From Promethearchaeia archaeon (GTDB taxonomy: Archaea > Asgardarchaeota > Lokiarchaeia > Sigyniarchaeales > SOKP01), in assembly GCA_046497275.1 (NCBI GenBank), contig JAWOFX010000001.1, positions 305 to 32,304 on the forward strand: a stretch of DNA of 32,000 bases, given 5' to 3'. Shown here piece after piece: positions 1 to 32,000 of the stretch. How positions within the stretch are numbered: position 1 is the first letter of the stretch; each line of letters opens with the position of its first letter. A model generated the notes under the pieces. The model ran no database searches, had not been told where the DNA came from, and saw only the letters and a program-made list of their open reading frames with translations. The translations under genes and the position numbers were made by a program.

Positions 1-2
1 TC

Positions 3-2264
3 CATTTTTTTACCAACTTCAGAAACTATAACCAAATCTTTTTTAATGATCCATCTGAAATAAGAGATGATTTAATTGGTTTAAATAATGGAGAGAATAA
101 TTCTTTAAATTCCTCTTCTGATTTTGAAATGTGTGAATTTGCCAATATTAGTTCTAGTAAAACTAATATCAGTTCTATCAATATAGATATCCCCTCCTCA
201 GGATGGAATCTTACAAGTATAGAATTTAATTTTACTGATATTAGTTTAAAACAAGAGACTATCACTTTAGCCTCTGAAAATGATGTTTCAGATGTTTGGG
301 TTCTACAAAATAACAATATCGAACGGTTATCAATGCAAATAAAAGTAACGGAACAAGTCAAGATTAATTCGATTGAAATTTATGGATTTTCGTCTCAAAT
401 TCCTGAAGATGAAGAAGTTTATGTAGGTATAACCGATTGGAATTCAGCTGATAATGTTCCAGATTTAAATACTATTTATGGAGATCCCATTCCAATAAAT
501 ATTTCAAACATACCAACATGGTATGTCCAAAAGTTTTCAAATCCAATTAATTTAGATCCAGGCGATTATGCGTTCGTATTAGATGGATATGGGCGAATTG
601 GAAATGACATCCAATATTATTGGTTTATGAATGAAAGCAATCCGAATCCATTATATATGGGTTATTATTATAGATTTTTAGGCTGGCGCTGGGGGAAAAA
701 CCAGTATGATGTTTTTTGCCATAAGATTAACCAATGGGTTAATCGCTCCTATAAACCATCTGAAATTAATATGACAGCATCTATTAATGAAATTCCTTAT
801 GAAATTTTAGAAGGGTTAAATGTAGGAACGGGATATTTGAATATTTATAATCTAAATTATATCATTCCAGATAATATTCTACATATTACAATTTCTACGA
901 ATGGATCTATTCAGATAAACTTCAACCTGAATTATACAATCAGTATTAACAATCTCAGGAATGTAGATTTATTACTCCATATTAAGGAGGGTAAAGAAAA
1001 TGACTGGAAAATTTTCCCTAATTTAGAGCGTTATCCTTTTTATTATTCAGTTAGTTTTCAAATTCCAACTAATTGGTTTAATTTGTCACTGTATAAAGAT
1101 GATATAGAAATTTCATCAGATCCAGAAATAATTTATCAAAATTATACTCTTACCATTAAAAATGATACTATAACAGCTAATAGCGATTGGTTAATTGCTG
1201 CCCAAAGCGATCGACAAAACTTCGCAATAAATATTCAAAAAACGAGTTATAATCCTGCAGATGAGATAGAAATTGAGATAGGGAGTTCTTTTTTAAATGG
1301 AGAATTTAATTTCATCCTACTTGATAGCATTGGTCAAGAAAAATCTAGCCAAACTAAATCTGTGAATGCTCCAACAGAGATTTTTTCTTATATTGTTCGT
1401 TCTAATGATAGAAGGGGAACTTGGAATGCTTTGATCTTTTGGAATAACCAAACTGATGCTGGAGTTGAAAATGTTTCCTTTATAGTGGAAATTCCCTTTG
1501 TTATAACTCCATTTTTGATATTTTTAATCTCTATTATAAGTATTGGCGCTGTAAGTTCTGTTTATGGGACTTATAAAATTATCAAAAGGAGGAAACGCAT
1601 TCAACAGAAGAGAAAACAAAAAATTATAGATAAATGTATGGATATTGTCAATTTGAATCATATTCTGGTTACTGATAAAAAAAGCTCCTTAACCCTCTTT
1701 GATCAAAAATACGTGGAAAAAGCACTTGAAGCAAACTTAATTTCTGGATTTTTACAAGCCATTCGTTCTTTTGGAATAGAATTAACGGACACTAAGGAAA
1801 GTTCTCAAATAATAAAGCTCGAATATAAAAATTTAAAGGTTATCATGGATGAATACAGTAATTTCAGAATAATAGCTATTATGAAAGAAATACCCTCAAA
1901 CGAATTTTTAAATTCTATAAAAGATCTTTCCTATGAACTTGAAGAGAAATTTGGTAAATACTTGGAAAATTTTAATGGAGATATAAGACCGTTCAAATAT
2001 ATCGACAGATTAATAATAAAGCATCTCAATGGAGAGTTATTACACCCGCTTAAACTCGAGAAAGTTGATGAATCCAAATTTAATCAAGAAGAAAGAACTT
2101 TGATATCAAAAATTTCAAAGCTTAGAAAAATAAAAGAATCAGAATATGTATTTTTTCGAGATTTAGTTCATGAGAGAGCTTGTGACCCAGAAGAAATCAT
2201 TATTATAAATAAATTAATTGAACAGAGAATTTTAAAACCGATTTTAAATCTAAATGAAGATTAA
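3..2264 (+). CDS. Single-pass membrane glycoprotein with large extracellular region and cytoplasmic longin/roadblock-like domain plus small C-terminal helical domain (5'-truncated by window edge)
   Basis: The frame is open from position 3 (HFFTNFRNYNQIFF...) into the ATG at 129, so the true start lies left of the window. One hydrophobic helix (PFLIFLISIISIGAVSSVYGTY, about 1509-1574) is followed by KRRKR. About 15 N-x-S/T sequons occur before the helix and none after. The cytoplasmic part HILVTDKKSSLTLF...LISGFLQAIRSFGIEL...EY resembles the longin-like domain common in Lokiarchaeal proteins. Confidence 0.8.
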   Translation, partial: HFFTNFRNYNQIFFNDPSEIRDDLIGLNNGENNSLNSSSDFEMCEFANISSSKTNISSINIDIPSSGWNLTSIEFNFTDISLKQETITLASENDVSDVWVLQNNNIERLSMQIKVTEQVKINSIEIYGFSSQIPEDEEVYVGITDWNSADNVPDLNTIYGDPIPINISNIPTWYVQKFSNPINLDPGDYAFVLDGYGRIGNDIQYYWFMNESNPNPLYMGYYYRFLGWRWGKNQYDVFCHKINQWVNRSYKPSEINMTASINEIPYEILEGLNVGTGYLNIYNLNYIIPDNILHITISTNGSIQINFNLNYTISINNLRNVDLLLHIKEGKENDWKIFPNLERYPFYYSVSFQIPTNWFNLSLYKDDIEISSDPEIIYQNYTLTIKNDTITANSDWLIAAQSDRQNFAINIQKTSYNPADEIEIEIGSSFLNGEFNFILLDSIGQEKSSQTKSVNAPTEIFSYIVRSNDRRGTWNALIFWNNQTDAGVENVSFIVEIPFVITPFLIFLISIISIGAVSSVYGTYKIIKRRKRIQQKRKQKIIDKCMDIVNLNHILVTDKKSSLTLFDQKYVEKALEANLISGFLQAIRSFGIELTDTKESSQIIKLEYKNLKVIMDEYSNFRIIAIMKEIPSNEFLNSIKDLSYELEEKFGKYLENFNGDIRPFKYIDRLIIKHLNGELLHPLKLEKVDESKFNQEERTLISKISKLRKIKESEYVFFRDLVHERACDPEEIIIINKLIEQRILKPILNLNED

Positions 2265-2475
2265 ATTTATTTTATAACTAAAATTCAATAAATGATATTT
2301 AAGTACTGCCTTTTTCTTTAATTATTAATATTATAATTCTTATAGCTTTTTAATTAATTTTTAAGTATCATTATAAATATCTACAATTATCAAACAAATA
2401 TTTTTAAATCTAATATTAATAATAGAAGTTATATTTGGAAGATAAAATAATATTCAATAGAGAGGGAAAAAAATA

Positions 2476-3963
2476 ATGAATGAATTAAAAAATACATGGA
2501 AAACCCATCCAAATTTATATGAGATAAACACTTGGCCATGGTTAACAGAATTATCTGAAATATACAATGAAGAGATTAAACTAGATAACATCCCAGAGGA
2601 GATTTTCGAGAAATATATCAAATATTTTGATGCAGTTTGGCTTATGGGAGTCTGGGAGAGGAGCCCGGCAAGCAAACGAATAGCACATGATCATCCAGAT
2701 CTTCAAAACGAATATAAAAAAGCCATAGATCATGTAAAAGAGGAGGAAATTATTGGGTCTCCTTATGCTGTTTATTATTATCATGTTGATAAAGGATTAG
2801 GAGGTAAAGAAGAGTTAAATAAATTTAGAGAGAGATTAAATGATAAAAATGTCAATTTAATCTTAGATTATGTCCCGAATCATATAGCGAGAGATCATCT
2901 GTGGACTCTAGAAAAATCTGATATGTTCATAGAAGGAACATGGGAAGATATGAATAATCATCCTGATGGTTATTTTTCCTCATATGGAAAAGTACGGGCG
3001 CATGGAAAAGACCCATATTTTCCAGCATGGACAGATACGGTTCAAATCAACGCGTTTTCCGAAGATGCAAGACATAAAGCGATCCACACCCTCCTAACGA
3101 TTGCAGAAATTTGCGATGGAGTTCGCTGTGATATGGCAATGCTCGTAACAAATGAGATCTTCAAGAAAACATGGGGGGATAAAGTTGGAAATCCACCTGA
3201 AAAAGATTTCTGGGAAGAAATTATCCCTAGAATCAAAAATAAACATCGGAATTTCAAATTTATCGCGGAAGTTTATTGGGATATGGAGTGGAAGTTGCAA
3301 CAACAAGGTTTTGATTATACCTATGATGAAAAATTATACAATTATATTATGAACGAAAGTCCTCAATCAATTCGAAATCATATTACAGCAGAATGGGAAT
3401 ACAATAAAAAATCATTAAGATATATAGAAAACCACGATGAACAGAGAACAGTAAAACAGATGGGTATTTTAAAATCAAAAGCGGCTGCAATTTTAGCATT
3501 GAGTCTTCCAGGGATGGGCTTAGTGCACGAAGGTCAGATGAAAGGTTATGAAATTAAAATCCCCGTTCAATTGAAAAGAAGAACGAATGAAATGATAAAA
3601 AATAATGTGCTAGAATTTTATCGAACACTTTTAGCAATAATTAAGGATAATGATATTAAAAAAAATAATTGGGAATTATGTAATGTCACCCAAACAAGCC
3701 AAGATGATCAATCAAATAAATATATCATTTCTTATCATTGGTGGAACGCCCAAGAACATTATTTATTTATTATCAATTTTAGCGAGAATTTTTCAAATGG
3801 AAAAATAAAAATTCCTACACTTAATTTAACATCGGGAAAATTAAAGTTCAAAAATCTATTTACTGATGAAATTTTAAGATACGACGCTTCTGAAATTCAA
3901 AATAATGGCTTTAAAGTTGAGTTAGCTAGTTGGAAATATAATATATTCCATATAAATTCTTAA
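2476..3963 (+). CDS. GH13 alpha-amylase-family glycoside hydrolase
   Basis: GH13 conserved regions: LDYVPNH, DGVRCDMA (nucleophile Asp), FIAEVYW (acid/base Glu), YIENHDE (Asp); C-terminal beta domain. Confidence 0.9.
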   Translation: MNELKNTWKTHPNLYEINTWPWLTELSEIYNEEIKLDNIPEEIFEKYIKYFDAVWLMGVWERSPASKRIAHDHPDLQNEYKKAIDHVKEEEIIGSPYAVYYYHVDKGLGGKEELNKFRERLNDKNVNLILDYVPNHIARDHLWTLEKSDMFIEGTWEDMNNHPDGYFSSYGKVRAHGKDPYFPAWTDTVQINAFSEDARHKAIHTLLTIAEICDGVRCDMAMLVTNEIFKKTWGDKVGNPPEKDFWEEIIPRIKNKHRNFKFIAEVYWDMEWKLQQQGFDYTYDEKLYNYIMNESPQSIRNHITAEWEYNKKSLRYIENHDEQRTVKQMGILKSKAAAILALSLPGMGLVHEGQMKGYEIKIPVQLKRRTNEMIKNNVLEFYRTLLAIIKDNDIKKNNWELCNVTQTSQDDQSNKYIISYHWWNAQEHYLFIINFSENFSNGKIKIPTLNLTSGKLKFKNLFTDEILRYDASEIQNNGFKVELASWKYNIFHINS

Positions 3964-4110
3964 TTATATTTTTTAAATATTTTTTTTTCCAAAATCGTTC
4001 TAAAGAAAGAAGTAGAAGATATATTATTAAAGATTGAAGTCTTGAAATAATTTTTAAAAATGAATATAAATTAAGAAAATAATTAAGAAACAGAAAAAAT
4101 TGTAAATTAT

Positions 4111-5349
4111 ATGACATCTACTAATAGAAGATTAGTTGAAGCATTAATTAAAAAAGGAGTTAATATTCCTAATCCATCTACTATTGAGATCGGAGAAGAA
4201 GTTGATTTAAATTTTATCTCAGCTGAAGGAGTTATTATACACTCAGGTTGTAAAATATTTGGAGAAAAGACTCTTATTATGTCAAATGTGGAATTAGGAG
4301 CTAGATCTCCGGTCACTATTAATAATTGTCAATTAGGTAGGAATGTTGAGTTAAAAGGGGGTTACTTTGAAGAATCTACTTTCTTAGATTCTGCGAATAT
4401 GGGAGATGGTGCAGAAGTTAGAAAAGGGTGTTTATTAGAAGAAAAAACAAATGGAGCTCATACTGTTGGGCTTAAACAAACAATACTCTTTCCATTTGTT
4501 ACATTAGGCAGTATAATTAATTTTTGTGATATTTTAATGGCTGGGGGAACAAGTAGGAAAAATCATAGTGAGGTGGGGAGTTCCTATATTCATTTTAATT
4601 ATACTCCTAATCAAGATAAAGCAACTGCCTCTTTGATCGGTGATGTTGCTCACGGAGTTATGTTTAATAAGCCTCCTATCTTTTTAGGTGGTCAAGGTGG
4701 TTTAGTAGGACCAGCTATTATTGGATATAATACAGTTATTGCGGCAGGTGTCATTTATCGAGATGATTGTCCCCAAGGGAATAAGCTACTAAGGAATAAG
4801 GAAGAAATCAAGGAAGATTTAGAATTCTATCCTGGTATATATTGGAATATAAAAAGAAAAGTACTCAATTGTGTTCAATATATAGCAAACATAATAGCCC
4901 TTAAACAATGGTATCTTTTTGTGCGTCAGAGATTTTTTCAAGGAAATAAGTTGGATAATAAGCTTTTTGAAGGAGCCATGGAAAAAATAGAGATTATTTT
5001 GGAGGAGAGATTAAAAAGATTTATCGATCTAGCTAATAATATGGAGCAATCAATTAAATTATATGAATCGATTATGGGTGATCAAGCTTCAAAAACACTC
5101 TTAACTCAAAAAAAAGAACTTTTTGAAAATATTGAAGCTATAGAAAATATTTTTAATGAATACATTTCATATAGGGGAGATATTGAAAAGAGAGATGAGT
5201 TTTTAAAAAGGATTGATACAAATCTAGATTACATCAAAGCAATAAAAACATTAGATAAAGATTCTTCAGAAATTGGAATTAAATGGCTCTTGAGCATTAT
5301 TAATGAGATAAGAGAAAAAGTAATTCAGAATTTACCTTCTTTTGTATAA
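4111..5349 (+). CDS. GlmU-like left-handed beta-helix protein (probable glucosamine-1-phosphate N-acetyltransferase) lacking the nucleotidyltransferase domain
   Basis: Hexapeptide-like repeats in the N-terminal half (STIEIGEEV, GVIIHSGCKI, GRNVELKG, GDGAEVRKG). Segments GSIINFCD, SEVGSSYIHFNY and IFLGGQGGLVGPAIIGYNTVIAAG parallel the GlmU acetyltransferase domain. No N-terminal GxGxR pyrophosphorylase motif. Helical C-terminal extension. Adjacent to glmS. Confidence 0.7.
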   Translation: MTSTNRRLVEALIKKGVNIPNPSTIEIGEEVDLNFISAEGVIIHSGCKIFGEKTLIMSNVELGARSPVTINNCQLGRNVELKGGYFEESTFLDSANMGDGAEVRKGCLLEEKTNGAHTVGLKQTILFPFVTLGSIINFCDILMAGGTSRKNHSEVGSSYIHFNYTPNQDKATASLIGDVAHGVMFNKPPIFLGGQGGLVGPAIIGYNTVIAAGVIYRDDCPQGNKLLRNKEEIKEDLEFYPGIYWNIKRKVLNCVQYIANIIALKQWYLFVRQRFFQGNKLDNKLFEGAMEKIEIILEERLKRFIDLANNMEQSIKLYESIMGDQASKTLLTQKKELFENIEAIENIFNEYISYRGDIEKRDEFLKRIDTNLDYIKAIKTLDKDSSEIGIKWLLSIINEIREKVIQNLPSFV

Positions 5350-5356
5350 ATTTCTT

Positions 5357-7210
5357 TTAGTGAACAGTAACAGTTTTACTAAGATTTAATGGTTTGTCAG
5401 GGTCTAATTTTGAGCTGATAGAAGCATAATAAGCTAATAATTGTAAGGCTGGGGTAAATGTAATAGGACTGAAAATATTATGATATTTATCACCGGGTTG
5501 TGGGATTCTTATTACCATATCACTTAAATTAGCGATTTTTTTATCATTCTCAACAACTAGTGAAATTATTTTACCTCCTCGTGATTTAAACTCCATTACA
5601 TTACCGATTAATCGCTGATATGTTTCGTCCGGGGGAGCTACAAATATAATCGGGAAACCTTCTCTAACTAAAGAAATTGGTCCATGCTTCGCATGAGCTG
5701 CTGAATAACCCTCTATAAATCGACATGCCACTTCTTTTAACTTTAAACCTCCCTCTTTCGCAGTTGCGATAGATATACCTCTTGCTAAAAAGAAAAAGTT
5801 TTTACTTTTTTGTAAGGTCTCCACAATCTCTTTGATTAAATCTACATTATTTTCTAAAAAATTCTTAATAATTTCAGGAGTGGAGTATAAAGCTTCATAA
5901 TATTTTTCAATTTCCTCTCGAGGTTCAATTTTTCTAAACTTGGCAATTTCTAAAGCAAGCAAAGCTAGCGTAAGAACTTGTGTACAATATGTTTTAGTTG
6001 CTGCGACTCCAATTTCTGGTCCTGCTTGGGTCAAAATAACTCTATCAGAATATCTTGTAATTGAAGATCCAACAACATTAGTAATAGATAATATTTTGAT
6101 GTCTTTTCTTTGTTTTTTTGCCCATCTTATCGCTTCAATAGTATCAATAGTTTCTCCCGATTGGGAGACAGCAATAATAACAGAATTTTCTTTTAAAGAA
6201 TTGCCTAATTGATTTTGAAATTCGGAACATTCAATCGCATGAATATATTTATCTAAAAAACGAGTTATTACATATTTACCTGCTAAAGATGCATAAAACG
6301 AAGTACCAGCTGCAGTAATATAAATATTATCTGCAGACCAAATATCATGTGCGAAGAGTCTTAAATTCCTCTCAGAAATTTTTAATGTTCGATTCAAAGC
6401 GGTTGGCTCCTCGTATATTTCTTTGAGCATAAAATGTTCAAAACCTCCTTTTTCTGCAGCATCGATACTCCAGTCTATTTTCTGCATTTCTTTTTCAATT
6501 TTTTGATCATTTTCAAGATCAAAAAATAGTACCTCGTTCGCTTTTAATATAGCAATCTCATTATCTTCCATAAGATAACAATTTCGTGTCAAAGGTAAAA
6601 ACGCAGGAATATCAGAGGCACAATAAGTAGTTTTACCCTCTTCTATTCCAATTACTAAAGGAGACTCATAACGAGCAACAATAATCGAATCAGGAGTGTA
6701 TACGGAACACACTGCAATTGCATATGACCCCTTACATTTATCTAACGCTTCTTTTACCGCTTGTTTTAAATTTGAGGTTTTTTGCATTGATTCTTCAATT
6801 AAATGAGCAATAACTTCTGTATCTGTTTCTGACTTAAATTTATGTCCTCTTGATAAGAGTTCTTCCTTTAAATCTAAGAAATTTTCAATAATTCCATTAT
6901 GAACAACAGCAATTTTTCCTGAACAATCTGTATGGGGATGACTATTTAATTTAGTAGGTGCTCCATGCGTTGCCCATCTAGTGTGTGCAAGAGCAATTTT
7001 AGATCCTTCTGGAAAATCAGTTAGGTCAATTTTTTTATGAATATCGTCGATTTTTCCTGCTCCTTTTTTAATGCATAATTTAGAATCATACTGAGCCACT
7101 ATGCCACAAGAATCATATCCTCGATATTCTAACCTCTTAATTCCTTCGTAAGCAAGTTTTCCTATCGAAGTATTTGCTTGTTCAGTAATAATGCCAAAGA
7201 TTCCACACAT
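5357..7210 (-). CDS. glmS: Glutamine-fructose-6-phosphate transaminase (isomerizing)
   Basis: N-terminal MCGIFG (catalytic Cys), LEYRGYDSCG, HTRWATHG, VHNGIIEN, SETDTEV, SQSGET, AATKT and C-terminal PDKPLNLSKTVTVH. Confidence 0.97.
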   Translation of the reverse strand: MCGIFGIITEQANTSIGKLAYEGIKRLEYRGYDSCGIVAQYDSKLCIKKGAGKIDDIHKKIDLTDFPEGSKIALAHTRWATHGAPTKLNSHPHTDCSGKIAVVHNGIIENFLDLKEELLSRGHKFKSETDTEVIAHLIEESMQKTSNLKQAVKEALDKCKGSYAIAVCSVYTPDSIIVARYESPLVIGIEEGKTTYCASDIPAFLPLTRNCYLMEDNEIAILKANEVLFFDLENDQKIEKEMQKIDWSIDAAEKGGFEHFMLKEIYEEPTALNRTLKISERNLRLFAHDIWSADNIYITAAGTSFYASLAGKYVITRFLDKYIHAIECSEFQNQLGNSLKENSVIIAVSQSGETIDTIEAIRWAKKQRKDIKILSITNVVGSSITRYSDRVILTQAGPEIGVAATKTYCTQVLTLALLALEIAKFRKIEPREEIEKYYEALYSTPEIIKNFLENNVDLIKEIVETLQKSKNFFFLARGISIATAKEGGLKLKEVACRFIEGYSAAHAKHGPISLVREGFPIIFVAPPDETYQRLIGNVMEFKSRGGKIISLVVENDKKIANLSDMVIRIPQPGDKYHNIFSPITFTPALQLLAYYASISSKLDPDKPLNLSKTVTVH

Positions 7211-7405
7211 AACAAAATTAAGTTATCGTTTCTTAGAATTTAAAATATATCAAAATTTTTTAAGATTATCCTATATTTCTTAATATATTCAATTTAAACG
7301 AATCTATATTTGAAAAGTTCAATATCTTATATTAAAAAATTAAATTTTTAAAATATTTAGATTTAATTTAAAAAAATTTGTATAAAATTAATTTAGGAAT
7401 TTATT

Positions 7406-8365
7406 ATGACAATAAAAGTTATTATTACTAGAGATTTTGACGATATGAGTGAGGTCGCAGCCGAAATTGTAAAGGATTTAATTCTTAAAATATTAAAGGA
7501 AAAGGAAAAATTAGTTTTTGGATTAGCAACTGGACATTCACCCACAGGGCTATATAAAAATTTAGCACATTTTCTTAATTCGAATGAAATTAACAATCAA
7601 CGCTTCTGCAGTTTTAATCTTGATGAATATATAGGTTTACCTGGAGAAAATTCACAACAAAGAGTTCTACATCCTGAAAGTTATTGCTATTTTATGATTC
7701 AAGAGTTTTTTGGACTCCTTAATAAAAAATTTAGAGAGACATATGTTCCTTTTGGAAATTTGATTGATCAAAAAATCCTCAAACAAGAACTTGATACTCA
7801 TCCTAATGATTATACAGAGTTGGGTAAGGATGCTGGAAAATCTATTGTGATAAAAGAAAATACAGAATCAAAATATTTAGCGTGGATACGTGAGTCCGTT
7901 TTAAATGCTTATTTAAAAAAGATTGAAGACAAGGGAGGTATAGATTTACAGGTTATTGGAGTAGGAGGTAGAGGTCATGTAGCCTTCCATGAATCAGGAA
8001 TTCCTTTTGAAGGCAGTGATATGCTGTTAATTAAGCTTGATGAAAATACTATCAATAATGCGATTAAAGATGGTCATTTTTCAAATAGAGAAAATTCTCC
8101 CCATTATGCCATCAGTATGGGGGCAGAACTGGTTTATAAGGCTAGAAACATAATATTATTAGCAAATGGAAGACGAAAAACAGATCCTGTCGCAGAATCA
8201 TTATTAAACATACCAACTCCAGAAATACCGATTTCCTATGGTCAGAAATATTCTGAAAAGGGAGGGAATCTGATTTATATCCTTGATAAGATTGCAGCTC
8301 AAAAACTTATGACTAATGGAAGAGTCTTGGAAAAGAAAGGAATAGAACTTAAACTTATAGAATAA
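7406..8365 (+). CDS. nagB: Glucosamine-6-phosphate deaminase/isomerase family protein (long form with insertion)
   Basis: GLATGHSP phosphate loop, FNLDEYIGL, GGIDLQVIGVGGRGHVAFHE, AISMG, LLANGRRK; sits within the amino-sugar cluster. Confidence 0.82.
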   Translation: MTIKVIITRDFDDMSEVAAEIVKDLILKILKEKEKLVFGLATGHSPTGLYKNLAHFLNSNEINNQRFCSFNLDEYIGLPGENSQQRVLHPESYCYFMIQEFFGLLNKKFRETYVPFGNLIDQKILKQELDTHPNDYTELGKDAGKSIVIKENTESKYLAWIRESVLNAYLKKIEDKGGIDLQVIGVGGRGHVAFHESGIPFEGSDMLLIKLDENTINNAIKDGHFSNRENSPHYAISMGAELVYKARNIILLANGRRKTDPVAESLLNIPTPEIPISYGQKYSEKGGNLIYILDKIAAQKLMTNGRVLEKKGIELKLIE

Positions 8366-8385
8366 TACTTTCGATAGAATTTAGC

Positions 8386-9813
8386 TTATATTAAATCTAG
8401 TTTTAACATTTTCTCTTCAGCCATTTTATTCATCCTTTTTGAGGCTTCTAAATTCTCGGTTGATTCTCCTGAAATTCTTAAATATGGACTGGTCCCAGAA
8501 CGTCTTATTAAAATCCAACCATCATTATAATCAATCCTTACTCCATCCCTCTTATTAATATTCTTAATTTCTTTTCCTTCAGAATTAAGAATCTCTTTCA
8601 TTTCATCGATAATTTTATTGTTTATTTCTTCAGTAAAGGGGATGTCTTCCTTTAATTTGAAGGCGTCACGATAATAAGGATACTCTGGAATGTCACTAAG
8701 TAATTTTCGTAAACTCATATTTGAGTCACTAATCATTTTTAAAACATTAGCGATTGTAAATATTGAATCTGGTCCAAGATGCGATTCAGGCCATATATAA
8801 GTTCCCGACGTTTCTCCACCTAAAAATCCCCCTTGCTCTTCTAATGCTTGAGCAACCTTAATATCTCCAACTTCAGTTCTAATTACCTCACAACCTAAAG
8901 GATTTAAAACGTCTTCTATTAGACTTGAGGAATTAATAGGTGTAGCAACTTTCATATTCTCATTTGATATTTGATCTTTATTTCTCTTCAAATAATCAAC
9001 TGCCATTAATGTTAAGAGACGAATTGGATCTACTATTGTTCCATTTTCGTCAAGAAATATTACTCGATCAGCATCACCGTCAAGAGCAATTCCAATATCA
9101 TCCGTATCTGATGTTCTAAGAAATTTAGCTATTTGAACTAAATTTTCTTTACTTGGTTCAGAATTGCGACCTGGAAATTTTCCATCCATTTGAGCATTAA
9201 TAGTCATTAAATTTACATCATATTCACTTAATAATTGTGGAACAATATTACATCCTGCTCCATTTCCAGGATCAACTATAGCATGTAATTTACTTCCATT
9301 GAATTTTATTTGATGGGTAATTTGTGCAATATGTGCATCATTTATATCATTTATATGCGATACAGTCCCTACTCCATCCCATTCTATATTAAGAAAAGCT
9401 TTATCAGTATAGATCTTTTCAATTTCTTCTTCCTGTTCTTCAATATATCCCATTCCTGTGGGATTCCAGAATTTTAGACCAATATATTCAGGTGTATTAT
9501 GTGAGGCAGTGATAACAACTCCACAATCTGCACCCAAATAACGTAGAGACATTGCTAAGGTGGGTGTGGTGACAATTCCTAATGTTTTAACAATACACCC
9601 AGTACTAACGAGGCCTGATATAAATGCATATTCAATTGGTAAGGCACTCGTTCTTATATCTTTTCCGATTACAACAGTGGCGTCTCCATTCAAATAGGTT
9701 CCTAGAGCTAACCCAACTTCTAAAGCCATCTGAGGAGTTAACATAACATCTGTGTTGTCATAATTGCTAAAAATTCTCCTAATACCGCTTGTACCAAAAA
9801 TTGTTCTTGACAT
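8386..9813 (-). CDS. glmM: Phosphoglucosamine mutase / alpha-D-phosphohexomutase
   Basis: FGTSGIR, phosphoserine loop ITASHN, metal loop DGDADR, sugar loop GGETSG, IRRSGTSP. GlmM specificity is inferred from the neighbourhood. Confidence 0.78.
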   Translation of the reverse strand: MSRTIFGTSGIRRIFSNYDNTDVMLTPQMALEVGLALGTYLNGDATVVIGKDIRTSALPIEYAFISGLVSTGCIVKTLGIVTTPTLAMSLRYLGADCGVVITASHNTPEYIGLKFWNPTGMGYIEEQEEEIEKIYTDKAFLNIEWDGVGTVSHINDINDAHIAQITHQIKFNGSKLHAIVDPGNGAGCNIVPQLLSEYDVNLMTINAQMDGKFPGRNSEPSKENLVQIAKFLRTSDTDDIGIALDGDADRVIFLDENGTIVDPIRLLTLMAVDYLKRNKDQISNENMKVATPINSSSLIEDVLNPLGCEVIRTEVGDIKVAQALEEQGGFLGGETSGTYIWPESHLGPDSIFTIANVLKMISDSNMSLRKLLSDIPEYPYYRDAFKLKEDIPFTEEINNKIIDEMKEILNSEGKEIKNINKRDGVRIDYNDGWILIRRSGTSPYLRISGESTENLEASKRMNKMAEEKMLKLDLI

Positions 9814-10182
9814 TATTGTCTTCCTTTTAATTTAATAATAATATTTGATATTTTTAGTAATATTAAAAAACTATTTAATTTAAATTTTTAAGTTCTTGAT
9901 TTGAGAACTCTTAAAAGTATCTAAGATTGATTTTAACAATTTTAATTGTTGATTATCTAATATATTATAGGATTAAGGCAGGATTATGAGTTTCAATTTA
10001 AACTTGCATAGATTTGAAATCAAGATGTCCTAAAAACATGGGAGATTTTCAATACTTAAAAATTGGTTTGATTAGATAAAGGAAAATCTTAACTTTTAAA
10101 ACAGTAAAATATTAAATTTTAAAATAATTCACTTATAAGAGAATATGCTTTTTATTAAAGAGTATGAAGTTGAAACTTAGCT

Positions 10183-11655
10183 ATGATTTTCCAAGGTTTA
10201 TACAATATATTAGATCTATACTTAAATGAAAGTGGAATATTTTATCAAAATGTAGACCAATATATTAAAAAAAATATAGATGATATTCCATTCGATATGA
10301 AGGATATAGATGAATCTTTAGAATTTATTCTAGAAAATTTAAAAGATCAACTAATTGAATTGGGTTTTTCTAAGGTAGAAATAGAAAATAAATTCTCTGA
10401 CCCATTTCTTACTTTCGAGGAAATAGAGAAAAATAAGATAAGATCTGCCTTTGATTTATATAAAGAGAAAATAGCTCCGATATTTTATGAAATTTTGTTG
10501 GAAAAAATTGTTGATTATCTTGTTAATTCTGAAGTTGCTCCACTTATGTTGAATCTAAAATCCCAGGGTTTATTACCTCTTGAATTTATAATGGAACTTA
10601 GAAAATTAAAAACAAAATTGGAGAATAATCCTGAAAAGATGGAAAATCTAAAAAAATATGTTAATATTAAAAATAAGCTCATACAAAAATTTAGGCAGAA
10701 TAAGTGTGAAATTGAAAGGTTAGAAGATATCAGAGACCCAGGAGATAAGCTTCAATTAGTTTATATGATTTATAGAATTATTAATTTTTTTCATTTAGAG
10801 AGATTATTTGATTTTTCGCATATAGAAATTTACTTAGAAAATAATATAGATGAATGGCTTACTTCAGTTCCATTAATTACTTTAAAAAACCCAGATATTT
10901 ACTTCTGCGGTCTTTATTTAGCAACTAATTTGGGAGTTGAAATTGATAAAGAAGAAGTAAAACGCTTCTTATTAGAGTTATACAATGAGTTTATCGATGA
11001 ATTTGACGCACCAATTATAGAAGCGACTGATCAGATTTATTATTTTTACAAATCCATTAAAATGATTAATTTGGATCTTTACGAAGAAGAAATTGAAAAT
11101 TTAATGAGAGCTGATTCTTCTTTTTTCGAAAAAGATTACTTAAGAAGTTTAGAAACTTCACAACTCGTAGTTATTTTAAAATTATATAAATTATTAAGAT
11201 TTTATGAAAAAATTGACAATTTAAAGATTAAAGCGATTTTAGATGAGATAAATAAACGAATTACACCAGAGGGAATTCTTCAATATAGAGATGGCATAAT
11301 ATCATCTGAGGCATCCTATTATGTATTATTTAATGCATATATGAGAGATGAATTAGAATACCTTAAGAATTTTAAAATTTTAAATAGTGTTGTTGAGAGA
11401 ATTTATAGGAATCTAGAAATTATCGATTTTTGTAGGAATACTAATTTTGATTTAGTGAGTGAAATTTTTTATTCTTGTGAAAGCTTAAAACTCTTTAATT
11501 GTATTGAAACAAAAGAAATGATATTCCATTTAGCACGGTATCTTTTTCCTGAGGGGATTCTTGAGAATGGATTGTTTAAGAGGGGGATTGACAGAAAAGC
11601 AGCAAAGTTTCGTCATCTAAAAGTAAATAAGTTGACAGGGCAGACTATCTACTAA
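10183..11655 (+). CDS. Hypothetical all-helical protein; C-terminal half possibly a degenerate prenyltransferase/alpha-alpha toroid repeat
   Basis: 490-aa ORF with typical host composition. Spaced segments (IYFCGLYLA, TDQIYYFYKS, QYRDGIISSEASYYVL, SEIFYSCESL) weakly resemble prenyltransferase repeats. Confidence 0.6.
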   Translation: MIFQGLYNILDLYLNESGIFYQNVDQYIKKNIDDIPFDMKDIDESLEFILENLKDQLIELGFSKVEIENKFSDPFLTFEEIEKNKIRSAFDLYKEKIAPIFYEILLEKIVDYLVNSEVAPLMLNLKSQGLLPLEFIMELRKLKTKLENNPEKMENLKKYVNIKNKLIQKFRQNKCEIERLEDIRDPGDKLQLVYMIYRIINFFHLERLFDFSHIEIYLENNIDEWLTSVPLITLKNPDIYFCGLYLATNLGVEIDKEEVKRFLLELYNEFIDEFDAPIIEATDQIYYFYKSIKMINLDLYEEEIENLMRADSSFFEKDYLRSLETSQLVVILKLYKLLRFYEKIDNLKIKAILDEINKRITPEGILQYRDGIISSEASYYVLFNAYMRDELEYLKNFKILNSVVERIYRNLEIIDFCRNTNFDLVSEIFYSCESLKLFNCIETKEMIFHLARYLFPEGILENGLFKRGIDRKAAKFRHLKVNKLTGQTIY

Positions 11656-11768
11656 ATCGTATTAGTTTTTCTTCTAAATTTTTCCCGGTTATTAAATTCT
11701 ATAAACAAAATCTTAATTTAATTAAAATAATTTTATAAATCACTTAAATTGAAAGAAGATGTGGTATA

Positions 11769-13259
11769 GTGAAGTTTGAAGATTTTGAACTAATTTATAA
11801 AGAGAATCGGGCTGAGATCAAAAATAAAGAAGAGATTCTAAAAGATTTAAAAGAAAAGATTGGAAAGAAAAATGTTTCAACTAATGAAATAGATCGAATG
11901 GCATACACCAGAGATTCATCGCTTATTTCATTAAATTGGACCATAGAAGGAAAAATTGCGGGACTACCTGATATTATTACATGGCCAGAAAATTCGAATC
12001 AAATTAGTGAAATATTAAAAATAGCAAATAGAGAAAAAATTCCTGTAGTTCCTTTTGCTGAAGGTTCTGGGGTTGTTGGAGGAGCGATTCCCATTAGAGG
12101 TGGAATAATAATCGATATGAAAAGATTAAATAAAATTATTGAAATAAATGATAAAAATCTATCTGTAACTGTTCAAACGGGAATGAATGGTATGAATTTA
12201 GAGAGATATTTAAACTCTAAGGGATATACGGGAGGACATATCCCCCAGTCATTATATACATCATCAGTAGGGGGGTGGATCGCTCATAAAGCAGCAGGAC
12301 AATTCTCTACTAAATATGGTAAAATCGAGGATATTATTTTAGGCATGCAAGTTATTTTATCAACTGGAGAGATTATAAATTTTGATCCTATAGCGAGATC
12401 CGCAACGGGTCCTCAACTTGATAAATATTTTATTGGTAGTGAAGGTACTTTAGGAATCGTTACGCAGGCGACCCTTAAAATTTGGCCCTATCCAGAAAAG
12501 AGAACCCTTATTTCATATGTTTTTCCAAAAATAGAGGATGCTTTAGACGCAGTCCGTTTAACTTTACGAGAGAATGTTTATCCTGCTGTAGTGAGAATTT
12601 ATGACGCTGATGAAACAGCAAGACATTTTAAACATATAGAAAAAGCCACAGATAAAGTGATGACCGTTTTTGTTTGCGAAGGTAATAAAGAATTAGTTGA
12701 TTTAGAAGAAAAAATTACACGGGAAAAATGTAACGAACGATCTGGTGTGGATTGTGGAGAAGAACCAGTAGAACATTGGTTTGAAACACGATTCAAAGTA
12801 ACTGAAACTTCTATGTTTCCACCATATAAAATCGTTGCTGATACCATTGAAGTCTCAATAATGTGGGATAAAGCTTCTGAATTATATCATTCTGTAATTG
12901 GATCCACAAGTAAGGTGGAAGGTAATTTATTAATTACTGCTCATGTCTCTCATTTTTATCCAAATGGAGCTGGTTTTTACTTTACTTTTGGAGGTGTTCC
13001 CGGTAAAGGAAAATCTGAATTTGATTTCTATAAAGAATGTTGGGATGCTACAATTAAAGCAGTTTTGGATTCTGGTGGTTCTATTGCACATCATCATGGA
13101 ATAGGAGTCAATCGTTCTCACTGGATGGAAAGGGAATGGGATAATGGGTATGAAGTAATGAAAGAGTTTAAGAAAGTTCTTGATCCAAATAACATTCTTA
13201 ATCCAGGAAAAATATATGAAAAAACATGGAAAAAATCAACAGATGGAGGTGGTGATTAA
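11769..13259 (+). CDS. FAD-binding oxidoreductase (VAO/PCMH family), alkyl-dihydroxyacetone-phosphate synthase-like
   Basis: PFAEGSGVVGG FAD loop, GHIPQSLYTSSVGGWIAHKAAGQFSTKYGKIED, IGSEGTLGIVT, PAVVRIYD, HVSHFYPNGAGFYFTF, SIAHHHGIG, LDPNNILNPGK. These match the AGPS/YgcU subfamily rather than GlcD. Confidence 0.85.
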   Translation: MKFEDFELIYKENRAEIKNKEEILKDLKEKIGKKNVSTNEIDRMAYTRDSSLISLNWTIEGKIAGLPDIITWPENSNQISEILKIANREKIPVVPFAEGSGVVGGAIPIRGGIIIDMKRLNKIIEINDKNLSVTVQTGMNGMNLERYLNSKGYTGGHIPQSLYTSSVGGWIAHKAAGQFSTKYGKIEDIILGMQVILSTGEIINFDPIARSATGPQLDKYFIGSEGTLGIVTQATLKIWPYPEKRTLISYVFPKIEDALDAVRLTLRENVYPAVVRIYDADETARHFKHIEKATDKVMTVFVCEGNKELVDLEEKITREKCNERSGVDCGEEPVEHWFETRFKVTETSMFPPYKIVADTIEVSIMWDKASELYHSVIGSTSKVEGNLLITAHVSHFYPNGAGFYFTFGGVPGKGKSEFDFYKECWDATIKAVLDSGGSIAHHHGIGVNRSHWMEREWDNGYEVMKEFKKVLDPNNILNPGKIYEKTWKKSTDGGGD

Positions 13260-13261
13260 AA

Positions 13262-14617
13262 ATGGGGATATTTGATACTTTAAAAAAATATAAATGGATG
13301 CTTCCACTAATTCAAGACGCTGAAAGAAATGTGAGACGTAAGTTATTAAAAAATGTAAGAAAGAAAAAAGAAAATTTTTATCCCGAAGGCGAGTTTCATG
13401 CTGATATTAAGAATCTGATAAATTGCATGCTTTGCCCTAATATGTGTCGTTTTGATTGTGGAGTATTACAAGCTTCGGAAAATGAAGCACTATCTCCGGC
13501 TTATAAATCAAGAATAGGTTACTTTCTGACAACAAATAAAATAGATCCCTCTGATCCAAAAAATAAAGAATTTGTTGATTTGATGTACAAATGTTCAAAT
13601 GAAGAAAATTGTAAAATATGGTGTCCATTTGAATTTTCCGTTGTATCTCTGCTTGAGACGGTAAGAGATGATCTTAATGATAAAGGATTAATGCCCGAAT
13701 ATTGTAAAAAACAAATCAAAAAACTCCAAGATACAGGCACTATTGAGGATTATAATATTTTTAAAACCTATAAGGAAAAAGGTATCGAAAATATTGAAAC
13801 GGAAGGAGATGATGATGTTTTTTATTATATTGGGTGCCAAACTATGAAGTTTCCGGAAGTTGTAAAGGCGAACATAGAGTTTCTAAAGAAAGCAGGGATA
13901 AAATTCTCAACAAATTTAGATCAGAGAGTGTGCTGTGGGGCTCCAGCTCTTAACATTAGAGATTTTGAAACTAGTAAAAATCTTGCAGAAAATAATCTTG
14001 ACCTCATTAAAAAAAGCGGTGCAGAAATTGTTGTTTCTGACTGTCCCGGATGCGTGAATTCACTCAAAAATCGATATCAAAAATTTGGCATTGGAATTGA
14101 AATTGAAAAACAAAAACAAGGAGAGAATGAAGAAGAAGCTGAGGAGAAAACTGAAAAAGTGATTAAAAGTTATTTTGAGGAGGGACCCAAGATAATTCAT
14201 ATCGTAGAATATATAAAAATATTAGTTGAAGAGGGCAAGTTAACGTTTGAAGAACTTCCAGAGAAATATCAGAAAGTCACAATTCACGATCCTTGTCTTT
14301 TAGCGAGAAATTTAAATGATATCACGTCCATTAGAACAATTTTGGAACATATTCCTAACTTAGAAATTGTGGAACCAATTTATACTAAGGATTACACACA
14401 CTGCTGTGGATGGAGTGGTACGGTTCATTGGGCAGATAAAGAGATTTCTATAAAAGAAGCGGAGAATAGAATAGACGAGCTAAAAGAGACTGGTGCAAAA
14501 ATTATAGTTACCGCTTGTCCAACTTGTGAACTCGGCTTGGCTTATGGCATTAAGGATGAGGATAAAAAAGAGATTGAAATAAAAGATCTATCCGAATTGA
14601 TTAGCAAAGCAATTTAA
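13262..14617 (+). CDS. Fe-S protein with ferredoxin-like region and two CCG domains (GlpC/GlcF/HdrD-like)
   Basis: CMLCPNMCRFDC and CSNEENCKIWCP motifs. CCG domain 1: YYIGC...CCGAP...SDCPGC. CCG domain 2: HDPC...CCGWSG...TACPTC. Starts 2 nt after the flavoprotein stop, with GGAGGTGGTG upstream. Confidence 0.9.
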   Translation: MGIFDTLKKYKWMLPLIQDAERNVRRKLLKNVRKKKENFYPEGEFHADIKNLINCMLCPNMCRFDCGVLQASENEALSPAYKSRIGYFLTTNKIDPSDPKNKEFVDLMYKCSNEENCKIWCPFEFSVVSLLETVRDDLNDKGLMPEYCKKQIKKLQDTGTIEDYNIFKTYKEKGIENIETEGDDDVFYYIGCQTMKFPEVVKANIEFLKKAGIKFSTNLDQRVCCGAPALNIRDFETSKNLAENNLDLIKKSGAEIVVSDCPGCVNSLKNRYQKFGIGIEIEKQKQGENEEEAEEKTEKVIKSYFEEGPKIIHIVEYIKILVEEGKLTFEELPEKYQKVTIHDPCLLARNLNDITSIRTILEHIPNLEIVEPIYTKDYTHCCGWSGTVHWADKEISIKEAENRIDELKETGAKIIVTACPTCELGLAYGIKDEDKKEIEIKDLSELISKAI

Positions 14618-14624
14618 TTCTTAA

Positions 14625-14647
14625 TTTTTTTATAATACTTCCTTTTT
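14625..14647 (+). terminator. T-tract terminator candidate after the Fe-S gene
   Basis: T7 at 14625-14631 and T5 at 14643-14647 just after the stop codon at 14617. Confidence 0.45.
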
Positions 14648-14800
14648 AATTTAATTTTATTAGAAAATAATCCAAATTAATTCAACTCTTTCCAAATTGG
14701 TTAATTTTATAAATTCTTAAACCATTTTTTTGAATGATAAATTTTATTATAATATATAACTTCTTTCAAGTATTATACAATTCAATTAATTTAAGAATGC

Positions 14801-16354
14801 TTGGCGAAAATGGAACAAAAAATATTAATATTAGATATTGGAACTACCAATATAAAAGCTCTCTTATTTAATAAAAAAGGAGAGATTGTTGGTGAAGCTC
14901 GTCGTCGTCCAGATTATATTATGAAAGAAAAAGGGCAAGTAGAGCAAGATCCCAATCAAATTTGGCAGTATAGTAAAGAAGCTATCGAAGAAGTCATCGA
15001 TAAGAATAATTTGAGCGCCTCAGATATAAAGTGTATGGGGATTACCACTCAAAGAGCATCTTTTTGTATATGGGACAGAAGAAATGGAAAATTATATTCT
15101 AATATAATTACTTGGCAAGATAAAAGAGCTGCAAAATATGCTCAAGAAATGTCAAATAGTTTCTTTTTTAAATTCTTGAGAGGGTTTGCAAAAGTTGCAC
15201 ATATGTTGACTAAAAGTACAAAAATGCTTACAGCTTCAATGTTACAATTCAATTCAGATTACGCATCTATAAGAACTTCTTATTTTCTAAAAAATAATCC
15301 CAAATTGAATGAATTAATTCAAGATCCAAAAACTACTATTAGTTGGGGTACAATTGATACGTGGGTACTATGGAATCTTACAGAAGGAAGAGTTTTTGCA
15401 ACTGATTACTCCAACTGCTCCTCAACAGGTATGTTGGATCCTTTTACATTAGATTGGAATTCTATTGTTATCGATAAATTAAAAATACCTCTATACATTT
15501 TACCAGAAATAAAAGATACTAATGGTGATTTTGGAGAGACTAAACTCTTTGGCAGTGGCGAGATCCCTATTCGAAGTGTAGTGGCAGATCAACAAGCATC
15601 TCTATTCGGTCAATGTTGCTTTGATTATGGAGATATGAAAGTCACTAATGGGACGGGTTCGTTTGTAGATTTAAATACTGGAGATGAACCTTTCGCATCT
15701 AAAAGGAAATTATATCCCTTAGTGGCATGGAGATTAAATGGAGAGGTTTCTTATATCTTGGAAGGGCTAAGTCATAACTCAGGAAACATAATAGATTGGA
15801 TAAAAGAGGAACTCGAGCTATATGATGATCCGAGCGAAACTGAAGAGATGGCAAAAAGCGTTGAATCAACTGAAGGAGTATTTTTCCTACCAACATTCAC
15901 TAGTGGACTTTCATTCCCCTACTGGGATCCTTCGGCAAGAGGGAACATTTTTGGAATAAGCTTAAAAACTAAGAAAGAACATATAATAAGAGCTGTTTTA
16001 AATGGTATTTGCTTTAGAATAAAAGATTTTGTTGAAGGTATTATTGCAGATACAGGTATATCAGTCGATAGAATAAAAGCTGATGGAGGTGTGTCCCAAA
16101 ATACCTATGTTCTCCAATTCCTAGCAGATATACTTGATATGGAAGTAGAACATTCTCAGAATCCAGAGACAACAGCTCTTGGAGCTGCTTTTATCGCAGG
16201 ATTAGCAACTAACTTCTGGAATTCTAGAGAAGAGTTAAGGGAAATCAGAAAAATCGATAAAATTTATGAACCACGAATGAGTAAGGAGAGAAGAGAAAAA
16301 CTTTATAACAATTGGAAAGATATCATTCGGCGTTCCCTCAATTATAATTTCTAA
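14801..16354 (+). CDS. glpK: FGGY-family glycerol kinase, GK5-like
   Basis: LDIGTTN, VEQDP, GITTQR, TWQDKR, GTIDTW, TDYSNCSSTG, ADQQASLFG, KVTNGTGSF, ADGG, ETTALGAA. Carries the GK5-type insertion after WQDxR. Start is either TTG 14801 or ATG 14810. Confidence 0.9.
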   Translation: MAKMEQKILILDIGTTNIKALLFNKKGEIVGEARRRPDYIMKEKGQVEQDPNQIWQYSKEAIEEVIDKNNLSASDIKCMGITTQRASFCIWDRRNGKLYSNIITWQDKRAAKYAQEMSNSFFFKFLRGFAKVAHMLTKSTKMLTASMLQFNSDYASIRTSYFLKNNPKLNELIQDPKTTISWGTIDTWVLWNLTEGRVFATDYSNCSSTGMLDPFTLDWNSIVIDKLKIPLYILPEIKDTNGDFGETKLFGSGEIPIRSVVADQQASLFGQCCFDYGDMKVTNGTGSFVDLNTGDEPFASKRKLYPLVAWRLNGEVSYILEGLSHNSGNIIDWIKEELELYDDPSETEEMAKSVESTEGVFFLPTFTSGLSFPYWDPSARGNIFGISLKTKKEHIIRAVLNGICFRIKDFVEGIIADTGISVDRIKADGGVSQNTYVLQFLADILDMEVEHSQNPETTALGAAFIAGLATNFWNSREELREIRKIDKIYEPRMSKERREKLYNNWKDIIRRSLNYNF

Positions 16355-16537
16355 AAATCACTTTTTCCTAATTTTTTTATTATTTAATAATAACACTTCC
16401 AAAATTTTGGATTTTAATATTATTGAATGGTTAGTTTTTTATTGGTATTAAAAGGTTAATTAAAAAATCACAAAATATTTTTTAAATACCATATTTCAAG
16501 AATTATAAGATAATATACATGCTGCAATTCAAAAACG

Positions 16538-17365
16538 ATGCCTTACTTCAAAAATCAAGAGGGTTACAATCTATATTATGAAGAATTCAACCCTCAATCG
16601 AAACGGTGTACAGTAATATTACTCCACGGATTTGCCTCATCTGTATCTTTCTTTAAAGAACAAATAAAAATATTAAAGGAATATTATCGTATCATTTGTT
16701 TTGATGCTTTAGGGCATGGGCGCAGCGATCATACCAAAGAGATTAATTTATCTGGCAATATACGACATCAAATTATTCGAGATCTTGAAGATTTATTAGA
16801 ATATCTGGGGATTAAAGGTCCTTATGGAATTATAGGACATTCATTGGTAGGGGGAATGATTGCTCAACTGATATGTCAAAAACATATGGATGATGTAAAG
16901 TTTCTTATTCTCCTCAATTCAGGTTACATTAACACAGATAATGTTATTCGAAATATTTTCTACAATCTCCTTCCTTATATGGTGAGAATGAATTTTTTAG
17001 ATGTTGTAAATAATTCAATAGGAAACATTTTAGATAAAACAACACCTTATATAGTTCAAGCATTATCAAACTCCTTGTATAATGTGAAAATGTCTAAAGA
17101 AAAATTATTAATGCATATAGAAGATCAGATTTTTGGAATGATAAATGAGATTAAGGAATATGATCCCTCATATATCAAATGTCCGACCCTTATTATCGGA
17201 GGTAGGTTAGATAATTTTGCACCAGAACAAATGTCAGAGAGTTTAGCGGAAAGAATTCCAAATTCGAGATTAGAAATAATTGATATGGCTGGGCATTTTG
17301 GACCTGCCCAGAGAGAAGAAACTTATAATAAAATAATTTGCGATTTTATTCGATCCATTAAGTAA
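16538..17365 (+). CDS. Alpha/beta hydrolase (esterase/lipase-like)
   Basis: LLHGF oxyanion motif, FDALGHGRS, nucleophile GHSLVGG, acid GRLDNFAP, AGHF His. Confidence 0.88.
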   Translation: MPYFKNQEGYNLYYEEFNPQSKRCTVILLHGFASSVSFFKEQIKILKEYYRIICFDALGHGRSDHTKEINLSGNIRHQIIRDLEDLLEYLGIKGPYGIIGHSLVGGMIAQLICQKHMDDVKFLILLNSGYINTDNVIRNIFYNLLPYMVRMNFLDVVNNSIGNILDKTTPYIVQALSNSLYNVKMSKEKLLMHIEDQIFGMINEIKEYDPSYIKCPTLIIGGRLDNFAPEQMSESLAERIPNSRLEIIDMAGHFGPAQREETYNKIICDFIRSIK

Positions 17366-17407
17366 GATCATAACTATTTATGGTTTAAATTATATTTATA
17401 GATCATT

Positions 17408-17779
17408 ATGACTTCAGAAACTCATAATGATTCAAATACAGAATTTTATTTTTTTAAGGATGAAGTTAAAAAATTTGTAGAAGAACGAGGATGGGCAAAG
17501 TATCATACTCCCAAAAATGTGATTCAAGCTATGGGGGTAGAATTGGCGGAATTATCGGAACTCTTTCTATTTAAGGATTTCAAAAAAAAAGAGATAATAG
17601 AAAATCCAGAATTATTTGCTAATATTAAAGAAGAAGTAGCTGATATTTTCATTTATTTAGTAAGTTTTATTAATAGACTTGATTTTGATCTTACTTCAAT
17701 ATTTATAAAGAAAATGCTGAAAAATGAGAAAAAATATCCTATAAATGAGTTCAATGATGGAAAATATTACAAAAAATAA
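17408..17779 (+). CDS. MazG-like nucleotide pyrophosphohydrolase (dCTP pyrophosphatase-like)
   Basis: FVEERGWAKYHTPKN, ELAELSELF, EEVADIFIY, KNEKKYP. Confidence 0.88.
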   Translation: MTSETHNDSNTEFYFFKDEVKKFVEERGWAKYHTPKNVIQAMGVELAELSELFLFKDFKKKEIIENPELFANIKEEVADIFIYLVSFINRLDFDLTSIFIKKMLKNEKKYPINEFNDGKYYKK

Positions 17780-17875
17780 ATCGGAGAGGTTTCTTCTTAG
17801 AGAATAGTAAATAATCATTCATTTAATAGACTATTATTAAAAGATTTTTAATTAATAATACTATTATTTTAAATT

Positions 17876-18853
17876 ATGGTAGCGGATAATATTGATGAAA
17901 TTATCAAAAAACAATTTCATTACACTTTAAATGAGACACATTTTTCTGACTTGGGTGAATTATACAAAGGAAAAGTAAGAGATAACTATATTTTGGATGA
18001 TAAAAGAATTATTATTGCCTCTGATCGTCTTTCCGCATTCGATCGCGTAATTACCACCATCCCTTTCAAGGGACAGATGCTTAACCAAGTATCATCATTT
18101 TGGTTTGAAAAAACGAATAATTTAGTTAAAAATCATCTTATAGAAGTTCCAGACCCGAATGTCTCAGTGGTCCACCAATGCGAAACAATTCCAGTTGAAA
18201 TCATTGTTAGAGCTTATTTAACTGGCACTGCATGGCGAAATTATAAAAAGGGGAAAGCAACTTCTGGTTATATTCTTCCTGAAGGGTTAAGAAAAAATCA
18301 AAAATTAGATACGATTCTTATAACTCCATCTACAAAAGAAGAATCTGGGCATGATATCTATTTACCAGCGCAAGAAATAATTGAAAGGGGAATGGTAGAT
18401 AAAGAAATTTACGACCAGATGGAAGATGCCGCTATGAAGTTGTTTAAATTTGGTCAAGAATATTGTAGCAAAAATGGCTTAATCCTAGTTGATACAAAAT
18501 ATGAATTTGGAATTAAGGATGGAGAACTTATGGTAATTGATGAAATTCACACTCAAGATTCTTCACGATTTTGGATTAAAGATACATATGAAAAAAGATT
18601 TGAAAATGAAAAGGAACCTGAAATTTTAGATAAAGAAATTTTCCGAGGGTGGCTTATGGAAACTTACCCAGAAATATTTCCAAATATTGCACCCGATCAA
18701 GAAATACCCCCTATATCTGACGATATAAAGATTGAACTAGCTAAAAGGTATATGAGGAGCTATGAAAGAATAACTGGTATGCAATTTACTCCCAAAATTG
18801 GGGACGTGGAATCAAGAATCGAATCAAATCTCAAAAAAAATAAATATCTATAA
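17876..18853 (+). CDS. purC: SAICAR synthase (long type)
   Basis: GKVRDNY, SDRLSAFD, EIIVRAYLTG, ITPSTK, ILVDTKYEFG, DEIHTQDSSRFW, LDKE. Confidence 0.95.
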   Translation: MVADNIDEIIKKQFHYTLNETHFSDLGELYKGKVRDNYILDDKRIIIASDRLSAFDRVITTIPFKGQMLNQVSSFWFEKTNNLVKNHLIEVPDPNVSVVHQCETIPVEIIVRAYLTGTAWRNYKKGKATSGYILPEGLRKNQKLDTILITPSTKEESGHDIYLPAQEIIERGMVDKEIYDQMEDAAMKLFKFGQEYCSKNGLILVDTKYEFGIKDGELMVIDEIHTQDSSRFWIKDTYEKRFENEKEPEILDKEIFRGWLMETYPEIFPNIAPDQEIPPISDDIKIELAKRYMRSYERITGMQFTPKIGDVESRIESNLKKNKYL

Positions 18854-18904
18854 AGCCTTAAAAAACGAAAAATTATATTAGTCATTAAATTGTAATTTTT
18901 AATA

Positions 18905-19120
18905 ATGATTGAATTAATTCTCTTGATTCTTGCTGTCGTATTTACAGTTCTTGGTTTTTATTATTTTATAAATAATTTCAGGAAGATTAGCAAAAATAAA
19001 GTAGAATCTACTGAAGAGAATGAATTCCCTAGAGACATTAAAAGAAGTTTTGGCTTTCTTCTAGGAGGATTTCTTTTTATCACATTTTTAAGTATCATCA
19101 TTGTATTAACACGCTTTTGA
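18905..19120 (+). CDS. Small two-helix membrane protein
   Basis: Two hydrophobic stretches separated by a charged loop; lies between purC and purS. Confidence 0.65.
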   Translation: MIELILLILAVVFTVLGFYYFINNFRKISKNKVESTEENEFPRDIKRSFGFLLGGFLFITFLSIIIVLTRF

Positions 19121-19263
19121 AATAAGAATTTCATGATATAAACTTATTTAAGATTGATGGTTTTAATAAGGAAGAGACTTCTTATTTAGGCTTTTTAGAT
19201 GAGTAGCCATTATTTTTAAGTTAATAAGAATTATTTTAAGTATAAACACTTTTTTTTCATAAA

Positions 19264-19542
19264 ATGGGATTAGAATTAAAAGATTTTGTGGTCGAAGTTG
19301 TATTAACTAACAAGGAAAAAGCCAGAGATCCAACGGGTGAGACAATTCAACGAGATCTCTTAGCTAAAAAGGGATATTCTGCGATTTCGAATGTAAGAAG
19401 CGGACAATATTTAAAAATATCAATTAAAGCAAAAGATAGCGATGATGCGAAACAAATTATAATTAATATGTGTAATGAATTAAGAATTTTTAACCCTGTA
19501 ACCCAAGATCTTCACATTATAAATGTAACTGAACAAAATTAA
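19264..19542 (+). CDS. purS: FGAM synthase subunit PurS
   Basis: DPTGETI, VRSGQYL, MCNELRIFNPV; directly upstream of purQ. Confidence 0.9.
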   Translation: MGLELKDFVVEVVLTNKEKARDPTGETIQRDLLAKKGYSAISNVRSGQYLKISIKAKDSDDAKQIIINMCNELRIFNPVTQDLHIINVTEQN

Positions 19543-19548
19543 AATAAA

Positions 19549-20259
19549 ATGAGTTTAAAAGTTGCAGTTATTCAATTTCCAGGGTCTAATTGTGATTTAG
19601 ATACACTCCATGTATTGAATAACGTAATGAATTTAGATGCCGAATTAATATGGCATAATGAGTTTAAGGGTGCTAGGTTTGATGCTGCAGTCTTACCAGG
19701 AGGGTTTTCTTTTGGAGATTATCTAAGATCTGGTATTATCGCTGCTCACAGCCCAGCTATTGATGAAGCTAAGGAAATGTTAAAAGAGGATAAACCTATA
19801 CTTGGAATTTGTAATGGATTTCAAATTCTTACAGAGGCACAGATGCTCCCGGGAGCGTTATTGCAAAATGAATCATTGAAATTTATTTGTAAATGGATTA
19901 ATATTAAAGTGGAGAATATCCAAACCGCATTTACAAATCAAATGGGTAAAGGAAAAGTTTTAGATATCCCAATAGCTCACGGAGAGGGAAGATATTTTAC
20001 AGATAACATTAAGGAACTTAGAGACAATGACCAAATCATTTTTAGATATACCAATCACGATGGAATTATCGATCAGGATTCAAATCCTAATGGTTCACTG
20101 GATAGTATAGCTGGAGTATGTAATTTAGAAAGAAATTGTCTTGGACTAATGCCACATCCAGAACGAGCTTCCGAAGAAATATTAAGTCCTAATAAGACCA
20201 CACACGGGAGGTTATTTTTTCATTCAATGATTAGTTTCATAAAAAAAGGAGGGATCTGA
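19549..20259 (+). CDS. purQ: FGAM synthase glutaminase subunit PurQ
   Basis: [28 protein letters not shown] (catalytic Cys), [14 protein letters not shown]. Confidence 0.97.
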
Positions 20260-22506
20260 GTGACTAAAGTAAATGTGGGAGAAGATGAGTTAGACGTTGA
20301 TTTAACAGAGGATGAAATAGATTATATAAAAAACACGTTAGAACATCCACCGTCTATTACAGAATTAGGTATGTTTGATGTCATGTGGTCAGAACATTGT
20401 TCCTATAAATCCTCAAGACCCAAATTGAAATTATTTGAAGATGCTGAAAAAAATTATGATTATGTCCTTGCTGGACCTGGACAGGATGCTGGAGTAATAG
20501 ATATTGGGGATGGATATTGTTTAGCATTTCGGATCGAATCACATAATCACCCCTCAGCAATAGAACCTTATCATGGAGCAGCTACGGGAATCGGAGGGAT
20601 TATCCGGGATATTTTATGCATGGGAGTTCGCCCGATTGCTTTATTAGATCCTCTTCGTTTTGGTCCACTTAAAAATGATCCTCATTCTCAATGGCTATTT
20701 AAATACGTTGTTAAGGGAATTGCTGACTATGGTAATTGCACAGGTATCCCAACGATTGGAGGTGAAGTTGAATTTGATAAAAGTTTCAGAAACAATTGCC
20801 TGGTTAATGTAGCATGTATTGGTTTAGGGACTGTAGAAGATTTTAAGCATGCCCCAAGCAGGGCATATAATCCAGGAGATTATATTATTTTAATGGGGGG
20901 GTCCACTGGGAGAGATGGTATCCATGGTGTTACTTTTGCTTCAAGAACGTTAACTGAACAATCAGAAGAAGATCGACCTGCTGTTCAAATTGGGGATCCT
21001 TTTACTAAAAAATTAATTATAGAGGCAACTTTAGAAGCAATTAAATCCGGGTACGTGAGAGGTTTGAAGGATTTAGGAGGGGGAGGTTTATCATGTGCGT
21101 TAAGCGAATTAACTGGAGATGGAGGAACTGGGGCTAAAGTTGATTTAGAAAAAATATTTATCCGCGAGCCCGGAATGAATTCTTTTGAAATTATGCTTTC
21201 AGAATCACAAGAAAGAATGGCATTCATTGTAAAACCAGAAGGACTTAATGAAATTTTAAGAATATTTAGAAAGTATGAAATGGCGCACGAAGTTATTGGT
21301 AGAACAGATGATTCCCAGATATTGAAAGTATATGAGAATGATAATTTAGTTGTGAGTTTACCAGCTGTCGCCCTTTCAGAATCACCCGTTAAAGAGAGAG
21401 AAGAAAAGCGTCCAGAATATCTTGACAAATTACTTTCCCAAAAAACCCCCGAAACTAATTTATCTCCTGAAGAAATTCTCTATACATTAATTTCTTCTGA
21501 AAATATTTGTAATAAAGAATGGATTTATCGTCAATATGATCACGAAGTTGGAATTAGATCGGTTGTAAAATGTGGTAGGGGGGATTCAGGAGTATTAAGG
21601 ATCAAAGAAACTAATAAATTCATCGCTACCAGTGTGGGCTCAAATTCAAAGCACTGCTTTCTCGATCCATATAATGGTGCTAAAGGAAATCTAGTTGAAA
21701 TTTGTGGAAATATTATAGCTAATGGAGCAAAACCGATGGCAATGGTGAATTGCTGTAATTTCGGCAATCCTGAAAAACCAGAATCTTATTGGTATTTCTT
21801 TAAATCAGTACAAGGGATGGCCGATTTTTGCAGAAATCTTAGAATACCGGTGGTGGGGGGAAATGTATCCTTTTATAATGAAGATGAGGTAACGAAAACA
21901 GCCATAAAACCCACTCCACAAATTATGATCGTTGGATTAATTGAAGGAGAAGAGAATATTATTACTATGCCTTTTAAGAAATCTGGAAATGAGATTTTAT
22001 TAATCGGAGAAATAAAAGCAGAATTGGGAGGATCTGAATATCATTCAATTATCCATAATATTCAGGGCGGAAACCCTCCAAAAGTAGATGAAAACCGAGT
22101 AAAAAAAATATGGGGCTTAATTGGTGAATTATATAAAAGAAAAATAATTGAAGCAAATCATGATATTAACAAAGGGGGGTTTATAATAACTATTGCTGAG
22201 ATGTGCTTTGATAATCAATATGGTGCGGATTTGGATTTAGGTGAATTACTTAACGGAGAACTTTCAGAAGAGGAATTATTATATAGTGAGAGCGTGGGAA
22301 GATTTGTGATTGAGACAAATCCTAACAATACCGAGTCAATAAAAAAATTAGCCGATAAATTTAATGTTCCAGTGTATCATATTGGTAATATTTCGTCCGA
22401 ACCTCAAATACACATTAATGGACTTAGCTCAGGAGAAATAATACTAGATGTTCTAAAAATGAAAAAATTGTATGATTCTACCATTCCAAATTTAATGGAA
22501 ATTTAA
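20260..22506 (+). CDS. purL: FGAM synthase subunit PurL (small form)
   Basis: WSEHCSYK, ESHNHPS, GRDGIHG, DLGGGGL, LSESQERM, QYDHEV, GGNVSFYN; GTG start abuts the purQ TGA. Confidence 0.97.
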   Translation: MTKVNVGEDELDVDLTEDEIDYIKNTLEHPPSITELGMFDVMWSEHCSYKSSRPKLKLFEDAEKNYDYVLAGPGQDAGVIDIGDGYCLAFRIESHNHPSAIEPYHGAATGIGGIIRDILCMGVRPIALLDPLRFGPLKNDPHSQWLFKYVVKGIADYGNCTGIPTIGGEVEFDKSFRNNCLVNVACIGLGTVEDFKHAPSRAYNPGDYIILMGGSTGRDGIHGVTFASRTLTEQSEEDRPAVQIGDPFTKKLIIEATLEAIKSGYVRGLKDLGGGGLSCALSELTGDGGTGAKVDLEKIFIREPGMNSFEIMLSESQERMAFIVKPEGLNEILRIFRKYEMAHEVIGRTDDSQILKVYENDNLVVSLPAVALSESPVKEREEKRPEYLDKLLSQKTPETNLSPEEILYTLISSENICNKEWIYRQYDHEVGIRSVVKCGRGDSGVLRIKETNKFIATSVGSNSKHCFLDPYNGAKGNLVEICGNIIANGAKPMAMVNCCNFGNPEKPESYWYFFKSVQGMADFCRNLRIPVVGGNVSFYNEDEVTKTAIKPTPQIMIVGLIEGEENIITMPFKKSGNEILLIGEIKAELGGSEYHSIIHNIQGGNPPKVDENRVKKIWGLIGELYKRKIIEANHDINKGGFIITIAEMCFDNQYGADLDLGELLNGELSEEELLYSESVGRFVIETNPNNTESIKKLADKFNVPVYHIGNISSEPQIHINGLSSGEIILDVLKMKKLYDSTIPNLMEI

Positions 22507-22772
22507 CTTTTAAAGATTGCGAGCAAATATTTAATCCTATAAAGAAATAGACTTCTCAAAATCCAATTGAATTTCTTAGATCAGAGAAAAAAATTTATCA
22601 CTTACTTTTTTTAAAATGAAAATTCAAAAAGATAAAGAGGATTTAATTCCCACATTCACTAATTTAAAAGGAAGATTTAGAGATTATAGGAAAAAAAGTT
22701 AAATATTCAGCGACACTTATTTAAATAGGATATTTGGATATAAATTAATACATAAAAGTTGATATAAATTTG

Positions 22773-22967
22773 ATGGCTCGAGCATGCTTGAAGTGTAAGG
22801 AGTACGTCTTAATTTTTCCTGAGAATCCAAGCAACATCGTGCTTATTAACGAGTTTGAGGCAAAACACCGGGGGCATACTTTGATCACTCTAAACTTTGA
22901 GGAAATAAAAGGTACATTCAAAAAATACTCTAAAAATGAAAAATCTTCCGAAGAGCAAGAAAATTAA
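22773..22967 (+). CDS. Small putative Zn-binding protein (CxxC...HxxH)
   Basis: CLKC near the N-terminus and HRGH 23 residues later. ATG at 22773 (the track uses TTG 22770). Confidence 0.7.
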   Translation: MARACLKCKEYVLIFPENPSNIVLINEFEAKHRGHTLITLNFEEIKGTFKKYSKNEKSSEEQEN

Positions 22968-22981
22968 ATCATAAATAATTT

Positions 22982-23172
22982 CTAAATTCCTTCTCTGTAT
23001 GATTTTCCAATTTTAAATAATTCAATTTTTTCTTGTTCCAACGCTTTTATGGATAATTGGTACCTTAACTCAAGATTTTTGGAATCATGTAATTCCATGG
23101 TTTGGGTTTTTTGCTCCTTATATAGGTGCTACGTTAGCTGTTATTAGCCTTTTTCTACAAAAGGAATATTAA
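22982..23172. other. Coding-like island absent from the ORF track; two overlapping candidate frames
   Basis: Plus frame 23017-23172 encodes IIQFFLVPTLLWIIGTLTQDFWNHVIPWFGFFAPYIGATLAVISLFLQKEY, with ATG 22999 interrupted by TAA 23014-23016. Minus frame 23098-22982 encodes MELHDSKNLELRYQLSIKALEQEKIELFKIGKSYREGI. GC is visibly higher than in flanking spacers. Confidence 0.4.
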
Positions 23173-23207
23173 AATATTATAGAATCTTTTTCTATTCTTT
23201 TTTTTAT

Positions 23208-23402
23208 TTATAGATTTTTATTTTTAGAATTAAGAAATGCCACTGACTTCATTTTTAATATTTTAACCCTATATTGAAATTCCGGACAGATTTTGCAAGC
23301 AAGATAATTACAAATAGTACCTATTTTTGGGAGAGGGCAACTATGTTCAAAAGGGCAAATTTGAGCTTCAATAATAGGAATGGATTCAATTTTTACAGTC
23401 AT
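23208..23402 (-). CDS. Small Cys-rich protein
   Basis: CPFEHSCPLPK...CNYLACKICPEF (5 Cys plus His). Likely ATG at 23402 behind a purine-rich GAGAAGAGA stretch (track start is TTG 23417). Confidence 0.65.
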   Translation of the reverse strand: MTVKIESIPIIEAQICPFEHSCPLPKIGTICNYLACKICPEFQYRVKILKMKSVAFLNSKNKNL

Positions 23403-23657
23403 AATTTCTCTTCTCAAATCTGTTTTTGATTTAAAGAGTACTAATAGAATTATTAATCGAAGAGAGAGTTGAAGTTTTATAATTTTTACACTAAACTAAA
23501 AAATGTATTAATAATTTTTTCACGAAAATCTTCTTACTATACTCAATTTCATAGGATAAATCTATTTTTATATAATTATTGTATGGAAAGCCTTCCAGTT
23601 CTTATTAATCGTTATAAATCTCAGATATAATGCTTTATATAAGAATTTTATTAATTG

Positions 23658-23730
23658 TTCGATTTACGATATATTTATAAATGGGATTTCATAATATATT
23701 ATAAATCGAATATAATATATCGAAATCGAA
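23658..23730 (+). promoter_or_regulatory. padR-hsp20 promoter with TATA-like box flanked by a near-perfect inverted repeat
   Basis: TTCGATTTACGATATAT (23658-23674) versus ATATATCGAAATCGAA (23715-23730), differing by one indel. TTTATAAA at 23674-23681. Extra AAATCGAA at 23703-23710. Confidence 0.6.
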
Positions 23731-23760
23731 TAAGAAAATGAAAAATAGAGGAGAGTAGAA

Positions 23761-24411
23761 TTGTTCTTTGGTAAGAGGTTTAGCGGATATCATGAGGGAT
23801 CAGTTTCTGGTTTGGAAATTTTGGTGATGACTTTAATAAAAGGTCAGCCTAATTTAACCGGATATGATATCATTCAAGAGATTAATAGAAAATTCAAGCC
23901 TATGTGGAAGGCATCACCTGGAACGATTTATCCGTTGTTGAAGCGGCTTTTGAGAAAAGAATTAGTTAATGTTGAGGAAATTGTCGATGAAAATAACAGA
24001 GAAAAACGAATTTATACTATAAGTGAAAAAGGAATTGAGGAATTAAAGAAGGTATTGAAAGGAAATCTTGAACCTAGTATCCACACTTTAGGAAAATTTA
24101 TACGTACAATTTCAAAAGGCATAAATTTTGATGGAGATATTGAAAAGATATTTAGTTGCTTTCCCTTCAGCGATCCAGGGTATGAGAGGGAAATTGATGT
24201 GAAAGATATTTCAAGAGAAAACATAGAGAGGATCATAAGACGAGTTAAGGGTTTAAAGAGGCATAGGAGGAGATTGAAAAAGAGAATGGAAGATATCAAT
24301 AATCAAATCAATCACTATGAAGAGATATTGGAAAATCTTAAAAATAAACGTGAAAAAGAAGCTAAACCAATACCTATTGTAGAAGACGATGACGAATTCG
24401 AAGATTTTTAA
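23761..24411 (+). CDS. PadR-family winged-helix transcriptional regulator with C-terminal coiled coil and acidic tail
   Basis: TGYDII, SPGTIYPLLKRL, REKRIYTISEKG. GAGGAG at 23748-23753 precedes the TTG start. Confidence 0.92.
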   Translation: MFFGKRFSGYHEGSVSGLEILVMTLIKGQPNLTGYDIIQEINRKFKPMWKASPGTIYPLLKRLLRKELVNVEEIVDENNREKRIYTISEKGIEELKKVLKGNLEPSIHTLGKFIRTISKGINFDGDIEKIFSCFPFSDPGYEREIDVKDISRENIERIIRRVKGLKRHRRRLKKRMEDINNQINHYEEILENLKNKREKEAKPIPIVEDDDEFEDF

Positions 24412-24454
24412 AACTAAAATTAAAAAAAATTAAAAAATGAGGTAATTAAAGAAA

Positions 24455-24949
24455 ATGTGTCATGAAACTGAATGGAATGTACACTCAAGAAGAGGACATC
24501 CCGATTTTTTTGGAGAAGAATTTCCTTATATGTTAAAAGATATGCTTGGGTATATGAAACATCATATGAAAAGATTTGAAGGATGGGTTCCATATGATAT
24601 TGAAGACTCTGAATCAGATTATATGATTTCAGTACCACTACCCGGTCTCTCAAGGGAAGATTTAGAAGTATCATTAATTAGCAGTAATTTGAATATAAAA
24701 GCACAAAGAAAAGGAAATAAAGAAGATGTGAAAAAAAATCATTTTAGACATCCAGAATTTCGAAGAGGAGATTTTTTAAAAGATATTTTTACATCTATTT
24801 GGAAAAGGGATGTGAATTTAGACATTCCTCTACCATCAAACGCAGATGAGGATTCAATAAAATCAAAAATGAAAGACGGATTACTCAGAATAAAGATAGG
24901 AAAGAAACCACCAAAAAAAGTGGATATTAATACTGAGGAAAACGAATAA
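24455..24949 (+). CDS. Small heat-shock protein (Hsp20/alpha-crystallin)
   Basis: YDIEDSESDYMISVPLPGLSREDLEV, IPLPSNADEDSIKSKMKDGLLRIKI, and a C-terminal VDI (IxI-like) motif. GAGGT RBS upstream. Confidence 0.92.
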   Translation: MCHETEWNVHSRRGHPDFFGEEFPYMLKDMLGYMKHHMKRFEGWVPYDIEDSESDYMISVPLPGLSREDLEVSLISSNLNIKAQRKGNKEDVKKNHFRHPEFRRGDFLKDIFTSIWKRDVNLDIPLPSNADEDSIKSKMKDGLLRIKIGKKPPKKVDINTEENE

Positions 24950-24973
24950 TCCGATTTAATTCTAAATAAAAAG

Positions 24974-25036
24974 GGGAGACTTTAGATTTTAAATGAAAAT
25001 GGTAGCCGGGAAGCATACATTTTCTCTAAAGTTCCC
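24974..25036 (+). ncRNA. Candidate structured RNA element (bulged long hairpin) 3' of hsp20
   Basis: GGGA(G)ACTTTAGA pairs with TCTAAAGTTCCC; inner GAAAAT pairs with ATTTTC; apical GTA-GC-CGGGAA-GC-A-TAC. Followed by T-rich sequence. Confidence 0.4.
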
Positions 25037-25243
25037 AATATTATAATTTTTTTTATTTCTTATATTTTTATTATATTTTTTATCTACTATTGAATATTTT
25101 TATATTTATGAATTTTTAAAATTAAGATTACAAAAGGCTTAATAGATTTTCATCCGTTGTCTCTAATTATACATATCGCTCTTGAAATTAAGCAATTTGT
25201 AAATCTTATTAAAGAATATTTCAAGATTTATTAAGTGAAAGAC

Positions 25244-25266
25244 CAAAATATCATATGATAATTTTG
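25244..25266 (+). promoter_or_regulatory. Palindrome upstream of AOR (candidate operator)
   Basis: Perfect 12-bp palindrome TATCATATGATA (25249-25260) within CAAAA...TTTTG, shortly before the AAGGTGA RBS. Confidence 0.35.
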
Positions 25267-25287
25267 AAAAAACTAAGGTGAAATAAA

Positions 25288-27090
25288 ATGGAAAAAATTG
25301 TGAGGATAAATTTAACAACAAAGGACATTAACACAGAAGAGATTTCAGAGGAGAAAGAAGGAAAATATATCGGAGGTTCGGGAGTTGCGGCTTCGCTATT
25401 TGTGAAGGAGGTTCCAGCAGATATTAATGCTTTTGATGAAGAGAATCTATTAATATTTTCAGTAGGTCCTTTTTGTGGAACTGCAATACCATTCTGTGGA
25501 AGACATTTTGTAATGGCAAAATCTCCCCTGACTAATATATTAGGTGAATCTTCAGCTGGGGGATTTTTTGGAAGAGAATTAAGAGCGGCAGGATATAATC
25601 ACATAATATTTGAGGGCAAAAGTGAAAACCCCGTATACCTATATATTGATGATGGAAATGTAGAAATTAAGGATGCCTCAAGCTTATGGGGAAAGGGCAT
25701 TCATCAAACCGAATCTCTAATCAAGAAAGAACTTAATGAAGAACAATTGAAAATAGCTTTAATCGGTCTTGCGGGAGAAAACTTGGTACGATATGCGTCT
25801 ATAATTAGTGAGGGTGATCATGCGGCGGGAAGATGCGGTTTAGGAGCAGTGATGGGCAGTAAGAATTTAAAGGCAATAGCAATTAAGGGGAATAACAAAA
25901 TTGAGACTGCTAATAGGGAGGGTGTTTTAAATGCAGCTAAAGAATTGCAGCAACTAACAAAAGCAAGTCCATTAGCCAATATCATGAAAGATTCTGGGAC
26001 CGTTATTCATATGGATAATTACACGAGATTTGGAGATGTCCCAATTAAGAATTATTCAGAGAGTAGGTGGAAAGGCACAAAAAATATTGGATATTATGCT
26101 ATGCAAGAAAGAGGAGAAATAAAAACAACAGCTTGTTTCAACTGCCCTGTAGGCTGTAGAGGTGAACTACAATATGAGGGAGAATGGGTAGCATGGCCTG
26201 AATATGAAACATGTGCGATGTTAGGAGCAAATTTATTGGTTGACGATTTAGAAACACTCATAAAATGGAATGAGTTAATAAATGATCTAGGAATTGATGC
26301 GATTTCGTTAGGAGCGAATTTGGGTTGTTTTCTCGAAGCTGCTGAAAAGGGATTGCTAGATGTTGATTTAGATGTTTTAGGTTTTGAAAAAGATCCTGAA
26401 AATGAAAATCACTATCAAATTTGGGGAGCAACAAAACCAATAGAAAAACTCATAAAAATGACAGCAAATAAAGAAGGAATTGGGAAAGACTTAGCTGAAG
26501 GAGTAGAGAGGTTTATAAAAATCAAAAATCTTCCTGAAGAATTTAATACTACTGGTAAAGGATTAGAAGTTCCCGCACATGAACCGAGATCAAATAATCT
26601 AACCGCACTAGATTATGCAACAACTAGTAGAGGTGCATATCATTGTTATGAACCAATGCATTTATCATTTCAAATGAATTTAAAAGAAGAGATTGGATTA
26701 ACAGAAAAAATAGATCGATTTAGTGAGGACGAGGAAGTTATAAAGGCTGTGATAAAATTACAAAATTCCAGTGAAGCCTATTCTGCCAGTGGAGGATGCA
26801 TTTTTGGATTCTGGTTTATTCATAAAATTACACCATGGGTAGAAGGTCTTAATGCGATAACAGGCCGAGACTATTCTGTTGATTCTTGGGTAAAAGCAGG
26901 TGAAGATATATTCAATTTAAAGCGTCAATATAATTTGGAATGTGGAATATCCAGTGATGATGATACTGTAGGAAAAAGATTTTTTATACCAATTAAAAAA
27001 GGCGGCACTAAAGGTTACACGCCACCACTTCATGAGTTAGTTCCAAAATACTATGAAAAGCGGGGCTGGAATGAAAAAGGAGTTCCTTAA
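25288..27090 (+). CDS. aor: Aldehyde:ferredoxin oxidoreductase family (tungsten/pterin) enzyme
   Basis: KSPLT, ESSAGG, GRCGLGAVMGSKNLKAI, CFNCPVGC, PEYET, DLGIDAIS, KGLEVPAHEPR, GGCIF. Confidence 0.93.
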   Translation: MEKIVRINLTTKDINTEEISEEKEGKYIGGSGVAASLFVKEVPADINAFDEENLLIFSVGPFCGTAIPFCGRHFVMAKSPLTNILGESSAGGFFGRELRAAGYNHIIFEGKSENPVYLYIDDGNVEIKDASSLWGKGIHQTESLIKKELNEEQLKIALIGLAGENLVRYASIISEGDHAAGRCGLGAVMGSKNLKAIAIKGNNKIETANREGVLNAAKELQQLTKASPLANIMKDSGTVIHMDNYTRFGDVPIKNYSESRWKGTKNIGYYAMQERGEIKTTACFNCPVGCRGELQYEGEWVAWPEYETCAMLGANLLVDDLETLIKWNELINDLGIDAISLGANLGCFLEAAEKGLLDVDLDVLGFEKDPENENHYQIWGATKPIEKLIKMTANKEGIGKDLAEGVERFIKIKNLPEEFNTTGKGLEVPAHEPRSNNLTALDYATTSRGAYHCYEPMHLSFQMNLKEEIGLTEKIDRFSEDEEVIKAVIKLQNSSEAYSASGGCIFGFWFIHKITPWVEGLNAITGRDYSVDSWVKAGEDIFNLKRQYNLECGISSDDDTVGKRFFIPIKKGGTKGYTPPLHELVPKYYEKRGWNEKGVP

Positions 27091-27108
27091 TAATTAAAAA
27101 TAATTGAG

Positions 27109-27124
27109 TTTTTTACTTTTTTTT
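27109..27124 (+). terminator. T-tract terminator candidate after aor
   Basis: T6 and T8 runs beginning 19 nt after the stop codon. Confidence 0.5.
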
Positions 27125-27200
27125 CTCAAGTTTATTCAATATTTTATGAGTTGTATTATCAAAATATAATCACAATATTATACGAAGGAATACAAATTGG

Positions 27201-27235
27201 CAGTAATATTGTTATATTATATTAATATATTACTG
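27201..27235 (+). promoter_or_regulatory. Inverted repeat upstream of RHH gene
   Basis: CAGTAATAT (27201-27209), 17-nt spacer, ATATTACTG (27227-27235): perfect 9-bp arms. Confidence 0.4.
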
Positions 27236-27285
27236 ATAAATTGCTGCTTAATATTAACATAATTAATAAAAACAAAGGTGCTCGT

Positions 27286-27444
27286 ATTAAGCTTATAACT
27301 TGCCATATCCCCGAACAATATGTAAAAGGCATTGAGGAGCTGGTAGATGCAAACTATTACCCTAATAGATCTGAAGCAATTAGAGTAGCCATTCGGGATT
27401 TATTAAAGACCGAACTCAGCTCCCTTATTAGAAGAGAGGATTAA
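27286..27444 (+). CDS. Ribbon-helix-helix (CopG/CdrS-like) transcription factor
   Basis: KLITCHIP beta strand, then YPNRSEAIRVAIRDLL. No ATG in frame. Proposed start is ATT 27286, 5 nt after AGGTG; the track alternative is TTG 27241. Confidence 0.85.
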   Translation: MKLITCHIPEQYVKGIEELVDANYYPNRSEAIRVAIRDLLKTELSSLIRRED

Positions 27445-27464
27445 TTCTTTTTTTTCATTTTTTT
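27445..27464 (+). terminator. T-tract terminator candidate after RHH gene
   Basis: T8 and T7 runs immediately after the TAA at 27444. Confidence 0.5.
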
Positions 27465-27527
27465 CTATCTTATTGTTTATTTTTATTCTATCAACTAAGC
27501 ATAATTTTTTATTTAGAATAATAATTA

Positions 27528-28397
27528 GTGAATCCTATGAGCTATGGACATATGGATTTTGAGTATATAGATTCACATGTTCACCTTTTTCCACCTAAAA
27601 TTTTCAAGGCAATTTGGGAATTTTTTGAACGTAGAGATGTGGATGGAAAGATTAGAGGGTGGCCAGTTAAATATAAACTTCCGATAAAAAACTTGGTGGA
27701 ATTTATAGCGGAGCAAAATGTAAAGTATTTTACAACATATAATTATGCCCATAAGAGAGGGTTTGCTGAATATATAAATGAGTGGATTCATGAATTTGCT
27801 CTTAGTCATAAAAATGCAATTCCTTTTGGATGTGTGTGGCCAGAAGATAAAAATCGTTTTGATTATATTAAAAAAATATTTGATGTTTATGGATTCCAAG
27901 GGATTAAAATACAACCATTAGTTCAGAAATTCTATCCATTTGATGAACGATTAGATAAAATTTACAAATTAATAGTAGATAGAGGGAAATGGGTTACTAT
28001 TCACGCAGGTACAGCTCCATATAGAAATAAATACGTGGGATACAAGAATTTTGTAAAATTAATCAAACGTTATCCCAATATGAACATCATTGTAGCTCAT
28101 ATGGGGGCATTTGAATACCAGAAATTTTTACAAATTTTAAACAAATATGAGAATCTCTATTTAGATACGACCATGATATTTATACCAGATAATATTTTTC
28201 CCGAAAGAAAAGTAAAGCAGCCAACAAAAGAGCAGTTAATATCTTATCAAGATAGAATACTGTTCGGGAGCGATTTCCCTAATATTCCATATGAGTACAA
28301 ATACTCCACCCAAGGATTATTAGAGTTTGATTTATCTCGCAATTTTTATGAGAATATTTTTTTCAATAATGCAAAAAAAATCTTTCAAATAAGTTAA
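27528..28397 (+). CDS. Amidohydrolase-family metalloenzyme (Amidohydro_2 type)
   Basis: IDSHVH, GIKIQP, IHAG, AHMG, YLDTT, LFGSDFP. The real start may be ATG 27537 or 27552. Confidence 0.9.
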   Translation: MNPMSYGHMDFEYIDSHVHLFPPKIFKAIWEFFERRDVDGKIRGWPVKYKLPIKNLVEFIAEQNVKYFTTYNYAHKRGFAEYINEWIHEFALSHKNAIPFGCVWPEDKNRFDYIKKIFDVYGFQGIKIQPLVQKFYPFDERLDKIYKLIVDRGKWVTIHAGTAPYRNKYVGYKNFVKLIKRYPNMNIIVAHMGAFEYQKFLQILNKYENLYLDTTMIFIPDNIFPERKVKQPTKEQLISYQDRILFGSDFPNIPYEYKYSTQGLLEFDLSRNFYENIFFNNAKKIFQIS

Positions 28398-28423
28398 ATA
28401 ATAGAGAAAATATTATTAGAAGT

Positions 28424-29008
28424 TCATGTACTACTTTTTAAGTTCTTTTTTATTCGTACCGCCAACAAATAAAATAATATACTCGCAAATATCCAAATTA
28501 ATTGTGGTAATAAGGTGAAATTATGACCTTGAATCGAGAAGAGACTCGGATTCCACCAATAGGGTATATATTCCCACCCTCCACCTACTATGCTACTTAA
28601 TTCGATGATGAAAGATTGTACTTGTCCCCAGACTTCCAAAATAAGTAGTTCTTTAATATTAAATTTGGAAAAAAAATCATTTTTTGAATATAACCTTATG
28701 AATCCAACACCTATTAGAAATAATCCTCCATCCCAAAGAGAATGAATAATTGAATGAATAGGAAAGGGAGTGAGAGGCTTTGAGTCTGAAAATGTCGCAA
28801 TTGGGATTTCTAATTCTCTAGCAAGTCCTAAGGGGATTTCCCATAGTAATCCAATAAGAAACCCAAGAATAAAAAGATAGAAGATGAACTTAGTTATCTT
28901 TTTTGAAAAATAGAGAATTAGAACAACCACAATAATAAGCCCTGCAATTATGTAATCTATTAAAAAGAAATTTTCACTGAAAAAATTTAAAATATTTGAA
29001 GAGAGCAT
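28424..29008 (-). CDS. Multi-pass membrane protein of unknown function
   Basis: About 5 hydrophobic helices with embedded polar motifs (WEIP, HSLWDGG, IELSS, WEY). Confidence 0.75.
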   Translation of the reverse strand: MLSSNILNFFSENFFLIDYIIAGLIIVVVLILYFSKKITKFIFYLFILGFLIGLLWEIPLGLARELEIPIATFSDSKPLTPFPIHSIIHSLWDGGLFLIGVGFIRLYSKNDFFSKFNIKELLILEVWGQVQSFIIELSSIVGGGWEYIPYWWNPSLFSIQGHNFTLLPQLIWIFASILFYLLAVRIKKNLKSST

Positions 29009-29167
29009 TAAATCCCCTTGTATCTTATAGAATGTTATGTATATCAGTTGTTTAATTGGATAATACTTTCGGTTTTTTAAATATTTTCAATTGGTCTTAA
29101 TTAGAATTACTAACCTCTATTAGACACAGTAAGTACTCTAAAAATTAAAAAAGAAAAAAAAGGAAAA

Positions 29168-29941
29168 TTAAACCTCCAGAATAGCCAAACTTAATGCCAT
29201 AACAAACATTCCTGCCACAATCCCAATTATTGACCATCTTTCGTTCCCAAAACACTGAGACACGGGTAATAGTTCATCAATCGAAACGTAAACCATAATC
29301 CCAGCAACAACGGCTAAAAGAGCAGATAATATTAGAGCATTAATGAATGGAAGTAAAATCAATCCAAATATAATTGCTCCCAGAGGCTCGGACATTCCAC
29401 TTAGAAAAGCCCAAAAAAATCCTTTCTTTTTACTTTGTGTGGCTTCACATGTTGGAATGGCAACTGCGATTCCTTCTGGGATATTATGAAGAGCTATAGC
29501 GACGGCAAGGATGATTCCAATCTCAATATTATCGATTGTTCCAACTACGGTTGCCAATCCTTCTGGGAGATTATGAATAAAAATTCCTAAGAAGACAAAT
29601 ATGGAAGCTTTCGTTAATCTTTCATCAATAGTACACTCTTTTTTGAAATAATCTTCTTGGAAATGATATTTATGAGTTATTAATATGTCGATCACAAACA
29701 TAATTCCCATCCCTACAAAGAAAAAAAGTGATCCAATGAAAATACTGTTAAAAGTAATGATGGCTTCTTGTAGGAGTTCAGTAAACGAGATAAATAACAT
29801 CACTCCCGCAGATAACCCCATAACCATTGATAAAAATTTTGGACCGGGATCTTTATAGAAAAAGGCGATAAGCCCTCCAACTGAGGTGGAAAGCCCAGCT
29901 AAAAAACTTAAAAAAACACCGAATAAAAATGCTCCAATCAT
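29168..29941 (-). CDS. zupT: ZIP-family zinc/divalent metal transporter
   Basis: GLSAGVMLFISFTELL, IFIHNLPEG, IALHNIPEG, SGMSEPLG, SIDELLP. Confidence 0.93.
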   Translation of the reverse strand: MIGAFLFGVFLSFLAGLSTSVGGLIAFFYKDPGPKFLSMVMGLSAGVMLFISFTELLQEAIITFNSIFIGSLFFFVGMGIMFVIDILITHKYHFQEDYFKKECTIDERLTKASIFVFLGIFIHNLPEGLATVVGTIDNIEIGIILAVAIALHNIPEGIAVAIPTCEATQSKKKGFFWAFLSGMSEPLGAIIFGLILLPFINALILSALLAVVAGIMVYVSIDELLPVSQCFGNERWSIIGIVAGMFVMALSLAILEV

Positions 29942-30056
29942 AATGTTTGATTTGTATTATTATAAACTATTTAATCTTTCCTTTATGATCTATTATATAT
30001 TAATTGTATCAAGACTAATTAAAACAGATCTCATAAAAAATTAAGGAGATTCTCAT

Positions 30057-31076
30057 ATGAATTCTGTGACCGAAAGAGACAAATTATTCTTTTTTGAGAG
30101 ACATTTCTTTACTCTGGATGGACTTTGGATGATCGAAGCAGAAAAGAAGCTAGGGTGGGATCTTGCTTTAAAAATAGATACTATTGTGTGGGAAAAATTA
30201 CTTAAAATAATAATTAGAAGATTAAGTGAATATTTGGGTCTAAAAGATAAAACAATTAGCACTATTGTGAAGATTTTAACGTTTCGTTGGACAGTTGAAG
30301 GATGGAAATTTGACTATAATATTAAAAACAAGGAAATTGAATTTCGAATCTCGAAATGTCCTTATAAATCTGCTATGGATAGAAACCCCAAGAGACATGA
30401 TAGAATACCTTTAATCTGTAGAGATATGTGTATCCCATTTTATAAACATATAATAAACGAATTCAATCCAGATATAAAGATTCAAAGAGAAAAATATATG
30501 GGGTTGGGAGATAATTTTTGTAATTTTGTTTTAAGTTATAAATCTAATAATTATGATCTAAGTGGCGAAAATATTGAACCAATTAAGAAAATGAACGAAA
30601 AGGATAAACTTTTCTACTTTGAACGGAATTTTAAGACTATGGATGGACTTTGGATTATTGAGGTCGAGAATCAAACAGATTTCAAAACATCCATAGAAAT
30701 GGATACCTTGGTTTGGCAGAGACTGTATCAAATTATTTTCAGAAGAGTTAAAAGGTATTTGAAGATAAAATCTAATGATTTGAATGCTTTGGTTAAGTTA
30801 CTTTCATTTATTTGGAGTTGTGAAGGCTATAGCTATGAGATTCGAGAAAAAAAAGAAAAAGAAATTATAATGGAAATACAAAATTGTCCTTATGAGGAGG
30901 CTATGAGAAATAATCCAGAACGTCAAGATAAAATTGATTCTATATGTAAAAATATGTGTGTTCATCTCTACGAGCCAGCATTGAACGACTTTAATCAACA
31001 GATCGAGTTAGAGAGGAAAAAATTCTTAGGAGTTGGAGATGAAATATGCGATTTTCATTTTAGATTGGAAGTATAA
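30057..31076 (+). CDS. Tandem two-domain V4R-like/DUF6125-like protein
   Basis: Internal duplication: DKLFFFERHFFTLDGLWMIE versus DKLFYFERNFKTMDGLWIIE. Each copy has CPY...CxxMC...LGxGDxxCxF. Confidence 0.75.
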   Translation: MNSVTERDKLFFFERHFFTLDGLWMIEAEKKLGWDLALKIDTIVWEKLLKIIIRRLSEYLGLKDKTISTIVKILTFRWTVEGWKFDYNIKNKEIEFRISKCPYKSAMDRNPKRHDRIPLICRDMCIPFYKHIINEFNPDIKIQREKYMGLGDNFCNFVLSYKSNNYDLSGENIEPIKKMNEKDKLFYFERNFKTMDGLWIIEVENQTDFKTSIEMDTLVWQRLYQIIFRRVKRYLKIKSNDLNALVKLLSFIWSCEGYSYEIREKKEKEIIMEIQNCPYEEAMRNNPERQDKIDSICKNMCVHLYEPALNDFNQQIELERKKFLGVGDEICDFHFRLEV

Positions 31077-31105
31077 GATCCCTTAAATATAATATAAGAT
31101 AAAAA

Positions 31106-31621
31106 TTAATTTAGATTTATAATTTGAACGAATAATGAGTTTTCATAGAGCGTTGTGGCGACATCACCAACAGCAACCCAGATCGATATATTATATGTAC
31201 CAGGTGGAATTGATTGATTATAAAACTGCAAAGTTGCTGATGTTCTAATCGGACTAGTTGATTGTGTGGTCACTCTCGTACGAGCTTCATCTTCTCCATT
31301 AATATGTAATTCTGCAATAATCACGTCAGGATTACTAGTAAATACGTAACAATTGAATAGAACATAAAGGGATGATATCTTCTCAATTGTAGTTTCAATT
31401 GACATAGTATTAATAATATTATATTCTGCTACGGAGGGGGGAACAAATGCACTATCATATTCATAATAATTTATAATTTCTTGACCCGGATCTGTAGGTT
31501 TCAGCCCAAATAATGGAGCCAATGTAGTATCATAAAACACATATCCTCCCAGCCCAAGCCCTAATAGCCCAAAAATCAAACCCAAAATCGTAATTCCTTT
31601 TCCATTTGACATTTTTTTCAC
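31106..31621 (-). CDS. N-terminally anchored secreted/surface protein with beta-rich C-domain
   Basis: KGITILGLIFGLLGLGLGGYVFY anchor, then a beta-rich domain ending PPGTYNISIWV...NSLFVQI with two N-x-S sequons. Confidence 0.75.
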   Translation of the reverse strand: MKKMSNGKGITILGLIFGLLGLGLGGYVFYDTTLAPLFGLKPTDPGQEIINYYEYDSAFVPPSVAEYNIINTMSIETTIEKISSLYVLFNCYVFTSNPDVIIAELHINGEDEARTRVTTQSTSPIRTSATLQFYNQSIPPGTYNISIWVAVGDVATTLYENSLFVQIINLN

Positions 31622-31804
31622 CTTTATATTTTAAATTGAAATTCATTAAATCTATAAAGAGCTCTTCTAAATAATCTTGTTTTAATAATTTGAAAAGGAA
31701 TACGACGTATTAGGAAATTAATTTAACCAATTATAACAATTGATTTATATATTATCATATAAAATAATTAAAATCAAAGAAGAGTCTGAAAAAAGTATAT
31801 ATAA

Positions 31805-32000
31805 TTAAAGGAGAGTTTTAGCAAACATATTCAATTTATCTCGGATTATCTTCATTGAAGTAAACCGTTTATCTCCCACATCGAGATCAATAGTTAACAT
31901 GGGAATCCCAACCTCTTCCCTTAGTGCTTCCCGAAGTACTTGTGGGACTGAGCCGAATTGTTTACATCCTATATGACTCGTGAAGATAAAGCAATCAGCA
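31805..32000 (-). CDS. C-terminus of 2-hydroxyacyl-CoA dehydratase (HgdB/FldC/BcrB-like) subunit, running off the window edge
   Basis: Not in the ORF track. Hand translation from 31999: ADCFIFTSHIGCKQFGSVPQVLREALREEVGIPMLTIDLDVGDKRFTSMKIIRDKLNMFAKTLL*. HxGCK and GIPxLxIDxD...DxR are typical of the family C-terminus. Confidence 0.75.
   Translation of the reverse strand, partial: ADCFIFTSHIGCKQFGSVPQVLREALREEVGIPMLTIDLDVGDKRFTSMKIIRDKLNMFAKTLL

Follow-up and report, generated by a model that had tools for sequence, protein, structure and literature searches.

In the canonical glycerol pathway, a kinase (GlpK) is followed by a flavin dehydrogenase, GlpD or GlpABC. In Pseudomonas aeruginosa, the operon PA3026-PA3025-PA3024-PA3023 combines a FAD oxidoreductase annotated as AGPS-like with a GlpD-type enzyme (PA3025), an FGGY kinase (PA3024) and a YegS-type lipid kinase of the DAGK_cat family (PA3023). 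This operon is co-regulated by GliR and with phospholipase C, and deletion of PA3026-24 caused no glycerol phenotype (PMC8151288). The AGPS of eukaryotes has been traced to Myxobacteria, and a survey of Archaea found no plasmalogen pathway (10.1101/2025.10.10.681575).

Here we analysed a Lokiarchaeial stretch of 32,000 nucleotides (contig JAWOFX010000001.1, positions 305 to 32,304; hereafter the window), in which four plus-strand genes in a row encode an AGPS-like flavoprotein, a 2xCCG Fe-S protein, an FGGY kinase and an alpha/beta hydrolase. The gene set is part of a widespread glycerol-phosphate/DHAP module of bacteria and archaea, still uncharacterised.

Results

Organization of the locus

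The features of the locus, in window coordinates, are:

10183..11655, + strand: 490-aa gene, conserved upstream neighbour (atlas features; family synteny)
11769..13259, + strand: AGPS-like VAO-family flavoprotein (YgcU/PA3026 clade, PA3026 by annotation), predicted catalytic subunit, 496 aa, GTG start (Pfam)
13245..13251, + strand: Shine-Dalgarno-like GGAGGTG of the CCG gene, within the end of the flavoprotein gene (sequence read)
13262..14617, + strand: Fe-S subunit (2xCCG), 451 aa (Pfam, sequence read)
14618..14809, no strand: AT-rich intergenic gap, 192 nt, 16.7% GC, T-runs (sequence read)
14810..16354, + strand: GK5/GlpK-like FGGY kinase, 514 aa (Pfam FGGY_N/C)
16355..16537, no strand: AT-rich intergenic gap, 183 nt, 18% GC, four T-runs (sequence read)
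16538..17365, + strand: alpha/beta hydrolase, 275 aa (Abhydrolase_1)

The original prediction described four consecutive genes, the first two 2 nt apart with the ribosome-binding site inside the upstream gene, and AT-rich gaps with T-tracts before the kinase and the hydrolase; the coordinates and the sequence bear out both descriptions. The GGAGGTG motif lies 10 nt 5' of the ATG of the CCG gene at 13262, and each gap contains several T-runs of 5-7. The kinase frame can begin at 14801 (517 aa) or 14810 (514 aa), the ATG at 14810 being the likelier start. The 192-nt gap before the kinase is probably a terminator/promoter region, and the kinase may therefore belong to a separate transcript in the window. 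The CCG-kinase junction in relatives spans only 8-50 nt (L019, L020, L022, L023, L027, L028 and L029).

The 490-aa gene precedes the flavoprotein gene in nine loci of the source genome's own family. Pfam and NCBIfam searches with its product returned zero matches; its atlas features (0.91, with a TM of about 0.5 to Prenyltrans families) point to a possible prenyltransferase-like alpha-alpha toroid fold. We regard it as a conserved family neighbour.

The flavoprotein has an AGPS-type active site but lacks the AGPS N-terminal part

The flavoprotein is composed of the Pfam domains FAD_binding_4 and FAD-oxidase_C. Its closest solved relatives by sequence are the AGPS structures 2uuu and 4bby (5e-60, versus 9e-41 for D-LDH), its best Foldseek match is also AGPS, and the alignment places Arg276, Tyr404 and His441-443 opposite R419, Y578 and the HHH loop of AGPS; the label "AGPS-like" given by the original prediction is thus appropriate. 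R276, Y404, H442 and H443 are invariant across 30 diverse clade members, and the site of D-LDH His405 is occupied by Tyr. The structural model (pLDDT 91.8) aligns with AGPS over 465-470 residues (VIA-align; Z 40, rmsd 2.1-2.2 A, 28% identity), although the fold alone does not discriminate, since AGPS (Z 40.0) and the D-LDH mouse LDHD (Z 40.6) are tied. The flavoprotein has no counterpart to the stretch of AGPS that precedes about residue 149 in the guinea pig enzyme or 81 in the Dictyostelium one, and we take this missing part to be the ADPS-only region with the lipid gate-keeping helix (PMC3509576). The equivalent of Dictyostelium R447 is likewise not conserved.

The flavoprotein falls within a large AGPS-like clade of prokaryotic proteins, of which E. 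coli YgcU is a member; P. aeruginosa PA3026 is placed there going by its published AGPS-like annotation and not by sequence comparison. Of 201 Asgard genomes, 109 have an ortholog.

A conserved redox unit of the flavoprotein and the CCG protein

The Fe-S subunit has two CCG domains and a weak Fer4_8 match in Pfam; reading of the sequence shows that the CCG domains follow an N-terminal domain whose two Cys motifs are atypical. Its invariant cysteines are residues 55/58/62, 111/117/121, 192, 224/225, 261/264, 345, 381/382 and 419/422, and no membrane helix is predicted in it. At 47 of 50 Asgard loci the CCG gene comes immediately after that of the flavoprotein, the spacing ranging from -40 to +26 nt, and the natural fusion P0127 carries FAD, Fer4_8 and 2xCCG regions on a single chain. 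A model of the complex, which the original prediction had proposed as a check, reached an ipSAE of 0.93 against 0.00 for the best control; of 80 solved complexes, 58 attain this mark, as do 2 of 110 mismatched pairs. The score may partly mirror likeness to solved flavoprotein/Fe-S complexes. The runs share at least 93% of contacts, the partner has a pLDDT of 89, and the modelled interface on the partner side is the Fe-S region, residues 12-123. On the strength of the adjacency, the fusion and the complex score, the flavoprotein and the CCG protein are a real, conserved redox unit, and the pairing anticipated by the original prediction stands. The obligate Fe-S partner and the natural fusions imply net redox.

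The kinase is coupled to the pair, and the hydrolase is probably a bystander

The kinase consists of FGGY_N and FGGY_C domains (Pfam). It matches PDB GlpK 3g25 at 6e-114 and scores 474.6 bits against NCBIfam GlpK, under the cut-off of 498. The atlas clusters closest to it bear the name "Glycerol kinase 5" (score 0.98), which supports "GK5-like" as a lead. In a motif comparison, Ala replaces GlpK Glu84, a residue in contact with the distal hydroxyls of glycerol, and a Phe-rich insertion occupies about residues 113-150.

An FGGY kinase gene directly follows the CCG gene in 13 of the 14 source-family loci that extend past it: seven encode GK5-like kinases (63-88% identity) and six XylB-like ones (22-26%), the genomes of the latter having no GK5-like ortholog elsewhere. 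The remaining locus (L024) encodes its GK5-like kinase (62%) 5 kb away. Both linked types have Ala or Gly at the Glu84 position, and the unlinked XylB-like kinase retains Glu. Since the slot is taken by one or the other of two unrelated FGGY subfamilies, depending on the genus, and since P0194 is a fusion of a PfkB kinase with the flavoprotein, functional coupling of the kinase to the pair, as originally suggested, is supported. Synteny extends to other Asgard families, where an FGGY kinase gene lies within 7 kb at 14 of 20 loci.

The hydrolase is a different case. It has the nucleophile elbow GHS102LVGG, and its best full-length solved relative is the MAG lipase ABHD6, at merely 3e-12 in a very broad family, leaving the label "lipase-like" weak. 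It is co-located with the pair only in the source genome's own family, where MazG-PurC-PurS-PurQ, encoded downstream, show synteny to the same degree; it is missing at all 20 loci examined in other Asgard families and at 77 of the 80 loci in named genomes. The synteny check thus upheld the pair and the kinase but not the hydrolase, whose membership in the module is doubtful and which is probably a bystander.

The pair is encoded beside canonical glycerol-3-phosphate dehydrogenases

Among 80 named genomes with the flavoprotein, a GlpA/GlpD-like gene adjoins it in 57, an FGGY kinase gene in 50, and either in 68. Tight operons include FGGY-GlpA-GlpB-GlpC-FAD-CCG (L059) and FAD-CCG-GlpABC (L085), and L087 reads DeoR-GlpA-like-...-FAD-FeS-FGGY. 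In many Asgard loci too the flavoprotein shares an operon with a GlpA/GlpD-type enzyme, and the two co-vary in presence across Asgard families. The pair therefore works alongside the canonical G3P dehydrogenases, not as a substitute for them. The glycerol-phosphate/DHAP theme of the original prediction is supported, and so is its view of the biochemistry as undescribed.

The window itself contains neither glpA nor glpD, as had been remarked, but the source genome does carry a GlpD/GlpO-like gene on another contig (C108). Replacement of GlpA/GlpD by the pair, one of the two options originally offered, is thus unlikely. The sole exception is Asgard family f22, which has the pair and a GK5-like kinase, with GlpA/D detected in just two of its 7 genomes, at scores under the cut-off; this pattern better fits a direct glycerol-phosphate dehydrogenase.

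Discussion

The two-subunit enzyme is most likely a dehydrogenase rather than an ether-lipid synthase. More specifically, we give an even chance to genes 1 and 2 encoding the subunits of a soluble flavin/Fe-S oxidoreductase that acts in glycerol-phosphate/DHAP metabolism with a dedicated FGGY kinase and a GlpD/GlpABC-type enzyme. The kinase would phosphorylate glycerol or a glycerol-like polyol, and the GlpD-type enzyme would produce a 2-keto (DHAP-type) phosphate. The AGPS-like subunit, through Arg276, Tyr404 and His441-443, would then enolise this compound at C1 and engage the flavin N5; the flavin intermediate would be resolved by net two-electron transfer, not by acyl-for-alkyl exchange, and the CCG subunit would pass the electrons through its Fe-S clusters to an acceptor. 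In this scheme we infer the substrate, the reaction direction and the electron acceptor. Counted against it are the position of the kinase behind a 192-nt gap with T-runs, the lack of an adjacent GlpA/D gene in the window, the absent glycerol phenotype of the PA3026-24 deletion, the near-absence of GlpA/D in f22, the fold tie between AGPS and D-LDH, and the less than obvious benefit of oxidising DHAP itself or of converting it in another way.

A distinctly less probable reading is that the pair itself is a glycerol-phosphate dehydrogenase making DHAP, either a GlpA/GlpD-independent one for G3P or one specific for sn-glycerol-1-phosphate. The kinase adjoins the pair, f22 fits this reading, and GlcD/GlcF and GlpA/GlpC are precedents for flavoprotein-CCG dehydrogenases. 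The G3P version would duplicate the role of the neighbouring GlpA/D (57 of 80 loci) and of the GlpD-like gene of the source genome; more attractive is the G1P-specific version, complementing an adjacent G3P-specific GlpD/GlpABC, as two dehydrogenases per operon would be sensible with one enantiomer each. On grounds of lipid stereochemistry, phospholipase C would liberate sn-glycerol-1-phosphate from phosphatidylglycerol. The P. aeruginosa operon is co-regulated with phospholipase C and includes a YegS-type lipid kinase gene (PMC8151288). However, the invariant AGPS-type Tyr, HHH and Arg suggest ketone carbanion chemistry rather than hydride abstraction from a secondary alcohol (PMC3509576). 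That same intact catalytic set is consistent with an improbable reading, the degradation of 1-substituted glycerols (such as alkylglycerols or monoacylglycerols), in which phosphorylation by the altered kinase and formation of alkyl- or acyl-DHAP by a GlpD-type enzyme would be followed by the AGPS half-reaction run backwards or oxidatively, splitting off the C1 substituent; if true, this would be anaerobic ether-lipid cleavage. Glu84 is lost in all linked kinases, the GK5-like ones gain an amphipathic, Phe-rich insertion, and DAGK_cat lipid-kinase-family genes neighbour the flavoprotein in L084, L099, L103 and L136, as PA3023 does in the phospholipase C-co-regulated Pseudomonas operon (PMC8151288). 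None of the GlpA/D-like, kinase and GlpD-like genes reaches its NCBI equivalog cut-off, but this may reflect mere phylogenetic distance; moreover, the N-terminal part presumed to hold the gate-keeping helix (PMC3509576) is missing, the R447 equivalent is not conserved, and the window has no lipid-transfer or beta-oxidation gene.

There is also a low probability that the pair is an ordinary GlcD/GlcF-type D-lactate, glycolate or 2-hydroxyacid dehydrogenase, for example one clearing D-lactate formed from DHAP via methylglyoxal, which is metabolically plausible in a glycerol operon. The top NCBIfam match of the flavoprotein is TIGR00387 GlcD, though at 221 bits, far under the cut-off of 568; the fold tie with mouse LDHD and the GlcDEF/LutABC-type architecture point the same way. 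Against this, the sequence is clearly nearer to AGPS, and at the positions where LDHD has His405 and a Glu preceding the HGIG motif, the flavoprotein has Tyr404 and His442, as in AGPS and invariantly across the clade. Ether-lipid synthesis of the AGPS type, the other option of the original prediction, is unlikely, because the AGPS N-terminal part is missing, the Fe-S partner is obligate, and a survey recovered no plasmalogen pathway from Archaea (10.1101/2025.10.10.681575). In its full form, a genuine archaeal alkyl-DHAP synthase with all four genes, hydrolase included, as one lipid-remodelling operon, it has a nearly negligible probability. AGPS is indeed the best match by sequence and Foldseek, its catalytic Arg, Tyr and HHH are present, and a tandem PlsC-type acyltransferase gene occurs elsewhere in the genome. 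However, the partner and the fusions imply net redox, our search found no convincing fatty-acyl reductase, eukaryotic AGPS is traced to Myxobacteria, the hydrolase is conserved with the pair in one family only, and neighbours of the pair elsewhere are catabolic in type (GlpABC, DeoR and sugar ABC transporters).

Comparison with known systems

Among described proteins, AGPS (EC 2.5.1.26) shares with the flavoprotein the fold and the catalytic Arg (R419/R352), Tyr (Y578/Y508) and HHH loop. It differs in its N-terminal part and Dictyostelium R447, in being redox-neutral and partnerless, and in its company, the window-type enzyme being encoded beside GlpA/D and kinases and not FAR/GNPAT. GlcDEF, the D-LDH systems with CCG proteins and the YdiJ fusion resemble the pair in joining a VAO flavoprotein to a GlcF/GlpC/HdrD-like 2xCCG protein, fused forms included, but the window active site is of the AGPS type rather than the LDHD His/Glu type, and its neighbours are glycerol-phosphate genes. 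Compared with the canonical glycerol pathway, the window kinase is GlpK-like, and the module elsewhere lies inside GlpABC operons; the kinase nevertheless misses the GlpK cut-offs, has lost Glu84 and bears an insertion, and the AGPS-like pair is an additional enzyme.

In E. coli, YgcU is 31% identical to the flavoprotein over its full length (2e-70) and retains the Arg, Tyr and HHH signatures. The ygcNOPQRSUW-yqcE-ygcE cluster has its FGGY gene, ygcE, about 2.5 kb from ygcU, in agreement with the original prediction; like the linked kinases, YgcE lacks the Glu after the conserved Arg, although it shares just about 20% identity with the window kinase. Genes for dedicated electron-transfer partners lie close by there too, but the products are YgcQR, an ETF, and YgcNO, an ETF-QO-like/ferredoxin-like pair, instead of a CCG protein; the ETF genes beside ygcU thus provide a clade member elsewhere with net-redox partners. 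The P. aeruginosa operon of the GliR regulon, with its co-transcribed genes for an oxidoreductase annotated as AGPS-like, a GlpD-type enzyme and two kinases (PMC8151288), has no CCG partner, and its GlpD gene is adjacent, whereas that of the Lokiarchaeial genome is on another contig; the same gene set recurs at Asgard loci and in 39-68 of the 80 named genomes.

Layout of the locus

Open reading frame calls bore out the original prediction of four consecutive plus-strand genes at 11769-17365. The window lies on contig C93 of its source genome, G000 (Lokiarchaeia/Promethearchaeota), which is 98.9% complete.

Features of the four-gene locus (window positions)
11769-13259, plus strand: gene 1, AGPS-like flavoprotein, 496 aa, with FAD_binding_4 and FAD-oxidase_C domains
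13245-13251, plus strand: GGAGGTG, resembling a ribosome-binding site (RBS), as read from the sequence
13262-14617, plus strand: gene 2, CCG Fe-S protein, 451 aa, with two CCG domains and a weak Fer4_8 match
14810-16354 (from ATG), plus strand: gene 3, FGGY kinase, 514 aa
16538-17365, plus strand: gene 4, alpha/beta hydrolase, 275 aa

The predicted 2-nt spacing between genes 1 and 2, with an RBS inside the upstream gene, was likewise recovered, and the AT-rich gaps anticipated ahead of the kinase and the hydrolase measured 192 and 183 nt, respectively, with 17-18% GC and several T-runs in each.

Immediately 5′ of the flavoprotein gene lies a 490-aa gene (10183-11655, plus strand) that belongs to no Pfam or NCBIfam family and is kept in this position in 9 loci of the window's family, that is, the Asgard family of G000. 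An alpha-alpha toroid of the prenyltransferase/terpene-cyclase type is suggested for its product by atlas features (0.91) and by structure (TM about 0.5). Elsewhere in the window, two long ORFs of 711 and 412 aa (129-2264 and 4111-5349, both on the plus strand) are without a Pfam family, and an aldehyde:ferredoxin oxidoreductase gene is located at 25288-27090.

The flavoprotein and the CCG protein

Genes 1 and 2 encode subunits of one enzyme. Of 50 Asgard loci, drawn from 14 families, 47 have the CCG gene co-directional with and directly 3′ of the flavoprotein gene, at a spacing of -40 to +26 nt, and the two parts occur as a natural 894-aa fusion in the protein P0127. The predicted pairing also withstood complex modelling, in which the flavoprotein-CCG complex scored 0.93 and the best control 0.00. 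Among 80 solved complexes, 58 attained such a score, as did 2 of 110 mismatched pairs; these counts are approximate because we used our own alignments, and the score may owe something to likeness with solved flavoprotein/Fe-S complexes. At least 93% of the contacts were common to the runs, with a partner pLDDT of 89, and the predicted interface comprises residues 12-123 of the CCG protein, the region with both atypical Cys motifs (C-x2-C-x3-C-x3-C and C-x6-C-x3-CP). This N-terminal region matched Fer4_8 with 21.2 bits, below the cut-off of 27. PF02754 matched with 112 bits in two stretches, giving the two CCG domains of GlcF/GlpC/HdrD-like proteins. The Cys residues of the CCG domains and of the N-terminal motifs are invariant in 27 orthologs, and no membrane helix was evident on reading the gene 2 sequence. 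An obligate Fe-S partner implies net electron transfer, unlike true alkyl-DHAP synthase (AGPS, also termed ADPS). One metagenomic contig has the two genes split by an inserted RHH/PIN toxin-antitoxin pair (L086:3811-4423).

Relationship of the flavoprotein to AGPS and D-lactate dehydrogenase

Among solved structures, the best matches of gene 1 were the Dictyostelium and guinea-pig AGPS (5e-60 and 2e-58), with D-lactate dehydrogenase (LDHD) behind (9e-41). The catalytic Arg (guinea-pig R419/Dictyostelium R352), Tyr (Y578/Y508) and HHH loop of AGPS, the roles of which were drawn from a review (PMC3509576) and from PDB mutant entries, correspond to Arg276, Tyr404 and His441-443 of gene 1. This mapping is based on alignment to the wild-type AGPS chain and the mutant chains 4bc7 (R419H) and 4bca (Y578F), and the set is invariant or nearly so across 30 diverse clade members.

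The gene 1 model (pLDDT 91.8) had AGPS as its top Foldseek match (TM 0.84-0.87). Comparison with VIA-align gave a Z score of 40.0, an rmsd of 2.1-2.2 Å, 465-470 aligned residues and 28% identity for AGPS, and a tie for mouse LDHD, with a Z score of 40.6 and an rmsd of 2.6 Å over 443 aligned residues. Given this tie, the fold alone is not decisive, and the sequence and active-site residues decide. The active-site His/His/Glu set of mouse LDHD (H398, H405 and E442; the PDB contains an H405A mutant) is not preserved in gene 1, where the positions hold H395, Y404 and H442; LDHD His405 and the Glu before HGIG are replaced by Tyr and His, as in AGPS. The GlcD model TIGR00387 gave a score of 221 bits against a cut-off of 568. 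Judged from its sequence and active-site residues, the gene 1 flavoprotein is AGPS-like, as predicted, and not GlcD/LDHD-like.

Two parts of AGPS differ in gene 1. The N-terminal part of AGPS has no counterpart, as residue 1 of the model aligns at guinea-pig residues 149-155 and Dictyostelium residue 81. The lipid channel of AGPS is controlled by a gate-keeping helix in an ADPS-only extra domain (PMC3509576), and the absent part would be this domain. Dictyostelium R447, the third catalytic Arg defined by mutagenesis (PMC3509576), aligns to Ser/Thr in gene 1, in a region that is variable across the clade and a loop aligned with low confidence.

We also searched G000 for FAR and GNPAT, the AGPS pathway partners. 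With PF07993, FAR gave weak matches only, from a non-specific profile that also has hits in every one of 14 control genomes. An unlinked tandem PlsC-type acyltransferase ORF was found on contig C71 (G000:C71:51597-52811, plus strand), as one 577-aa open frame with two PlsC/GNPAT-type domains, a bacterial-type glycerolipid acyltransferase in an archaeon.

Glycerol-phosphate neighbourhoods

The theme of the neighbourhoods is glycerol-phosphate/DHAP metabolism, and the pair accompanies G3P dehydrogenases. An HHH-loop pattern search of species-representative genomes matched at least 599 stretches, 596 encoding relatives, and 1859 sequence clusters matched the clade at E ≤ 1e-30. Among the best 80 of these at least 599 loci, from named genomes, a GlpA/D-like neighbour on the same strand within 6 kb was found in 57, an FGGY kinase in 50, both in 39 and either in 68, in agreement with the glycerol theme originally proposed. 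A CCG partner was present in 24 of the 80, chiefly in archaea and anaerobic bacteria. The hosts among the 80 include Promethearchaeota, Thermoplasmatota, Thermococcus, Bacillota, Chloroflexota, Binatia, Acidimicrobiia, Myxococcota, Brucella and Xanthobacter.

A locus of another Asgard family (L059) has the order FGGY-GlpA-GlpB-GlpC-FAD-CCG, with genes overlapping or abutting, and tblastn revealed the same pattern in nine more loci. Non-Asgard loci carry FAD-CCG-GlpA-GlpB-GlpC (L085), an FAD+CCG fusion followed by a GlpA-like gene (L083), DeoR-GlpA-like-PyrRedox-DUF1667-FAD-FeS-FGGY (L087) or FAD-CCG-DAGK_cat (L084). All operon-linked GlpA/D-like proteins tested score below the NCBI equivalog cut-offs, which fits a divergent paralogous set and may reflect phylogenetic distance alone.

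Detection of the flavoprotein and of GlpA/D mostly went hand in hand over 201 Asgard genomes, with both or neither found. The exceptions are the families f16, f24 and f27, with GlpA/D and without the flavoprotein, and f22, where the pair occurs with a GK5-like kinase and only 2 of the 7 genomes gave a GlpA/D match, scoring below the cut-off. No GlpA/GlpD-type dehydrogenase gene lies within the window; G000 encodes a stand-alone GlpD/GlpO-like protein on contig C108, and GpsA was not found in this genome. The catabolic option of the original prediction, a G3P dehydrogenase unrelated to GlpD/GlpA, is disfavoured by this gene and by the frequency of GlpA/D-like neighbours.

The linked kinases and the hydrolase

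The FGGY kinase is functionally coupled to the flavoprotein-CCG pair. It lies directly 3′ of the CCG gene in 13 of the 14 loci of the window's family that reach that far, with a CCG-kinase gap of just 8-50 nt in several relatives. The slot is occupied by a GK5/GlpK-like kinase (63-88% identical to that of the window) in seven loci and by an XylB/AI-2-kinase-like one (22-26% identical), of a subfamily unrelated to the GK5-like type, in six. The remaining locus (L024) has a GK5-like kinase of 62% identity at a distance of 5 kb. No GK5-like ortholog was found anywhere in the genomes with an XylB-like linked kinase, and the presence of two subfamilies in one fixed slot is a case of non-orthologous displacement. 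A third kinase family is linked through P0194, a PfkB kinase fused to the flavoprotein. In the closest relative, with genes 86-88% identical, an opposite-strand arylsulfatase-like gene separates the CCG and kinase genes (L013:10915-12408, minus strand).

The glycerol-site residues of GlpK are R83, E84, W103, Y135, D245 and F270 (E. coli numbering). The window kinase retains R, W, Y, D and F, with E84 replaced by Ala. Both linked FGGY types have Ala or Gly at this position (L013-L059 and window 14810-16354); the GK5-like ones examined all have Ala but for L032 (Gly), and share a Phe-rich insertion of about 30 aa. The unlinked XylB-like kinase of the window's genome (L049:6765-8309) retains Glu. 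The window kinase is the sole GlpK-like kinase in G000 and falls below the GlpK cut-offs (NF000756, 474.6 vs 498; TIGR01311, 461.1 vs 590.35); the top three clusters in the atlas bear the name Glycerol kinase 5 (0.98), in a comparison of features only. E. coli YgcE has Cys at the Glu84 position. A PfkB-flavoprotein fusion gene (L082:2556-5033) shares a DeoR-regulated operon with genes for a DeoC-type aldolase, a cupin-type GPI, an ROK protein and an ABC sugar transporter, suggesting that some clade members act on sugar phosphates.

Gene 4 has a GHS102LVGG nucleophile elbow with candidate Asp and His residues, as read from its sequence. Its best full-length solved relative is the MAG lipase ABHD6, a weak match (3e-12); the other top matches are generic esterases, and no NCBIfam model scored above cut-off. 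The predicted membership of the hydrolase in the module did not hold: gene 4 is directly 3′ of the kinase in the window's family only, where MazG-PurC-PurS-PurQ is equally syntenic, and no homologue lies beside the pair in 20 loci of other Asgard families or in 77 of the 80 named loci. The hydrolase may well be a bystander, a call we make with low confidence either way.

Proposed reaction and alternatives

The feature is real and conserved. As assigned from sequence and modelling, the best-supported reading is a dehydrogenase of two subunits that would act on a C3 phosphate of the DHAP type, with a substrate, direction and acceptor that we infer. The linked kinase and a GlpD-type enzyme would yield this phosphate, the AGPS-like subunit would apply to it the carbanion/flavin-N5 chemistry of AGPS, and the flavin intermediate would be resolved by net two-electron transfer to the Fe-S subunit.

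In the strongest rival reading, the pair would act directly as a glycerol-phosphate dehydrogenase, with sn-glycerol-1-phosphate (G1P) as the most attractive substrate; this would account for two dehydrogenases in one operon and for the f22 pattern. The canonical G1P dehydrogenase EgsA (PF13685, E ≤ 1e-20) was detected in 137 of the 201 Asgard genomes; among the 40 from the window's family and the three from f2, none had a match. The five Fe-ADH paralogs of G000 match generic alcohol dehydrogenases only, and the genome encodes a GGGP synthase (C111:42978-43637). A divergent AraM-like candidate G1P dehydrogenase, in which the DHAP-binding residues are not conserved, was proposed by Manoharan et al. 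2019 (PMC6737245). The AGPS-like/CCG enzyme could be a flavin/Fe-S G1P:DHAP oxidoreductase, the stereochemical counterpart of GlpD/GlpABC, and in Lokiarchaeia would also supply the otherwise unaccounted-for G1P backbone of archaeal lipids, a question that bears on the origin of their G1P and the lipid divide. The hypothesis that the pair and EgsA strictly replace each other in Asgard genomes was rejected, as many families carry both and neither was found in the genus g3 (98-100% complete genomes), and we therefore give this role a low probability, important though it would be.

The other readings are less likely than the C3-phosphate dehydrogenase. An ordinary 2-hydroxyacid dehydrogenase would agree with the LDHD fold match; gene 1 has neither the LDHD active-site set nor a GlcD-level score. 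A true AGPS would agree with the retained Arg/Tyr/HHH set; the Fe-S partner and the missing N-terminal part count against it and against the ether-lipid route, the biosynthetic option of the original prediction. Ether- or ester-cleaving catabolism of 1-substituted glycerols also ranks lower, given the missing N-terminal part of AGPS.

Comparison with known systems

Genes of the clade are widely auto-annotated as "alkyldihydroxyacetonephosphate synthase", presumably KEGG K00803. It has served as an argument for ether-lipid synthesis, for instance in a LUCA reconstruction (PMC11383801). Our evidence says that the prokaryotic clade, with its HHH-loop signature in at least 596 species-representative genomes, is a redox enzyme within glycerol-phosphate/DHAP metabolism, paired with Fe-S or ETF partners, and such inferences therefore need care. 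Since the unusual covalent-flavin catalytic set of AGPS is kept in the clade, the reaction it performs probably represents a new type of flavoenzyme chemistry, with a central C3 phosphate as substrate. The system is tractable: both proteins are soluble, the candidate substrates are few, and E. coli and P. aeruginosa offer relatives amenable to genetics.

A literature search found no biochemical characterisation of an archaeal AGPS-like/glycerol kinase set or of P. aeruginosa PA3026, and a survey of archaeal glycerol metabolism mentions neither the flavoprotein nor Asgard genomes (PMC11962113). E. coli YgcU is a full-length clade member with ETF-type genes, an anti-terminator, transporters and the FGGY gene ygcE as neighbours, confirming the predicted proximity of ygcU to an FGGY kinase gene. 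In P. aeruginosa, PA3026 (an FAD oxidoreductase annotated as AGPS-like), PA3025 (GlpD), PA3024 (FGGY) and PA3023 (a YegS-type kinase) form one GliR-activated operon, which is co-regulated with phospholipase C and the deletion of which had no phenotype on glycerol (PMC8151288). This operon resembles the window module in its gene set, the likeness of PA3026 resting on annotation and not alignment, and the window has the adjacent FGGY kinase of the PA3026-24-type module (genes 1 and 3). True AGPS is redox-neutral, with no net electron transfer and no electron-transfer partner (PMC3509576), whereas the flavoprotein described here has an adjacent CCG Fe-S partner in 47 of the 50 Asgard loci.

Follow-up and report, generated by a model that had tools for sequence, protein, structure and literature searches.

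A Lokiarchaeial FGGY kinase belonging to the subfamily of animal glycerol kinase 5

Introduction

Glycerol kinase 5 (GK5) is, to our knowledge, the least understood of the animal glycerol kinases, and we know of no structural or mechanistic explanation for its derived substrate pocket and helical hairpin. The mouse enzyme is reportedly a functioning glycerol kinase, and a role in SREBP regulation, which would have no counterpart in an archaeon, is also said to have been described for it. Canonical GlpK is likely the parent family of the GK5-like kinases; in E. coli numbering, Glu84 and Tyr135 of its glycerol pocket fall in the QRET and DPYF motifs. No solved GK5 structure appeared among the PDB structure and sequence matches. 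In NCBI and UniRef, the label 'glycerol kinase 5' is attached by automatic annotation to proteins from Promethearchaeota, Hodarchaeales, Lokiarchaeota and Spirochaetota MAGs and from Leptospira. Our literature search found no paper on an archaeal GK5 link and no enzymology in the articles consulted that cite the mouse study, and earlier surveys tallied such Asgard genes plainly as glpK (PMC6737245; PMC6431249).

We analyzed a window of 32,000 nucleotides (the whole stretch of DNA under study) from a Lokiarchaeial genome. A first-pass annotation had read one of its genes as a possible Asgard orthologue of GK5, either a candidate eukaryote-signature enzyme or a sign that GK5, generally described as metazoan-type, is older and more widespread. 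Sequence comparison confirms that this gene encodes a glycerol-kinase-type enzyme belonging to the subfamily of animal GK5.

Results

The kinase is encoded by an open reading frame that can be read from a TTG codon (Table 1), although translation likely starts at the downstream ATG, since the homologue P0009 begins with MEQKILILD and the Atlas entry begins at residue 4. Pfam matches cover FGGY_N (3.6e-45) and FGGY_C (2.2e-37). In the HMM comparison proposed by the first-pass annotation, the kinase scored below the cut-offs of both GlpK models in NCBIfam, TIGR01311 and NF000756 (474.6 bits against 498 in one case and 461.1 against 590.35 in the other), and Acipenser GK5 and Hodarchaeal GK5-like proteins are likewise sub-threshold. 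By language model, its neighbours in the Atlas are clusters named 'Glycerol kinase 5' from Spirochaetota, Chordata and Arthropoda.

Table 1. Positions of the kinase gene, its distinguishing segments and its neighbours in the window
Feature	Position (nt)	Strand	Description
AGPS-like FAD flavoprotein (neighbour)	11769..13259	+	Pfam FAD_binding_4 and FAD-oxidase_C
CCG-domain iron-sulfur protein, GlpC/GlcF/HdrB-like (neighbour)	13262..14617	+	Pfam CCG x2 and Fer4_8
GK5-like FGGY kinase gene	14801..16354	+	Open ORF; 517 aa from TTG 14801
Likely true kinase start	ATG 14810	+	514 aa; N-termini of homologues
Arg85-Ala86	15053..15058	+	QRAS versus canonical QRET; Glu replaced by a small residue
WQDKR-to-SDYASIR block with GK5-type segment	15113..15274	+	Residues 105-158; 42 residues between the motifs WQDKR (105-109, from nt 15113) and SDYASIR (152-158, to nt 15274)
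Helix-turn-helix insertion	15161..15238	+	Residues 121-146; helices 121-137 and 140-146 (AF2)
Alpha/beta-fold hydrolase (neighbour)	16538..17365	+	Pfam Abhydrolase_1 / Hydrolase_4; weak lipid-droplet-hydrolase matches

The placement of the kinase among FGGY kinases from Asgard archaea, bacteria and eukaryotes was assessed with three maximum-likelihood trees, one quick and two careful with different sampling. The quick tree recovered a 47-row clade (SH-aLRT 99) of eukaryotic GK5 and two prokaryotic clades, here called A and B. Clade A comprises the query kinase, other Lokiarchaeia and nested Spirochaetales (nesting 96/90); clade B comprises many other Asgard lineages, cultured Leptospira and one Bathyarchaeote. 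In the careful tree computed without the insertion columns, a GK5-like superclade (100/98) contained a core GK5 clade (99/88) with eukaryotes (100/85), clade A (100/100) and clade B (100/99), and the core clade was recovered again (100/96) in the second careful tree, which was resampled and used all columns. This core clade is a polytomy of four lineages, namely eukaryotic GK5, clade A, clade B and the lone Promethearchaeote P0413; the grouping of A with B was supported at just 91/64 in the first careful tree and gave way to a polytomy in the second. Canonical GlpK lies outside the core clade, as do relatives with a longer insertion from Thermoplasmatota, Bathyarchaeia, Theionarchaea and Actinomycetota, and the sister group of the core clade has a 26-residue insertion. 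No near relative of P0413 above 49% identity was found in 400 Asgard species genomes; the candidates extracted proved on the tree to be members of clade B, and the P0413 branch stayed unbroken.

The kinase thus groups with GK5 and apart from ordinary GlpK. At least two paralogous Asgard clades, that of the query among them, share the polytomy with eukaryotes, which makes the kinase a co-orthologue of eukaryotic GK5 rather than its specific sister. An AU test rejected the prokaryotic GK5-like sequences as one eukaryote-free clade (p 0.014, with groups set after the tree was viewed). The position of eukaryotic GK5 among Asgard-dominated lineages is consistent with, but no proof of, eukaryotes having received the gene from prokaryotes, perhaps from Asgard archaea.

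Among Asgard archaea the subfamily occurs often but unevenly: 122 of 400 species genomes have a match, as do 41 of the 85 genera. The submitter labels Thor, Hermod, Heimdall and Hod were rejected as evidence of a class-level spread of clade B because the identical or near-identical sequences carrying them belong to one GTDB genus, and family and genus tallies were used instead. Hundreds of prokaryotic proteins share the hairpin and pocket changes described below, including those of cultivable Leptospira and Ca. Lokiarchaeum ossiferum. Homologues at 62-67% identity to the kinase bear the name glycerol kinase 5; closer ones, at 69-83% identity, are named glycerol kinase, FGGY family kinase or hypothetical protein. 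With the subfamily found widely across Asgard archaea and in some bacteria, the sequences support a GK5 much older than animals, in agreement with the greater age and breadth suggested at first: the core clade spans eukaryotes, two Asgard-dominated clades, Spirochaetes and a Bathyarchaeote. The same spread into bacteria and other archaea, with a sister class in Thermoplasmatota, Bathyarchaeia, Theionarchaea and Actinomycetota, defeats a strict eukaryote-signature label, and the description of GK5 as metazoan-type is outdated at the database level, as Asgard and Leptospira proteins already carry its name.

We give somewhat less than even odds that an animal/amoebozoan ancestor gained GK5 later by horizontal transfer, with a spirochaete, an Asgard archaeon or some other prokaryote as donor, rather than by vertical descent from the Asgard host, in which case the Asgard gene would have no special bearing on eukaryogenesis. 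The named eukaryotic members among the matches listed are just Metazoa and one amoebozoan transcriptome (Arcella), with no fungal, plant or other protist GK5 names among them; the family evidently crosses domains, given the Spirochaetales inside clade A and the Leptospira and Bathyarchaeote sequences inside clade B; and the polytomy with three Asgard-rooted lineages offers eukaryotes no specific Asgard sister. However, the branches at the base of the core clade (P0413, P0097 and L029) are all Asgard with bacteria nested, and the narrow eukaryotic range is that of listings of up to 120 matches. Moreover, the eukaryotes form a single clade that contains Amoebozoa, so that any acquisition would be at least as old as the Amorphea common ancestor.

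An AF2 model of the kinase, built with alignment A1, has a mean pLDDT of 96.1 and superposes on solved GlpKs with TM scores of 0.88-0.91 (0.88 for 3g25). The residues D12, T15/T16, R85, W105, D263, Q264, G284-T285-G286, F288 and D428-G429-G430 are conserved, which shows the phosphotransfer site to be intact. The pocket has changed. Arg85-Ala86 correspond to Arg83-Glu84 of E. coli GlpK; at position 86, all four GK5-like clades carry A, S, G or N, and 14 of 20 canonical representatives carry E. No GK5-like clade keeps the DPYF motif, in place of which the query reads SDYA. With the Glu84 equivalent lost and the DPYF loop replaced, the pocket differs from that of GlpK, and glycerol is the putative substrate.

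The third change is the extra helical segment. As the first-pass annotation had counted, exactly 42 residues separate WQDKR from SDYASIR, within which SFFFKFLRGFAKVAHMLTKSTKMLTASML spans residues 120-148. The alignment bears out the figure of about 26 given there for E. coli GlpK, the block being 16-17 residues shorter in canonical representatives. The segment aligned gap-free to all eight eukaryotic GK5 sequences compared (among them Acipenser, Thomomys, Styela, Anopheles, Potamilus, Acanthaster and the amoeba Arcella), with 9-15 of 42 positions identical, close to the whole-protein identity of 34-40%; against canonical GlpK, just 2-3 of 25 aligned positions were identical. The equal length stated for GK5 in the first-pass annotation was found, with the insertions in alignment; the segment of the pocket gopher Thomomys closely resembles the string quoted there for human GK5. 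By clade, the insertion amounts to 16 extra residues in A, B and eukaryotes, 26 in class C and none in canonical GlpK. It is modelled as a hairpin at pLDDT 93-97 and lies in sequence between the pocket residue Trp105 and the DPYF-equivalent loop, with conserved basic positions at 124, 127, 131, 138 and 141. Its noted amphipathic character is borne out by a helical hydrophobic moment of 0.65 at residues 121-138, the maximum of the whole protein. Taken together, the 16-residue helix-turn-helix insertion, the loss of the Glu84 equivalent and the replacement of DPYF are shown by alignment to be three derived characters of the whole subfamily. Of the shared motifs initially listed, CCF, GDxK and YPLxxW are common to GK5-like clades and missing from canonical GlpK by per-clade consensus; ETExMAKS is shared only with vertebrate GK5, and of the terminal RSxN only RS is retained.

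The kinase is the sole GlpK-type kinase of its 98.9%-complete genome, in which neither a clade-B copy nor a canonical GlpK was found elsewhere and the other FGGY genes are XylB-like. Searches of the genome recovered a PlsY homologue and a DAO_C protein of the GlpA/D type but no MIP/GlpF glycerol channel. Upstream of the kinase, across a 190-nt AT-rich gap that weighs against assuming co-transcription, lie a flavoprotein and a CCG iron-sulfur protein, a pairing kept at related loci. The top PDB matches of the flavoprotein are alkyl-DHAP synthases from Dictyostelium and a mammal, guinea pig (2uuu, 5e-60; 4bby, 2e-58), with D-lactate dehydrogenase behind at 9e-41; every NCBIfam match of the CCG protein fell below its cut-off. 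In many genera of the query's family the alpha/beta hydrolase gene comes directly after the kinase, and several genera of that family preserve the full order of AGPS-like gene, CCG gene, kinase and hydrolase. In Lokiarchaeales the kinase has all three as neighbours. Elsewhere in the order, in a second family, a clade-B paralogue adjoins an AGPS-like and CCG pair in divergent orientation. The synteny is missing at the Spirochaete, Hodarchaeal, Ca. Lokiarchaeum ossiferum and Leptospira loci examined, so the linkage may be restricted to one order.

Several of these features would also suit an enzyme whose substrate is another polyol or some larger derivative of glycerol, such as a monoalkyl- or monoacyl-glycerol, with an enlarged pocket and a basic hairpin reaching membrane lipids. 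The Glu84 equivalent has become Ala, Ser or Gly and DPYF is replaced in all GK5-like clades; the hairpin, with its top hydrophobic moment and conserved K/R at 124, 131, 138 and 141, sits between two pocket elements in sequence; the best solved relatives of the adjoining AGPS-like flavoprotein make ether-lipid precursors; and the hydrolase neighbour matches Hydrolase_4 and, weakly, lipid-droplet hydrolases. We nevertheless consider such a substrate unlikely, as AF2 packs the hairpin confidently on its domain like an ordinary structural element and the other glycerol contacts (R85, W105, D263 and F288) are retained, and mouse GK5, as noted, is said to act on glycerol. That the protein is an ordinary GlpK with an independently gained insertion, resembling GK5 by convergence, is highly improbable: its top NCBIfam matches are GlpK HMMs and its best solved relatives bacterial GlpKs, but both careful trees and the segment alignment contradict this account; the kinase scores below both cut-offs, joins eukaryotic GK5 even without the insertion columns, aligns gap-free with it at the identity of the rest of the protein and shares further derived motifs.

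Discussion

We put at about three in four the combined proposal of GK5-like membership, glycerol-type activity, a glycerolipid role in Lokiarchaeales and a prokaryotic origin of GK5. On this proposal the gene product is an active FGGY kinase that uses ATP and belongs to the GK5-like glycerol kinases, a subfamily that would have derived from GlpK within prokaryotes and that takes in animal and amoebozoan GK5. The product of the reaction would be sn-glycerol-3-phosphate, made from glycerol or a near derivative of it; being the only GlpK-type enzyme of the genome, the kinase would supply a G3P dehydrogenase of the GlpA/GlpD type and perhaps PlsY. Its probable role in Lokiarchaeales is in the turnover of glycerolipids or glycerol phosphate, alongside the AGPS-like/CCG pair and the alpha/beta hydrolase.

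A bolder joint reading, which we regard as doubtful, is that eukaryotes inherited GK5 from an Asgard ancestor, that it belonged there to a lipid module with the AGPS-like flavoprotein, and that the hairpin mediates action at the membrane on glycerol or alkyl/acyl-glycerols. If it were true, a single archaeal gene cluster would be the source of two animal/amoebozoan enzymes of glycerolipid and ether-lipid metabolism. The combined proposal itself bears on the Asgard source of sn-glycerol-3-phosphate, the backbone of bacterial and eukaryotic lipids, and, for eukaryogenesis, adds another metabolic family in which the eukaryotes branch among Asgard archaea. Cultivable Leptospira and Ca. Lokiarchaeum ossiferum, together with the conserved gene neighbourhood, offer tractable systems for the function of the subfamily.

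Compared with known systems, the kinase shares with GlpK (TIGR01311/NF000756; 3g25, 1bu6 and 6k79) the ASKHA/FGGY fold, the catalytic Asp, the ATP loops and the Arg/Trp/Phe pocket residues; it differs in being 16 residues longer, in having Ala for Glu84 and SDYA for DPYF, in its sub-threshold scores and in its separate superclade. The Leptospira and Hodarchaeal 'glycerol kinase 5' proteins belong to the paralogous clade B and have an insertion of equal length, but carry WAD for WQD and GSG for GTG. Relative to animal GK5, the query is archaeal, of the clade A lineage, shares its prokaryotic gene cluster with the gene of an AGPS-like flavoprotein, and has two extra residues past the segment (DP, ~176-177). 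Animal GK5 (Styela XP_039262763, Anopheles Q7QJM6, Acipenser and Thomomys) is nonetheless alike in its two-domain FGGY fold, its gap-free 16-residue insertion at the identical site, its loss of the Glu84 equivalent and DPYF, its common motifs and its place with the kinase in one clade in all three trees.

Family assignment and translation start of the kinase

The window has a G+C content of ~30%, and its source assembly (3.85 Mb, 98.9% complete) has its closest protein relatives in MAGs of Promethearchaeota/Lokiarchaeota, Promethearchaeota being the Asgard phylum under present NCBI naming. The ORF listing starts the kinase at TTG 14801, and ATG 14810 gives MEQKILILD... (14801–14812). Because homolog P0009 opens with MEQKILILD and the Atlas record begins at the same residue, ATG 14810 is probably the true start. 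A TA-rich stretch lies ~50–60 nt upstream.

FGGY_N and FGGY_C domains were identified with Pfam. The first-pass annotation had described a glycerol kinase with a GK5-type insertion. The top NCBIfam models were two GlpK models, with scores below both curated cut-offs (474.6 versus 498 and 461.1 versus 590), a sub-threshold range that also holds sturgeon GK5 and a Hodarchaeal relative.

Features of the GK5-like kinase and its neighbors (window positions; residues counted from TTG 14801)
Feature	Position	Strand	Description
AGPS-like flavoprotein and CCG iron-sulfur protein	11769–14617		upstream of the kinase
GK5-like FGGY kinase ORF	14801–16354	+	517 aa
WQDKR motif	residues 105–109
Insertion	residues 121–137 and 140–146		two helices, pLDDT 93–97 (AF2)
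SDYASIR motif	residues 152–158
Alpha/beta hydrolase			downstream of the kinase

The insertion is shared with eukaryotic GK5

The 42 residues counted between WQDKR and SDYASIR in the first-pass annotation were exact, and 16 gap positions were opened in this stretch against Staphylococcus aureus GlpK 3g25 by phmmer. The segment had been taken to be longer than in GlpK and equal in length to that of GK5, as was indeed found by L-INS-i alignment. It matched GK5 of Acipenser, Thomomys, Styela, Anopheles, Potamilus, Acanthaster and Arcella without gaps, with 9–15 of 42 positions identical, on a par with the identity of the protein as a whole (34–40%). Canonical GlpK lacked 16–17 of the 42 residues and was identical at 2–3 of the 25 aligned positions. 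Across 270 relatives, the distance from WQDxR to GTIDTW fell into discrete classes of 55 residues (canonical GlpK), 71 (eukaryotic GK5), 73 (the group of the query) and 81 (one more prokaryotic group). Among further motifs named as GK5-like, CCF, GDxK and YPLxxW were common to the GK5-like groups and missing from canonical GlpK. ETExMAKS was shared with vertebrate GK5 but with no other group, and only the RS of the terminal RSxN was held in common with GK5.

Pocket, catalytic residues and structure model

An AF2 model of the query, built from a 105-sequence alignment (mean pLDDT of 96.1), matched GlpK structures with TM scores of 0.88–0.91 in Foldseek; no GK5 structure was found in the PDB. 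The phosphotransfer machinery (D12, T15/T16, R85, W105, D263, Q264, GTG 284–286, F288 and DGG 428–430) was kept in all clades. Two pocket elements were changed in every GK5-like clade. The conserved Arg is followed by Ala, Ser, Gly or Asn instead of Glu, which we take to be Glu84 in Escherichia coli GlpK numbering. In place of the DPYF loop the query has SDYA, and animals and clade B, a second large group described below, have T-D-H or T-Q-H. The insertion has the highest hydrophobic moment within the protein (0.65), and Lys or Arg is kept across clades at positions 124, 131, 138 and 141. These features could belong to a structural hairpin lying against domain I or to a surface for contact with a membrane or partner.

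Eubacterium limosum GlpK and its relatives (P0128, P0135 and P0201) are of canonical length without the insertion, carry QRAT for QRET and APVYS for DPYFS and form the sister group of the GK5-like superclade (99/93). This group may be an intermediate in which the pocket changed before the insertion was gained.

Distribution of GK5-like kinases

The nearest relatives of the query were Lokiarchaeial MAG proteins (60–88% identity), several of which already bear the NCBI name 'glycerol kinase 5', followed by Spirochaetales MAG proteins (53–59%) and those of Thermoplasmatota, Bathyarchaeia, Actinomycetota and one Hodarchaeote (40–45%). When 50%-identity representatives were searched exhaustively with HMMER, the 71-residue class ranked right behind these; those looked up included GK5 of Styela, Anopheles, Phlebotomus and Brevipalpus and a protein of the amoebozoan Arcella intermedia. 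With a EukProt protist sequence as query, the eukaryotic names among the matches listed were solely metazoan and were mixed with Asgard and actinobacterial proteins at ~40% identity.

Clade B was found with a Hodarchaeal protein as the search query. Among its members are the cultured Ca. Lokiarchaeum ossiferum, many Leptospira species, other Spirochaetes, one Bathyarchaeote and MAG proteins that submitters labeled Hodarchaeales, Heimdall-, Thor-, Odin-, Hermod-, Sigyn- and Lokiarchaeota. The Thor, Hermod, Heimdall and Hod labels were rejected as a sign of class-level spread. When P0294, P0306, P0315 and P0116 were set against loci L041, L044, L047 and L036, these differently labeled proteins were identical or nearly so to genes that all belong to one GTDB genus (g49), so such labels are unreliable for clade B MAG proteins. 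Counted without regard to labels, 122 of 400 Asgard species genomes had a match, as did 41 of 85 genera; within the phylum the family thus has a wide but patchy spread.

Eukaryotic GK5 branches among Asgard-rooted lineages

Three maximum-likelihood trees were inferred under LG+C20+F+G4 with PMSF and were concordant. The quick one had 92 rows; of the two careful ones, the first had 103 rows and omitted the insertion columns, and the second had 75 rows, other sampling and all columns. A GK5-like superclade (100/98) sits inside canonical GlpK, with the 81-residue class basal within it. The query grouped with eukaryotic GK5 in a core clade (99/88 and 100/96), as the first-pass annotation had suggested it might. 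Its four lineages are the eukaryotes (100/85 and 97/92; Arcella and a EukProt sister are basal to animals), clade A (100/100; the query, Lokiarchaeia and Spirochaetales), clade B (100/99) and a single Promethearchaeote protein, P0413. No order among the four was supported across the careful trees: A+B reached 91/64 in one, and the other gave a polytomy. An all-prokaryote GK5-like clade excluding eukaryotes was rejected by the AU test (ΔlnL of 33.4, P = 0.014), with groups chosen after tree inspection.

Within clade A, the Spirochaetales (96/90, 75-row tree) fall inside Lokiarchaeial sequences, and clade B is likewise Asgard in its deepest branches, so the bacterial members look like transfer recipients. 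The proteins concerned are P0060, P0064, P0070, P0075 and P0082 in clade A and P0345, P0351 and P0354 in clade B. Together, the nesting in clade A and the clade B form present in Leptospira suggest at least two Asgard-to-Spirochaete transfers. For eukaryotic GK5, the branching indicates a prokaryote-to-eukaryote direction, because the outgroups are all prokaryotic; it would be accounted for either by vertical inheritance from the Asgard partner or by transfer at a later time.

Genomic context

Neither a canonical GlpK, a clade B copy nor a MIP channel was found in the genome of the query, whose other FGGY genes are XylB-like. The genome encodes a GlpA/GlpD-type protein (DAO_C) and a PlsY homolog. 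The PlsY (G3P acyltransferase) match (G000:C172:99445–99960, locus L017) lies within an open frame of 404 aa, roughly double the length usual for PlsY, which may be a fusion.

The best solved relatives of the neighboring flavoprotein were alkyl-DHAP synthases (Dictyostelium 2uuu, 5e-60; guinea pig 4bby, 2e-58), with D-lactate dehydrogenase far behind (9e-41). The flavoprotein is constantly coupled with the CCG protein. AGPS is not known to need such a partner; like GK5, it has been described from animals and amoebozoans. In the window, a 190-nt AT-rich spacer separates the pair from the kinase. The order AGPS-like, CCG, kinase, hydrolase is preserved in many genera of the query's family, at kinase identities as low as 58–66%. 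On a related Lokiarchaeial contig (L007:5429–6859), the CCG and GK5-like genes are separated by an additional FGGY kinase of shorter length (476 aa) together with a flavin reductase.

In a genome from another family of the same taxonomic order (L048:7190–11533, G134:C86), a clade B kinase stands head-to-head with an AGPS-like plus CCG pair, ~10 nt away, so that the paralogous kinase shows the kinase/flavoprotein link again. That two paralogous kinases adjoin the same pair favors a functional connection within Lokiarchaeales. The linkage was not seen at the Spirochaete, Hodarchaeal, Ca. L. ossiferum and Leptospira loci examined.

Relation to known glycerol kinases

In surveys of Asgard lipid genes, a small number of 'bona fide glpK' genes are recorded for Lokiarchaeota and are not assigned to a subfamily (PMC6737245; PMC6431249). 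Searches of full texts turned up no paper that joined 'glycerol kinase 5' with archaea or GK5 with Asgard, nor a relevant one that joined GK5 with prokaryotes. The observation of the first-pass annotation is confirmed, and support was obtained for its proposal of a greater age and wider distribution of GK5. Databases already name relatives of the query 'glycerol kinase 5', as do Atlas clusters, and the query is a new entry in a known subfamily so far recognized by databases only. What is added here to that subfamily is the position of eukaryotic GK5 among Asgard-rooted lineages, the subfamily-wide occurrence of the pocket changes and hairpin and the tie of the kinase to the AGPS-like/CCG pair in Lokiarchaeales.
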